From assembly GCA_951406725.2 (NCBI GenBank), contig OX597817.1, positions 69,068,001 through 69,132,000 of the forward strand: a stretch of 64,000 nucleotides of DNA, in the 5' to 3' direction. The position numbers and the translations under genes are program-made. This document shows, one piece after another, positions 1 through 64,000 of this stretch. The stretch is from Octopus vulgaris (lineage: Eukaryota). The notes beneath the pieces are model-generated. The model saw only the letters and a list, made by a program, of their open reading frames with translations. It ran no database searches and had not been told where the DNA came from. Each line of letters starts with the position of its first letter. The stretch's first letter is position 1.

Positions 1-124
1 GGTTCGTTAAATTAACATGTAGATGGTTGAGTATTCCACAGACATGTGTACCTTCAATGTTACTTGCAGGTCAAATCAGCAAAATACAATGCGTGACAAG
101 GCAAGTCAATTTGAATTATAAGTA
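1..124 (-). mobile_element. 3' part of CORE-type tRNA SINE (family C), cut off at a DNA-transposon insertion
   Basis: Reverse complement matches the 3' half of the family C copy at ~58890-59010 (CCTTGTCACATT...GGTACACATGTCTATGGAGTGCTCAACC). Confidence 0.6.
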
Positions 125-635
125 CCGTAAATCTTCGAGTATAGTCTGCCCTTGAGTATAATACGCAGGGGATTTTTAGGGGGCTGTACCTCTGAAAAAT
201 CTAAACCTTGTGTATAATACACACCCCTTCTCTAACGTGAGTCAAGGAGGTCTATATAACGTCCTTGGTTTATAAAAATGTATACGGTAACGTCCCTTAT
301 TATTATTGTATATATAACATATTGCAAACATGTAGCTTTTTTGTGCATTTTGTTTGCAGAAAATAAAGAAATAACAATAATAACATTTAATAAATGTTGC
401 TTACTGCAGGTTATGGATGATTCTTTTATGACTTCATTGCTTTCAGGCTTAGCGTAAGGTATTTTCGCACCTGACATCACAAAATGCGTCTGAATAAACA
501 TTGCTGGACAGCAAAAAGAGACTTGGACATTGCTACAAAATAATTTTCATTTTTAACCTCATATATAGTACGCACTAGGGATTTTGACCATTAAATTTTG
601 GGGAAAAAATGCGGATTATACTCGAGGATTTATGG
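125..635. mobile_element. Non-autonomous Tc1/mariner-superfamily element (Tc2/pogo-like MITE, 511 bp)
   Basis: TA|CCGTAAATCTTCGAGTATAGTCTGC at left, GCGGATTATACTCGAGGATTTATGG|TA at right (~25-bp TIR, TA TSD); subterminal repeats of the GAGTATAATACGCA motif. Confidence 0.85.
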
Positions 636-778
636 TACAATCCATCCAAAAGGCTCCCGTCATTTCTCTCTACCCAGTTTCATTCACAAGGCTTGGGGCA
701 ACCCAAAAGTTTGGTTAAAAATGTCATGTCCAAATGCAATGTAATCAAACCCACAACCTCATGATTATTTAGTAAACT

Positions 779-1173
779 TACTCTTTTATTCTTTTACTTG
801 TTTCAGTCATTTGACTGTGGCCACGCTGGAGCACTGCCTTTAGTCAAGCAAATCAACCTCAGGACTTATTCTTTGTAAGTCTAGTACTTATTCTATTGGT
901 ATCTTTTGCCAAACCACTAAGTTACGAGGACATAAACACACCAGCATCGGTTGTCAAGCGATGGTAGGAGGACAAGCAAGACACACAAACATACACCACA
1001 CACATACATACAACAGGCTTCTTTCAGTTTCCGTCTACCAAATCCACGCACAAGGTTTTGGTCAGCCTGAGGCTATAGTAGAAGACACTTGCCCAAGGTA
1101 TCACACAGTGGGACTGAACCCAGAACCATGTGGTTGGTTAGCAAGCTCCTTACCACACAACCACGCCTGAGCC
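779..1173 (-). mobile_element. tRNA-derived SINE family A, full length
   Basis: Reverse complement has an A/B-box tRNA head, central CTTGGGCAAGTGTCTTCTACTATAGCC...GGATTTGGTAGACGGAAACTG domain, internal microsatellite and (AAAAGAGT/AAAAGAAT) tail; >15 copies in the window. Confidence 0.9.
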
Positions 1174-1224
1174 TAGAAATAGTATAAACTTCTTAACTAT
1201 TCAGAAAATGGTTTTGTTCAAAGG

Positions 1225-1440
1225 GGAGAAAACTAACAGGATACAGATGGAGAGGTAGCTTGTAGGAAATAGATGAATAGCTAAGTACTAGGAAATAGAT
1301 GGTTGGTAACTTGTAGGAAATAAAAGTGTGGGCAAATAGTGGGAAAAACATAGGTAGATGGGTAAAAGATGGGTGGGTTACTAGTGGGAAACAGATGGTT
1401 GGGTATGTCATAGAAACTAGATGGGTTGGAAGGTAGGTAT
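1225..1440. repeat. Degenerate purine-rich minisatellite (core AGGAAATAGATGG)
   Basis: Recurring GGAAATAGATG / GGAAACAGATGG / GAAACTAGATGG motifs at irregular spacing. Confidence 0.5.
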
Positions 1441-1545
1441 TTAATGAGATGAATTGGCAAAAAGAATTACAGGGGTGGATTCAGGAAAACAATAAAATTA
1501 GAGAACTGTTGAGGAAAGATATTTGAAAAAAATAAAATGAAGAGA

Positions 1546-1580
<35 letters not shown>

Positions 1581-2374
1581 AAATGGAACAAAGATAGAAG
1601 GGGCAAAGAAAGAAAATCATTTTCCTTCAATTATAATTATAGACAGATCACAAGCCAGAAAAACAGGGTAAAGAAATCCACCTGATTATTTGAAATCAGT
1701 ATTATTGTGTTAATGCTGAGTAACTTTGGTCACTTCTATTATGGCACAATGTCAGAAGCATGGCACAATGTATCTGTTTGGCCAGTCTATTTATACATGA
1801 TTGATGGTTCCTTATTGTGTTTGCAACACAGGTATCTAAAAAGTGGAGAAGGCTGCTGAATAAAAGATCTAATTCCTTGGTATCATCATGATTTTTCTAG
1901 GCTAGCTTGAGGTACATGAGATGTAGTGAGGCTGTATGCTTTACCCAGATGCTCTTCCTGTCACTAAGTAAGGCATTTTTACTCCACTGATCTTCAGAGA
2001 TTGAAATCAATGAAACTGTCAAGATTTTTTTAAGAATTGTAAACAGAAAATGTAGACAAATGTTACCGTTTTACTCAAAGGGTATCAATGCAAAAACTTA
2101 CTGAAACACACACATTCACAATTATATACATATGTACATAATCATATATACAAGCATATGAATGAAGACAGCTGAATCGAGAAGCTTCAAACTCACATTG
2201 TGGAGGGAATGTGTGAAAGGGGACAAAGTGGTGAGAAAGGACCTTCAGACTCTGGACTTCACAAAGAGGATGACAGGGGACTGAGACATGTCAAGCTAAG
2301 TGAAATTGTGGTTGTCCTTGTGTACAGATTTGTCCTCTGCATCCCTTTCCAGCTGAGCAATCCTAATCTTGCAG

Positions 2375-2570
2375 GCGTATATGGGTGCTGGTACCATGTA
2401 AAAAAAGCACCCAAAAAAAGCACCCAGTACACTCTGCAAAAGTGGTTGGCATTAGGAAGGGCATCCCAAAACAGTTAAAATGGAGCACAGGCAGCTCTCC
2501 AGTTAGCCAGCACCTGTCAAACCATTCAACCCATGCCAGCATGGAAAATGGATATTAAATGATGATAATG
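2375..2570 (+). mobile_element. Family D retroposon (RTE-like 3' tail ending in (GAT)n)
   Basis: AGTGGTTGGCATTAGGAAGGGCATCC...AACCCATGCCAGCATGGAAAATGGATATTAAATGATGAT; same family on minus strand at ~10025, 28612, 35270, 45855, 52090, 60587. Confidence 0.75.
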
Positions 2571-2612
2571 TACATATTGTCTTTTACAGCCTGAGCCTAT
2601 AGAAACCATTTG

Positions 2613-2856
2613 TGGCGAGCTGGCAGAAACGTTAGCATGCCGGGCGAAATGTGTAGCCGTATTTCGTCTGTCATTATGTTCCGAGTTCAAATTCCGCCGA
2701 GGTTGACTTTGCCTTTCATCCTTTCGGGGTCGATAAATTAAATATCAGTTATGCATTGAGGTTGATGTAACCCGACTTAATCCCTTTGTCTTTCCTTGTT
2801 AGTCCCCTCTGTGTTTAGCCCCTTGCAGGTAGTAAAGAAAAAATTTTTTTTAAATA
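2613..2856 (+). mobile_element. SINE family B with 15-bp TSD, inserted in a SINE A fragment
   Basis: GGCGAGCTGGCAGAAACGTTAGC...GAGTTCAAATTCC...GACTTTGCCTTTCATCCTTTCGGGGTCGATAAATT; TSD TATAGAAACCATTTG at 2598-2612 and 2857-2871. Confidence 0.9.
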
Positions 2857-3503
2857 TATAGAAACCATTTGCTCATGGTACAACACAGTGGGATGGTACC
2901 TGGAACCATGTGATTGGAAATTTTATTGTAATGCAGAACTGCCTACTCAGTACAGAGCTTAGGAATATATTGGTAGATAACATTGCAGGTTTGTTTTGTT
3001 TGTTTTTTCTCATATGTGTAACTGTTGATTTTCTGGCTTAAAAAGAGCTTAATACCATTATGACAATATTTGTAATAAATATACTACCTAGGTGGTTCAA
3101 TTACTTTGCAACATCATCAAAATTTTCAAGGTGTTTAGTAAATTATCTGTAGCTTCCTATATTGGTCATAAATATTACATTAGTGTTGACTAGCTGATAT
3201 CGCTTGTTCTAATGAGAATTTATTAATACACAGAGAAACATTTGGACTAATGTTTCCATCTTGGTTATTATAGTCAAAATATTTCAGCCATCACATCGTC
3301 TGGTCTTCTTCAGTCCCTTTTGCAATTAGTAATGTTCCAGAAACTCAAACCAAACCTTTTATTAAATCCATATGAGTACATTATCATTCCACTATCCACA
3401 TCAGAGATATTATTATATTAGTTACTCTCCTTGTGATACTGCTTGTTCATTGCACTTGAACAAGAGCAAAGTATGTATAGGTATATATATGTGTGTGTGC
3501 ATA

Positions 3504-3557
<54 letters not shown>

Positions 3558-4343
3558 TATATAAATGTGTGTTTGTGTAGCAATCTGTGTATCATATTTC
3601 ATGTAAATACATGGTGAAAAGGCAAATTTACTGCTATGCTTAAACAACAAAAATTATATTGATAACGGAAGGGGGAAAAATGCTAGATGTGCATTTGTGC
3701 CTTGTTGGGCTTTGTCAGTAGTATGTACTAACTGCCAACCACATGCTAAGATGAAATCCATCATAAGTGGAAAACAGTGGTTGAACAATTATTGGTGCTG
3801 TAATTAGCCACCTGGCTGAATAAAAATCCATTAAATGCAACAGAAGCAGTATTAGATTAAAATAGCTATCCGTGTATCATATTTAATGTGTGTGTGTGTG
3901 TGTGTATGGACAGACACATATATCAAGAAAATGAAGCATGAGAAATAGCTTAGGGTGATCAACAGTGACGAACAAGGGTATGTTAAATGTGAATATATAA
4001 GATTAATTCTTGATTTGTTGAAATTATCTCTGCTGCCAGAATGAGTCGGCCAAATGCTTTGTTTGACAGGCATTGGTACCAGCTCTAAATGAGAAATGGA
4101 TATTCTCTAAAGAATCAATAATTATCCAAAACCGACTTGTCATTAAGGAAAAGATAGCCTGATTGTCTGAAGACAAGAGAACAGCTGCACTATGGACATG
4201 TGGTTCTGCTGCAGTAAGTATCATTAGCAGTATTTATTTTTAATGCAGGATCAAATTCATAACCACTAGGTAAATTACAAATCTTAACACTTAATCATTA
4301 TGATGAATCAAAATTCCTCACCTAGCACATTTTGACAAGCTTA

Positions 4344-4503
4344 GGTGCAGGCATGGTTGTGTAGTAAGAAATCTGCTTCTCAACCACATGGTCCTGTGTT
4401 TATTCTCACTGCATGACACTTTGGGCAAGTGTCTCCTACTAGCCTCAGGCCAACCAGAGTCTTGTGAGTGGATTTGGTAGACAGAAACTGAAAGAAACTC
4501 ATT
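4344..4503 (+). mobile_element. SINE family A, 5' half
   Basis: GGTGCAGGCATGGTTGTGTAGTAAG head to GAAACTGAAAGAA. Confidence 0.85.
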
Positions 4504-4505
4504 GT

Positions 4506-4897
4506 ATTCTTTTATTCTTTTACTTGTTTCAGTCATTTGACTGCGGCCATGCTGGAGCACCACCTTTAGTCAAACAAATCGACACCAGGACTTATTCTTT
4601 GTAAGCCTAGCACTTATTCTATCAGTCTCTTAGGCTGAACTGCTAAGTTATGGAGATATAAACACACCAGCATCAGTTGTCAAGTGGTGTTGGGAGGACA
4701 AACACAGAAACACAAACATATACACACACACACACACATACATACATATTTATATTTATGCATATATATATATATATATATGATGGGCTTCTTTCAGTTT
4801 CCATCTACTAAATCCCCTCACAAGGCTTTGATCAGCCCGAGGCTATAGTAGAAGACACTTGCCCAAGGTGCCATGCAGTGGGACTGAACACAGAACT
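4506..4897 (-). mobile_element. SINE family A, 5'-truncated, inverted relative to the adjacent copy
   Basis: Matches 779-1173 along its length. Confidence 0.88.
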
Positions 4898-5444
4898 AAA
4901 ATTTAAATATACAAAACACTTCCTTGCCCCTGAACTATTCGACATGATGTTTGCAAAACCAACCAAAACTTGTGAAACACAAGGTGACTCCACTTCATTA
5001 TACAAAATTTAAAAAAAACAAGCACATTGTCACAAAGACAGAGACACAAGGCATACTGTTGTTAAGAGATTCTCAGTTTTACAAAGGGTAAATAGATAAT
5101 AAACATAGGAACAGGAAAATAAGGTGTCAGAAATCATACATAACAGACCTTTATCATTTAATATCCAGCTGTGATGTTTTGCAAGTGACACCTTTGACTT
5201 CTAATTATCAGTGATATAATAACTGACCTTTTCATTAATAGATAATGCAAAAGTTAATTGTAAATATATTCTGATTTTTTTTGTTTGTTTTCTTTCTTGT
5301 TTTTGATTAATTGATTTGCTTTGTTAATAACAAGATCCAAGTGTATGGACCTCAATATAGAGTTACTTATGCATACTTGTACATGCATATGTGTGTGTGT
5401 GTTTGTGTCTTTGTTTATATGCATGCATGACAGGATTATAAGAA

Positions 5445-5676
5445 GGTGGCGAACTGGCAGAAACATTAGCACGCCGGGCGAAATGCTTAGCAGTATTTTG
5501 TCTGCCGTTATGTTCTGAGATCAAATTCCGCCGAGATTGACTTTGCCTTTCATCCTTTCAGGGTCGATAAATTAAGTACCAGTTATGCACTGGGGTCGAT
5601 GTAATCGACTTAATCCCTTTGTCTGTGCTTGTTTGTCCCCTTTATATTTAGCCCCTTGTGGGCAATAAAGAAATAA
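5445..5676 (+). mobile_element. SINE family B, full length
   Basis: Family B consensus; TSD AGGATTATA at 5432-5440 and 5677-5685. Confidence 0.9.
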
Positions 5677-6692
5677 AGGATTATAGGATGCCTACACATA
5701 CGTATATATGTATACATGTACATGGAGGCATGTGCATTTTGTACTACTCTCCATATGTGTGAGTGTAGGAGAGACAGTGTGTATATATGTATATATGATT
5801 TTTCGTTGAGTTTAATTCAAGTTCTTCTTGAGAGATTTCAAGCCGGTCGTTAACAAAGAACAAGACTTTTTGAGTTAAAAGAGCTTCCAGTGTTTATAAA
5901 TATGTGGTTGAGTTGATGTGTTGTTTCAACTCTCAATGTATACACCCACGTGTATGCATCTATTCACATAAAAATCTCACATGGAAAATTTTTGGTATGT
6001 CTTACAAATCTTCACTATGCTACTAATAGATTGGATTTGAAGAATCTGCGTATTTCTGAGCATTTCTAGGGTTTTGTGCAAATTTGTTGCCACATACATA
6101 TGTATGTATGTATATGTATATGTATGCATGTATGTGTATGTCTTCAAATTTTGAACTAAGGGCAGCTCTATAATGTAAACATTATCAATGTCACATACCT
6201 AATGTATGTGTGCTGTCAAACACTTTTAGACTGTGGTATTTTGTCCAAGGAAAGTCTGTTTAAAGGCAGGTGAAACAAATTACTCTAGAGATGAACGACA
6301 GAGACAGATATCAATATTTCACTGTTATTTCAGATTATCACTGCCATATACTTGATTTGCTCTGGAGATGAATTCAAATTGCTGGCCTGATGTATACACA
6401 GATAGGGTAAAAGTTTATTTACTGGTATGCAACTACAGCATACAAGTAAAACAAAATTTTGGCAAAGAAACAAATCTAAAATTTAAACATTGTTGATGTC
6501 ACATACTTCATGTATGTGTGTTGTGGAATACATTTAGGTCATGGTATTTCATTCCAGAGGAATTCCCATTAAAGATATAATGTATTAAAGAAACAGTATA
6601 ATACAGAGCCACTTCAAAATCTTATAAGGATGTATGAGGCATTCTCAACCTATTGCATAACAAACCTATGCACAAACACACAAAGCATGCCT

Positions 6693-6731
<39 letters not shown>

Positions 6732-7389
6732 TGTGTGTGAGTGCTAGAGAGAGAGAGAGATTGTATGTGTATGCGAGAGAGCATAAATATATGCGCTATT
6801 GGATAAAACTCATGATATAAAATTAATGCTTTTCTCATTCTTAAGGAAGCAAGGAGGCAGAATCATGCTTAGCAGTGTTTCATCCATCTTTACATTCTGA
6901 TTTCAAATTCCACTGAGGTTAACTCTGCCTTTCATCCCTTTCTGGAACATGATAAATTAAGCACCTGTTGAAAACTGGGGTCGAAGTATGGACTTACCCT
7001 CTCCTCTGAAATTGTTGGTTTTGTGCTAAAATTCGAAATTAATATTTTACTCATTTTATCATGGTGATGTGACACAATAAACCTGAATGCAGTAATTTGA
7101 ATAATTATTATTATTATAATTCTATTATGTACTAGAGTCCAAAAAAGAAAAAAAATCTTTGATTGCCTTCCCCCCCCCCCAACTAATTTCTGGTCAAGTT
7201 TATTGTAGTTCTATCATTTCATCATCATCCAAAACACATGCCCTCAACAGGCCCACAGCAAAGGATGCAGCCTTCCCCTAATTCAACCTTTCCAGATCAT
7301 AAACTAACCCAGCCTATGGCCAATATAGTAACACATTCAAGATTAACTACACCATTAAGTAGTGTTTCAATAGGCAGCTAATCTGTTGG

Positions 7390-7600
7390 CAGTTGTTGTT
7401 GATGTTTAGTCCCAGATCAGCCTACATCAATCCAACCAAAAGTCACACACAAACCATGACCATCTTGTCTTCTGAGATGTAGTTCATCCCAGACTACATT
7501 ATCCACTCTGTCCTCTCTTTTTTAAAATCAACAGAAAATGATTTGACAGTGATTTGGTTGCTACTTCTAGCAACCATATATAGAGGTTAACCTCACCTGT
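7390..7600 (-). mobile_element. Family E short retroposon (~200 bp, (AAC)n tail)
   Basis: GTTGTTGTTG tail, TTTAGTCCCAGATCAGCC...CCATGACCATC...GACTACATTATCCA...GATTTGGTTGCTACTTCTAGCA; about 14 related copies or fragments in the window. Confidence 0.65.
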
Positions 7601-8235
7601 TTATAATGACGTCTGTCACCTCTCCTGCTATAGTTGCCATTGGCTTTTCTATAAGAGGCTCTTCTGTACATCAATATGTTTTAATTATAATTCTGCCCAG
7701 CAGTTATGTCTTTCACTATAAGTTTACTATCAAAAAGAATATCTTGCATGCTCGTGAACTGCTCAAATAATTATTTCCCTTAGGTCTATACTATAATGTC
7801 ATTTTTCCTTGCAGCAAAAGTGTCTTGCACAAATATAGAAAGAAATAAAGCTAGAGCTATATGAATTTTATATATTGAGGGAAATGAAATATAATATATA
7901 CATGTTTATAAATGGTATAAATTCTGGTAAGAAGATGTATTAAAATGTTTCAAGACACAAACAATAAGCAATAACATGGAAACTCAATATGGAGATGATT
8001 AGAATTATGAAAAAAAAAACTCATTTATTTAGTAGTTAATCAGTTCATATTGCAAAATATCCATTGAGTAATATACTATTTAAAAGAATTTATTTGAATA
8101 ACCATTGTACACATGTTCCATCATTTCTTAAGCAATTGGGATCTAAATAAATATTTAAAATATCCCACCCAAAATGTTTGTTTTTACACATTGAAGAATA
8201 TGTTTGTTAAATGATGATGATGATGATGATGATAA

Positions 8236-8299
<64 letters not shown>

Positions 8300-9103
8300 A
8301 TTCACATATATACATACACTTACATATATGTAGGTATGTATGCATGCATGTATGTGTATTTTTGGATATTAGATGGGTTTAAATAGACAAACAGACAAAA
8401 GACTGATAGATAGGTAGATAGATAGAAAGATAGATAGATAAATAGATAGATAACTTTCTTTTATTAGCCACACAGGGCTGAATACAGAGGGGACAAATAC
8501 AAATGCAGAGCTTTTCTTTTCGAGGGTGGAAAAAAATAAAAAATGTAAGATTGCGATTACGCATACATATAGATGTGTGTGTGTATGTTCACATATATAC
8601 ATACACACATATGATATGTATGGATATTAATGATGATGATAATGTGTGTGTGTGTGTGTGTGAAAACATATATATACATGTGTGTGCTTCCACGTATGTA
8701 CATATATGAATACACACATATATAAATATGTATGTGTGTATATGTGTCTATCTAGTCCTAACTTTGGCATCAATTCTGCAAATTTGTTGCAGAGGGGTCA
8801 GTTCACTAAATCAATATAAGGTATATATGTCATCTACACTAGAAGAAAATGAAAGGCCATGTCAAAAACACAAGAATAATTTCAAAACTCAAAATATAAA
8901 GAATGTTGTAACTGAATGTTGTAAAGAATTTCATTCAGCATCAATATTTTTGCTATTCGGCTGCTCAATATATAAAGATGTTATAATTGTTTAACCCATG
9001 GTCAATCCTGATTGAGCAGATCGATGAGGCAAGGCATTCCAAACAGGATCTTCCTGTCTTTTTTCTGGGATTATATGTATGTATGTAAATAAGTATGTAT
9101 GTA

Positions 9104-9321
9104 CAAGTGGGTTGCTGAAAAGTTCCTGGCTTTGACTAATAGAAAATACAGGAAGATCAGTTAATTATGATTTTATTTGATATATTCCCCTCTCAGATTC
9201 ACACACTGACTGTAGCAGTCTATTTTTACTAAGCCCTATAAAAAAAATACTTGGAAGGTTGGGCTTCCAATCAGGCCTTTCAAGATACTCTTAAAGCCAG
9301 GAACTTTTCAATACCCCCTTG
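9104..9321. mobile_element. mariner-like MITE (218 bp)
   Basis: TA|CAAGTGGGTTGCTGAAAAGTTCCTGGCTTT ... AAAGCCAGGAACTTTTCAATACCCCCTTG|TA; ~29-bp TIR, TA TSD. Confidence 0.85.
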
Positions 9322-9952
9322 TATGTGTGTATGTAAACCTATAACTAACACTGAGTTTGGATTTCACAAATTGATAACTGGTGTTAGCTTGTATATGCCC
9401 TTATAACTTAGCAGTTCAGCAAAAATAGAACGATAGAATAAAAAATAGACTTAGTAAAAAAAAAGGGGGGAGGTTAAGTTGCATGAGTAGCATGAGTTTT
9501 ATTGCTGCAGAGCACTAATAAGAAACCGAGATGACAAAGGAATAAACAATGATTTTATGGATTTCATTAGCTTTCAACCGTTTCTGCTATACGATGCAGT
9601 GGACTGATAGTTGAGTGTGTGAATAACACCTTAGAACTTCATCAGGGCTTCAAGCATGAAGTGCAATTTATTTGGCAAAACATTTACATTTATTTATATA
9701 CACAGAAAAGCATTACCAATGAAAAAGCATACACATGTGTGGGGAATGAAATTCAGGAACTGCCAACATAATTAGAAAGGAACTCCTGCCATAATTAGAA
9801 AAAGGTTAATTAGAATAAGATTAATGCAAGGTAATAATTTCCTTTAGCTAGACATGTATTTCAGAGAAGACTGGAAACAAATAACCCCGTTTATATGAAT
9901 ACGATGCTCATTAACCATCATCATGTCTAGACAAGGGTACACATGCACAAAT

Positions 9953-10004
<52 letters not shown>

Positions 10005-10024
10005 TTATATATATATATGCATAC

Positions 10025-10620
10025 ATCATTATCATTTAACATCTGTTCTCTATGCTTAATGGGTCAGGCAGTTTGACAAGAATTGGTAAAAGGTACCAAG
10101 CTGGCAGAAACGTTAGTGCGCCGGGTGAAATGCTTTACAGTATGTCATCTGCCATTACGTTCTGAGTTCAAATTCCGTCGAGGTCGACTTTGCCTTTCAC
10201 CCTTTCAGGGTCGATAAATTAAGTACCAGTTACACACTGGGGTCAATGTTATCGACTTAATCCTTTTGTCTGTCCTTCTTTGTCCTCTCTATGTTTAGCC
10301 CCTTGTGGGCAATAAAGAAATAAGTATTGGTAAAATTAGGGTCCACAACCAGGTTCCATCATCTGTCTTGGCTTGGTTTATATGGCTGGATGCCCTTCCT
10401 AACACCAACCACTTTACAGAGTGTACTGGATGCTTTTTATGTGGCACTATCACAGGTGCTTTTTTAGTTGCACTTGGACCAGTGCTTTTTTATGTGGCAC
10501 CTTGGTTTTAGAATCTCAATTCTGTTGTGGTGGGCAGGTCTTCTCAAGTACAGCAATGCACCAGATATCTCAGTCCACTGTCATCTCCTTTGTAAGATTC
10601 AATGTTCTGAGATCGGCCTT
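10025..10620 (-). mobile_element. Family D retroposon interrupted by a SINE B
   Basis: ATCATCATTTAAC tail and GGCTGGATGCCCTTCCTAACACCAACCACT motif on either side of the SINE B insert. Confidence 0.75.
10092..10325 (+). mobile_element. SINE family B with 10-bp TSD
   Basis: TSD ATTGGTAAAA at 10082-10091 and 10326-10335. Confidence 0.88.
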
Positions 10621-11084
10621 CAGAACTTCCATCCTATGTCTTCCTGGGTTACCCTCTTCCACAACCTTCCTCCACCTTAAGTGATACATAAATAGTAGTA
10701 AAAGATGTGGTTTCAGAGGATTATGCATTTATCACAGAAAGCTCTTTCTGCAGACTTGGCAATCAGTCCACATGATAATCAATTACAAAAAAGTGTAATT
10801 AATGTAGTGTCCATGTAACTGAAAATCCAGAAGATCTGGTGAATATGCAATTGTATTATATAATGCCAAGCATACATATTAATGCAAACATGTATGCAAA
10901 TTTCTTTCATACTGAAACGAATATTATATGCAGAAGCTGGCCTTGTGCCAGAATTTATAACCAATATTATATAAAGAAGGCTGTGAAACAGGCATAATCT
11001 TATGGCAGTCTTATGGTTAAAGAAACATCCATTGATCAATCGTACCTCCTAACTTTATGGGTTGTGTATGTATGTGTGTGTGTG

Positions 11085-11294
11085 TATTTGTGTATTAAGG
11101 CTACTATTGGCCTCATGTTAAGAAAAATATCTTCATATCTTAACAATTTTTCAAGCTGATCACATGGAGGAATGCTGTTCATTTCCATTTTGGAGATGAA
11201 TATCACTCCTCCATGTGATTGGCTCCAAAAATTGTTAAGATACTAAGATATTTTCCTTAACAAGGAAACCAATGGTAGCCTTAATACACAAATA
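11085..11294. repeat. 210-bp imperfect palindrome (foldback)
   Basis: TATTTGTGTATTAAGGCTAC...ATCTTAACAATTTTT...ATCACATGGAGGA mirrored by TCCTCCATGTGAT...AAAAATTGTTAAGAT...GTAGCCTTAATACACAAATA; centre ~11189. Confidence 0.9.
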
Positions 11295-11510
11295 AAGAAA
11301 TTTTATTCTCTAATGCCGTGTTGTGCATTCATTCTTATTGTTCAACATTTACTTATATATATATCTATATATATAATAATATAAGGGTAAATAATTAATA
11401 GTTTTTAAAAAAACCAACAATTATTTACAGGTAGATTTCGGTATGTAAATATAACCATTATCTGTAGTAACTATTTTTTAAAAAGTTCTATATATATTTG
11501 TATATAAATA

Positions 11511-11667
11511 AAAAAGGGGCAAGCAACAGGTTGCTTAGCCACCTGTGAATTACATGGATATGTTGTATGTGGAGTCTTATTTGTAGAAAATAGAAATATA
11601 TAGTCTTTGACTGCTATTTCTAATTTTTCGGTATGTGGCTAAGCAACCTGTTGCTTGCCCCCTTTTT
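11511..11667. repeat. MITE-like element with ~32-bp terminal inverted repeats
   Basis: AAAAAGGGGCAAGCAACAGGTTGCTTAGCCAC / GTGGCTAAGCAACCTGTTGCTTGCCCCCTTTTT, flanked by TA-rich sequence. Confidence 0.8.
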
Positions 11668-12340
11668 ATATATATATGTATATATATAGACACACACATA
11701 CACACACACTCACTTACACACACAAAGATGTGCTTCTTTCAGTTTCTATCTACTAGATCCACTCACAAGCTTTGGGTTGGCCTCAGAACAGACTTGCCAA
11801 AGGTGCTGCATGATGGGACTGAATTCATAACTACATGATTCAGAAGCAAGCTTCTTAACCATACAACTATTCCCAAGAGATTTGAATTAAGAATGCAGAG
11901 ATTCCAAACAAGTGCTACAAGGCATTGTATCCAAGCTCTACACAACTCTGCTGATTCTCTGCCCACATTTACCATCAACCAAATTCTACCCACAAAGCAG
12001 TAATCAGCCAGCCTGGGGGCTATGAACAGAAGATTCTAGACGCAGGATGCCATACATTAAGACTGAACCAAAAACCATATATTACTGTGAAATAAACATC
12101 TTGGGCCATACTGGTATGGAGTCCAAAAATAATTGTTACATTTACCAGTAACATGTTAGGGGATTGTTATTTAGAAAGACTACACCAAAATCAGCATGGA
12201 ACTAAGCTATCATGTGAAAAGAAAATCAATAACCATGACAATTTCACAGAAAAAGAAACATAAAAAGAAACAACAATTTATTTATTAAATGAAAGAAACA
12301 TTAGCTTTATGTCTTCATCATCATCACCACCACCATCACT

Positions 12341-12378
<38 letters not shown>

Positions 12379-12960
12379 AAGTATTAAGCTTTCTACTTTC
12401 CTGTCATTTTCCCCTCCAATCTTTCTTGTTGATATTTTTGTGGGTTTCATATTTCTAACAGTTTTTCCTTTAATTTTATTCCTTCTTAACATTTCTATCT
12501 TGTTTTTCTTTTTGTTTTGTTGTTCCATTTTCCAATTTTATTTTTACCTATTTTTTTATTTATTTATTTGCTATATTTCAATTCAATACTTATTTTTGTC
12601 ATCGACACCCCCTACTAACACCTACTCTTTTTCTCACGCCCTTTTTCTTCTCTCGTTTTCTTTCTTTCTTTCTGTCTTTCTTTTCCATTCTTGAAAACTG
12701 AATAGCCTTTTCTTCTTCCTCAAACAATTATAGAATGTGCTAAGGCGTAAATGAAATCACATTTAAACATTAATGCATTCTATATAGCTGAATAGGTTTC
12801 AAACAATTCGTTCTTCTTTGTGTTGACATACAGGCACATAGAAAGAGAACTATACACCAAAGACAATACATTACATACATATATATGCATGCATATTTAT
12901 ATATACACACACACACACACACATATATATATATGTGTATATGTATGTATATATATATAA

Positions 12961-12996
<36 letters not shown>

Positions 12997-13155
12997 TTTA
13001 TTAATATTTAGCAGTAGTAACAGAGTGACTCAAGGTCCAAGAGTTTCGTGTGTTGGCGCTTCTGCTAAATATATAATATAAAGAATATATTCTTATTTTG
13101 AGTTTTAGTTTTCCTGTTTGCACCAACATACTTATATATAAATATATATATATGA

Positions 13156-13509
13156 ATGCATAAGTGGTACAGCAACATCAAAGGAAAATTAACCGAGAAG
13201 ATAGCTTTCGTGTGCAGCAGATGCACAGGGGCAATAGACACCACGGATACTCAGAAAACAGATTCCATCACACTCCAGGGAAAGAAACTAGAAGTAGCTG
13301 ATAGTTTCTGCTACCTAGGTAACCAAGTTAGTAGTGGAGGTGGATGCTCAGAGAGTGTCACCACCAGAATAAGAATAGCCTGGGCAAAGTTTAGAAAGCT
13401 TCTACCCCTACTGGTGACAAAGGGTCTCTTGCTCAGAGTAAAAGGTAGATTGTATGATGCATGTGTGCAAAATGCCATGCTTCACGGCAGTGAAACATGG
13501 GCTGTTTAG
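13156..13509 (+). mobile_element. RTE-clade LINE fragment (C-terminal reverse-transcriptase region)
   Basis: ORF carries LEVADSFCYLG, RIRIAWAKFRKLLPLL, KGRLYDACV and HGSETW motifs typical of RTE ORF2, preceded by a CxxC remnant. Confidence 0.9.
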
Positions 13510-13859
13510 TTGAACAAATCAGTGCCTGTACTTACTGTTTTGTTCAGCCTGATATTTATTCAATCATTCTCTTTTGCCAAACTGCAAAGTTACGGGGGCC
13601 TAAACAACCCAACACCACTTATCAAGTAGAGGAGAAGGAACACATTACACACACACCTCTATCTCCTATTCACCTTTATTTATCGGGGTTCCTTTGGACT
13701 ATATGGCCATGTAAGTCGAAAGCAATCTCACTAGCAGTGATGCCATGACAAAAACATCTAACATACTGTAAAATGGTCGGTGTTAGGAGAGGCATCCAGC
13801 CACAGAAGCAATGCCAAAACAGATTTTGCTGCCTGTCATGGTTCTCCTTATGAAATAAT

Positions 13860-14120
13860 TCTTTTATTCTTTTACTTCTTTCAATCGTTTGACTGCGGTT
13901 ATGCTGGAACACTTCCTTGAAGGGGTTTTTTGATGAACAAATCAACCCCCAGGATTTATTTTTTTTAAGCCTTGTACTTATTCTACCGGTCTCTTTTGCC
14001 GAACCACTGAGTTATGGGGGTCATAAACACACCAGCACTAGTTCTCAAACAGTGATGGCAGGAATATATACAGACACAAAGACTCACACACATGCAGATA
14101 TATACATACATACACAAACA

Positions 14121-14160
<40 letters not shown>

Positions 14161-14320
14161 TACATACATACATACATACATACATACATACATACATACA
14201 TACATACATAGGATGAGCTTCGTTCAGTTTCTGCCTACCAAATCAGTTCATAAGGTTTTAGTCAGCCTGGGGCTATAGTAGAAGACACTTGCCCAAGGTG
14301 CCATGCACTGGGATTGAACT
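13860..14320 (-). mobile_element. SINE family A with expanded (CA)n/(CATA)n
   Basis: Family A tail, body and central domain. Confidence 0.8.
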
Positions 14321-15429
14321 AATGTCAATGATTTAGGTACAAGACAATTTTGTAGGGAGGAAAGTGGATGGTTAGTTGATCAACCCCCACACATAGCAGG
14401 CACCTTTATTTTACCAGTCCCTTAAGTATGAAAGCAAAGCTGACCCCATTTATACTCTAAGTAGTCTAAGGAGTCAATGTTTTAATAATTCAGCTAGTTA
14501 AGCATATAAATTTATGCTATTGATGTTTTGAATACACCTTTATATTTTGTTTTCTTTCTTCATAATTTTTGTCTTTTTTGTCTTTTTATTTTCATAGTGT
14601 TTCTGGTAGCAGGTGTTGAAAGGTAAAAGTATATTTTACTCAAGTTGTTCCATTTGCTGTTCTCTATTGAGATCAAGTCAGTCAAGAGGAAACGTAGATT
14701 GACAATGGCCTTATCTCAATCATTTTAATTAATTGGAGTGCTTTGATTATTTTCCATAGTTGCTTCAGTAAACAACTTGTCTTTATGCTTCAGGTCACAT
14801 ACCATATTTGAGACTTTAAAGGAAAGATGAATGTGACGAATTAAAGAAGTACAAATACCTCATTGTAACTGAAGCAGCAGCCCTTTAACAAAAAATGAAC
14901 CACAAATAACCCCTAAAGAAACATGAACCTCAAATAATCTATGGAATATTCTAACACAAGTAAAACCATTTAAGATATTTTAAGCTTCTATAGATATTTG
15001 CCTGAAGTTATTATTTTCCCTAATGTTAGGGTTTTCTCTTTTTAAAAAAAACTTTTATATGCAATTGTAATAATTCCTATATATAACTACTCTATAAACT
15101 GAATCTTTTAAATTTAAATTTGCCTGAAGCATTTGGTACTTTATTTTAAAAAAAAGAAAAAGCCAAAAGGAAACATTATTTCTTCTTATTCATTTCGTTC
15201 TTTAATAATTCTAACAATCAGCAATTTAAAATATTATTATTTAAAGTTTGAGCAATCTTTAATCCTTGCATCACAGTTCTTGTTGCCTTTCACAATTTTA
15301 ATGGTTTTACTTCAATATAAATTTAGTGTTTATATATCAGTTAAGGAAATATTTTCAGATTTGTTGGCTAAAATCAATTTTTCCTTTCAAATATAAATGC
15401 ATTTTCTTGACAATTCAGCCGTATCTGAC

Positions 15430-16460
15430 TTGTGAATATTCAAGCAAAACTACCCACCTATAGCCTTCCTCTGTCTACCATCTCTTGGATTGTAGCATGT
15501 GCTGGAAGAACCCTCCCTAGCCTACACATCGACTCTGATACGATTCAAAGCTCAATTTTGTTATATGCACTCTTCTGCCCATCAACAATTTACTATAAAA
15601 TCACTTTACATGTCATTCCCCCCAATAGCACCCAACCTTATACAATTTGTATAGTCTTCACTAAGCTTCCATACCCAAATGCCTCATCCATGTGCTCACT
15701 GGACCCTCATTTCATATCTACACTGACTCTGTGAACAAGGACATTCTCAAAAGTGATCCTATAACGATGTCATATCAAACTTGTTTCCTTCAATGGCACT
15801 AAGAAACAATAACTATAAATATATAAAAAATAATAATTATAATACTCCATTCCATTAAACATCAACACCAAATCCACAAAATCCACAAGGTCACCACAAA
15901 TGCTGACCTCACCATCAGTGAGGATCTCTCCAGGTAAACACACACCTTCAACATAGCAAAGGCTACATAACAAAGACTGGCCGTAGTCTTCAAGACCAGA
16001 ATATACTTCATCCCTGAACAACTGCTAACTCCCTACAAAGCTCATTTGAAACTTACAATGGAACACTGCTTCCACACTTGGGTTAGTGCTACTGACATAC
16101 ACAGACTTCCTAACTCACATTGTAAGCAACACAATATGTTAGACTGGCCTAAGCTGCTCACTATCAATGCATAAACTGCTCACTAACACCACTCTAACCT
16201 CTGCATGACACGGACATACTGTCTTTTCTCTGCATCTTCTACCACTGCCATAGCATTTCCCGCTCACTCGAGTTGGCTGATCTTCACGGTGCCACTGTTG
16301 TTGCCACTACCACCACCACCAATTACCACCACTCAGGTCCACCCAACCCACTAGTCTTTCCTCCCTTTGCCACCCAAATTGTGACCACACCAGCAGATTT
16401 GCACTAGCCACTATACCTAGTTTTCTTTTCTGATATTGCCAGCCTTCTGAAAATACTGCC
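15430..16460 (+). mobile_element. Decayed CR1/Jockey-group LINE ORF2
   Basis: C-rich; broken translation QLLTPYKAHLKLTMEHCFHTW (~16020-16080) resembles LLTLYKAxxRPxMEYCxHIW of CR1-group RTs. Confidence 0.6.
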
Positions 16461-16734
16461 CTTGCCTGTGTGTGTGGGTTTTTTACCCCCCTGCAACTGT
16501 TTCACATAAACATCAACTACATTGGTCTCAAACTTTCAAAAGTTTTGGGGGCACAGCTGTTTTCTCCATACTAAATCATTGAAAATAATTATATTTCAGA
16601 TAAGGTACTATCACTTATTATGACTTTTACTTATTTGGATGTCATTTTATCTAAATTTCAGAGATATTTGGCTATTATTTTTAGTAAGTCAAACTGTGAC
16701 AGAGGTATAGTCACTAATTTACAAAAGGTCAGGT

Positions 16735-16870
16735 TAGAACCTTAAAGATGTTTGACTGCAATGTTGGTAAGCTGAATGACCACATGGAAACTCTTTCAAT
16801 GGTATTCAACTCGGTGGAGACATAGTGGAAATAGAGAAACAAATTTGTGACTTGATCATAGTTATTTGGC
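16735..16870 (-). mobile_element. Decayed CR1-like LINE 3' fragment
   Basis: Minus strand resembles the 3' end of the other CR1-like copies in the window. Confidence 0.35.
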
Positions 16871-18094
16871 TGACTGCCTGCAGGTGTGGCATGGATCAAC
16901 AGCACTACTGCTACCACAACCACAACAGCAACAACACAAGCAACAATTATGTTGAGGTTCCATTATTAGCTTATACCATTGTTGGTCTAGTAAACTGATA
17001 TTGATCATTTAGTGAGTGTTTAGATGAAGGCTTGTAGTGTAAAGTTCTTCACTTTCTTTGTCAAAAATTAATATCTGCATTAGACTTGTCACCTATCCAG
17101 GAGAACCTGTACTTCTTATCTTTTTGTTGCTATAGAAAGGGAAAATGTTCACCATAACCTTTTGAATTCTTGCAATTCAAAAAGAGATTTAGATTTTGGT
17201 CCTTTAAGCAATTAGATCAGTAGTTTACTTGTATAGATTTATTTTGATTATGCTGTTCTATAGATTTAGAACTTAGAATGAGAATTTCTGTAATAGAGAC
17301 ATTAAAACAGTGGTTCTGATATTTTTGACTTCATAGCATAATGATGATCAAACAAAAATCATTGTCATATTCTAAGTGAAAAGTTAAAAAAAAAGTGACT
17401 GACAAGTTTTGCAAGGAAACATGGAAAATTTAAAAGAAAGCAGTTTTACAGTTCAAATTTTTTTTAAAGATATAGCAAACCATTGTTTGCTTTGTCTTTT
17501 ATTAATCATATTTGTGTATAACAGCATTATGAATTACGGTTCTCAAGACACTCAAATATTAGTATGGATTTTCAAAAGACTTTAATTATATTTTAAATTA
17601 CTGATGCACTTCACATGAAAACTTTTAAAAAATTGTTTTAAAGTTTTAAAAAAATTGAGAAAAATAATTATTATTTAAATTTTTTTTTTAATCATACTGT
17701 ATGTAACAAAATTATGAATAACATATTCTTCAACATGCTCATGTGTTAATATGGATTTTCTATAACCTTAAATTAAATTTTTTTTCATGATTATTTTTTT
17801 CTTTTTAGCATTTACTTTATTATCTGAGTATAGGTTATAACTGAACATATCAAGCAATCTGTCTTGTTCTTGTGAATTTGATTGGAAGACTTGGATACTC
17901 CATACATGTTTTTTCTACATTTTTTTAATTAAATTTTTAGTAAGAGTCAAAGATGAGTTTATGAATTTTGTCCAGAGACTTTGGAGTGAATTTATTTAGT
18001 TTTGTGTGGTTTCTTTTAATCTTAAATCAACTCATTCACTTTAATTTACTTTGCTATCTGTAAAGGTATATTGTTCTCTCAGTACTGGGTGAGT

Positions 18095-18250
18095 GGAGGT
18101 GTGTGGCTTAGTGGTCGGGGTGTTGAACTCATGATCAAAAGATTGTGGTTTCAATTCCTGAACCAGGTGATGCGCTGTATTCTTGAGCAAAACACTTCAT
18201 TTCATGTTGCCCCAGTGTACTCAGCTGGCAAAAATGAGTAATCCTGTGAC
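18095..18250 (+). mobile_element. CORE-type tRNA SINE (family C), 5' part
   Basis: GTGGCTTAGTGG A-box, GTTTCAATTCC B-box, TTCTTGAGCAAAACACTT...CTCAGCTGGCAAAAATGAGT CORE-like domain. Confidence 0.8.
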
Positions 18251-18596
18251 ATACTAAATTGTACATACTAAATTCCTGTTTTAATCGTTACCAAAGAAGT
18301 TGAAATATATTTTAACAATGATGTTAGTAACTATGATTTCCACATTGAATTTGAATCTGCCGTGTGTTTTTTTTTTTTTTGACTTTCAAAACAAGGATAA
18401 AATGTTATAGAATAAAAGGCATGGAAAAAAATAGTCTCAGATCACAATATTCACATAGTAACAATATCAGATGGCACATGGCAAGTATTTACCTAATGGC
18501 ATTAGAGTATCATTAATGCAGCAACAAGATTTACATTGATATTTTGATTTAACTTTTTCTGTTATAATAGTTCCATTTAAATACACAAACATCTAA

Positions 18597-18806
18597 CTCT
18601 TTAGCATTTAAACCAGCCATATCTGACCAAAATAATTCTGTCTGTTTTATATTCAAACCAGCTAGGCCTGGTCTCTCACACCTATACCCTTGTGAAAATA
18701 AATAATCATATCAAAATCTCGAATTTACAAGATAATGTGTGATTAATTTAAAACAATGTGAATAAATAAACATTACATTTGACAGAGTAATTGGAACACT
18801 AAAAGG
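18597..18806. mobile_element. piggyBac-type MITE, family 1
   Basis: CTAA|CTCTTTAGCATT ... CACTAAAAGG|TTAA; homologous to 26670-26902 and 48851-49068. Confidence 0.8.
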
Positions 18807-19626
18807 TTAAATTGATAGTAACTTCAGTAAAATTTCTCGGTGTTTGGAACAAATTAAGATGAAATTTTGGTAGATTTTAATTTAGTTCACTTTAAAAGAA
18901 GGAAGTGGGCTGGTATGAAAGAATTTAAATACAAACAGGTTTCAAGTGGTCTGGAAATAAAAAAAAAAGGGGCTTAAAACATGACACGGCAAAGAATCTT
19001 CTGTACAATCTCTTTATCTGCTTAGATGTTGCAGCTCAGCTAAATGCTCAGTAAACACACAATGCTCAGCATGCTGTAATACACTGGTGCACTGCATGAG
19101 TTATCTAAGTCTACTGCAAATTTTGAAAAATATATAATTCAAGATTTTAAAAAATCCATAGTAATATATGAGAGCACCTTGAAAAACATGTTATTCATAA
19201 TTTTGTTACATACAGTAGCATTAACAAAACACAGTAAAGAATAGTTGAATTACTTTTTTCTACATTTTTAGCTTAGTAATTCTAAAAGTATAATTAAAGT
19301 CTTTTGAAAATCCATACTAATATTTAAGAGTCTTGAGAAGCAAAATTTATAATGTTGTTATACACAAGTATGGTTCATAAAAGGCAAAGTAAACAATAGA
19401 TTGTTATATTTTTTAAAAAATAATAAAATTTCTAACTGTAAAATTGATTTCTTTTAAAGTTATTTGTATGTTTGAAAAAAATAACTCCAATATCCTTCAA
19501 ATAATACAATGTGGGAAAAGAAGCTCCAGTAATTCTATAAAGCATGTAAACAACTGTATTAAGGATACTTGTCTTTGACATGAAAGGGTAGCATTCACGG
19601 TGTTTTTTACATGGACATTAGGATAG

Positions 19627-19863
19627 GAAAGAAGGAAGGAAGGAAGGAAGGAAGACAGAAAGGAAGAAAGGTAGGCAGGCAGGCAGGCAGGAAGGAAGGG
19701 GGGGGGAAGGAGGAAGGAAGGAAGGAAGGAAGGAAGGAAGGAAGGAAGGAAGGAAGGAAGGAAGGAAGGAAGGGATGAAGGGAAGAAGGCAGGAAGGAAG
19801 GAAGGCAGGAAGGAAGGAAGGCAGGAAGGAAGGAAGGCAGGAAGGAAGGAAGGCAGGCAGGAA
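19627..19863. repeat. (GGAA)n/(GGCA)n microsatellite
   Basis: Direct reading. Confidence 0.95.
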
Positions 19864-20082
19864 GTTATCTTCAGACTACAAATCTGGCATCAATGCTTGC
19901 AACACGATGGAGTTGACTATATGCACCCAGGGGTTAAGCAGTAGTGAGAAATTAAGTTTGCTGTCCAAAGAACATGAAAGGTCTGTACAACAAATTACTA
20001 CATAGTTTCTATCTACTATATTTCACACATGTTTTGGTGGAGCAGATGCTATGATAGAAGACCCTTGATATTAGCTAATTAT

Positions 20083-20375
20083 TGCACCATCATCACCCCC
20101 AGTACTTATTCTCTTTTAAACCTGGTGCTTATACTATCAGTCTCTCTTGCTGAACTGCTAAGTTATGGGCACATAAACCATCATGTTTCTACTGGTTGTC
20201 ACACGTGTGGTGGGACAAACACACAGGCACATGTGCACCATCATCACCCCCAGTACTTACTCTCTTTTAAACCTGGTACTTATACTATCAGTCTCTCTTG
20301 CTGAACTGCTAAGTTATGGGCACATAAACCAGCACTGGTTGTCAAGTAGTGGTGGGACAAACACACAGGCACATG
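20083..20375 (-). repeat. Tandem duplication (~151-bp period) of a SINE A 3' segment
   Basis: TGCACCATCATCACCCCCAGTACTTA...GGTGGGACAAACACACAGGCACATGT occurs twice in tandem. Confidence 0.85.
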
Positions 20376-20413
20376 TATACAGATGACAAGCTTCTTTCAG
20401 TTTCCATCTAGCA

Positions 20414-20757
20414 CAGTGGTTCTGAACCAGGGTCAATATGGCCCTTGAAAGTCCATATAAGACTTTTGGGGGTCGGCACAATAAAAGAGTAAATTGAAGA
20501 CCCATAATATCATTTTAAGGATCCCTGAAAAAATTTTGCTTTAGATTTATGTATTGGTATGCATTGCAAGAAAAAGCTAAGTTTCTTTCTCTAACATGTT
20601 ACATAGTTCAACTTACACAAGTTAATGTGTGAAAAACAAAATAGGAATTTTGAAAGAAGTTTCTATAAAACCAGTTTTAAAACATCAAATAGCTAAGGGG
20701 GTTGGTCAGAATAAAATAATAATCAAAGAGTCTATAGATAAAGAATGTAAACCTCTG
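20414..20757. mobile_element. hAT-like MITE inserted in a SINE A
   Basis: Begins CAGTGGTTCTGAACC and ends AACCTCTG (degenerate Charlie-like termini); SINE A sequence resumes on both sides. Confidence 0.55.
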
Positions 20758-20797
20758 TGAATCATTCACAAGGCTTTGCTTGACTCAGGGCCATAGT

Positions 20798-21210
20798 ACT
20801 CTTTACTCTCTTTTACTCTTTTACTTGTTTCAGTCATTTGACTGCGGCCATGCTGGAGCACCGCCTTTACTCGAGCAAATCGACCCCAGGACTTATTCTT
20901 TGTAAGCCCAGTACTTATTCTATCGGTCTCTTTTGCCGAACCGCTAAGTGACGGGGACGTAAACACACCAGCATTGGTTGTCAAGCAATGCTAGGGGGAC
21001 AGACACACAAACATATACATACACATCCATATATATATACATATATACGACAGGCTTCTTTTAGTTTCTGTCTACCAAATCCACTCACAAGGCATTGGTC
21101 GGCCCGGGGCTATAGCAGAAGACACTTGCCCAAGATGCCACGCAGTGGGACTGAACCCGGAACCATGTGGTTGGTAAGCAAGCTACTTACCACACAGCCA
21201 CTCCTGCGCC
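20798..21210 (-). mobile_element. Young full-length SINE A nested in an older SINE A
   Basis: CpG-rich near-consensus copy; host resumes with TAGAAGACTCTTGCTCAAGG at 21211. Confidence 0.92.
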
Positions 21211-21397
21211 TAGAAGACTCTTGCTCAAGGAGTTGCACAGTGGAACTGAACCTGAAACCACATGGTTGTGAAACAAACTTCTTAACCTCACAGCCATGTC
21301 CGCAACTTGTATTCTTTTACTCTTTCACTTGTTTCAATCATTTGAGTGCAGCCATGCTGGAGGACCACCTTAATAATATATGTATGATTTAATTTCA

Positions 21398-21763
21398 TAA
21401 ATAGCAGTAGTGTGATTCCCTTCATGGGACTGTCACATGAAGTTGACAGTATGCAACTACTCTGTCGTACCACTACTGCTTATATCTCTCCGAGATATTT
21501 AGAAATGTAATATTTCTATTTTTGTAATCAGACATCTCCAACTAGCAGGCAATGCTACTCCAGACTGATGACGAGCAAAGACTCAAAAACTAGTCTCTGG
21601 ATGCAGGCTTAGCTGGACGGAGGTGCTTGTCTCCCCCTTGTAAACATAAGAACACAGGAAATGTGTCAAGGCCGACAGGAAGCACTGATACTTCCTAGGG
21701 CTAAATAGCAGTGCTGTGATTCCTTTCATGGGACTGTCACATTAAGTTAACAGTATACAACTA
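21398..21763 (+). mobile_element. Penelope/retrozyme-like unit: 62-bp direct repeats (304-bp period) enclosing a degenerate type I hammerhead
   Basis: TAAATAGCAGT.GTGTGATTCC.TTCATGGGACTGTCACAT.AAGTT.ACAGTAT.CAACTA at 21398 and 21702; TCCAGA-CTGATGA-CGAG..CTC-AAAAA-CTAG-TC-TCTGGA at ~21559-21601. Confidence 0.6.
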
Positions 21764-22966
21764 ATTTATTTTCAAATTTTCTACAATTAATATTTACTCA
21801 TATGTTAAGTGACAAATTTTGCTTCATTTTATTCATTTTTATGATGCCTATGTATGTATGTGTATTTATACCTTTGTACCTGAATTTATTTCATATTGTA
21901 GTATTCTTCAAACATTTTAACAAATTCCAGTAATTCATGCCAGTCTACCTTTATGGTACACCTGTTTTATATGCATTCAAGATCAACTGATAATTTATAG
22001 CATAATTTTAATATATTCTACAGTTGTTATATAATCCCAGCAGAATATTGATTAACAGCTCACATTATATGGTGATTTTTAAACCAAATTTTCACTGAAT
22101 TTACCAGAAATTAGAGTAGTTTTGAAACAAAATTGGCATCATAGATTTATGTAAGAGCCTTTTGTCAACTTGTGCTCCAGGCATCACCTTAATGTATCAA
22201 TAAAAACGAAAGTTATAGTTGTATCATAAAACCAGTCTAAACTCATGATTAATTAGGAATTTAATTGAAACACAGAAATATGGTAACAAAAGGAAGGGAA
22301 CTAGTTGAGAAGTAAAGTTTTATTAATTTGTTTCCCATCCATATTTATTTCCAGTTGCTACTGGATAACACAACAGTACATTGGCAGAATAAATGCTGGG
22401 AGAACTGCCACATAATATTTGGAGCTAACTCTTTAAATTTTGATTTAAAAACCTAATACAAACAATTGAAGCAGTATTAAATTAAAATAGCCATTTGTAT
22501 ATCATACTCAAAGTATACACACTGTCTGTTGACCAATTACTTGCCGTAATTGCTTCTTAAACAGAATGTCTTTAACACAGCAACTCCATAAGAGATGTTA
22601 TTTCAGGACAAACACTGCAGTAACTGGCCTATTGCCAATGTATATACATAAAGTCTGAGTTAAAATTTGCTTTTTATCCTTCACCACTGCCATCACCCCC
22701 ACCACCACCATCATCATCATCATAATTCAGCATTTAATTATTGTTTACTTTTACATGCTTACTTATATGGATCAAACAAGAGTGTGTTGGGCCAGAGTTT
22801 TCTATAGCCAGGTGCACTTCCTATTGTCACCCACAGTATCTTTTCTCAAGTAAGATTATAACCTTTTAGTCAATCAGACAACAAACAGCCCAGAATTGTT
22901 TGCCTGAAGAACTGGAAACAAATGACATCAAAGCAAGTCTTTTGTTTACAAAGATTGCACAACATA

Positions 22967-23137
22967 GGCGCAGGAGTGGCTGTGTGGTAAGTAGCTTGCT
23001 AACCGACCACATGGTTCCGGGTTCAGTCCCACTGTGTGGCATCTTGGGCAAGTGTCTTCTGCTATAGCCCCGGGCCGACCAATGACTTGTGAGTGGATTT
23101 GGTAGACGGAAACTGAAAGAAGCCTGTCGTATATATG

Positions 23138-23168
<31 letters not shown>

Positions 23169-23385
23169 TTGTGTGTCTGTGTTTGTACCCCTAGCATTGC
23201 TTGACAGCCAATGCTGGTGTGTTTATGTCCCCGATACTTAGCGGTTCGGCAAAAGAGACCGATAGAATAAGTACTGGGCTTACAAAGAATAAGTCCCAGG
23301 GTCGATTTGCTCGACTAAAGGTGGTGCTCCAGCATGGCCGCAGTCAAATGACTGAAACAAGTAAAAGAGTAAAGAGTAAAAGAGT
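22967..23385 (+). mobile_element. Young full-length SINE A with 6-bp TSD
   Basis: Near-consensus; TSD AACATA at 22961-22966 and 23386-23391. Confidence 0.93.
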
Positions 23386-23566
23386 AACATATAAAGACAT
23401 CTGAAGATGCTGCCATAGTGGACTGCAGGTAAATAGCACCATAAGCGAAGCTATTGTTTATAGCAAGCAAAACGTGTGTAGACAAGGGGAATTCAAACCT
23501 ACACAAATACACACAACACTCACCACCACACACATACACATGTGTGTGTGTCTGTATGTGTGTGTA

Positions 23567-25138
23567 TAGTGGTGCAATTTGATTTTATATATTCAAGTTG
23601 TAAACTTTTATATATTCAAGTTGTAAATTATGAATTAAGATATATATCAAAATAAAGAAGATTTCATGAGCTTTAATATGGTAACATATCAATTTTACAG
23701 TGTAACAGCAACATATATTAATATCATCTTAATTATTGTAATTTATAGCACCATTTAATTTAGGAGCAATTTGTTAAATTTCAGTTTTTTGCTTTAAAAA
23801 GCTTATTCTGAGATTAACAAACAAAAAAAATTATTATTATAATAATAAGCTCACACATCAGTATTTGGTTGGGTATCCAAAATTACTTAATACAGCTTTG
23901 CATCTGTGAAACATAGAATTGTTTACATTGTTTATTTCTGTTTCTAAGATCTTTTCCCAATTTTGGCTAATAATGTTTAAAAAATCATTCTTATTCTTTG
24001 ACTTACTACTTTGCACAGCTCTACCCAACCTTTCCCAAAGATTTTCTATGGGAGATACGTCAGGTGACTGCACTGGCCATTGCGTCAACTGAACTCTCTT
24101 AGACCTAATGTAATCTCTGACTAGGTGCGAGGTGTGTTTTGGATCATTGTCATGCTGGAAAGTTCAAGATCAGCCCAAATGCTTTTGGGCATATGGAAGC
24201 ATAGTCTTATCTAATATTTTTAGATAGGACTTACTGTCCATAATGCCCTTGATTCAGATTATAGGACCGACACCTTTTCCAGACAAGCACATCCACACCA
24301 TCACACTTCCACCACTGCATTCTTACATACTTCCTGCCATCACTGTCGAACAAGTTGAACTTTGACTTGTCCAACCACAACACATTTAGTCAATCTGCTG
24401 GACTCCAATTCAAATGCTCTTTTGCAAACTGTATTCAGGCACATCAATTTTTTAAAGAAACATATAGCTTTTTTCAAGAGACTCTGCCCTAGAAGTCCAA
24501 ATTCTTTGAAATGTTTTTTTTTATGGTGGACACGCCAATGGCAAGTCCATATTTTTGCTGAATTTCTTTTAAAATGTCAACAGCAGTCATTAAAATTTTT
24601 TTTGGAACAGTCTATGAATGTATCTATCCATTCATGCCATTGTTTCTCTTGGTTGCTCAGGTTGAAAGTGGTCTTTATAATCATTAGTATATAAAGATGG
24701 ACAGCTTTGTAGGCAGCTGTTTTAGAGCATCCAACTTCATTTCAAATAGCCTTATGTGACCATTTCAGCCTACTAAGCTAAACAATACTCATTCTGGTGT
24801 TAAGTTTTGTCTCTTACTCATCACAACTATTAAGTAACTTAGAAATTGTAACAGCATGCAAATTACCCGACGTTTATATTAATCAATAAGGCAAAAAGAA
24901 TGCAATTTTGCAAATCATTCTTCAATTAAATGGCAATGTAACTTACGCAAAATAAAGTTTATTTTTAATTTAAAATTGATATATTGATGTTATGCTGTAA
25001 AGCTGTATACCATATTAAAGTTTGTGAAAATTTCTTTATTTTGATATACATCTTAATTCACAATTTACAACTTGAATATATAAAAAATGCCATTTTAACT
25101 TTAGTATACTAGCGTTCTTAAATTAAATGGTACCACTG
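23567..25138 (-). mobile_element. Full-length but decayed Tc1 (DD34E) transposon, ~1.57 kb, IR/DR type
   Basis: ~200-bp inverted termini (AGTGGTGCAATTTGATTT / AAATTAAATGGTACCACTG, shared TATATTCAAGTTGTAAATT block) with an inner direct repeat of the end motif; minus-strand transposase motifs. Confidence 0.92.
23858..24830 (-). pseudogene. Tc1 transposase pseudogene
   Basis: VLWLDKSKFNLFDSDG, GGSVMVWMC, FQHDNDPKH, WPVQSPDVSPIENLW, GYPTKY*; 34 residues between the second D and E; stops and frameshifts upstream; 5' boundary approximate. Confidence 0.9.
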
Positions 25139-25149
25139 GATAGTCAAAT

Positions 25150-25330
25150 CAAATAAACAAACAATAAAATGTAAAATAACAGACAACAAGAGGACATGTG
25201 CACAAGGAATGTATTAGTTTGATGCTTAGTAAAAAGTGAGAATTTTTGACGTTTCAAGCATAGCTCTTTGTCAGAAAAGAAAGTGGGAAAAGTTCAAAGA
25301 AGGATAAAAAAAAATCACCAACAGCACACG
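25150..25330 (-). mobile_element. Penelope-like fragment carrying a minimal hammerhead relic
   Basis: Minus strand 25243-25278: TTTT-CTGACAA-AGAGC-TAT-GCTT-GAAA-CG-TC-AAAAA. Confidence 0.55.
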
Positions 25331-26669
25331 TGGATTATGGTTACCATTGTTTTTATGTTAAGTCCCTCAACAATTATCAAGGCTTTGACAAAGAAAATAA
25401 GTGCTTGCTTTCATATTGGATTAAACCCAAATAAAAAAAAATACCACTGTACACACACACACATAGATGATGAGGTTCTTTCAATTTTCATCTACGAAAT
25501 TTACTAAAGTCTTTGGTCAGCAGAGTGCTATAGTAGAAAACACTCACTCAAAGTGTCACACAGTAGGACAGAACCTGAAACTATGTGGTTGAGAACTGAA
25601 CTACTTTACCACACAACCATGCTTGTGCCTTCTTGGATTGATGAAATGAATTGTAGTACTAGGCTTGATATAATCAAATGCACCCGAAGTGTGCAGCTTA
25701 GTATTCATAGTGGAAATTATCACACTACAGCATAGTAATTTTGTAGCGAGGTATAAAATCTCGTATTCATCAGAAGAAAAAGGAAGTTGTATTATTTATG
25801 CCTTTCATAAAAAGAGAAGACCATTATTAATGTAAGTGAAACGCAGTCTAAAATGGGAACTGAAAACGAATAAATGATTCAATTAATAAAAATAGATAAT
25901 TAACAATAATTATCAATTAGATGCAAAGCCTTAAGCATTCCTCTCATAATGATAACCACAGCAACAGTACAGACACCATTTAGTTCTCATTAGTTAATTT
26001 CATTAGGAAGTTGCAAAATAAACGAAATACTTTTGTTAAGTGAGAACATAACTATTCTTAGGAGAGTTGGCTGTTGATCATGCTATCAATAATCACACTC
26101 TATTATTGATTGACTGAAGACAAGCAAGTTCTAAAATGCTATTTTAACTTTTAAATAACTATCACCGTTATCATTACCATCATCCGCATCATTATCATTA
26201 ACATAATTATAAACTATTAACAGTGCTATTTTCATTAACATTATATCAGGTTATTAGGGTCATAGTGTAACAGTTTCATATTGGCTAACTAAGTCCATCA
26301 TTTGGTTTCTATTCATAATTGCAATTTCTTTAATTATATCTCTAACGGCATTCTGGAAAAGTGCTAATTCATCACACCTTGGCACACCATCTGTCACCAA
26401 AGATTTCTTTTCTTTTAGAGGAACAAAGCAAACAAAACGAATACCACAATTATATAAAGCGTATTCAATATATAATTGATCATAGCTGACCCCTGAAGTT
26501 ATGTCATATGGTGGTTTGTGTCATAAGTGAATGTAATAAAGAACTGTAGTGATATCACATGGAGATTTATGATATAGCTGATTGTAAATAAGCACTCCGA
26601 TAACATCATAACATCATAACAAAGTAGTGTAGAAATATCACATGGTGATTTACGACATAAGAATTTTAA

Positions 26670-26902
26670 CTCTTTAACATTTAAATCAGCCATATCAGAC
26701 CTGTTTATATCAGGCTATATTCTATCTGTTTTATGTTCAAATCATCCAGATGTGGCCTCTCACACATATTCTAAAGTGTCATTCTAAAAATAAACAATCA
26801 CATCATTGAAATCCCAAAGCTATGAGATAATGCATAATTAATTCAAAACAATGTGAATAAATTATTCATTACATTTGACAGAGTTATCTGTATGCTAAAG
26901 GG
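26670..26902. mobile_element. piggyBac-type MITE, family 1
   Basis: TTAA|CTCTTTAACAT ... ATGCTAAAGGG|TTAA. Confidence 0.85.
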
Positions 26903-27241
26903 TTAAGTAACCACTTTAGCAATGTCCCATGATGGGTTAATGTCAATGCTTCTCATAGTGCACAGTATTGCCCCCTAAGTGATAGGGGAAATTTTTATAT
27001 AGGTACTGAAGACAAAGAGGGTGTCTTTTAAATACCCTAATTTTCAAAAATATTTTCAATCTTTATCATGTGTGTATGAATCATTTAGTGAAATTAGTGG
27101 TTGAAATAAATCAGTCAGCTAACAGAACCATGAGTACATTGGAAGAAACACTTAGTAGTATTTCTTCTGGCTCTTTGCATTCTGAGTTCAAATTCCACCA
27201 AGGTCTACTTTGTTTTCCATCCTATTGAAGTCAATAAAGTA

Positions 27242-28016
27242 CTGCTGTGGCCAAAAGTTTGGAACATTTTTGTGACATACTAACTTCTATTTATTAAAGG
27301 TAAGCAATTTGGCCTAGAACTATATTTTTGATTTTACCTATTTTTTTCTTCTAGTGATTGAACTATTGGACCAATTATTGAAATTTAGAATGTTTATATT
27401 AAATGTCCAAAGTTATATTTAATTTGTAATTTATTCTTACTTGGCCAAAAGGTTGGAACATAGGTCTGAAAACTTTTTCTTCTAGATATTGACCCATGGG
27501 ATCAGTAATTAGGTAAGTATATTTCTACAATGCCTACATTTAAATTGAATTGTAGTTGGGGATACTCTTTTACTTGTTTCAGTCATTTGACTGTGGCCAT
27601 GCTGGAGCACCGCCTTTAGTCGAGCAAATTGACCCCAGGACTTATTCTTTGTAAGCCTAGTACTTATTCTATCGGTCTCTTTGCCGAACTGCTAAGTTAC
27701 GGGGACATATTCACACCAGCATCAGTTGTCAAGCAATGTTGGGGGGACAAACACAGACTCACAAACATATACACACACACACACACATATATATATACAT
27801 ATATATGAGAAGCTTCCTTCAGTTTCCATCTACCAAATCCACTTAGGCTTTGGTTGGCCCAAGGCTGTAGTAGAAGACATTTGCCCAAGGTGCCACGCAG
27901 TGGGACTGAACCCGGAACCATGTGGTTGGTAAGCAAGCCACTTACCACACAGCCACTCCTGTGCCTATAACAATTTTAATTTTTTTAAAAATGTTCCAAA
28001 CTCTTGGCCATGACTA
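27242..28016. mobile_element. Tc1-like internally deleted element containing a SINE A
   Basis: TA|CTGCTGTGGCCAAAAGTTTGGAACATTTT ... AAAATGTTCCAAACTCTTGGCCATGACTA; inner direct repeat TGGCCAAAAGGTTGGAACAT at ~27442. Confidence 0.8.
27563..27965 (-). mobile_element. Full-length SINE A
   Basis: Near-consensus copy. Confidence 0.92.
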
Positions 28017-28269
28017 AGTTTCAGTTGAACACTGGGACTGATATAATCAACTTGAAACTTGCTAGCCTTGTGTCAAAATTTGAAACTTGTATTAATGCTT
28101 GAAATTTTGTTTTGACATTATTGTTCACTTTTCTGTCTTGTTTTGTTTTATTCTTTGTACTGTGTGTGAACTTTCAGTTTTCAGTTGTGTCTTTCTCTAC
28201 TTCACTTGATGTCCCCTCTTTTACTCATTTCCAACAAGTTTTTGCATATCTGAGCCCTGGATGCAATGA

Positions 28270-28425
28270 ATCATCATCATCATCCTCATCATCGTTTAAC
28301 GTCCACTTTCCATGCTGGCATGGGTTGGACGATTTGACTTGGGACTGGTGAGCCAGATGGCTGCACCAGGCAAATGGCTGCACCTGGCAAATGGCTGCGC
28401 CAGGCAAAGATGGCTGCACCAGGCT
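28270..28425 (-). mobile_element. 5'-truncated family D tail with four tandem ~17-bp ATGGCTGCACCAGGCAA units
   Basis: ATCATCATC...TTTAACGTCCACTTTCCATGCTGGCATGGGTTGGACGATTTGAC followed by the repeated unit. Confidence 0.85.
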
Positions 28426-28430
28426 ATTTT

Positions 28431-28537
28431 AAAAATATGGAATGCTTCACAAATTTGTGCATCATCCTTGCACAGGGGGCCATGCTAATCTTCTCTGTAT
28501 CATTCCAATTTTAGAATATGTACCGCCGTAGCAGTAC
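28431..28537 (-). pseudogene. RNU6: Full-length U6 snRNA retrocopy
   Basis: Minus strand GTACTGCTACGGCGGTACATATTCTAAAATTGGAATGATACAGAGAAGATTAGCATGGCCCCCTGTGCAAGGATGATGCACAAATTTGTGAAGCATTCCATATTTTT; ACAGAGA box and AGC triad intact, several CpG-decay substitutions, no TATA box near -30. Confidence 0.95.
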
Positions 28538-28611
28538 AATGACCTTCATAAACTGTAATGTTGTCTCATGGTAGTTTATGTCATAAATGGTTGCATGTGA
28601 TGATGATGATG

Positions 28612-28910
28612 ATCATCATCATCATCATCATCACCATCTTTTAACATCTATTTTCCATACTGGCATAGGTTGGATGATTTGACAAACCAGAAGACAGCAC
28701 TGGGCTTCACTGTCTACTTTGGCATGATTTTTATGGCTATATGCCCTTCCTAATACCAACCACCTTACAGAGTGGACTAAGTGCTTTTCACATAGCACCA
28801 GCACTGGCAAGTTCTGTTTTAGCAAGGTTTTTACAGCTGGATGCTCTTCCTAGTGCCAGCCACTTTTCAAAGTGACTTGGGTGCTTTTCATGAGGTACAA
28901 GTACCTGGCA
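28612..28910 (-). mobile_element. Family D retroposon
   Basis: (ATC)n tail; GCCCTTCCTAATACCAACCAC motif occurs twice (second degenerate). Confidence 0.75.
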
Positions 28911-28949
28911 CATATTAATTCACTCTGGGCCTCAGGAAAGCGCTCTTCT

Positions 28950-29095
28950 TTAGCCCTAGGTTAGTCTGACCAAGCAGGACTGTGATAAAGGGCATCTGAT
29001 AAAAGGCACATTATCTAATGTGCCTTTTTTTCATTTGAAGGGAGTTTAACTGCTATTTCTAGCAGATTCAATAATCATGTAGAGGCTTATCTGTA
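28950..29095 (-). mobile_element. Family E retroposon
   Basis: TTTAGCCCTAGGTTAGTCTGACC...ACTGCTATTTCTAGCAG...CATGTAGAGGCTT. Confidence 0.65.
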
Positions 29096-29867
29096 GATAC
29101 TGGTGATAGATACAGTTATAGGTGGAAATATAGACATGTTCAGAGAAGTAGTCATTTCATTATTGCATTTATATTTTTAGTCACAGTGTATCCAATGTGT
29201 CCCTTCTTTTTTTTCATAAGACGGTGAATTATTTTAAATGACATTTTTGAGCAAGTGAAATGACTACAAAGAGAGAGATAGACAAATTGACAGACAGAAA
29301 CTCTTTTGACTCCTACCATAGAATGCAATGGGAGTTGATTTTATGTGATACACCATACAAAATGCCATGGTAGACTGATTCTGAAATATTTGTGGCTCTA
29401 TATCCCTTCCAATCCCAGAAAGTTCCTGAGTTAACTAGATAATAAAAATGCCATGGGAGATGATTACAGGGAATCACAAAAGAGTAACTTATAGATCAAG
29501 CACTTCAATAGAAATATCTTCATGTAGGCAATAATGATCTCTGTAGAATGGTTACACAAACTGAAATCAATTAACACCTGCTGACACACAAAAGGTAGAA
29601 ATATTTTGTGGCAGGGTGGAGGTTGTGGAGTACCCCTACATTAGGCTGAGGTCCTGACTGGTGTTGCTGTTGTTGTTCTTGATTAGCCCCACTGAACCCT
29701 ATTCAAATAAGTTAAATAAACCAGGTGAATCTACTTGATGGTTCAGTCATTACCATGCTGTTTTTTATTTTTTTTTTATTTTGGATTTTTCTGAGATATT
29801 GCGTTTCTAAGAGTGGTAACTGTTAATCTTCCTCAACAGAAAAGAAAAAAAAAACTTGCTCAAGAAA

Positions 29868-30545
29868 GGTGCAAGCATGGCTGTATGGTTAAGAAGCTTA
29901 CTTTGCAACCACATGGTCTTCTAGAGCTGGCAGAATTGCTAGAATCGTTAGCATGCTGGGAAAAATGCTTAGTGGTTTCATTGGTCTTTATGTTCTGAGT
30001 TCAAATTCCACCAGAGTTGATTTTATCTTTCAGCCTTTCAGGGTTGATAAATTAAGTACCAGTGAAACACTGGGGTTGATGTAATTGACTAGTTCCCTTT
30101 CTTAAAATTTCAGGCTATCTGCTTTTACTAGAAAGGATTATAGCCCTGGGCTAGCCAAAGCTTTGTAAGTGAATTTGGCAAGTGGAAACCGTGTATTAAG
30201 GAGTTTACTTCCCAGCCTGGGTTCAGTTACACTGCATGGCGCCTTGAACAAGTGTCTTTGACAATGGCCTCAGGCTGACCAAAGCCTTCTGAGTGGATTT
30301 GGTAGACAGAAACTGAAAGAAGCTCATCATATATATGTGTGTGTGTGTGTCTTTGTGTCTGTGTTTGTTCCCCATCACTGCTTGATAATGGTGTTGGTGT
30401 GTTTATGCCCCCATAACCTAGTGGTTCAGCAAAAGCGATTGGTAGAATAAGTGCCAGATTTTAAAGAAATAGTGCTGGGGTTGATTTGTTTCAACTAAAT
30501 TCCTTCATGGCCTCAGTCTCATGACAAACAAGTAAAAGATGTAAA
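29868..30545 (+). mobile_element. Cluster of SINE A pieces with a nested SINE B (~29922-30140)
   Basis: SINE A head interrupted by GAGCTGGCAGAA...GGGTTGATAAATTAAGTACCAG; second SINE A at ~30195-30545. Confidence 0.8.
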
Positions 30546-30623
30546 AGATATATATAAACACATAAACACATAGATACATACATACACACACATATATGTA
30601 TGTATACACATATGTATGTATGT

Positions 30624-30660
<37 letters not shown>

Positions 30661-30690
<30 letters not shown>

Positions 30691-30772
30691 TGTATGTATG
30701 TATGTATGTATGTATGTATGTATGTATGTATGTATGTATGTATGTATGTATGTATGTATGTATGTATGTATG
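30661..30772. repeat. (TATG)n microsatellite
   Basis: Direct reading. Confidence 0.95.
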
Positions 30773-31718
30773 TGTTTACCACCCCCCACCTCTGCTTGAT
30801 AACCAGTTCAGCAAAACTGACTCGTAGGATAAATACCAGACTTAAAAGTAATAATAAATACTGGGGTCAATTTGTTCAACAAAAACCCTTCAATGTGGTG
30901 TCCCATTGTGGCTGCAGTCCAATGACTGAAACAAGCAAAAGCTAAATGAAGTATGTACATACATGCTCAGACGCATAGTCAACATTGACCAACAGAAATC
31001 CCATGTAATAAATGCGTTTAACAAATAGGTAATTCAGCTGGTTGAATAACTTAATGTCTATCATCAAAACCATTGAAGACCCATTATGCATCTGAGAGTA
31101 CATTAAGCAGAGTCCTACACTTTGTCTTTTTTGATTGTTTTCTTTTTTGAAGCTGAAATTTGGTGGTGTATGATAAACCAAGGTGATAACTGTCATGAAA
31201 TAACAAGTAGACATTGATAAAATGCAATATCTTCACTAGAATTAATTTTCATGGATATATGTGACATAACTGAATAGAGACCAGCATCGTAGGAGGATAA
31301 GTATTGCCATAACAAAGTGATTTTACATCAAAATATCATGGAGTTTATTTTATTCATTTATTCCATATCACAGTTCATGAACAACATTATTGTTGGCTAA
31401 AGTTTTCTCCAATAGGTAAATAGCTCATTCTCTGCATTTCTGATGGTGAGTGTTTGTAATTCATCACAGAACAAATATCACAAAGGACTTCAATTGAAAG
31501 CACCCCACCCCCACAACAGACATGTGCATGTGAGCACACATGCACACACATACACACACACCATGGCCTTCTTTCAGTTTCCATTTACCAAGTAAGGAAT
31601 CATTTTCCTCATGGCCAGATATGTTTGGTTGTTGCATCCCAATGCACACCCACACATGGCCGCCCAACTGCTGAAACCATTAACCAATTGGGTTTTGAGG
31701 TGCTGGAACACCCTGTCG

Positions 31719-32832
31719 ACAGCCTTCCTATATCCCTTCCTATCCTAGAGAGTTCCTGAGTTAACTAGATAATAAAAATTTCATGGAAGATGATTACAGA
31801 GAATCACAAAAGAGTAACTTACAGATCAAGCACAGGATCCAACAAACCACAGGAATACACTGCTCTGGTGAGATCTCTACAGCTGGATGCCCTTCCTAAT
31901 GACAACCCCTTTACAGAATGGTTGCTTTTTTTTTACCTTGTGACACTAGCACTAGTAAGGTCACTATATCTGATGAATAGACAGGATGGTTATTGCTGAA
32001 ATATCATTGATCATAGGCCTGTTGAGTCAAGACTGACCTGGGGCTAAACAACAACATCAAAGAAAGGTGTATTAGATAATGCAGTCTTATTTCTCTCACC
32101 TTAACATGTACTCACTGGCTGTAAGCAATGACTTCACTCAAGAGTAACATTTGCTTGCAGTCCACTGAAAAAGAGTGCCCAAACTCCCTAACATGCCTTG
32201 ATATGCTATGTGGGTTTAATTTGCTTCAAGATTTTTTTTTTAATATAAATATATCCAGCTTGTTTGTTTTGCAAGTATAGAAGAATAGACATTAATGATG
32301 ATGATAATGCACATACCTGTAGCAAGCTAATTAAAAGTGTATTCAAATAGAGGGTGATTGTAACAAAAATTTAATAAAAAATACAAATTTGGGAAGGAGA
32401 ATTTTAAGGACTAACTTTATATTCATTATATTGACAAGTAAGGGAGACAACTTCACTGAACTTGATAGTGATGAAGAAGTCACTAATGGTGTTTTTATAA
32501 GAAATAAACCTCATTGTCCATTTTTGCTTTTCATCATTCCAGGCCTGGTCAATAGAATATCTATTCTTCTCTTGGTCCATCCTTGTGTATATCAGCTATG
32601 TTGTACTGTAATAAATGTCACAAGAAACCCATGGAGAGCATCCCATTCCCCAGAAATTGGGAAGAGTTGAGCAAAAAGCTTGTAATTATTTCTCATGGAG
32701 ATTCTGTTATTTCATCCACAGGAACTGTCCATAAACAGACCAGAGTACAGAACAGTATAGAACATAAATTAAGAAACTAAATAAAGATAGATATATAAAA
32801 AGTTCAGTGTGTTTAATAAATATCATCACATC

Positions 32833-32864
<32 letters not shown>

Positions 32865-32967
32865 CTGTGTTGGTCTCCCATCACTGCTTTACAATCCTAT
32901 GAATCTGGGTTTACTTCTCAACTTGGGTTCAGTTTTACTGCATGGCACCTTTGATTCCACTAAACAG

Positions 32968-33004
<37 letters not shown>

Positions 33005-34234
33005 TTCCTTAAGAATCTGTGTTCCATACTAGTATGGGAATTGATTTTATGTGATACATCATACAAAATGTCATGGTAGACTGATTCTAAAATATTTGTG
33101 GCTCTACAGCCCTTCCTATATCCCTTCCTATCCTAGAGAGTTCCTGAGTTAACTAGATAATAAAAATTTCATGGAAGATGATTACAGGGAATCACAAAAG
33201 AGTAACTTACAGATCAAGCACAGGATCCAACAAACCACAGGAATACACTGCTCTGGTGAGATCTCTACAGCTGGATGCCCTTCCTAATGACAACCCCTTT
33301 ACAGAATGGTTGCTTTTTTTTTTACCTTGTGACACTAGCACTAGTAAGGTCACTATATCTGATGAATAGACAGGATGGTTATTGCTGAAATATCATTGAT
33401 CATAGGCCTGTTGAGTCAAGACTGACCTGGGGCTAAACAACAACATCAAAGAAAGGTGTATTAGATAATGCAGTCTTATTTCTCTCACCTTAACATGTAC
33501 TCACTGGCTGTAAGCAATGACTTCACTCAAGAGTAACATTTGCTTGCAGTCCACTGAAAAAGAGTGCCCAAACTCCCTAACATGCCTTGATATGCTATGT
33601 GGGTTTAATTTGCTTCAAGATTTTTTTTTTAATATAAATATATCCAGCTTGTTTGTTTTGCAAGTATAGAAGAATAGACATTAATGATGATGATAATGCA
33701 CATACCTGTAGCAAGCTAATTAAAAGTGTATTCAAATAGAGGGTGATTGTAACAAAAATTTAATAAAAAATACAAATTTGGGAAGGAGAATTTTAAGGAC
33801 TAACTTTATATTCATTATATTGACAAGTAAGGGAGACAACTTCACTGAACTTGATAGTGATGAAGTCACTAATGGTGTTTTTATAAGAAATAAACCTCAT
33901 TGTCCATTTTTGCTTTTCATCATTCCAGGCCTGGTCAATAGAATATCTGTCACATTTTGGCTCAATTCTTCTCTTGGTCCATCCTTGTGTATATCAGCTA
34001 TGTTGTACTGTAATAAATGTCACAAGAAACCCATGGAGAGCATCCCATTCCCCAGAAATTGGGAAGAGTTGAGCAAAAAGCTTGTAATTATTTCTCATGG
34101 AGATTCTGTTATTTCATCCACAGGAACTGTCCATAAACAGACCAGAGTACAGAACAGTATAGAACATAAATTAAGAAACTAAATAAAGATAGATATATAA
34201 AAAGTTCAGTGTGTTTAATAAATATCATCACATC

Positions 34235-34272
<38 letters not shown>

Positions 34273-34273
34273 C
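31719..34273 (+). repeat. Near-identical tandem duplication (~31719-32862 and ~33106-34273; period ~1.39 kb)
   Basis: Base-for-base match apart from a few small indels (GAA; 16 bp near 33949); older partial third copy at ~29327-29502. Confidence 0.93.
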
Positions 34274-34393
34274 TTACGCACTGAGGTCGATATAATCGAC
34301 TTAATCCGTTTGTCTGTCCTTGTTTGTCCCCTTGGTGTGTAGCCCCTTATGTATGTATGCATGTCTATATATATATGTGTGAGTGTCTGTATG

Positions 34394-34429
<36 letters not shown>

Positions 34430-34553
34430 ATACATAAAAGTATCTTTCATACATGTTACTCATATTCAATTACATACATACACACACATGTATGTACATA
34501 TATATACATACATATCTGTGTGTAAACACATATATGTGTGTGTGTGTGTATGT

Positions 34554-34607
<54 letters not shown>

Positions 34608-35539
34608 TTACATGCACATACACACAAATACTCACAAATAGCCATCTGATTAAACAAGCAAAACACACATATATCACCATATATCTGTGCCATATATCTC
34701 AGTCATTTCTAACATTTAATTTGAAACCTATGAACACATAAATCTTTTTATCAATCATTTTCTCCAATGTTTTTCTACATAACTTCTTCCTTTCCTTTTT
34801 CTTTTTTTCATCTTCTTATTATTATTCTTCTCCCTCTTCCCCCCCACCCAGTTTCACTGAATATATTTCAAATATGATATCATAACTTTGGTTAAACACA
34901 GGAAAAATATGATTGAGCAATATAAAGATTTCTTTGACATTCTCTGAGGTCCTGCTAATTATGTAACTGGAGAAAACATGCTTTGTGCATTTCTTGTCTT
35001 GTCATTTCTCTTTAATTCGTCTTACTTTGATTTCTACTTCTTGCCCATCCAGCCTGGCACCACCTCTTTTAAATGTTTTCACTTCATTGCTGCCCATCCA
35101 ATTACTAAATCTAGCTATCACTAACATTACAACAACAAGCGTGCATCCATCCATACATACATACACATATAGATACCCCTGCTGCTTCTACACAGAACAA
35201 ATATCTATCAATATTACTATGGCTGGCAAAACTATGCATGTATTTAGGCTTATATAGTGACCACCACTGTCATCATCATTATCACCATACCAGTATGGCT
35301 GGAATGGGTTGACAGGGAACCAGTGAACTGCAGGCTGTGTCAAGCTCCAATGCTATTTTTGGCATGATTTCTTCTTGTGGGTGCCCTCCCTAATGCCAAG
35401 TACTTGACAGAGTGTTCTGCATGCCTTTTTTTCATGCTACCAGCACTAGTGTGGTTGTCATGTAACTTGCAAGACAAAAAAGAATAGAGAAGGAAAAGAA
35501 AAAAAGGGAGGAAAAAGCTTTTACTACAAAGAAGTGAAG

Positions 35540-35775
35540 GCACCTGGCTCAGTGGTTAGAGTGTTAGGCTCACAATCATGTGGTAGTGAGTTAGATTCCC
35601 AGACCAGGCTGTGTGTTGTGTTCTTGAGCATGACACTTTATTTCACATTATTCTAGTTCACTCAGCAGTAGAAATAAGTTGCAATGTCACTGATGCCAAG
35701 CTGTATTGGCTTTTGCTTTTCTCTTGGATAACACCAGAGACTGATATGCCTAGATAACTGCTGGTCTTCTATAAA
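35540..35775 (+). mobile_element. CORE-type tRNA SINE (family C)
   Basis: TGGCTCAGTGGTTAGAGTG head; TTCTTGAGCATGACACTTTATTTCAC. Confidence 0.8.
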
Positions 35776-36465
35776 CAGACTGATTGGCATAAAATCGTTC
35801 ACAAAGATACTCCAGCCTCTGGTCTACAGCTTTTTCTACATCTGCTAATATAATGGCCTTAGCTCCTTAGAAATGGTTGGTCTCATGTCACATTCTCTCA
35901 AGTACTTCCACCTCACTCATCTCTCCTCCTCTTATCACCCTTGTGGTGTCCATTTCCCACCCAGACCTTACACTAATGACTACACCCAGTCATTCCTTCC
36001 TTCTAGTATTCAATCTTGCTAATCCTCATATCTTTCCAGCCAGTGTTGACCAACAAAGGTTCAAAAGTGACCAGCATGGCATCAGTCTCACTGGACTAAG
36101 AAGGCCTGCAAAGGTTCCTGACACTGCCCATTCCTCCTCATAAGCACTGACCATTCCAGCTAAGTACTATCCAGCTCCATTTCAAAGGCACTTCCTGGTT
36201 CCATCATCTTTGAATGTGTCCAGAAAATGACCACTAGACTGATTGACATAAAACCATTCACAAAGACACTCCAGCCTCTGATCCACTACTTTTTCTACCT
36301 CTGCTACTATAATGGTCTTAGCTCCTTGGAGCTAGTTGGTCTCATGTCACCTTCACTCAAGCACTTCCATCCCACTCATTTCTCCTCCTCCTATCACCTT
36401 TGTGGTGTTCACCTTCCACCAGGCCCTACACTAAGGACTACACTCAGTCCTTCCTTTCCTGTTCT
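35775..36465 (+). mobile_element. Two tandem decayed CR1-like LINE 3' fragments
   Basis: TRLIDIKPFTKTLQPLIH..FYLCYYNGLSSLELVGLMS and HIFPASVDQQRFKS resemble CR1/Zenon-type ORF2 C-termini; ~35775-36005 is repeated at ~36235-36465. Confidence 0.7.
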
Positions 36466-36742
36466 CAGCAACAGTAAAGGTGTTGCCTCCAGGATCATTG
36501 GGTCTTCTTTTTAGACACAGTCTATCCTGGTCTATATTGTTAATTAGTCTGAAATAGTAAAGTGAATGTGTGTATGTGTGCATGTGTCTGTGTATCTGTG
36601 TGCATGTGACCTTAGAGTGATTTCACAGTTATTTCTAGCAGGTTGAGTTGCTATTTAGAAGCTTCCACACCAGCCTCATATGTGCAATGTTCATATTGAT
36701 TGATGCATGTAAAAAACATTAAAACCCATTACTGCTGCAGTA

Positions 36743-36768
36743 TAATCATCATCATCATTATCATCATT

Positions 36769-36822
<54 letters not shown>

Positions 36823-36888
36823 TATACCACCACTGCCAGCACAACAATCATCCTTGTCATTATCATCAGCAACAGCAACATCACCTTT

Positions 36889-36925
<37 letters not shown>

Positions 36926-37062
36926 CCCTCTTCATCATCATCCTCAACAGCATCATTGTCAACATCATCATCCTTACCATCATCCTCATTATCATCATTT
37001 CTGTCCTCCTCACCGTCACTATCATCATCATTGTTACAGTTCTTATCTTTACCATCATCTCT
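36743..37062. repeat. (ATC)n/(ACC)n degenerate trinucleotide tract
   Basis: Direct reading; source of the poly-I/poly-S/poly-M ORFs. Confidence 0.95.
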
Positions 37063-39474
37063 GGCAGTAATTAACAGCTAGCAGCAACATTTTGTCAAGT
37101 CTTTTCTGTTTTTCTCATTTCTCATTTTTGACATTTAAAAAATAATTTTAATATCTAATACTGTCCCCCAGGTTCAAGCCCTAAGCTAGCTAGACATTTT
37201 GCTCTAAATATTTCAAAATGTTTTGCTGGAAAATAAATACACCCCCACTAGCACCCTTATCCTCACCTCAGTCACTTCACAGTTATTTCAGCTTAGTCCC
37301 ACATGAACTCTGATCAAGTAGACTTTATGATCAGAGACATTCCAACCATAACCATCACTTTTATTTATTCATTATTTTGTTTTTAGAGGTGTATCAGGAC
37401 TATGTTGTTTAATGTGTTCCACCCCTTTTAAGACAGTAGGGTGTTATTTGAAGGAAATTTGGCTGCTTTAGTTGCGTAGGAAGGTAATAAGAGAGGCCTT
37501 AAAAGACATTGTACATCATAATTTCCTGCCCATTGGTAAAGCATTTACTGAATACCCAACTCTGACGAACCATTAAATTTATGCTAGCAGGTGGAAAATA
37601 AAATATGAAAATGGAACATAAAAGACAGGAATAAGATGTCATTTCAAAAGAAATCACACACAGGGGAATTCCAGGAAAAAATCTTCATGAATACAGAGAA
37701 AAGAAAACAAGGAAAAAATAAACGGAAGCAACTTACTGTAACTGAATTATTGTATATCTATAAGACTTCTACCCTTATTGTTACGCGTATTCCTTCAATC
37801 GTTTGTGAATTTGAATTAGACATACAAGAGTGAGTAAGGATATAAAACAGCTTTTGTTAATATTGCTATTAATCCTGAAATATATCAATTATATACTAGC
37901 CATTTATTACTGAAATAGATAGTTTTTCAGGCAGGACTCTCTGAGTGTGTGCTGACACTGTCCACTTAGATTCCCAATTAAAGCAATTTTGTTTCACTGA
38001 TATCACTAATGCCTCTTTTCTTTTTCCTTTCTCCCTCTCTTTTTTTTTTTTTGTATGTATAAGACATTAGTAATATTGCAACGTCTCGTTTATGTTTGAC
38101 TAAAACATATGTGCTTCATGGTTAATTGTTAATGATTCGATTTTGTTTTTCTTATTTGTATAGCTTCAAATAATTATACTTAAGCTATTAAGACAGTTTA
38201 AGTTATTGAGGTAAGCCTAGCAGCTAACTGTATCTCATAAAGCCAATTATTGCTAACATACGTTGTAAATGGCATGGTTGGACATTGTCTTTCCGTTTTT
38301 GTTCATTGAAAATAACTAAGTACTCAATATTCCTATACACAATGGGATGGTCATGACTGGAATGTCTTTAATCAGAAGCATGCTTGATCAGATTTGACTT
38401 GGGACTAAACAGCAGCCACAGCAAAAGCAACAATCTTATATGAATGAAAGCAAAGCTGTCATAAATATAAACAAGAAATTGGGGAAGGGAAGGTACTGTG
38501 ATCATGCTAAGGTATCATCATCATCAGTTTACATCTGCTTTTCATGCAAACATGTTGGACATGTCCTAATGAGTGGAGTCGGTTCTCATTTAGAGTTACT
38601 GAATACAAACTTACACTCACACACACAATCACACACACACAAAAGTACAGGCTTCTGCAGTTTCTGTTTACCAAATTCCATTCACAAGGCTTTGGGAAAC
38701 CTATAACGCTATGTCAGAAAACATTTACTGAAGGTCGTATTGAACCTGAAACATCAAGACTCTGTATGTCATTGTAAACAAAACATTTTCAAAAATCAGC
38801 CATATTTTTGTGATCAATTTCAATACAGAAGTGATGCAAACATAGCTGAAAACTCCTTGCAACTATTTCAAAATTTTTCCACAAATTAAAATAAAATACA
38901 AAAAAAAAAGAAAAAATTCAAATAAAATATTGTTTTTGATTAGCTTATTTATATACAGTCTTGTAGGCAAATAGCAAGAATTTCTAAAGCATGAAATTAT
39001 TTGGTGTCCTTTGGTGCTTTAAGGGTGAATTCTAATTAAAGTATACAGTAATGTATTACTTTACAATTAGGTTTATGACATTTTCTGTGACATAGGAAAT
39101 AAAATATTTACAAAGTATATAATCAAAGCCATAAACATGCTGTGTTGTATTCTATTCAGCTAGCTACAAATAATTTAGCATTTCAAACACCTTGAGCTTC
39201 TGTTTTTCAGCTTCAGTGAGACTGGCTAACACAATATTTGCCTATCTAATTCACAACCTGTTAGCATATATTTCACGACACTCCAGTATTCAAAGGCTTG
39301 ACTAGATGACTACTTGACCATTAGCTAGTGTAATGTATCAACTTCTAAAATGTTTTATAAGTAAACAAGTGTGTTGTTGTATACTTAACACTTTAGCATC
39401 AATAAAGCTAATGATGTTACGCTTACTTTTCATTAACACCTTTTACCTTCATAAGCACAGGTATAGCCAGAAGT

Positions 39475-39660
39475 GTAGGTATGACTGTATGGTTTAGAAG
39501 TTCATTTTTCAATATCTCTGCATTCAAGTTCAGTCCTACTGTGTGGTACCTTGGGCAAATGTTTTTCTGCTCGTCTCAGGCTGACCAAAGCCTTGTAAGT
39601 AAGTAAATTTGGCAGATGGAAATTGCAAGAATCCCACCATGCATGTGTGTGTACATTTGT
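39475..39660 (+). mobile_element. Diverged SINE A 5' half
   Basis: GTTCAGTCCTACTGTGTGGTACCTTGGGCAAATG...CTGACCAAAGCCTTGTAAG. Confidence 0.7.
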
Positions 39661-40340
39661 ATTTCCTTGTCTTGATATAGCGTAAGAGTTACAAACAAAT
39701 GTTGCTGCCACACCAACAGTGTCATTCATTTCCAAGCTTCCATAGAAACATGTTTGGCTATGAGGAAAATGATTCCTCACTTGGAAACAGGTGATGATAG
39801 GCAATGATAGTACATTTAATTATAGAAGCACATTTAATTATAGAAAATCTGCCTGAATGAATTCTGTCAGATGCAGTTAAGCATGGGGCAAAAGGACCTT
39901 AAAGTGACAATGGTGATGAATATTAACAGTAAACGTGATCAAATGATGAAACTAAAACAGCTTTAAGCTCTTGTTGTTAGTGTTGCTGTTGTTGTTGTTG
40001 TTTAACCACAGGTCAATTCTAGTTATGTTCAAACACATTCCAGTCATGAGTCAATATATTTCCTCATAAGTATAACTAAAATGAGAAAAAGATCAGCATC
40101 AATTTCAACAATGGATATTTAGTTATTTGACCCTCTAAAGTACCTGCTCATTGAATTAGTATGCAAGTGGCTGAGTACTCCACAGATATATATGTATCCT
40201 TAACATAATTCTCAAGTAGAATCAGCATGACAGGGTGTGTGATAATGCTGGACCACTCAATTCTAGATCAGCAGCAGCTGTTCATCATGGGTTGATATTG
40301 GCTGTTCTGTTCAGACTTCTCCAAACAAAATGTCTTAGGA

Positions 40341-40955
40341 TGGCAAGTAAGGCAGTTGGTGTCACTCCCCCTGCCAGACTGCCTCTCTGGACCTCCATGC
40401 CAGGTACCAAGTGTACAAAAGTGCAACGAGCATGATCGACGATGAGGCTGCCCCGCAGTAGCAGCTCACTCGCTAGTTGATGCCCAGCCATTGTCTGTGG
40501 AGGTACATGGGTTAGTGGTTAGAGCAGTGGACTTGTGGTCAAGGGATCACAGGTTCGAATCTCAGACCGGGTGATGTGTGTGTTTATGAGTGAAATACCT
40601 AAGCTCCACATGGCTCCGGCAGAAGGTAGTGGCGAACTTCTGCTTACTCTTTCGCCACAACTTTCCCTCTCTCTTTCCTCCTGCATCTTGAAGCTCACCT
40701 GTAACAGACCGGCATCCCGTCCAGGTGGGGAACCTATATGCCAAGGAAACCGGGAAACCGGCCCTTATGAGCCAGGCATGGCTTGAGAAGGAAGCCATTG
40801 TCTGATGCCACAGATCCTCTGCTTGACTACAATAACCTTCAAGCCATTGGTCAAAGACTCCTCTACCTTGTCAGTTATCCAACATCCTGTTATCAATGTC
40901 ATCACTGTATCCTTGGCACAGGAGGCTAAGGGTTTTCTAGCACTCTCCCAAGGTG
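40341..40955. repeat. Unclassified dispersed repeat (second copy at ~43960-44290), interrupted by a SINE
   Basis: AAGTAAGGCAGTT...CCAGACTGCCTCT.TGGACCTCCATG.CA.GTACCAAGTG and ACCTTGTCA.TTATCCAACATCCTG shared by both copies. Confidence 0.7.
40498..40792 (+). mobile_element. tRNA-derived SINE (distinct family) with 12-bp TSD
   Basis: GGTTAGTGG A-box, GGTTCGAATCTC B-box; TSD AGCCATTGTCTG at 40486-40497 and 40793-40804. Confidence 0.88.
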
Positions 40956-42392
40956 TCACTCCACTCTACTGAAAGAAGGGGCAATTTACTCCCTCTTTTA
41001 TGGTACAGTACAGCACCCACATCGGTGGAAGGCCATAAAAATCTATCAATATATTTGACAGGCTTCTGCACAGTTTCAACCACCCATTTTCTGTTTTCTG
41101 TCACAAGGCTAGGGCCGGCTTCAAGCTTTTGGTAAAAGACACTTGCTCAAAATACTATGCGATTGAATCTGATATGTGATTGTAAAGTAAACTTCAAAAC
41201 CACCAGACATGCTGTGGTCAAGAACTAAAAATACTTTATGGAAGGACTTTATCAATTTTTAGTCAGTACAATACCACCTGAAGGAGATTCAGTTGCTATT
41301 TCTAGCAGGCTAAGCAACCATGAAAAGCACATCTTCACCCTGTTTTTTAAGATTATCTCCCTTTCTCATTTCAAGTTGATGGTCAATGCCTCAAGGCATT
41401 TGTTTACTTTACTCAACAACAGAAGACTGTTTAAATAAAATAAGAATTTATCTTGTCTAGTATTTTGCTATACTTTTATTTATCTTTCTTGCCCAAACTC
41501 AAGCCACTAGCCCCTCAGCTATTTCTCTGAGCCACTTTTTTGTTTATACATAATACACACACACACACACACACACACATACAAACACATATCTCACTCT
41601 CTCTCTCTCTTTATATATATATATGTGTGTGTGTGTGTACATATATATATATATGCACACACACAAATATATACATGTTTATATATGTGTATATATGCAT
41701 GTGGGTGTATACATGTGTGTGTATATATATATATATATACACACACACACATCCATATCTGTATGTGACTATATAGACACACGCACACACATTCACATAT
41801 ATATATATAGATTGATACATACATATATACATACATACACACATGTATGTATATGCAAACAGATTGGTATATATTGAAGAATATATACATACACACATGT
41901 ATGTATATGCAAACAGATTGGTATATATTGAAGAATACATCTATGCATACAAACATGCATACATTACATACACACACACATATAAATTGACATGTTGAAA
42001 TATATATCTATGCATCTATATGTTTATACACATGTATGCACAGACATGCACACACAAACACACGTGTTCACACACACAAACAGAGAGTCAACTAGTACAA
42101 TGTCACTTTACCTAAGAGATTAATTCATGTTCAAATGATATAATATAGATGGTAACGACATACTTAAATCTGAAATTCTCAACAGTCTTTTAATCTTGCT
42201 TGTATTTTTTTTTGTTCCAACCCCCTTGATCTTGTGATTATATTTATTTTTATTCCTTTTTTCCATTCTCTAAATATAATTCAGAAATGGAGATTTATAT
42301 GAAACTACAAATAAATAAATAAATAAATAAAAACTACAAAAATCAAAATATAAGTCAAAATAAAAAAAATAATAAAAAAATTATTTACTTAC

Positions 42393-42515
42393 TCGTTGGC
42401 TTTTTTTTTTTTTTTTTTGCTTGTTTTTATGTTTCATATTTTGTAAGTTTGATGATTTCAATATCAGAAATAAAAGAAACTTACCTAAAAAGAGAAAATA
42501 GAATTGAAACTTAGA
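42393..42515 (-). other. Candidate recursive splice site (ratchet point) with cryptic RS-exon
   Basis: Minus strand TTCTAAG (branch-like)...TTCTATTTTCTCTTTTTAG|GTAAGT with the junction at 42485/42484; second donor CGA|GTAAGT 92 nt downstream. Confidence 0.5.
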
Positions 42516-42624
42516 ATCACAGTGTACATCAGAATATATACATAAATGCATAAATAAAGAATATTAAAGAACACAAGAATACGACCTATAACTCTTCCTG
42601 AAATAATTACACACAATTGATATT

Positions 42625-42750
42625 TAGCCATCGAGGGAGGGTGCCTCTCTGGAGTTGGTCTGTATGTTAGAAACAGCAGTCAAATCTCCCTCAAGCTAAA
42701 TCATACTGACTTAAAAGACAAAAAATAGACAAGGGACAATATGGTTGTAG
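42625..42750 (+). mobile_element. Family E retroposon, 5' part
   Basis: AGCCATCGAGGGAG...TGTTAGAAACAGCAGTCAAATCTCCCTC. Confidence 0.6.
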
Positions 42751-42764
42751 AGATCTTTTATCGC

Positions 42765-43500
42765 TTATCTTTTACTTGTTTTAGTCATTGGACTGCAGCC
42801 ATGCTGGAGCAATGCCTTGAAAGGTTTTAGTAAAAAAATAATCAACTCCAGAATTTATTCTATTGGTCTCTTTTGCTGAACTGCTAAGTTATGGGGATAG
42901 AAACAAACCAAAACAGGCTGTCAAGTGATGGTGGGGATAAACACAAACATACATACATGCACATATTTATATTACTAGCTTTGAAGCTGCCCTTCAGGCA
43001 GCAATCCTGCTGATTCCTATGGAAGCACCTTTGAAGCCTTCGGCCCTCTACACTTGTGTAATAAAACTTATTTCTGCAAATGTGCCAAGGACTGGTGCTG
43101 ATCATAGTTTAATCACTACATGTAGGGGTGAAGTAAATGCAATAAAAATAGATGGGTTCAGTGGGTCCCCATTTAAGTGTCTATTCAGAAACTGAACCTC
43201 CTTATGATGCTCCCTGAGAGTTCATGGTATAAAGTTCATTGTCATTACTCCGATTAGGTCGCCAATGCCATGTATTTAGTTTAAAATGCAGTAAAAATAT
43301 GGGGGTCAGTGGAGCCCTCCCCCCCAAAAAAAAAAATAAATAACAAAAACAATAAAATCTTGTTTCCAAAATATGTTGGACCTGAGTTTGCACCCCCTAA
43401 GTAAACATTATTACCGAACCAGTGATAGTAGAAGACACTAGCCCAAGGTGCCATGTGGTAGGACTGAACCTGAAATCACATGGTTGCTAAGTGGTTAATT
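42765..43500 (-). mobile_element. SINE A interrupted by a Helitron-like fragment
   Basis: Family A tail and body at 42765-42970, central domain and head at 43425-43500. Confidence 0.7.
42975..43420 (-). mobile_element. Helitron-like 3' end
   Basis: Plus strand A|CTAG (42975) followed 7 nt later by hairpin GCTGCC-CTTCA-GGCAGC (42986-43002); 5' TC terminus not found. Confidence 0.55.
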
Positions 43501-43599
43501 ACGTAATGATGCCTAAAACTAAATAAAGACTAAATTGGATGGGATGCTTGTGTTCAAAAGCCTTTCTTTTTTGTTGTTTTTTTTCTCCCCACTTGCTGG

Positions 43600-43975
43600 G
43601 GGCAGGTTACATGGCTTTGCAGACCCCCATATACTGTTAGATGGATACTATTAATGTTCTATTTGAACTTCTATAAATCAACACCAGCAGGAAAGATATG
43701 AGCAGGAAGGGAATTCCAGAGGGCTTAACCCTTTCATTACTGTATTTATTTTGAGATACTCTGTGCTTCTTTCAATTACTTTAAATATAACAAAGAATTT
43801 GGTAAAATAACTTAATTATCATTAAGCTAGTGTTAGAAACATAAATTGTGACTAAGGTTTGGTAGAAGATTTTAATTCAAAACTGTTGAAAACAAGGCAT
43901 TTGTACTCAGACCCAGAGGCGGTTTCAGCCGGGTTGGTAACAAAAGGGTTAATGTACTTGGAAGTAAGGCAGTTC
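43600..43975 (-). mobile_element. CR1-like LINE 3' end split by a piggyBac MITE
   Basis: Minus strand reads LLPST|ALWNSLPAHIFPAGVDL*KFK across the MITE. Confidence 0.6.
43729..43948. mobile_element. piggyBac-type MITE, family 2 (220 bp)
   Basis: TTAA|CCCTTTCATTAC ... GTAACAAAAGGG|TTAA. Confidence 0.88.
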
Positions 43976-45019
43976 GTGTCACCACCACCCCACCCACCCA
44001 CCAGACTGCCTCTTTGGACCTCCATGGCAAGTACCAAGTGCTGTACAAGATTACAAAGAGTAAGGTTGACGATGGGGACTGCCCCAGAATAGCAGTTCAC
44101 TTGCCAGTTGATGACCAAGCATTGTCTCATGGCACAAATCTTCCACTTCACTGCAGTAACCATCAAGTCATTGGTCTAGGACTCTTCCACCTTGTCACTT
44201 ATCCAACATCCTGATGTCAACATCTTCGCCATATCATTGTCACAGAAGGCTAAGAGGTCGCTAGACTGGGATGACACCTGATTCTCTAACGATTCCATTA
44301 ATTCAATACCTTCTACAAAAGATACACATATACACACATACACACACACATATACATACGCATGCACACACATAAATCCACACTAATTTAATTAATTCTG
44401 TCTTGTTACATTGTGTAACCCTTGGCTTCCTAACGGTTGGTGTGAAGGTGATAATGTAATATGTTGAACGAAAACAAAATAAAACTAAGATGTAATTGAT
44501 ATTTTTATAAACCATTCATATTAATGATTTTACAATAAATTTTCATAATACTTGGATTTTTATAGCCTTTCATTCCACTGAAAATGGACAGCAAGGCTAT
44601 TGTTCATGTCTGATCCACACATTCATAGTTTTAGCTGTAGTTTTAGATTTCATTGTTGTCTTTTTTGTTATCTGAATTATTATGTATGTGTGTGCACGTG
44701 TGTGTGTTTCTCTCCCAGTCTATTTCTCTCTTACACACACACATACATAAATATATATAGATAGATATACATACATACACATATACACACACACACACGC
44801 ACACACACATATATATATATACACACAGAAAAACACACATTTATATCACTTATACGTGTATATATCATTTATGTATACATACATATATATATATATATAC
44901 ATGTATACGTACATTGTGCCTCCAAAACTTTCAGAGAAATTCAGCCTATGATAATACTCTCTATCAAAAAGAGAATAACACAAGTATGAATGTATATATT
45001 GTGTGTGTATAGGTAGATG

Positions 45020-45031
45020 TATATATATAGG

Positions 45032-45063
<32 letters not shown>

Positions 45064-45074
45064 TGTATGTATAT

Positions 45075-45140
<66 letters not shown>
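45020..45140. repeat. (TA)n microsatellite; other long tracts at ~60435-60585, 60853-60912, 61033-61096, 62290-62361, 63420-63610
   Basis: Direct reading. Confidence 0.95.
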
Positions 45141-45141
<1 letters not shown>

Positions 45142-45854
45142 CACACATATGTATGTATATACACAGATATTTGTGATCATAAAATATCAAATGATAGTTA
45201 TAAATATATCATCTATTATTACTTTGATGCGCAAACCCCTCCAGTCATGAACATAATTTTGGGACCAAACATATATTTTTCTGCTAGTATCCTTATGTGT
45301 CTACGCATCTATTTCTATGTGTATATGTATTTGTGTGTATGCATGTAGGTGTGTGTACATATATAAGCACCCCTAAATTTTCTTTACAGAAAGCTGCTAT
45401 TATATGAATGGCTCCATATGATTCAAATAGATGTCATTAGAACACAGAAAGAAAATACTGTTACAAGAATGGAAATGTAATACTATTGAAATAAGTATAG
45501 TGGACCAGTATGCTATAGCCGAATACAGAGCAGTGTAGATTTTCCATAAACCAGCATAGGCATAACACAAAGCAGCCCATTAATAAGTCTTTGTCAAGGA
45601 GTATCTGGGATACGAGTAAGAAGTGCCCAATATCTTTACAAATAACAGTACAGGCTCATATAAATTCTGTTGGGGGTGTGGGAAGGATTAGACGGAAAAA
45701 GACGGAAATCATATGAATTCCTTAGAAATATCAATGCCTTCCTCACATGAGAATTAGATAGATAGATAGATAGATAGATAAGCATGCTCACATACTCACT
45801 CATGTTTACATGCATGTGTGTGTGTATGTAATATTATACATATATTGTTTGTAT

Positions 45855-46065
45855 CATCATCATCATTTAACATCTGCTTTCCATGCTGGCATCGGTTGGT
45901 AGGTTTGACTGAGGACTGGCAAGCCAGGAGGCTATACTAGGCTCCAATCTGTTATGGCAAGGTTTCTACAGTTGAATGCCCTTCCTAACGCCAACCACTC
46001 CAAGAATGTAGTGGGTGCTTTTACGTGCCACCGGCACAAGGGCCAGTCAGGCGCTACTGGTGGCA
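45855..46065 (-). mobile_element. Family D retroposon
   Basis: (ATC)n tail; GCCCTTCCTAACGCCAACCACTCC; GGGTGCTTTTACGTGCCACCGGCAC. Confidence 0.85.
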
Positions 46066-47190
46066 TTTACTAGCAAAGGGACGTAATTCAGCTATCCTCG
46101 CTAGTCTGCTACAGCATCTCCAATCTGAGACCAATGTCGGTAACTTTCAGAATTTGTAGTAGAGCAGATTAAGGTAATAACACAAAGGGAGGAGGAAAGG
46201 AAAAAAACAATACTGTTTGTCACTTATACCACAGTTCATACTAAACTATCGAATTCCATATTCTGACTGCAATAAGACATGCAACTATTTACCAGCAACA
46301 AAATAAGATGAAAGAACTATTCTTTTACAAGTGAATTACCATATTTTAAAGAGAGTAGTAATTGAACTTCTCTTTTAGTTCTCTACTGACAAACTTTACA
46401 TCAGTCACATTACTGCAGAGTAAGCTACTTGCATGTTGCATTCTAAATTCTATGGTTTTGGCTGATAGCACTGACATTACAAATCTATTATAAATACAGA
46501 CTATATCATCATTTGCATTGAGAAGCATTAATTACCTTTCTCCGGCAGACATTGCATCAGTATTTTCACGAGGATTATCAATCTGCTTTTCTTGGACAAT
46601 CTTCACATGTTATTTTAGGAATGTCTAATTTTAGAAGCCACATTGGACATTAGCCATTAAGTAACTAACACAAGTGGACAACAAACTGAACTGTACACAT
46701 GCATATTTGTCCATATGTGTGAATGCATGTGTGTGTGTGTGTGTGATATGTGTATCATTATCATCATCATCATTTTAACATTCAATAAACTCAGAGTTTA
46801 TAGAGGCTGGTTTTTCTATGGCTGTTTCCTGTTTCCAAGCAAGGTTAATGTTTCCTCATGATCAGGCATGTTTCCTTAGAATTTTGGAAATGAATGACAC
46901 TGCTTCTATGACAGACAATGGCAATCACACAACATCATGACAACGTGATACAAACATGCACAAATTCATGCTCATGCACTCATATACACATAGACAGATC
47001 TTCAAACATGGTGGGCTTCTTTTAGTTTCTGTCAACCAATGCTACTCACAAGGTTGACCTAGGGCTGAATGCAGAGATATCTGCCCAGGGTGCCATGAGG
47101 TGGAATTGAACCCAAAATTATAAAATGTGATTGGGAGGCAAACTTCTTTACCACACATTCATGTCTATGCCTATTCACATACATATATAT

Positions 47191-47231
<41 letters not shown>

Positions 47232-47436
47232 GTCCTTGTTTTCCTTGTATCATCTGTCTGGATATTTTGTTTTCCTTTGTTTGTTTCACCTAGCTGTCTA
47301 GATGTTTTGTGTTTTTGTCCCATTTTTGTATTTTATATATATATATATATATATAAAAATAAATATTAGGGAATAAATCCAAATTTACAAGGAAAAATCA
47401 GATTTAAGATTGAATCCAATTTTATAGTAAAATATT

Positions 47437-47555
47437 ATATTATAATAAATTAGAGACAAAACCACTTTTATGCAAATCAAACAAAGAAAGACTTAAGCCA
47501 GTCTTTCTTTGTTTGATTTGCATAATAGTGGTTTTGTCTCTAATTTATTATAATA
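47437..47555. repeat. Near-perfect hairpin with ~55-bp arms
   Basis: TATAATAAATTAGAGACAAAACCACTTTTATGCAAATCAAACAAAGAAAGACT-TAAGCC-AGTCTTTCTTTGTTTGATTTGCATAATAGTGGTTTTGTCTCTAATTTATTATA. Confidence 0.95.
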
Positions 47556-48374
47556 TATATATATATATATATATACATATATGAAGCTTTGGCTGTTATT
47601 TCTAGTGGGTGAATGGCCTATTATGGCCGTTCCTTGATTGTGATATATATACATATATATATATATATGCATATGTGTGAGCATATATATATATACACAC
47701 ACACATACACACATGTGTGTGTGTGTATGTGTTATTGTGGCCTAAGCTCTACAGACAGTTACATACAATGGCGAGAACTTAGGACATAGTTTACAGTGAT
47801 TCACATCGTTTTGTCTCTTTTTTTTTTTGTCTGGTTTGTGATACCAGCACTTGACTGATCAACATTATGGTAAATGCCGTTTCTTTTTCTCTGCTCCTCC
47901 CACCACCACTGCTAATTAACAGGAACTAGTAAGTGTGATAATGGTTTTATAATTACCATCTTATTTGCTGAAATTGATTGTTACTCCATAATCACGCATC
48001 ACATTGCTGAAGCATCTCAAGGAAAAGCCTGGAGCAATTTAAAGCTATTTTTGTGTCTTTTGTCTTTTGTTTTTTGTTGTTTTTTTTTTATATTTCATGT
48101 GGTTTGTAGTTTTTTCATGTTTGTGTGTGAAGCAACTGAGGGCCAGACAGGAAACATGTATTCTTGGATCTGTAGAATGAAGACCATTATATTTTCCCCT
48201 ATATAGTGACAAGTATTTCTTTTTGTTAGTTTCGTCTGGAAGTCATGAGTTCTTTTAACACTTGTTTGACCATATTTTTTTATGCAAAAGTACCTGTGCA
48301 TTTTAACTGATTTTGGGAAAAACTTAAGAATTAAAAATTTGGAAGGGTTTAGTAAAAAGAAAACAAGCTACAAC

Positions 48375-48531
48375 TGTGGCTGTGTGGTAAGTAGCTTGTT
48401 TACCAACCACATGGTTCCGGGTTCAATCCCACTGTGTGGCACCTTGGGCAAGTGTCTTCTACTACAGCCTCGGGCCGACCAAAGCCTTGTGAGTGGATTT
48501 GGTAGACGGAAACTGAAAGAAGCCCGTCGTA

Positions 48532-48573
<42 letters not shown>

Positions 48574-48772
48574 TGTGTGTGTTTGTCCCCCTAGCATTGC
48601 TTGACTACCGATGCTGGAGTGTTTATGTCCCCGTTACTTAGCGGTTCGGCAAAAGAGACCGATAGAATAAGTACTAGGCTTACAAAAGAATAAGTCCCGG
48701 GGTCGAGTTGCTTGATTAAAGGCGGTGCTCCAGCATGGCCGCAGTCAAATGACTGAAAACAAGTAAAAGAGT
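48375..48772 (+). mobile_element. Young SINE A
   Basis: Near-consensus copy lacking the first ~8 nt. Confidence 0.92.
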
Positions 48773-48850
48773 AGTGTTTCTATTTGTAAAATATATATAA
48801 AAACTAGTAATTCTAGGTCAAGTTTGCTTTCAGTGGTTGGGGATTATTAA

Positions 48851-49068
48851 CCCTTTAGCATTTAAACCAGCTGTATGCAGCCCGAATATTCTATCTGTTT
48901 TATGTTTAAACCAACCAGATTTGATCTCTCACACCTACTCTACAATGTCATTCTAGAAGTGCATCAATCAAATTATTGAATTCTCAAAGCTGAGAGTTAC
49001 ATGATTAATTCAAACCAATGTGTAAAAATAAGCTTTACATTCGACAGAATCATCTGAATGCGAAAGGG
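48851..49068. mobile_element. piggyBac-type MITE, family 1 (218 bp)
   Basis: TTAA|CCCTTTAGCATT ... AATGCGAAAGGG|TTAA. Confidence 0.9.
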
Positions 49069-49111
49069 TTAAGATACCAATGTTTTTCTTTGTCATAATA
49101 ATTATTGTATC

Positions 49112-49460
49112 TTCTTTTATTTTTTACTTGTCTCAGTCATTGGACTACAGCCACACAGGGGCATTACCTTGAAGGGTATAGTCAAACAAATTGACACAGG
49201 TACTTATTTTTCTACATTTCAGTTTCTTTTGCTGAATTGGGAATGTAAATAAACCAACATCAGTTGTCAAGTGGTGGGTTGATGAACACGTGCACACACA
49301 CACACACAATAGGCTTCACACAGTTTCTTTCTACCAAATTAAATCACAAGGCATTGGGAGGTATGGGGCTATAGTAGAGACAGTTTTCCAAGGCGTCACA
49401 CATTGGGACTGAACCTGAAACTATGGGTTGCCAAGAGTGCTTCTTAACAAAAGCCATATT
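49112..49460 (-). mobile_element. Diverged SINE A
   Basis: Family A tail, body and head. Confidence 0.75.
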
Positions 49461-49489
49461 GTCTTAGCAAAAGAGGCTCTTATCTAGAA

Positions 49490-49877
49490 CTAGCAGTATC
49501 GCCCGGCGTTGCTCGGGTTTGTAAGGGAAATAACTATATAAGCAGTTTTAGAGAGTTATAGCCAAAAAAATGCATTAAAAATTGAAAAAAAATTATGGTA
49601 AATTTTTTTTTAAATTGTTGACACATCGTAGACATTTTTAGAGAGTTACTTCCCTTATATAATAGCGAAAAAATGCATTAAAATGGAAAAAAATGATGGT
49701 AAATTTATTTTTAAATCGTAGACTCATCGTAGACACGCGCTAATACCCAGAAAGGCTCGATATGAATCACGACTATAAGATACCCGCTTTTGGTTAAACT
49801 ACACCGCAAAATGTGGGAGTAGTTAGGAATCTAAATTGTAGCAGATGGACACACAACTTCTCTTTTATATATAAAGA
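49490..49877 (-). mobile_element. Complete non-autonomous Helitron (388 bp)
   Basis: Minus strand a|TCTTTATATATAAAAG ... CCCGAGCAACGCCGGG hairpin ... CTAG|t, inserted between A and T with no TSD; internal ~90-bp duplication. Confidence 0.88.
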
Positions 49878-49899
49878 TTAAAGCGAAAGTTTAATTTCT

Positions 49900-50790
49900 A
49901 TGTGAGCACTTCAATGCAAGAATATTGTATCAGAGCCAAAAACAGTTATGCAAGCTGGCTTCATGGTGGTTAACTGTATTAAGCAGTATGTATGGTTTTG
50001 TTTCAGTGTTGCCATGTTTGGTCTATGTTAGGTTGGTGTTGAAAGTAAGGCCTGGTATTTTGGAGTTTTTTGCTTTTTGGCAGGGAGGGGTACAGTATAT
50101 AATGTGTATATTGGGTGTTAGATTGTGTACAGCTAGATCTATTGTAAAAAGGGGTTTTTTTGTGGGGTAGAGGCTGTGTTGAATACATACAACACCATAG
50201 GTATGACTGAAATTATAGTACTCTCAGAATTCATATGGGTTATGACTCAGTGGTTAGAGTGTCAGGTAGTGAGTTTGATTCCTGACCTGGACAATGTGTT
50301 GCATTCTTGAGCAAGACACTTTATTGTCCTGTTTCTCCAGTTCATTCAGCTGTAGAAATGAGTTGCAATGTCACTGGTGCCAAGCTGTATCGGTCTTTGC
50401 CTTTCCCTTGGATAACATTGGTGGCACGGAGAGGGGAGAGTGGTATGCATGGGTGATTGCTGGTCTTCCATAAACAACCTTGCCCAGGCTTGTGCCTTGG
50501 AGGGGAACTTTCTAAGTGCAAACCCATGGTTATTCATGACTGAAGGGGTTTTCTTTATAGAGTGTGTGATCGCACCTGCATATATCATGAAATTTGTTAT
50601 TGTTGTTGTGGTGGTGGTGGTGGTGGTGGTGGTGGTTGGTGTAGATGTGTCTAACATACATAGATTGAAGAAAGCAGGTGATAGGATTCAACCTTGTGGG
50701 ACTCCTATCTTATGTGTCTTCTTTCTCATCTTGATTGTCATTGCTTTCATAGATATTTGTTCTATTATGGCAAGAAATCACTAATCTGAG
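49900..50790 (-). mobile_element. Decayed I/Jockey-group LINE RT fragment interrupted by a SINE C
   Basis: Minus strand IGVPQG*ILSPAFFNL (~50660-50710) and KIPGLTFNTNLT*TKH (~50010-50060). Confidence 0.7.
50235..50575 (+). mobile_element. CORE-type tRNA SINE (family C)
   Basis: TGACTCAGTGGTTAGAGTG; TTCTTGAGCAAGACACTTTATT; body shared with the 35540 copy. Confidence 0.8.
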
Positions 50791-51083
50791 AGCTAATTAG
50801 TCTTGATAGTGCTTTACTAGAGTTCCTCAATGATAACTGAGACTTGTCAAACATCTGCCAGTGTCAATAAAATTAATTTAAGCTCTAAAGGGAGAGAAAT
50901 AAGAAAGCCTGTTGTATTATTCGCAAGTAGGAAGAATAAAGAGAATAAAGAAACAATCTATTTGTTCATTAAGTTAACGATACATCTCGACAGCAGCGAA
51001 AATATAAGACATCTGATTATCAACTTGAATAAGTAAAGAAACTAGTCTATTCAAAACTCTACTTTATCAAATAGAGAGAACCT

Positions 51084-51290
51084 GAATCAATGAGGGAGTC
51101 ATGATTAGGTCGTCTGTTTCGTCCAGAAGTAGTAATCAAATCTTTTAAAAATTATTCTCTGCTATCTTTAAAAAACACACTGGATATTGCAGTTCTAGAT
51201 GCTAGAGAAAACCAGGATGGGCATGGTTGGAATGTCCCTGATTGTCCCACTATTCAATCAGTGCTGAATCCAGATTAAATAACAGTAAAT
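51084..51290 (+). mobile_element. Family E retroposon, near full length, diverged
   Basis: CAATGAGGGAG...CAAATC...GGATGGGCATGGTTGGAATG...ATCAGTGCTGA...TAAATAAC. Confidence 0.55.
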
Positions 51291-51975
51291 ATATATAAAT
51301 TTGACAAACAATAACTGAATATAAATCATTTATAAGTAAAATGTATATAAAAGCAAATAACTTTAGCTCAAGTTTGCTTTAAATGCTTAGAGATTATTAA
51401 GCAGCTGTTGTATTTTTTTTATCTTGATGATGATGATGTTATAATATAATTGTATATTAATATTGTCTTAAATGAAGAGGATCAATAAAGATGCTCCTTC
51501 TAATAGCTAATTTTGTAACAACATGTCTATTGTCTTTTGAGATAAAGTAAAGAGGTTTGTCAATAAGATTATAAATTCAACTCTTTGCAAGAACAAAAAC
51601 AATAATGGCCTGACTTCACATAAACACTTGGTTCTTGAACCATTTTGGTCATTGATCAATTCACAAACCACTAGTGCTGTTACCACCACCACCAACAACA
51701 ACAACAACACCGCCACCACTACCTCCACTACCACCAGTACCACCAGAACTATTATTAAACAAATAAAGGAAAAAAACTCTTTGTATTAAAGTAATATAAT
51801 TGACAATAATAAAATTAATTTACTCTTAAAAGTTTTATTGGCAGTCTCTATGTCTCAGAAAGTTTCATTTATAAATTCAAATATGTTGGATACCAGCCGG
51901 AGTGGCAGTAAAGATAGAAGAAGAATAGCGCTAAGAATCAGAGCAATGGCAAAGCTAGTACTGAGTATAAGGTAG

Positions 51976-52012
<37 letters not shown>

Positions 52013-52089
52013 CAAACAAAAGAAGGGCACTCAACACATTTATTGGGAATTACATGTATGGATCAAAACAGTTTGAATCAAACATACAT

Positions 52090-52093
52090 TATT

Positions 52094-52124
<31 letters not shown>

Positions 52125-52500
52125 CCATCATTTAATATCTGTTGTCCATGCCATGGGTTGGATGGTTTGAACGGGCTGGCATGCTGGAAGGCTGCACCAG
52201 ACTCCAGTCTGATTTGGCATGGTTTTCTATGGCTGGATACCCTTCCTAATGCTAACCACTCCAAGGATGTAATGGGTGCTTTTACATGCCACCAGGGTGT
52301 GTTTACGTGCCACTGGCACTTGTGCCAGTATGTGTGACACTGGTATCTGCCACAACTGTGATTTTGTTCAGCATGACGGGTATTCTTCTCAAGCACAATA
52401 TAATGCCAAAGGTCTTGGTCATTGCCTCTGTGAGGCCCATCACTCGAAAGGAATTCAGCCACTTTGCCTCCATGAGGCCCAATGTTCGAAAGGAACCCAG
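52090..52500 (-). mobile_element. Family D retroposon
   Basis: (ATC)n tail; GGCTGCACCAGACTCCAGTCTGATTTGGC; GGCTGGATACCCTTCCTAATGCTAACCACT. Confidence 0.85.
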
Positions 52501-53188
52501 TCACTTTATATATATATAGATATACAGAGAGAGAGACAGACAGACAGAGAGACAGAGACAGACAGACAAATAGATAGAAATTAATATAAGCAGCTAGCCA
52601 CAATACAAAGCCATATAGAAAAAAATTAGTTGACACTAATTGTGAATGTGGGTGCTAAAAGTACGGTTATAGCTAGAAATAAGAGTAAAAATTCCTATAG
52701 TTGTATGGTTCTAGCTTTGCTCATGAGGCAGTTATCTACTCTGTCAGTATAAAAAAATGTGCTTTTCATGCAGTCATGAAGCTACAAAAGTTTTAACACT
52801 TATTTCTAGTGATATATCAATACATAAAAATTTTTAATATAAAGAAATTTATTTCTTTATATTAAAAATTTTTATATTAAAAATTTTATATATATATATA
52901 TATATCAAATATTATTGAGTATCACAGTAACAGTAAAGATAGATAGAGAGCAATGTGGAATGTGGAGTATTAGAATATCATCAGTAAAGATGATAAGAAT
53001 AAAGGACACATAGTGCTGAGTATCAGCATACAAGTAGAAACATCAGAGTAACAGTCAAAATAAAAGACAAATAAGAGTTGAGTGTCAGAGAAAGAGTAAA
53101 ATATTAACAGTAGAGGACAAATAACATTGGGCATTAGAGCATCATTTGAAAATAGGTTTTCTTTATAAAGAAAACCAAACAGAAAACA

Positions 53189-53306
53189 ATGTTCAACTTA
53201 ATGTGGATGCTTTGCTATAACACAAAATACTGTGTTATTTATCCAGAGAGAACCTCCCATAATGCAGTATTGTTGTCCTAAAAAGCATCCACATTAAGTT
53301 GAATAT
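53189..53306. repeat. Inverted repeat
   Basis: TTCAACTTAATGTGGATGCTTT / AAAGCATCCACATTAAGTTGAA plus inner AATACTG / CAGTATT. Confidence 0.85.
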
Positions 53307-53749
53307 AAAGATTGCCGCTTGGTACTAATACTGCTTCTGTCACAATTATTTTAGATACTAGTGTTGTTTTATGACAAAAACTGGTCAAGCTATAGACACT
53401 ATAATGTTTTTACTGCAGTTGATGTGTTTTGTAATAGGTCACCACTCCAGTCAGTCCTCTATGAACAAACTTATAGCACAATGAAAAGTGAAAGGTCTGA
53501 GGGTAGAAGGCTGCTGTTTAGGTAATGGATGGCCTCAAAGTAAATTTTGCTGAGAAAATGTTTTTCTTTTTTTATAAATGATATTTTGTGACACTTCACA
53601 ATTAGACTGATATTTATTTAAGCAATAAAAAGATTAGTTTTTATCATTGCTGGAAAAGATTAATCTGATTAAAACTCTATTTCCAAAATGTCACAGAATA
53701 TCCTAAATACATACATACCAACACACACACACACATTACATACATAGAT

Positions 53750-53915
53750 AGGTGCAAGCATAGCTGTGTGGATAAGAAGCTTGCTTTTGCAACCATGTGG
53801 TTCATGGTTCAGTTCCACTGTGCAGGATCTTCAGCAAGTGTTTTCTACCATAGATCTGGGCCAACCAATGCCCTATGAATAAATTTGGTAGACAAAAACT
53901 GTGTGGAAACTTGCT
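53750..53915 (+). mobile_element. Diverged SINE A 5' half
   Basis: GGTGCAAGCATAGCTGTGTGG head and central domain. Confidence 0.75.
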
Positions 53916-53958
53916 GTGTGTGTGTGTATGTATGTATGTATGTATGTATGTATGTATG

Positions 53959-53994
<36 letters not shown>

Positions 53995-54193
53995 CAAGAT
54001 CTGACTGGGCCTGACGAAGGCAGCTTCACAGACAAACAATTGTACCTAGTCCAACCCATGCTAGCAGGAAATATAAATAAAACAAGTCTTTAACGTTTCG
54101 AGCCTATATATATATATATATATACATACAAGAGTAAGCACATAAATGCGAAACAACATGGAGAAAATAGTACTTGAATACCAGCAGTATTGT

Positions 54194-54306
54194 AAAGCAG
54201 AAAAAATACCACAAAAACTGTTACTCACAGTTTCATGTACCCATTTGTCCGATGAACAGTAACATGAAACTCTGAGTAACAGTTTTTGTGATATTTTTGC
54301 TGCTTT
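54194..54306. repeat. Hairpin with ~45-bp arms
   Basis: CACAAAAACTGTTACTCACAGTTTCATGT / ACATGAAACTCTGAGTAACAGTTTTTGTG. Confidence 0.9.
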
Positions 54307-54430
54307 TTAATGAAGTATATATATTTATATACAAACACATATGCATTCACACATATATATACACACACACACATATATATATATATACATGCATGTGTGT
54401 GTGTATATATATAATATATATACACATGCA

Positions 54431-54467
<37 letters not shown>

Positions 54468-55109
54468 TTATAATTCAAAATCCAAAATTAGGGAATGGTG
54501 TACATAAAATCCAGGTTTCATATTTTTCATAGATAGCAGAACCTTGGAAATAGTGATTGTCCAAATGAGGAGTAATCCACTGGGGTATAAGTGTACTAGA
54601 GTATTAGTTTGTATGTATGTATGTATGTATGTATGTATGTATGTATGTATGTATGTTTATATACAAATTGGCGTGTGGGGTTTGTTAAAGTACTTTTTGT
54701 GGAGCAGTAGGGAAGATGTGTATTTCAAGGACTGAGATTACAATATACATCTTTAATATGCTTCTTTTTCACAAATATCAGCACACAAATCTATGAGACA
54801 GTCTTTACACTGTCACTCAACCAGTCAGAGACGCCTGGAAAATCTCCCTGCAACCCTTCCTCTCATGTTAAGAAAATGGTACATTGTCTAATGTGATCTT
54901 GGATTAGGTATACTTAGGTAAGAAAAAAAAAAGAAAACTTAAGTAACTGGAATATCCTTGATCCCATATCTGCCTGAAAAGGACTGACCCTGGACCTAAA
55001 CAACAGCAGCTGAAGCAACAAGGAAGGTTTTTAAGTGGTTACTAAATTTGCTAAACATAGCATTGAAATCTACTTCGATCACATTTTATTATATTAGAAA
55101 GAGTAAGCC

Positions 55110-55322
55110 AGTGAGCTGGCAGAATCGTCAGCACACTGGATGAAATGCTTAGCAGTATTTTGCCTGTTGCTATGGTCTGAGTTCAAATTCTGCTGAGGTT
55201 GACTTTGCCTTTCATCCTTTCGGGGTCAATAAATTAAGTAGCAGTGAAATACTGGGGTTGATGTAATCGACTATTCCCCCTTTCCCAAAATTTCGGTCCT
55301 TGAGCCTATAGTAGAAAGGATT
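55110..55322 (+). mobile_element. SINE B nested in a family E element
   Basis: GAGCTGGCAGAATCGTCAGCAC...CATCCTTTCGGGGTCAATAAATT; ATTATATTAGAAA repeated on both sides. Confidence 0.85.
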
Positions 55323-55989
55323 ATATTAGAAAAGGCACATTGTCTAAATAATGAGGTTTTAGATTATCTGTACAGGTGAGTTGTGATTGGAACACCTTTG
55401 ATCATAGGTCTGCTCAATCTGAGCTGGCCTAGGGTTAAATAACAATGAAGGTGGCAATCATGTAGCACCATAAATTTGATTGGTTGGTTCTAAAAAAGAA
55501 ATTTTTTTTTTAAATCAAGAACTTTGCTTGAATTGTGGTTTACACCTATATATGTGAGGTTGCTAATGCTCAATCTCAGATTCAGGAGTAGTTTAAAATT
55601 TTCGTGAACATTTGATGGTTAAATAGTCAAGCTGATCCATTAAGATGTATTCCCTCCTATCCTTCTTGTAACATTGCAAAGATAGAGTAACTTAGAGAGA
55701 AAGAGAATTAGGTAGAGAGAGAGAGAGAAGAGAGAGAGGGAAAGGGTGAAAGAGGGTGAGAGACTTTCTGACAAATAAATTAATTTGATTTATCAGCTAG
55801 CTGGCACAGGGAGCTGACAGTTTTTCTTAATACACAACCAGCAAGCCTGCAAGAGTGGCTTGTGTCAGTTAGTAAAGAAGCCTAAGTAATGCTTGCCTTC
55901 ACAGAAACAAATGCTGTCAGAGCATGAAATGTAGGATTCATTTACATGCATCTCTGTAAAACATCACGCTCAATCTATGTAGAGGCGTG

Positions 55990-56020
<31 letters not shown>

Positions 56021-56262
56021 TTCGTTTTGCAGTGAAAGCAGACTCACACTATATATGGGAGGGAAAAAATAAAACTTAAGTAAGGATTCGCTGACATCCC
56101 TGCAGACCATCTCAGCATGCCATTCATTTCTTTCGTCTCTTACAAACTGTAATGTCCATCTCACACTTATTTCCTCTCTCGCACAAACACACATGACCGA
56201 ACACATATATATATTCACACATACACACACATGTTCACGTACACACAGATGCATTCACACAA

Positions 56263-56298
<36 letters not shown>

Positions 56299-56320
56299 AT
56301 ACACATAGTCACCTACATAT

Positions 56321-56352
<32 letters not shown>

Positions 56353-56533
56353 TCACATGCATACACATTCACATTTTCATCCACTTGATTGATTTATTTT
56401 TGCATTCTGTGCTTGTTTGGATTCTCTCATCGTCCTGTGGTAATTTGCAAATCACAGTTCATCTGTTACTGCATAGTTCACAGCTTTATAAAGGCATGCA
56501 TGCGTGTGCATCTGTGTGCACATTTGCATGTAT

Positions 56534-56575
<42 letters not shown>

Positions 56576-57044
56576 TGTGTATGTATGTACATATACATGT
56601 GTCTGTGTTTGTGTGTTTGTGTGTTAGTAATGAATGTGTATGCACGTATATTTATTATTATATTTGCAAATCAAATTGTATCAGAAACAGCAATATTCTG
56701 AATAAAGTGAACTCAATACACTAAGTGGAGAAGATATATTTTATAATATATTAATTACAGTTGACTGAATGTGCATTGCTTTAAGTTTCTTCCTAAACAA
56801 AGTAATCTGCTAATGTTCTCTCACCCAACCAAGAAGTTCTTTCAAATGTTACAGTTTTATCATTAACATTTGGTAGCAAAGATTAGACATGATTCATGCA
56901 TAAATCCAATTGTTCAATAGAATACCAACAAAAATCTATACCAAATATAAATTTACATATATGCATATTGTGACAATATATATACATATGTACATACATA
57001 CATGCATATGTGTGTATGTATATGTATGTATTTATCTCCCTCTT

Positions 57045-57075
<31 letters not shown>

Positions 57076-57254
57076 ATTTATATATATATATATGTATATA
57101 CATATATATATATAGAGAGAGAGATAGATACATACATACATACATACATACATAGAGAGGGACAGAGAGAGAGGGAGACCATGAAAGAGAAGGAGATATT
57201 TAGTTGTCAATATCTGGGACGAGCTTTGGAAAGACAACTATAGGGTTATTATCC

Positions 57255-57650
57255 AGGCATGGCTTTGTGGTAAGAAGCCTGCTTCCCAACCACATGATTC
57301 CAGGTTCAGTCCCACTGTGTGGCACCTTGGGCAAATCTCTTCTATTACAGCCTCAGGCTGACCAAAGCTTTGTGAGTGGATCTGGTAGATGGAAACTGAA
57401 AGAAGCCTGTTGTATATACATATATGTATATATTTGTGTGAGTGTGTGAGTCTGTGTCTGTCTTCTGCCATGACTTGGCAGCTGACATTGGTGTGTTTAT
57501 GTTCACATAACTTAGCGGTTCAGCAAAAGAGGCCAACAGAATAAGTGGTAGGCTTGCAAAGAATAGGTGCTGGAGTTATTTGTTCGACTAAAGGCAGTTC
57601 TCCAGCATGGCCACAGTCAAATGACTAAAATAAGTAAAAGAATAAAAGAA
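57255..57650 (+). mobile_element. Full-length SINE A
   Basis: Family A head to tail. Confidence 0.88.
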
Positions 57651-58524
57651 CATACACACACACACACATGTATATATATATATATATATATTACATATAT
57701 ATATATAAAAATTAGAAGAGGTACACCAAAGGGAAGATGAAAGAGGCTAAATTGGCTTAGCAGGAACGATATATATATATATATACATTCTAAGTTGAAA
57801 AAGTCATAAAGACTGAAACTGGTATTAAAATGTTCTTTATGATAAAATTATTTTAGCATTTTCTACCTAGTTGTATTTTCCTTATACATACACACACACA
57901 CACACTTCCTCTAGTACATTTTAGTTTATTACTTTTTGACAAATACTTTCGATAGGAAATATAGCTTGAGAGTAGTTATGTGTGAAACTACACTAGTGGG
58001 TGAATTAAATGTTTATCATTGTACTTATATGGCAAATATCTTTTGAGAAAGACATGAACAACATTTAATCGCATTACACCTTTTCTATGAATTGAAGATC
58101 TCTTAAAATCACCTGTTGTTTATTCATTTAATTTTTTTTTTTAATTTATAAATATCAGAATTTACCGCATAATCAAACCCAATGAGCTGGGAACAATGGA
58201 CACAGAGAAAAAAATAAAATTAGCATTATTTTTAAAATACAGCTAAAAGTTTTTAATAGGATGCTTGCAAAATTTGGTGAATAATTATGTTTAAACCAAA
58301 ATGAATATGTAATTATTTTTGTCTTAATTATTATGGCTATCAGATCAGTAGTTTGCAATTAATAATACAACAGATGAAATTCTAAATACTATTTAGTTAA
58401 ATATCACTATCTCCCAGTGGAATCAATAAGATAAGCTACAGACATATATTTGCAATAGAGTGGTTGATAGTATTATCCTATTTGTATGACTAAAAAATCT
58501 GTTTCAAAATTTATTACATACTGG

Positions 58525-59065
58525 GAAGGTGTATGGCTTAATGGTTAAGATATTCTGCTTATGGCAGTGAGCTGGCAGAACCGTTAGCACACCGGGCGAA
58601 ATGCATAGCCATTACATTCTGAGTTCAAATTCCGCCGAGGTCAACGTTGCCTTTCATCCTTTCGGGGTCAATTAAATAAGTACCAGTTACGCATTGGGGT
58701 CGATGTAATTGACTTAATCCATTTGTCTGTCCTTGTTTGTCCCCTCTATGTTTAGCCACTTGTGGGTAATAAAGAAACAGATATTCTGCTTATGATCGTA
58801 AGGTCAAAAGTTCAATTCCTAGTGGTGTGTTGTATCCTTGAGCAAGACACTTTATTTCATATTGCTCTGGTCAACTCAGCTGGCAAAAATGAGTTGTACC
58901 TGTAATTCAAAGGGCCAGCCTTGTCACATTCTGTTTCATGTTGAATCTTCCTGAGAAGTATGTGAAAGGTACACATGTCTATGGAGTGCTCAACCACTTG
59001 CCCATTAATTTTATGAGCAGGTTGTTCCATCAAGTGAAACCCTTGTCATTGTAATTGATAGAATA
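58525..59065 (+). mobile_element. CORE-type SINE C with nested SINE B (58564-58778, 16-bp TSD)
   Basis: TSD AGATATTCTGCTTATG at 58548-58563 and 58779-58794. Confidence 0.88.
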
Positions 59066-59149
59066 CCTGCAACAAACTGGGTAATTTGTGACATTCCTTA
59101 TGTGACATTCCAGGCAAGACAACTTATGAATCTCTTCCAGACTACTAAA

Positions 59150-59685
59150 GTGGTTCCAAATTTTGGCACAGAGCCAGCAATTTCAGAAGACGGGTAAGTC
59201 GATTACATCCACCCCAGTGTTCAACTCTGAAAGGATGAAAGGCAATGTTGACCTTAGTAGAACTAGAAGTCAGAATATAAAGACAGACGAAATGCCACTA
59301 AGCATTTTGCCCAGTGTGCTAATGATTCCACCAGATCTATTTTTTAAATAATATTTTTGTTGTTTTTGTAAAATCTCAGAAAATAATTTAAAATTCACAT
59401 TTTTTGTCAAATTATTTTGTTATATTTGTCTATCTACAATAATATTATTAACAACAATAATAATAATGGTGGTTTCAAATTTTGGCCTAAGATCAACAAT
59501 TTCAGGGGAGGGGGTAAGTTGGTTACATCACCCCCAATACTTGAATGGTACTTATTTTATCAACACCCAAAAGAATGAAAGGCTAAGTCAACCTTGGTGG
59601 AAATTTGAACTCAGAATGTAGAGACAGACAAAATACCGCTAAGCATTTTTCCTAGCATGTTAATGATTCCATCAGCTTGTCACAA
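59150..59685 (-). mobile_element. Two diverged SINE B copies (~59150-59335 and ~59475-59685)
   Basis: GGATGAAAGGC...GAACTCAGAATGTA...CTAAGCATTTT in reverse orientation. Confidence 0.75.
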
Positions 59686-60441
59686 AAACAACAACAATAA
59701 CAATAACAATAATAATAATAATAATAATTATAGAAACAATAAATAAACATTAATAATACAACTATCATTTTCTTTTTTCAAAGAATTTTTATTATGCCTG
59801 ATGATACCTGACAGAAGCTACACCAAATTATCAGCCCAATCACATATAATTCTATAGAAACAAAAATCTAAGCAAATGCTTAAAGAATGTCTCATTTCTA
59901 CTAAGAATTTTTGATGAACCTTTCTAGTTTTGCTATTTCACATAAGAGATTCTCAACTACTTTCTCTAAAGAAATAAATGGCCCATTTTTGCATGAAATC
60001 TTTCAAAAACCAATCACAGATTTCTATAATTGGCAAACTCATGAAATGCAAAATTTTCCAGACATCTTTATTTTCTTTTGATTTCCCTGTCTCTCTCTTT
60101 CATTATACATACAAACATATATATATCATATACATACATATTATTTATCCATTTATCTTGCCTTGTTCTGCACTTCTCCAGAATCTCTACTCTTTATGTA
60201 TTAGCAACCTTTAATCATATATACCAAAATAATTCTTCAGATTGTAAATCATCCGAGTAGAAATTCGACTTCTGGTTATATGGACTTCTTTCTTCTATTT
60301 CTATGCTTTCTTATACACACACATACACATGCATGCACACACACACACACACACATATACAACCTCTCTTAACTTCATATGATTGTTGAATCTATCTATC
60401 TTTAATGAGAGTCTACCAACTTCACATTACATATGTATATA

Positions 60442-60503
<62 letters not shown>

Positions 60504-60545
60504 CCATCTATATACATACATACATATATATATATATCTATCTAT

Positions 60546-60588
<43 letters not shown>

Positions 60589-60861
60589 CATCATCATTGA
60601 ATATGTTTTCTATGCTAGTATGGGTTAGATGGTTTGAATGGAACTAGTAATGCCAGGGATTTATCAGGCTTCATTTTCTGTTCTGGTTTCTACACCTGGA
60701 TGCTCTTCCTACGGCCAACCACTCCACAGAGTGTACAGGGTGCTTTTTATGTGACATCAGCACTGGTATCAATTCTGCTGTGGTAGCAGGTCTTCTTGAG
60801 TATAGCAATGCATCAGATATCTCGGTCCTTAGTCATCTTCTTCATAAGCATCATATATATA

Positions 60862-60922
<61 letters not shown>

Positions 60923-61029
60923 GAGTATTATCCTGCGTTTGAGAATTTAAAATCACTTCTTTAACTTTCTAAGACATCTCAACGCTTCTAAAGCAAACTT
61001 TGTTTTTGTTTACGTTCATCATAATTTGA

Positions 61030-61100
<71 letters not shown>

Positions 61101-61229
61101 AGCATGGAAGATGGACATTACATGACGGTGACACCATTGTTTTAATGCCTTATTTTTCATACTTGCATGTGTAGGATGAAGTTTTTATGAGGGGCCAGTG
61201 GTAAAATGAACTGAACACAAGTGGTCTCA

Positions 61230-61560
61230 AGCACCCATCTATATGTCAACAATGAGATGGGCCAGGAGAGGTTGAACAATGAGGATTGTCACATGGCAAA
61301 TGGAAAGTAGATGGGTTCTGTATCGGAGAGTTGCATAAAGGAGTGACATAGTGGTGGAGCAGAATAGGTGCCCTCACTAGAAGCAATGTACAGTAAAGAC
61401 AGAAGCATAGTACAGTGAGAATTAAAAGAAGGGAGTGACTGAAAGATGAGCAATAGATATGGGTAGAATGCATTTATACTGAACAGTAGATGAGCAACAA
61501 AGGCAAGGATGACGGAGTACAATGTGTGTTTCCTCCTTCTCTTTTTATACATTAACGACT
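61230..61560 (-). mobile_element. Decayed CR1-like LINE fragment
   Basis: C-rich minus strand resembling the 3' ORF2 region of the other CR1-like copies. Confidence 0.4.
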
Positions 61561-61599
61561 TCTCACTCTCACTTTCTCTCAGCTACTCTATTTCTTCAT

Positions 61600-61790
61600 T
61601 TCTTTATTTCTTTATTGTCCACAAGGGGCTAAACATGGAGGGGACAAATGAGGACGGACAAAGGAATTAAGTCGATTACATCGACCCCAGTGCATAACTG
61701 GTACTTAATTTATCGACCCCGAATGGATGAAAGGCAAAGTTGACCTCAGTGGAATTTGAACTGAGAACATAACGGCAGATGAAATACCAT
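61600..61790 (-). mobile_element. SINE B, 5'-truncated
   Basis: TATTTCTTTATTG..CACAAGGGGCTAAAC...GGTACTTAATTTATCGACCCCG. Confidence 0.88.
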
Positions 61791-61832
61791 AATAAAAAAT
61801 GTGAAAACTGGCCCATGTTTTAACTTTATTCA

Positions 61833-61924
<92 letters not shown>

Positions 61925-62284
61925 ATATATCTTTACATGTCTGTCCGCCTATCTATTCATATATATATGCATGTGTGTGTGTGCATGTGTGTGCTGACTT
62001 TACCTTCCATCATTTCAGGGTTGATGAAATAAGTTGATTACTGGGGTCAACATAATTGATTATGTCTCTCCCCAAAATTTCAGGCCTTGAGCCTATAGTA
62101 GAAAAGGTGTGTGTGTGTTTGTGTGTGCATGTGTATGTTTGTACATGATAAAAGCTTCCACAGTTTCTATATATCAGTTTCATTGATAAGGCATTTATAG
62201 ATCCATGGTTTAGTAGATGCTTGCCCAGAGTGTCATACAGTGAGATAGAATTTGGATGTGTGATTATGTGTGTGTGTGTATGTA

Positions 62285-62361
<77 letters not shown>

Positions 62362-62366
<5 letters not shown>

Positions 62367-62655
62367 ACTCTCCTGTCATTAGATGACATATGAGGGTTCG
62401 GCAGTTTCTTGTTGAACAACCACACAGATGATTTGTTTATAGTGATCAAATGTTTGTGTCGACATAAGCTCACTCCCTTCATCAGATCGACATTACCTGT
62501 ACAGGTGCAACTTGTCAGATGTCAAAACAATTTCAGAGCAACATGAAATGAAGTGCTTTGCTCAAGAACACAATGCAATGCCTGATCTGGGAATTGAACC
62601 CATGGTCTCACAATCGAGAGTGCAACACCTTAACCACTAGACCATGAGCTTTCAC
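62362..62655 (-). mobile_element. CORE-type tRNA SINE
   Basis: CAGAGCAACATGAAATGAAGTGCTTTGCTCAAGAACACAATGC...GGAATTGAACC...CTTAACCACTAGACCA. Confidence 0.75.
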
Positions 62656-63427
62656 ATACATATATATATATATATGTGTATGTGTTGCATTTATATCAAT
62701 ACAAAACTCATATACATTATCGTATACAGCATTTATACAGAATAAGCGAGGTTAACAGAATTTCGATAACTCTGTGCAACTATCTGAGTACTGAAAATCT
62801 AATTTGTATTGAATTAGAACTACATCATTCATTTATTGCAGGATGTCAAATATTTATTTCCATTCTCAACTACTTTATCTGTAAATATATGTGTGTGACT
62901 GTGCATATGGCTGTGAATGAGTGCATGTGTATGTGTGCATCTATATGTGTATACGTTTGCACTAGTATGTCTGTGTGTGTGTATGCATATATGTATATAT
63001 ATGTATATATAAATAAATAAATAGGTATGCATACCCACTCATACATACACACAAAGGGAGAAAGAATATATTCATGCATGCACATAGCTGCATTCATAAA
63101 TATGTGTGTGTGTGTGTCTTGTTTTCCCTCCCATATATATATGTATATATACACACATGTACAACATGTGCTTGCACATGTGGCTCATGCACACAGACAC
63201 AAACACTCCAACACACATGTAAGTAAAGACATCAAGAATGAGAATGCATTCCTCTAAAAAAAGAAGAAAAAAATTACATAATCCTTTCAGTGGGAACTTA
63301 ACTCACTTAAAAATCATTCCCCAAGGCTTTATGTAAATGAAATGTCACACAATTTATTATCGGTGGCTTCTTTCTCTATCAACTGTGCCGTTAATTCTTG
63401 CTGCACCAAGTACATACATACATATAC

Positions 63428-63487
<60 letters not shown>

Positions 63488-63488
63488 C

Positions 63489-63549
<61 letters not shown>

Positions 63550-63703
63550 ATATGTATATATGTATGTATATATGTATGTATATATGTATGCATGTATGTA
63601 TCTATGTATGTATTATTCTGCATATATATGTTTTAACTAAATATATGACATCCTGCTTATATGATAACGAATCTGAATGGATGTGCACAGAAAATACCTA
63701 CAT

Positions 63704-63736
<33 letters not shown>

Positions 63737-64000
63737 CACCCACAGAATCAAACATGCATATACATCACCAAATTGACAAAAACACACACACACACACACA
63801 TACAGAGCCAAATTCACATGCACATATTAATATTGGATATCTATTTTTTAATGGAAGCAAAAACAGAATATATATGAATAAAAAAAAAAAACGAAAATTA
63901 GCTAATTTCAGAATTTGAATGAATTATTAAGAGCAAGAGGTAATGGAAGTGTTGGATAAAAGCACTAAACTGATTTAAATAATCACTCTATACATTTAAT

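Follow-up and report, generated by a model that had tools for sequence, protein, structure and literature searches.

A decayed 1.2-unit insertion in Octopus vulgaris, probably of a non-LTR retrozyme, with a Schistosoma-type hammerhead

A segment of the Octopus vulgaris genome in which two short direct repeats enclose a hammerhead-like motif raises the question of what kind of element it is and how it came to lie there. The surrounding 64 kb, which were analysed as a whole and are referred to below as the window, consist of AT-rich, microsatellite-rich DNA that includes a U6 copy. Retrozymes have been described in corals, mussels, amphibians and fishes, and the return of their circular RNAs to the genome is still a model (10.64898/2026.07.22.740005, PMC7229834, PMC7761336); here and below, statements drawn from cited papers refer to their accessible parts. 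Cephalopods are not among the classes given for the 35 genomes of the 2026 preprint (10.64898/2026.07.22.740005), nor are they named in the accessible parts of PMC7229834. The octopus element is a real feature of a known kind, in what is likely a new host lineage. It is likely a dead copy of an animal non-LTR retrozyme, probably inserted when a circular or multimeric RNA was copied by target-primed reverse transcription.

The element is a 366-bp insertion on the plus strand (21398–21763) and comprises 1.2 units, namely a 304-nt unit and a 62-nt overlap (Table 1). The two 62-nt direct repeats agree at 56/62 positions with a spacing of 304 bp (E 3e-19 within the window), and their similarity ends sharply at both edges of each copy. 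No ORF longer than 52 aa lies inside the 366-bp element, and the longest internal ORF (52 aa) has neither a Pfam match nor a credible homologue. With 304 bp of non-coding sequence at 43% GC, the unit falls within the 150–450 bp and below the 50% GC given for animal retrozyme units (PMC7229834). An active retrozyme is defined as at least two consecutive units, each with a complete hammerhead (10.64898/2026.07.22.740005), whereas the octopus element has one hammerhead; dispersed monomer derivatives are common in the same survey (10.64898/2026.07.22.740005). The initial annotation, made from the sequence alone, had reported 62-bp direct repeats 304 bp apart, which were borne out, and had read them as a 1.2-mer insertion from a retrozyme-like family. 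The latter reading is supported by the partial tandem, the type I hammerhead and the target-site duplication (TSD); against it, no further copies of the element were found elsewhere in the 64-kb window.

Table 1. Positions of the features of the element and its flanks within the window
Feature	Positions	Strand	Basis
Left TSD copy, 11 bp	21387..21397	.	Top flank match, zero offset, 10/11
62-nt terminal redundancy, 5' copy, with which the 304-nt unit starts	21398..21459	+	Repeat comparison
One 304-nt unit, 43% GC	21398..21701	+	Predicted stable circle
Long interrupted stem with the hammerhead at its tip, extending helix I	21538..21620	+	MFE folds
Internal loop 1, 5' strand CUAC, extrahelical C position retained	21555..21558	+	Comparison with S. 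mansoni GUAC
Helix I, 5' strand, 6 bp	21559..21564	+	Hammerhead layout mapping
Catalytic core C3–A9, CUGAUGA, intact	21565..21571	+	Layout mapping
Domain II, 14 nt, three pairs and C.A at 10.1:11.1	21572..21585	+	Pair probabilities 0.86–0.87
Helix II strands GAG/CUC	21573–75/21582–84	+	Layout mapping
Loop 2, 6 nt, CAAAGA, capping domain II	21576–81	+	Comparison with S. mansoni CAAAUA
Core positions 12–15.1, position 12 (21586) = A	21586..21589	+	Layout mapping
Region of the weak helix III, a 6-nt palindrome by which two hammerheads would pair	21589..21594	+	Layout and pairing
GUC triplet	21593–95	+	Layout mapping
Predicted cleavage site, 3' of C17	21595..21596	+	Hammerhead numbering
Helix I, 3' strand	21596..21601	+	Layout mapping
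Internal loop 1, 3' strand UGCA	21602..21605	+	Comparison with S. mansoni UCCA
62-nt terminal redundancy, 3' copy, amounting to 0.2 of a further unit	21702..21763	+	Repeat comparison
Right TSD copy, 11 bp	21764..21774	.	Flank comparison

Both ends of the element are abutted at zero offset by an 11-bp TSD with a 10/11 match, a feature absent from the initial annotation. The pair was the best match in a scan of all lengths from 5 to 25 and offsets within 6 nt. Its score was attained by 249 of 100,000 flank shuffles, by 37 of ~20,000 random AT-rich pairs and, with 2 nt of slack, by 26 of ~2,000, for a null range of 0.002–0.013. The flanks are 88% AT and the duplication has one mismatch, both of which count against the best reading. 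The same test was run on the spaced direct repeats listed for the window (17 rows); four of the rows scored above the element, and all four belong to one microsatellite region at 61.9–62.3 kb. The 11-bp TSD strengthens the reading of the element as an insertion. A duplication at an AT-rich site is the usual sign of staggered nicking and target priming, and in this respect it speaks against a hammerhead-bearing satellite piece having moved as DNA, through an extrachromosomal circle or break repair and without an RNA step. Such a transfer is very unlikely, even though a 1.2-unit segment whose ends do not coincide with the cleavage site would also fit a cut-out from a tandem array and the difference between the repeats could predate the insertion. 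As to length, TSDs of metazoan retrozymes exceed 4 bp (PMC7229834), that of the Nematostella retrozyme is 15 bp (PMC4918200) and those of rotifer Penelope elements are 8–10 bp (PMC3846280).

Three other classes of element were considered and rejected. LTRs end in TG..CA, and neither such ends nor a PBS- or PPT-like tract beside the repeats was found by eye. TRIMs and LTR retrozymes carry a PBS, a PPT, a 4–6 bp TSD and a type III hammerhead inside the LTRs (PMC5680766, PMC10886601), whereas here the TSD measures 11 bp and a type I hammerhead lies between the repeats. No tRNA-derived part was detected that would suggest a tRNA-derived SINE, and the C/D-box scores for a snoRNA were weak (12–14 bits), far below the cut-off.

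The layout of the hammerhead follows the general numbering of this ribozyme. Helix I, the CTGATGA core, the GAG/CTC strands, the ACTAGT palindrome and the GTC triplet named in the initial annotation all lie at the expected places on the plus strand, and the three pairs beyond loop 1 in the long stem are predicted with a probability of 0.97–1.0. Domain II has the expected length with three of its four pairs formed, and helices I and III fit the canonical geometry. The mutation of GAAA to an A-run was likewise seen: five A's stand at 21585–89 where one base and GAAA are expected, and the general-base position, G12 in an intact core, is A. In an alternative register, C21572 is an extra base, 21585 takes the place of G12 and a single A counts as an insertion; this register also gives a G10.1–C11.1 pair. 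Because G12 is the general base of hammerhead catalysis (PMC6155905), the present copy is very likely inactive in either register; the initial annotation had also judged it probably inactive. The broken core, together with C.A in place of the usual G–C at 10.1:11.1, counts against the retrozyme reading. As a separate observation, helix II (21573–21584) would need only one more base to form a perfect hairpin of 5 bp with a 3-nt loop, which offers a third possible reading of domain II.

One term of the initial annotation was not supported, namely the description of the hammerhead as minimal. The canonical metazoan motif has a helix I of 6 bp, a helix II of 4 bp and a helix III of 1–2 bp with a palindromic loop (PMC4209133), while in the minimal motif of Penelope-like elements (PLEs) helix II is long, helix I short and loop 1 ill-defined, and helix III or the tertiary loop contacts are missing (PMC4209133, PMC7761336). 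The octopus motif combines a 6-bp helix I and a 14-nt domain II with internal loops of the Schistosoma type. In S. mansoni, internal loop 1 is UCCA:GUAC and loop 2 is CAAAUA, and in the solved structure the first U of the 3' strand of loop 1 partners the last A of loop 2 (PMC2632901). The octopus loop 1 (UGCA:CUAC) is identical to this at 6/8 positions and loop 2 at 5/6; the two differences in loop 1 form a compensatory swap of C–G to G–C, predicted to be paired at 0.99, and the tertiary-contact U, the extrahelical C and the 3' A are all retained. As the element also has a helix III of one pair with a palindromic loop, its hammerhead appears to fit the canonical retrozyme class better than that of a Penelope pseudo-LTR.

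These loops bear directly on the closest alternative, in which the element is not a free retrozyme unit but the terminal pseudo-LTR (pLTR) fragment of an autonomous PLE, left as a 5'-truncated partial tandem. PLEs do form partial tandems with type I hammerheads and 8–10 bp TSDs (PMC8557442, PMC3846280), 31 recently active PLE families are reported from O. vulgaris (PMC13282606), and in the alternative register the extra C between positions 9 and 10.1 and the G10.1–C11.1 pair would be PLE hallmarks (PMC4209133). Against this, tertiary loops are typically absent from PLE hammerheads, in which helix II is longer and helix I shorter (PMC4209133, PMC7761336), whereas the octopus element keeps its Schistosoma-type loops. 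Further, no coding remnant lies between the 62-nt repeats, no inverted pLTR was seen, and none of the 234 screened ORFs of the window gave an RT or GIY-YIG Pfam match. A PLE fragment is thus an unlikely identity for the element. It should be noted that the 2026 preprint derives retrozymes from pLTRs, so that the two readings overlap (10.64898/2026.07.22.740005); the pseudo-LTR reading is weaker than the retrozyme reading but related to it.

How unusual is such a motif in DNA of this kind? Type I descriptors, of which the relaxed form allows one core mismatch, were composed after the sequence had been seen, with the tertiary part taken from published features. The relaxed descriptor found a single locus in the 64 kb, the hammerhead of the element, against a mean of 0.18 loci per shuffled window (827 shuffles), and 94 of 166,970 element shuffles matched it. 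Once the descriptor also required the geometry of the tertiary loops, no match was obtained in 827 window shuffles or in 166,970 element shuffles. Because the descriptors were written after the sequence had been seen, the core alone is only modestly unusual at the scale of the window, and it is its position in a TSD-flanked partial tandem that convinces. No Rfam hammerhead family matched at E ≤ 10 on 601 or 91 bases around the motif, and no hammerhead appeared among the best 150 of the 239 Rfam matches of the whole window; this counts against a hammerhead, yet is not surprising with a broken core. The lack of Rfam support, the frequency of the relaxed motif in shuffled windows and the presence of other spaced direct repeats in the window would all agree with an old duplication remnant that encloses a hammerhead-like string by chance. 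However, the motif, the tertiary loops, a stable circle and the TSD coincide in one 366-bp segment and no exact CUGANGA occurs in five other spaced repeats, which leaves coincidence scarcely credible.

A 304-nt plus-strand circle that carries the 5' repeat has a predicted MFE of -90.7 kcal/mol (z -4.3, 0/100 shuffles as stable), and one that carries the 3' repeat has -81.9 (z -2.8, 2/100 shuffles as stable), with z values of -3.1 and -1.6 for the minus-strand circles. The unit is therefore predicted to form a stable, self-paired circular RNA, although the predicted pairing of the plus circles, 59–62% (62% with the 5' repeat), lies below the >70% quoted for metazoan retrozymes (PMC4918200) and counts against it. 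Taken by itself, the 71-nt hammerhead shows no unusual stability (z -0.8). Within the monomer, pairing of C3 and U4 into the helix III region is predicted with a probability of about 0.8, giving a locked form, and the active single-hammerhead fold costs 7.7 kcal/mol. Two units would reach the active state at 6.8 kcal/mol as a double hammerhead compared with 15.3 as two single ones, a gain of 8.5. The dimer fold still lies 6.8 kcal/mol above the free ensemble, which counts against it, in a nearest-neighbour model that ignores tertiary contacts and cannot form a 2-nt loop. The modelled energies suggest cleavage by pairs, as in amphibian retrozymes (PMC7229834). As a minor observation on the six differences between the repeats (21409–21453 versus 21713–21757), those that can be judged break predicted pairs in the 3' copy and not in the 5' copy, and are too few to test.

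The predicted cleavage site is 198 nt away from one end of the element and 168 nt from the other, which rules out a cleaved linear monomer as template and makes a circle or an uncut multimer the likely one. In a cycle modelled on the retrozymes of coral, mussel and axolotl, transcription would have begun from an intact tandem copy elsewhere, and the hammerheads would have cut the transcript into 304-nt units, probably while paired through the palindromic helix III. Circularisation of the units by a host ligase would have followed. An autonomous non-LTR element, with a Penelope-like element as the leading candidate and a LINE as a possible one, would have supplied the endonuclease that nicked the AT-rich site 11 bp apart and the reverse transcriptase that, primed on the RNA, copied 1.2 times round the circle; the production of more than one unit from a circle by reverse transcriptase is a published model (PMC7229834, PMC4209133, PMC7761336). 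The inserted copy would subsequently have decayed neutrally by about 5% and lost its catalytic G. The repeats differ by 9.7% (95% interval 3.6–19.9%); assuming that they started out identical, each would have diverged by about 5% since the insertion. The TSD copies differ at 1/11 positions. With an Octopus calibration of 0.065 divergence for 18 million years (PMC13282606), the insertion may be dated very roughly to ~14 million years ago, with a wide error.

The same divergence gives a chance of about 45% of at least one change among the 12 core bases, so that neutral decay would account for the A at position 12 with about that probability. It is conceivable that this A is instead native to the family, with cleavage either switched on by A-to-I editing or absent. 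Only one copy has been seen and it carries the A, the element sits between inverted repeat copies that are 92–94% complementary, and A-to-I editing is heavy in cephalopods. However, position 12 is predicted to be unpaired, and an unpaired base is a poor substrate for A-to-I editing; a native A12 is highly improbable.

Set beside known systems, the element matches animal non-LTR retrozymes in all features that a single copy can display except the intact core and the tandem number. It is therefore classed here as probably a decayed copy; it is regarded neither as an active retrozyme nor as a functional ribozyme. With those of coral, mussel and axolotl it shares the unit size, a GC content below 50%, a type I hammerhead and a stable self-paired circle (PMC7229834, 10.64898/2026.07.22.740005), as well as the lack of a PBS or PPT and a TSD longer than 4 bp (PMC7229834). 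Those retrozymes occur in arrays, whereas the octopus window holds one dispersed 1.2-unit copy with a broken core. Sm-alpha of Schistosoma mansoni has the same 6-bp helix I, the closely similar loops 1 and 2 and the tertiary-contact bases (PMC2632901); the element departs from it in the C.A at the base of helix II, the A12, a shorter helix III and the absence of a tRNA-derived part. HHR_Amex1 of the axolotl has a similarly weak palindromic helix III and its cleavage is dimer-dependent (PMC7229834). Where the element has C.A at the foot of helix II, HHR_Amex2 naturally carries U.U (PMC7229834), so that the C.A may by analogy be native rather than a product of decay. The two axolotl hammerheads and newt satellite 2 come from another host phylum and are likened to the element by architecture, not by sequence identity. 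The minimal hammerheads of PLE pseudo-LTRs resemble it in the palindromic 15.2–16.2 region, the partial tandem, the TSD length and, if one of the two possible registers applies, the extra base after A9 (PMC4209133). Unlike the element, they lack tertiary loops and usually have a helix II of 5–8 bp and an adjoining RT–endonuclease ORF (PMC4209133).

Searches for relatives and for coding content yielded little. Two exact-pattern scans of prokaryotic genomes for the element gave 0 matches, and BLAST against phages and plasmids returned only one 27-nt stretch (E 0.03–0.09), which was taken as chance. The 52-aa antisense frame had no match among longer proteins and four among representative proteins, all of which were rejected. 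The best of these, a tandem-repeat model from Elysia crispata, was the sum of 15 weak stretches (best 23.5 bits, 12/40), and the other three were repeat strings that in our interpretation resemble translated CRISPR arrays. The Elysia crispata entry itself (KAK3756517.1) is an annotated protein of 1132 aa built from tandem repeats of ~68 aa; it probably represents a satellite mistaken for a gene and is unrelated to the element. The Pfam screen covered 234 of the 477 window ORFs of at least 50 aa, the other 243 having been dropped for repeat overlap or low complexity. It gave two matches, one to a piece of a DDE_3 transposase and one, below threshold, to Ninjurin. Among the 234 screened ORFs there was neither a host gene nor a PLE domain, and no ORF with RT or GIY-YIG lies within the bounds of the TSD.

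Among the papers listed from the accessible literature on retrozymes and on hammerheads and ribozymes in octopus or cephalopods, outside of which most subscription papers and supplements fall, none showed an octopus retrozyme. In giant squid, 235 Rfam hammerhead loci were counted with no further description in the accessible text (PMC6962438), and the main text of the 2026 repeat annotation of Octopus vulgaris does not contain the words ribozyme, retrozyme or hammerhead (PMC13282606). The family may already stand in the supplements of PMC7229834 and the 2026 preprint or in repeat libraries. Tentatively, and with somewhat less than an even chance, we propose that octopods carry an undescribed retrozyme family with a canonical hammerhead of the Schistosoma type, whose dispersed copies are TSD-flanked footprints of reverse transcription round a circle by one unit and a fraction. 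A bolder version, in which the whole family shares A12 and A-to-I editing acts as the switch for cleavage, is highly improbable. A long TSD, a short terminal redundancy and ends off the cleavage site together form the footprint predicted by the circle-return model. If the proposal is true, the start points, overlap lengths and target consensus of such copies would document the circle-template model directly in genomic sequence, and the same data would identify the mobilising enzyme as Penelope or LINE, a point on which the literature is undecided. The present element, although this copy is probably inert, can serve as a seed for finding the family in cephalopods.

The remainder of the window offers several observations in its own right. 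A dispersed SINE-like repeat of ~420 bp, which presumably is of an octopus SINE type, has at least ten related copies in the window. One inverted pair of it (20797–21212 on the plus strand and 22965–23386 on the minus strand, 92% identical) encloses the element and would form a long dsRNA if co-transcribed. A pseudo-ORF from the neighbouring dispersed repeat had a single match, in Argonauta hians (1/8 candidates). Among five other spaced direct repeats none contains an exact CUGANGA and one has a weak motif with two mismatches; three of the five were compared with the element and showed no similarity. One of the five, a 75-nt repeat at 6167–6241 and 6475–6549 (79%, 308 apart), has no TSD, hammerhead core or likeness to the element. 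A 117-aa frame at 13156–13509 on the plus strand, without a Pfam match, resembles what we take to be the end of an RTE-type LINE reverse transcriptase, and the DDE_3 transposase fragment at 23861–24163 on the minus strand (E 4e-8) is likely a Tc1/mariner remnant. The U6 snRNA copy at 28431–28537 on the minus strand is full-length (97 bits, RF00026) with several substitutions, and is followed by a 17-bp tandem repeat and then a fragment of a repeat family; it is probably a retroposed pseudogene. Finally, a near-tandem duplication of ~1.17 kb (31716–32870 and 33103–34272) with 98% identity is recent, and either real or an assembly artefact.

Follow-up and report, generated by a model that had tools for sequence, protein, structure and literature searches.

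Fusions of U6 and other small RNAs to LINE tails and SINEs in the octopus genome: one locus and its genome-wide context

Copies of U6 snRNA in the octopus genome adjoin retroposons far more often than expected by chance: as a class, 70 of 95 copies on contigs C1-C3 have a same-strand retroposon start within 30 nt of the U6 3' end, compared with 108 of 3000 random anchors (3.6%). We examined one such fusion, the focal locus, in a window of 64,000 nucleotides of Octopus vulgaris DNA (the whole stretch that was analysed), together with its relatives in the assembly searched here (G000, 2.8 Gb in 227 contigs, among them C1-C3). We consider it fairly probable that the focal locus, a decayed U6 copy joined to the 3' end of a LINE, was inserted in one step by end-to-end template jumping. 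This kind of fusion is already known in vertebrates, and the focal locus is another instance of it, a single locus with no evident function. New here are the genome-wide sense 5S precursors, the full-length SINE partners and the clustering of the junctions.

The focal locus

The focal insertion unit comprises 268 bp from U6 through the linker and the LINE-derived part to the end of the tail, the flanking repeats excluded (Table 1). The earlier note on this DNA, made from the letters alone, had read here a complete minus-strand U6 copy ending in a T-run, and the Rfam search agrees: the copy, which ends in five T, matches RF00026 over model positions 1-105 of 105 (97.1 bits, E 6.6e-24), and a scan of the whole window returned nothing besides it. 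The AAAAT linker, the family D 3' end in the same orientation and the (GAT)n tail are likewise as described in that note; what had been overlooked is an array of ~17-bp tandem units at the point where the LINE sequence is truncated.

Table 1. Features of the focal locus and its surroundings, in positions of the window
Feature	Position	Strand	Basis or remark
TCATT (AATGA on the plus strand), 5' copy of the putative 5-bp target-site duplication	28538..28542	minus	exact at boundary
Full-length U6 snRNA retrocopy, five-T end, CpG-decayed	28431..28537	minus	Rfam, 97.1 bits
A-rich linker AAAAT, 5 nt	28426..28430	minus	unlike the U6 gene flank and unlike family D copies upstream of the junction
Four tandem ~17-bp family D units at the 5' truncation point	28357..28425	minus	TRF period 17, 3.9 copies
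End of the family D LINE 3' UTR, including the terminal hairpin	28293..28372	minus	94-96% identity to many genomic copies
(GAT)n tail	28270..28292	minus	sequence
TCATT, 3' copy of the putative 5-bp target-site duplication	28265..28269	minus	exact at boundary
Older, separate family D copy outside the focal unit, ~75 bp upstream	28615..28860	minus	upstream boundary approximate

The last unit of the array continues into the unique part of family D, of which the focal unit contains only ~100 bp (28372-28270). None of 29 other close D copies has such an array, and its exact tandem pattern has no match genome-wide; similar tandem units are found at the truncation points of L133 and L302. In all three loci, the units suggest repeated re-priming before the jump, and the linker, to judge from its letters, was likely untemplated.

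The U6 part is 91.7% identical to the gene copy, and five of its seven substitutions, read by eye, are CpG transitions. Seven U6 genes in a tandem cluster (G000:C1:139.42-139.43 Mb) are preceded by an octamer and a TATA box; both elements are absent upstream of the focal U6. Gene-like loci also show a second variant of the U6 sequence (L088, with L081 noted alongside the cluster), and the chimeras contain both variants, in 23 and 16 copies. U6 has no internal promoter, and the fusion products are therefore probably dead on arrival.

Elsewhere in the window, the (GAT)n tail of the older D copy is followed by (CAT)n, the two forming a 17-pair palindrome (28597-28634), and a recent direct duplication of 1.17 kb with 98% identity occupies 31716-32870 and 33103-34272.

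Family D

Close copies of family D extend upstream, in four of five measured copies through a complex UTR of 541-592 nt and then into ORF remnants. ORF2 remnants stand upstream of the D sequence in L141, L147, L151 and L154, RVT_1 and PHD domains were found in ORF remnants of genomic D copies, and many relatives of ~1,000-1,100 aa with 60-70% identity combine PF03372 with PF00078 and often also PF00628. The upstream RT/PHD remnants and the endonuclease-RT relatives together mark family D, by its sequence context, as a LINE 3' end, namely the 3' UTR of an endonuclease/RT/PHD element; the local endonuclease-like fragment gave no match in a Pfam search, and searches for a full-length element recovered none. 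The (GAT)n stretch is the short tandem-repeat 3' tail of the close D copies compared.

The insertion had previously been ascribed to an RTE-like, (GAT)n-tailed machinery. An endonuclease-RT LINE is indeed involved, but the RTE label is tentative and comes from general features: given its architecture and type of tail, we take family D to be of the RTE/RTEX type. Named reference elements were absent from the matches of the D relatives, and no clade name for the family was found in the Atlas or in the literature search. Identity of family D with RTE-2_OV is unlikely, since the 3' UTR of the latter is, in the available text of PMC9115989, mostly microsatellite, whereas the D UTR is complex.

Genome-wide survey of U6 fusions

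A 16-nt motif from the 3' end of U6 matches exactly at 411 sites in the genome (control, 0). We fetched the first 100 of these 411, all on C1-C3, and counted as a fusion any case in which a same-strand retroposon starts at most 30 nt from the U6 3' end. There were 75 such cases, or 70 of 95 when five segmental duplicates of L043 (L044-L048) are dropped; L043-L048 (G000:C1:132.42-132.53 Mb) are six copies of one chimera of U6 with a SINE A tail, at the ~20-kb spacing of a segmental duplication. Using names coined in this analysis (SINE A, B and C; T2, T3 and T4 for related LINE tails; family D), the partners in the 70 joins are the 5' end of SINE A (35), the 5' end of SINE B (4), the SINE A tail (10), T2, T3, T4 and family D (5 each) and the middle of SINE A (1). 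Of the remaining 25 matches, 8 are gene-like copies, 3 are chance occurrences of the motif, 6 belong to four loci with inverted U6 and 2 to a pair of U6 copies in tandem; among the last 6, visual inspection suggests several fusions to additional elements. Dispersed U6 copies without a partner are rare. By extrapolation, we estimate ~300 U6 chimeras genome-wide, ~20 of them with family D, to which decayed copies missed by the motif would add. Most of the annotated U6 and dispersed 5S "genes" of the octopus are probably retro-chimeras.

Repeated fusions of U6 to family D with different junctions, for which the earlier note had proposed to search, do exist: six were found besides the focal one (L030, L069, L072, L075, L083 and L120, that is, five in the census plus L030), and they differ both in the position of the junction in the UTR and in the U6 5' end. 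Family D thus recurs as a partner, but it accounts for only 5 of the 70 U6 joins, and 5S and U2 are also involved.

In 41 of the 70 chimeras, the U6 part begins at one of nt 1-12, and in 29 after nt 12; a T-run of 4-6 is present in 55, and linker bases foreign to both partners are common. In 14 of the 70, all on C1-C3, the 5' truncation falls at nt 62-68, which we take to be around the internal stem-loop, and this suggests a stop of reverse transcription or a cleavage site. Inverted U6 pairs (foldbacks) are present at L068, L112, L113 and L119, the first three having a common 3' flank and L119 another one. The U6 copy at L023:1470-1610 includes the 3' flank of the gene up to a second T-run and is either a read-through transcript or a DNA-level copy. 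At L117, L061 and L238, U6 or 5S 3' ends are joined to elements beyond the reference set, and L117 runs into RT-like sequence.

With hundreds of copies, the chimeras might be thought to form a self-propagating, U6-headed SINE family derived from one or a few master loci, and the automated repeat annotation of O. vulgaris has SINE classes "U" and "U-L1" (52,753 bp) next to a class "5S" (PMC13282606). The words "snRNA" and "chimer" do not occur in the available text of that annotation, whose repeat library may hold some of the fusions. The idea of such a family is largely refuted, and we give it hardly any weight. As many as 67 of the 70 junctions are distinct and, with the U6 5' end counted, so are all 70 structures, unlike in a SINEU-like family with a master locus; therefore, the joins reflect repeated events. 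Moreover, there are eight partner classes and two U6 gene variants, and the sole junction shared by six copies (L043-L048) has shared flanks and is a segmental duplication.

Target-site duplications

The size of the unit and the exact AATGA repeats at its ends had been reported before and both stand, but the repeat is weak and only suggestive of a target-site duplication: AATGA occurs in the window at a frequency of 0.002 per position, and a match of at least 5 bp, with a few bases of slack, is obtained for 8% of shuffled flank pairs. We scanned 86 U6 and 5S chimeras with defined ends, the focal locus left out, against 25 shuffles. Duplications of at least 12 bp around the whole unit were found in 8 of the 86 (null mean 0.96, maximum 4); the cleanest ones, of 12-17 bp, enclose L008, L017, L033 and L236, and some others are AT-rich or far from the tail. 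A duplication of at least 8 bp is absent in 74 of the 86, and (TA)n is present on both flanks in 13, versus 3.9 expected. An earlier, looser scan had been near the null (duplications of at least 8 bp in 8 of 67, versus 5.45 expected) and had missed two cases. None of the six other D chimeras has a convincing duplication (L069 shows an AT-rich match only, and the end of L075 is undefined), and no clear pattern of duplication is seen among standalone D copies (5 of 27 at 5 bp or longer, three of these being TA microsatellite). Words of the focal locus are shared by 20 of 24 sequencing runs (four organisms, nine studies), which we did not count as evidence.

The two parts could also have arrived independently, with a U6 retrocopy already in place when a LINE fragment or SINE entered at its T-rich 3' end. 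Copies of family D are dense around the focal locus, with another one ~75 bp upstream, the 5-bp repeat could be due to chance, and in 7 of 67 chimeras the tail is followed by an imperfect, AT-rich repeat of the U6 3' end (a raw count without a null). Nevertheless, we regard separate insertions as quite improbable, given the fixed orientation and position of the partner in the 70 of 95 copies compared with the 3.6% background, the clean 12-17 bp duplications that span both parts in the four loci named above, and the rarity of partnerless dispersed U6 copies. For the focal locus, we infer a one-step insertion.

Other small RNAs and multipart chimeras

The acceptor is not specific to U6 because 5S (26 of 30) and U2 (8 of 30) are fused as well. 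The 5S 3' motif has 436 matches, of which 59 are dispersed on C1-C3; among the first 30 of these 59, there are 26 sense fusions to the same partners as those of U6 (L224, a microsatellite match, was left out of the count). In 24 of these 26, a 3' trailer of at least 6 nt extends beyond the motif, some of the trailers matching those of cluster genes, and the heads that carry trailers are presumably precursor transcripts. The acceptor ends in a pyrimidine in 20 of the 26. U2 was traced by a 3'-end motif, ranked Rfam matches being biased (all 30 of 30 gene-like). This motif has 93 matches, with 8 fusions among the first 30 and 3 among the 20 of those on C1-C3; L267 and L268 (chance or microsatellite matches) were left out. 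The counts in this analysis also leave out L300, a duplicate of L299. On the same chromosomes, fusions of U6 and 5S are about twenty-fold more numerous than those of U2, in counts made with motifs that differ between the RNAs.

Some chimeras consist of more than two parts. L004 (G000:C7, around 9559300-9559560) joins a full U6, a full-model 5.8S rRNA and SINE B, is confirmed by Rfam and has a 6-bp flanking repeat. L064:1409-1600 contains a tRNA copy, a 5'-truncated U6 and the 5' part of a second U6, the tRNA-U6 part being confirmed by Rfam. In L193/L194 (G000:C25:5354954-5355202), two tandem 5S copies with trailers are followed by retroelement sequence that resembles a Penelope-type RT. In L287 and L022, a SINE C head is joined directly to a T3 or T2 LINE tail, possibly by tail exchange or as a proto-SINE.

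Positions of the junctions

U6 joins its partner at a SINE 5' end in 39 of the 70 chimeras and at the foot of a LINE-tail hairpin in 25. Four short tails share one fold, a stem with a G-G mismatch followed by a second hairpin. T3 is a LINE 3' end, its genomic copies having LINE sequence upstream; the C-terminus encoded there, which we take to be CR1-like from its appearance, had no match in a Pfam search. Among 29 ordinary T3 copies, 23 have upstream LINE sequence and 6, by eye, start at the hairpin foot, 2 of these 6 being chimeras with 5S and SINE C. In the six chimeras of U6 or 5S with T3, the junction is always at the foot, versus the 6 of 29 ordinary copies (Fisher p 0.0006). For SINE A, joins in the middle of the body are seen in 2 of 58 chimeras versus 8 of 30 standalone copies (p 0.002). 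Inspecting the tail junction by eye, we also considered a ribozyme there and rejected it, the fold consisting of two hairpins and the only Rfam match in the window being U6.

Origin of the fusions

The concentration of joins at SINE 5' ends and hairpin feet favours template jumping, in our view the probable route, over RNA ligation by RtcB, which we consider unlikely. At the focal locus, reverse transcription would have been primed at the (GAT)n tail, and ~100 nt would have been copied, as far as a 5' break in the RNA. Three rounds of slipping back and recopying ~17 nt would have produced the tandem units, and untemplated bases may then have been added as the linker. On running off the end of the truncated LINE RNA, the enzyme would have jumped end to end onto the U-rich 3' end of U6 and copied through to U6 nucleotide 1, with repair yielding the 5-bp duplication. 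The same jump could be made genome-wide by several LINE machineries, the trigger being arrival at the 5' end of a SINE or at the foot of the hairpin in a LINE tail. Abundant small RNAs would be taken up, mostly Pol III transcripts (U6, and 5S together with its trailer) and less often U2, 5.8S or tRNA. The R2 enzyme has been shown in vitro to add bases without a template, mainly purines (PMC8594491), and to jump end to end onto templates that can pair, by their 3' end, with the overhang (PMC8594491 and PMC8857657, both as described in the available text). With such purine overhangs, acceptors that have a terminal U or C would be at an advantage.

The ligation route holds that RtcB joins U6, with its 2',3'-cyclic phosphate, to cleaved LINE or SINE RNA with a 5'-OH, after which the joint RNA is retrotransposed; clustered junctions would then result from nuclease cuts 5' of the protected tail hairpin or in the SINE leader. 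According to the available text of PMC6789731, such ligation has been demonstrated for human U6/L1, and the RtcB reaction depends on a donor with a cyclic phosphate and a partner with a 5'-OH, a 5'-triphosphate failing. Taken by itself, the focal locus, with its complete U6, five T and internal truncation of the LINE, is explained just as well by ligation; 55 of 70 chimeras have T-runs of 4-6, like mammalian ligation products, and D junction positions vary as they do in L1. Nucleases that leave cyclic phosphates produce pyrimidine ends, so the ends of the 20 of 26 fused 5S copies are expected under ligation, too. However, ligation is a poor fit to the 5S trailers, to U2, 5.8S and tRNA acceptors and to the three-part chimeras, leaves the focal tandem units unexplained, and has to contend with the common linker bases foreign to both partners. 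Furthermore, the SINE 5' ends in the 39 joins would bear triphosphates if they are Pol III starts. A Pol III origin of the SINEs is indicated by A- and B-box-like motifs, seen by eye only; the Rfam tRNA model had no match to SINE B or SINE C at E<=0.01. Template jumping, then, is the reading we prefer.

Implications

There is still debate over whether template switching or RNA ligation gives rise to small-RNA/retroposon chimeras. A single genome with several hundred independent, clustered junctions (U6, 5S, U2, 5.8S and tRNA; several LINE machineries) provides a dataset and specific substrates for testing both routes. A broader interpretation, which we put forward tentatively and at somewhat short of even chances, is that SINE birth is in progress here: LINE RTs would release the template at the hairpin foot and jump to nearby small-RNA 3' ends (U6, nascent 5S, tRNA-like SINE heads), giving rise to hundreds of independent proto-SINEs without involvement of RtcB. 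If this is true, the 5S-tail and SINE C-tail proto-SINEs, with an internal promoter and without a terminator, could found new families, and the chimeras would directly record, as a series of fossils, the acquisition of LINE tails by SINEs, a step long proposed and so far unobserved.

Comparison with known systems

The sources compared here are taken to the extent of their available text. The earlier note knew of no such fusion in cephalopods, and its claim of novelty holds in part: no cephalopod report was found in the open literature (subscription papers, Repbase and Dfam lay outside the search), and neither Petrosino 2022 (PMC9115989) nor PMC11203168, as available, describes such fusions, but U6-RTEX and U6-SINE chimeras are known in lizard and platypus. 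According to Doucet 2015 (PMC4476161), the fusion partners of U6 include L2 and Mon-1 in platypus; in Anolis, they include L1, L2, RTEX-2 and AnolisSINE2. The word "invertebrate" does not occur in that paper.

Mammalian U6/L1 chimeras (Buzdin 2002; Moldovan 2019, PMC6789731) resemble those of the octopus in having sense U6 with 4-6 T on a 5'-truncated LINE 3' end and in resulting from recurrent independent events. Their abundance is of a similar order, with 253 candidate human L1 chimeras, 70.9% of them with U6 (Law and Burns, PMC11838501), compared with the ~300 estimated here. In contrast to the mammalian case, most octopus chimeras have a full-length SINE or a ~50-nt LINE tail as partner, many lack the 5' end of U6 (29 of 70 start after nt 12), and duplications are missing or short. 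The octopus 5S copies are in sense with the 3' end preserved; in human 5S/L1 chimeras, antisense orientation and truncation are frequent. The octopus junctions are clustered, whereas human chimeras show no preferred L1 site.

The platypus and Anolis chimeras (PMC4476161) share with the octopus ones the involvement of non-L1, stringent LINEs and their SINEs and of truncated U6, and the duplications in platypus are short as well (1-9 bp); template switching was proposed there. That survey covers vertebrates only, with 40 and 16 copies, and its account includes neither a 5S, U2 and 5.8S series nor clustering at SINE 5' ends or tail hairpins. The tripartite chimeric retrogenes of Magnaporthe (PMC2104539) consist of three fused RNAs and have been read as products of double template jumps, like L004 and L064, but are fungal and made of other RNAs than the octopus chimeras.

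Template switching has been proposed for SINE assembly in general (Kojima 2015 and 2018; PMC4494074, PMC5786205). SINE3, with a 5S head, and SINEU, with snRNA heads, have the same combination of a small-RNA head and a LINE-derived tail, for which a template-switch origin was proposed (PMC4494074); these are amplified families with a shared structure, whereas the octopus chimeras are one-off insertions.

Follow-up and report, generated by a model that had tools for sequence, protein, structure and literature searches.

A predicted HDV-like ribozyme head in an abundant octopus retroposon family, reconstructed from decayed copies

The locus at 29035-29100 raises the question of whether a family of short octopus retroposons begins with an HDV-like ribozyme, as the first-pass annotation of this DNA proposed. 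Our analysis of the window, by which we mean the whole 64-kb stretch of Octopus vulgaris DNA under study, supports this proposal for the core of the head at the level of the family, but not for the focal copy itself, which lacks the 5' start of the element and is decayed. On the minus strand the focal copy retains the 5' strand of P3 (29084..29086), a 7-nt L3 (29077..29083), the 3' strand of P3 (29074..29076), an 8-nt linker (29066..29073), an intact P4 hairpin with a 6-bp stem and a GAAA loop (29050..29065), J4/2 (29045..29049) and the 3' strand of P2 (29037..29044), the last placed by sequence and by the loose ends of contigs, followed by an internally deleted body and 3' end (28943..29030) recognised by profile and by its tail. 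The linker is predicted to provide 6 nt of the P1 3' strand, which contain two CpG sites, and 2 nt of P1.1. In the family L3 carries the U, C and G that HDV-like ribozymes keep, and here the G has decayed to A at a CpG; the family J4/2 reads CCAAA, with the second C as the predicted catalytic residue, and both Cs are T here. Most paralogous contigs stop at 29084-29089, and the focal copy is therefore without its 5' end; upstream of ~29088 it no longer matches the family, with the whole 5' strand of P1 and most of that of P2 gone. With the middle pair of P3 broken and the L3 G and both J4/2 Cs mutated, this 5'-truncated, dead fragment cannot be a working ribozyme, so that the question concerns the master element from which such copies came. 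Two observations concern its surroundings. The body of the focal copy contains a near-perfect inverted repeat at 29001-29028 that is better paired than elsewhere, for which a template switch is possible, and a U6 snRNA copy (28431-28537, minus strand; 97.1 bits, full model length) lies about 500 bases away.

The repeat family and its copies in the window

The family is real, and its abundance, its tail, the absence of a tRNA gene and the shared hairpin and pairing letters are established. The unit of ~240 nt consists of a head, an A-rich body and then an (AAC)n tail, the last borne out by tail reads as the annotation had it; its claim that the family has no tRNA head agrees with the result of ARAGORN, which detects no tRNA. 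At least 10 heads are present in the window, which is AT-rich and microsatellite-rich, and a window scan for the GAAA hairpin (P4) motif returns 3 sites at <=2 mismatches versus 0.04 expected. Contigs matching 28930-29330 at 80% likeness number 490, 527 and 515 in three DNA runs with three organism labels, counts that include some contigs sitting on other repeats of this interval, and the depth of paralogous contigs over it is highest at 29028-29097. A further run, presumably of RNA, contributed 15 contigs, which carry no information on strand or expression level. Extrapolation from at least 10 heads per 64 kb to a genome that we take to be 2-3 Gb suggests a copy number of the order of 100,000. 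The exact family motif has 0 matches in the genome, viral and metagenome contig collections, and ORFs that translate the head by chance give three repetitive chance matches in octopus proteins and otherwise none.

A profile search recovered all eight previously listed copies, at the places and on the strands claimed for them, together with further fragments. When each fragment was left out of its own profile, 15 of 18 were found at E<1e-5, with the caveat that the two pieces of the focal copy help find each other; fragments 16812, 16660 and 29230 were weak (0.016, 0.074 and 0.33 in ascending order). Seven of the eight listed copies reached E<1e-5 in this test, the copy at 16660 just E=0.33. 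The copies are 22-42% diverged from the reconstruction described below, consistent with the earlier remark that every one is diverged. Absent from the earlier list is a full-length decayed copy on the plus strand (54786..55010) that ends in an (AAC)n-like tail, and directly after this tail stands another copy (55011..55449, plus), broken at ~55105-55320 by another repeat family. Near full-length copies occupy 51083..51289 (plus) and 7390..7603 (minus), the latter with a head deletion and an (AAC)n tail. A head and part of the body are found at 42624..42751 (plus), where the head is the best preserved and its CpG is kept, and at 41223..41344 (minus); a head occurs at 36605..36677 (minus), and 16643..16806 (minus) is made up of two heads side by side (16730-16806 and 16643-16720), both strongly decayed, with weak left-out E values of 0.016 and 0.33. 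The copy at 37293..37467 (minus) is without most of its head. Among 3' fragments, the one at 31951..32058 (plus) bears an (AAC)n tail, and the profile also places fragments at 33341-33451 (plus), 38343-38419 (plus), 8987-9065 (minus) and 39985-40049 (minus), with weak ones at 29666-29768 and 29185-29274 (both minus). The simple-repeat (AAC)n tails and the several 3'-only fragments are what is expected of a SIDE or a bipartite LINE derivative made by target-primed reverse transcription.

Other repeats touch these copies. The segment ~31770-34180 was recently duplicated in tandem (period 1389 bases) and carries identical tail fragments (31977, 33366) and near-identical ORFs (32335, 33724). A MITE-like element with long terminal inverted repeats (~11520-11670) has a 17-nt near-match to the P4/J4-2 region; 12 nt of its repeat recur in the linker of the copy at 41285, which could bias the letters of that copy.

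The reconstructed head and its HDV-like core

The head was rebuilt from a manual alignment of ten window copies. CpG was preset at four sites at which the copies show both CA and TG, and the ancestor was then estimated with context-dependent rates (outside CpG, C>T 25%, G>A 29% and A>G 4%) and without use of pairing. The reconstruction contains a 3-bp P3 with one G.U pair closing a 7-nt L3 with the conserved U, C and G, as in HDV-like ribozymes, followed by an 8-nt linker that contains two CpGs, then by a P4 of 6 bp, a J4/2 ending in CAAA and a 4-bp P2. In 500 bootstraps P3 was recovered 499 times, J4/2 496, P4 471, P2 417 and L3 371, and the posterior of L3 is 0.955. An eleventh head, found later in the copy at 54786 (54789-54850), agrees with the reconstruction at 35/62 nt. 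The loose ends of contigs agree with it on both flanks in the 8 rows listed (38-95 contigs per row, three DNA runs; 190 further rows exist). Their consensus over the three runs reads CCAAA in J4/2, which gives the catalytic C followed by N-R-A before P2'. The 6-bp P4 hairpin stands between P1.1 and J4/2, with 73% of cells paired in the 10 decayed copies. In the catalytic register P2 has 4 bp with one G.U pair, and a slipped register of 6-7 bp competes with it.

The 5' consensus given earlier mostly holds, except that in the 8 rows listed the stretch that precedes P3 has one A fewer, reading GAGGGA and then GCC. The pairing GAGGGAG/CTCCCTC that had been cited for the copy at 42630 therefore borrows a G from P3: its letters are present, but as a 7-bp pairing it belongs to the slipped register and not to P2. 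The GCT/AGC form of P3 in the copy at 36620 is in the sequence as described.

The constraints on U, C and G in L3 and on CRRA in J4/2 come from a published HDV descriptor, as given in PMC6326823. The reconstruction fits a descriptor of P1, P2, P3, L3, P4 and J4/2, whose core was reached by 0 of 30,000 dinucleotide shuffles, and in random sequence there were 25 core matches in 6 Mb, none with P1. When a P1.1 pair was also required, again 0 of 30,000 shuffles matched, and 10 Mb of random sequence gave 2 core matches, neither of them with P1. In both cases the descriptor was drawn up with the reconstruction already in view. A simple majority consensus does not satisfy P1, P2 or L3, and the result therefore depends on undoing CpG decay. 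The earlier assignment of P2, P3, L3, P4 and J4/2 stands in the rate-aware reconstruction and beats shuffles, whereas a canonical 7-bp P1 is missing in all registers tried; the descriptor check likewise succeeds for the reconstruction, but the copies examined give no Rfam ribozyme match.

Several results do not favour the fold. In the 10 copies 64.6% of cells are paired versus 64.7% in shuffled alignments, with a score of 0.188 versus 0.209, and sliding the partners gives 27-51%. Covariation, which had been proposed as a check, does not rise above shuffles in these copies, and RNAalifold gives no structure from their alignment; since the copies decay neutrally they are not expected to show covariation, and its absence lends no support either. 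The minimum-energy fold contains the slipped 7-bp P2 and a competing hairpin. No ribozyme family occurs among the 150 of 354 Rfam matches listed for the window, nor did two copies scanned singly match one. Hammerhead, twister, pistol and hairpin cores were not seen by eye. One further property of L3 is that in the family head its last letters form the palindrome ACGU, which in crystals of the CPEB3 ribozyme gives rise to inactive dimers.

Similar cores occur among known and candidate HDV-like ribozymes. The consensus line of Rfam RF02682 (HDV-F-prausnitzii) carries 12 letters identical to those of the octopus head across P3/L3/P3', and its P1' is immediately followed by an A, giving a U22-A P1.1. 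Scanning with the core pattern returned 14 viral and 65 metagenome loci; none of the metagenome loci has a complete fold, and one viral locus does. This locus (L011:114-181, minus strand; IMGVR_UViG_3300024331_000152, a 143-kb viral contig) has a complete canonical HDV-like fold with a 7-bp P1, a 6-bp P2, a U-A P1.1 and a CGAA J4/2; the scan asked for the P3, L3 and AC letters, not for the surrounding P1, P2 and P4. It scores 26.7 bits against the RF02682 model, below the gathering score of 44. Wider viral scans gave the full fold in 1 of 86 matches with a 7-nt P1', which is L011 again, and in 0 of 57 with a 6-nt P1', numbers too few to weigh much. RF02682 and L011 share with the octopus head the P3/L3/P3' letters and the A after P1', and L011 alone of the two also has the C that follows this A in the family. 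They differ from the head in having all 7 bp of P1, with G as the first base, and in a GGCUAA or CGAA J4/2, and they are bacterial or phage sequences outside retroposons, whereas the octopus head sits in a retroposon.

The L1Tc/ingi clade of trypanosomes provides another comparison. According to PMC3185411 and PMC4035085, the Pr77 ribozyme of this clade heads the short non-autonomous retroposons NARTc, RIME and SIDER, the arrangement proposed here. The L1Tco and TbSIDER2 cores match the octopus head at 11 of 13 nt (supplement of PMC4035085). The likeness extends to a cut before C (predicted for the octopus head; L1Tc-clade ribozymes cut before C1, as given in PMC4035085), to a one-pair P1.1, predicted here and described for L1Tc in PMC3185411, and to a GCCAA or GCTAA J4/2. 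Pr77 differs in its 7-bp P1, in having A22-U instead of U22-A, in a longer J4/2 and in its trypanosome hosts, and outside the core no similarity was seen.

P1, P1.1 and the 5' end of the element

The main difficulty of the proposal is P1. The strand that leads from P3' to P4 counts 11 nt where the canonical fold has 12, and a 7-bp P1 can therefore not coexist with P1.1 in any register. In reconstructions from 9-11 decayed copies the best registers offer either an uninterrupted run of 5 pairs or a bulged helix of 7 pairs that leaves no P1.1; none contains an unbulged 7-bp P1. In the register that we prefer, position +1 would be a C that precedes the conserved GCC by three bases, P1 would consist of 5 contiguous pairs and then a C.C mismatch, and P1.1 would be a single U-A (or U.G) pair next to a C.C. 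The P1 and P1.1 that could previously not be resolved are thus probably there in a short form: after CpG decay is undone a 5-bp P1 and a one-pair P1.1 can be placed, but a 7-bp P1 is absent. Read as CGA, the 5' end makes 5 contiguous pairs with linker positions 6 to 2, which by chance occurs in 0.75% of cases at a fixed offset and in 8% at any of 11. Linker position 7 finds a pairing partner in the third position of L3 (U22) in 9 of 9 copies, which requires a 6-nt P1'; by our own post hoc count the chance of this is about 0.04. A P1.1 of similar economy is found in two solved fast-cleaving ribozymes, in which it consists of U:A plus C:U or U:U, as reported in PMC13635239.

The letters at the 5' boundary bear on the predicted cut site. 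Among the 8 loose-end rows listed, C stands at -3 in 6 and T in 1, and the letter at -4 is background in all 8. Y-R-A occurs at -3..-1 in 4 of 7 window copies versus a background of 0.068, and CGA at these positions is favoured ~50-100-fold over CAA or a random flank and is as likely as TGA. Moreover, the first base of the 55011 copy is -3 and directly follows the last triplet of the preceding tail. The 5' signal thus ends where P1 would begin, which we count in favour of the predicted cut site. The element had been taken to begin with P2; its true start lies ~10 nt upstream. The weakest point is the second pair of P1, whose G at -2 is present in 2 of 7 window copies and in 0 of the 8 loose-end rows listed; with A at -2 the descriptor loses P1. 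This P1 pair depends on how CpG decay is undone.

Other placements of P1 were considered. The bulged 7-pair register formed in the 10-copy reconstruction and in 8 of 10 leave-one-out reconstructions, but in 168 of 500 bootstraps. It is better kept in the copies, with 26/42 pairs versus 19/42 for the preferred register; once the eleventh copy is included, its first G has a probability of ~0.2 from window data, and G is present in 6 of the 8 loose-end rows listed. We rejected this register for the bootstrap frequency and for leaving no P1.1. The upstream 7-mer of the 16812 copy as a P1 strand was also rejected, being absent from the loose ends, and a 6-position P1 with the C.C at position 2 was tried and set aside.

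Origin of the head and its implications

A 7-bp P1 was the test that failed, and therefore we do not file the head as a canonical HDV-like ribozyme. The family is probably a SIDE/RIME-like element with an HDV-derived head, and the explanation that we favour as a whole, with a probability of about 0.58, is a predicted self-cutting HDV-like head combined with LINE-driven retroposition. Its two parts can be graded separately: the head very probably descends from an HDV-like ribozyme, and, given this descent, the master element was likely active. By this explanation, the element would be transcribed within host transcripts or tandem arrays, and the head would fold and cut co-transcriptionally 5' of +1, setting the 5' end of the element as in R2 SIDEs and in trypanosome RIME, NARTc and SIDER. 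A LINE reverse transcriptase would then use the 3' end and the (AAC)n tail in target-primed reverse transcription, by analogy with R2 SIDEs, NARTc/RIME/SIDER and bipartite RTE, Ingi and Vingi derivatives as described in PMC3414825, PMC4035085 and PMC5786205.

Precedents for such an architecture are known. As far as PMC3414825 describes them, the R2 and R2/R1 SIDEs of Drosophila have a ribozyme head, a LINE-recognised 3' end and no polymerase III head, as proposed here; they differ from the octopus family in being rDNA-specific, in few copies and with a pyrimidine-rich L3, and in that cleavage has been shown and the partner LINE is known. The bipartite non-autonomous RTE, Ingi and Vingi elements are likened to the family by being short, ORF-less and composed of LINE 5' and 3' ends, and RTE and Ingi carry 5' ribozymes (PMC5786205); the family motifs were not found in the supplement of that paper. 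Mollusc LP-SINEs have a LINE-derived, non-tRNA head of ~70 nt, for which the authors note an analogy to L1Tc, but this head differs in sequence from that of the octopus family and no ribozyme fold is proposed for it in the accessible text of PMC4758252. A 10-nt stretch on the opposite strand of the family body equals part of the LP-SINE head in reversed orientation, probably by chance. In the literature searched we found no paper linking octopus with an HDV-like ribozyme, none with the P4 motif and nothing relevant for cephalopods; the family may already carry a name, supplements having been covered in part.

The window also holds pieces of other mobile elements. A retroelement-like ORF piece lies at 13156-13506 (plus), its nearest named relatives being Octopus bimaculoides proteins at 68-84% identity, and a retroelement protein fragment at ~50640-50720 (minus); by their motifs, both are presumably RTE-like. 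Neither was seen to end in the family tail, and no LINE coding sequence was seen by eye directly upstream of four tail fragments. The sole Pfam match among the 60 ORFs scanned (180 listed) is a Tc1/mariner-type DDE_3 transposase fragment (23861-24163, minus; E 4e-08).

Three other readings of the head have to be weighed against the favoured explanation. The head may have come from the 5' ribozyme of a LINE into a master that had already lost one base of P1, folded into the slipped 7-bp P2 and no longer cut, its sequence being kept as a promoter or protein-binding leader like Pr77 in some inactive trypanosome SIDERs. Such a relic would account for the P1' that is one base short and for the perfect 7-bp slipped P2, which moves J4/2 out of the catalytic register, and it has a parallel in the same 77 nt that also act as a promoter in L1Tc and in the several inactive SIDER heads recorded in PMC4035085. 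What counts against it is that the predicted cut site falls on the conserved 5' boundary and that the L3, P1.1 and J4/2 letters of the reconstruction are still those of active ribozymes, and we consider it somewhat unlikely. A more radical reading, which we judge decidedly improbable, is that of a non-catalytic three-way junction unrelated to HDV, made of a 7-bp closing stem, a GGTC/GACC hairpin and the GAAA hairpin, with the likeness due to chance and hand alignment. This junction equals the minimum-energy fold, as computed by a program that does not allow pseudoknots; A or G at linker position 7 fits its GGTC/GACC hairpin no worse than P1.1, and the lack of covariation also fits it, but the descriptor fit and the match of P3/L3/P3' to RF02682 and the L1Tc-clade cores are left unexplained.

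That the family is a tRNA-derived SINE with a truncated head is highly improbable. The idea draws on the dominance of tRNA-type SINEs in octopus genomes, as stated in PMC8967140, and on the reconstructed linker, which can read GTTCGA and so be taken for a B box. This GTTCGA lies only ~30 nt from the 5' end, however, and the final C of the B box is T. By eye, judged against the A/B box consensus, the reconstruction contains no T-arm stem and no A box, and cmscan, like ARAGORN, returned no tRNA.

What the favoured explanation would mean depends on how short a P1 can be. The known short retroposons with a ribozyme head are low-copy parasites of fly rDNA and of trypanosomes, and a dispersed, very high-copy case in a cephalopod would show that SINE-scale expansion is possible in the absence of a polymerase III head. 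Should a ribozyme whose P1 lacks one base still cut, searches with descriptors fixed at a 7-bp P1 miss a natural class of ribozymes. As a bolder speculation, which we hold to be unlikely, an active HDV-like variant with a P1 of just 5-6 pairs may head an octopod family of the order of 100,000 copies, the least decayed of which still cut host pre-mRNAs; if this were true, few animal sources of self-cleaving RNA would be richer than octopus genomes, and the 7-bp P1 search rule would be relaxed.
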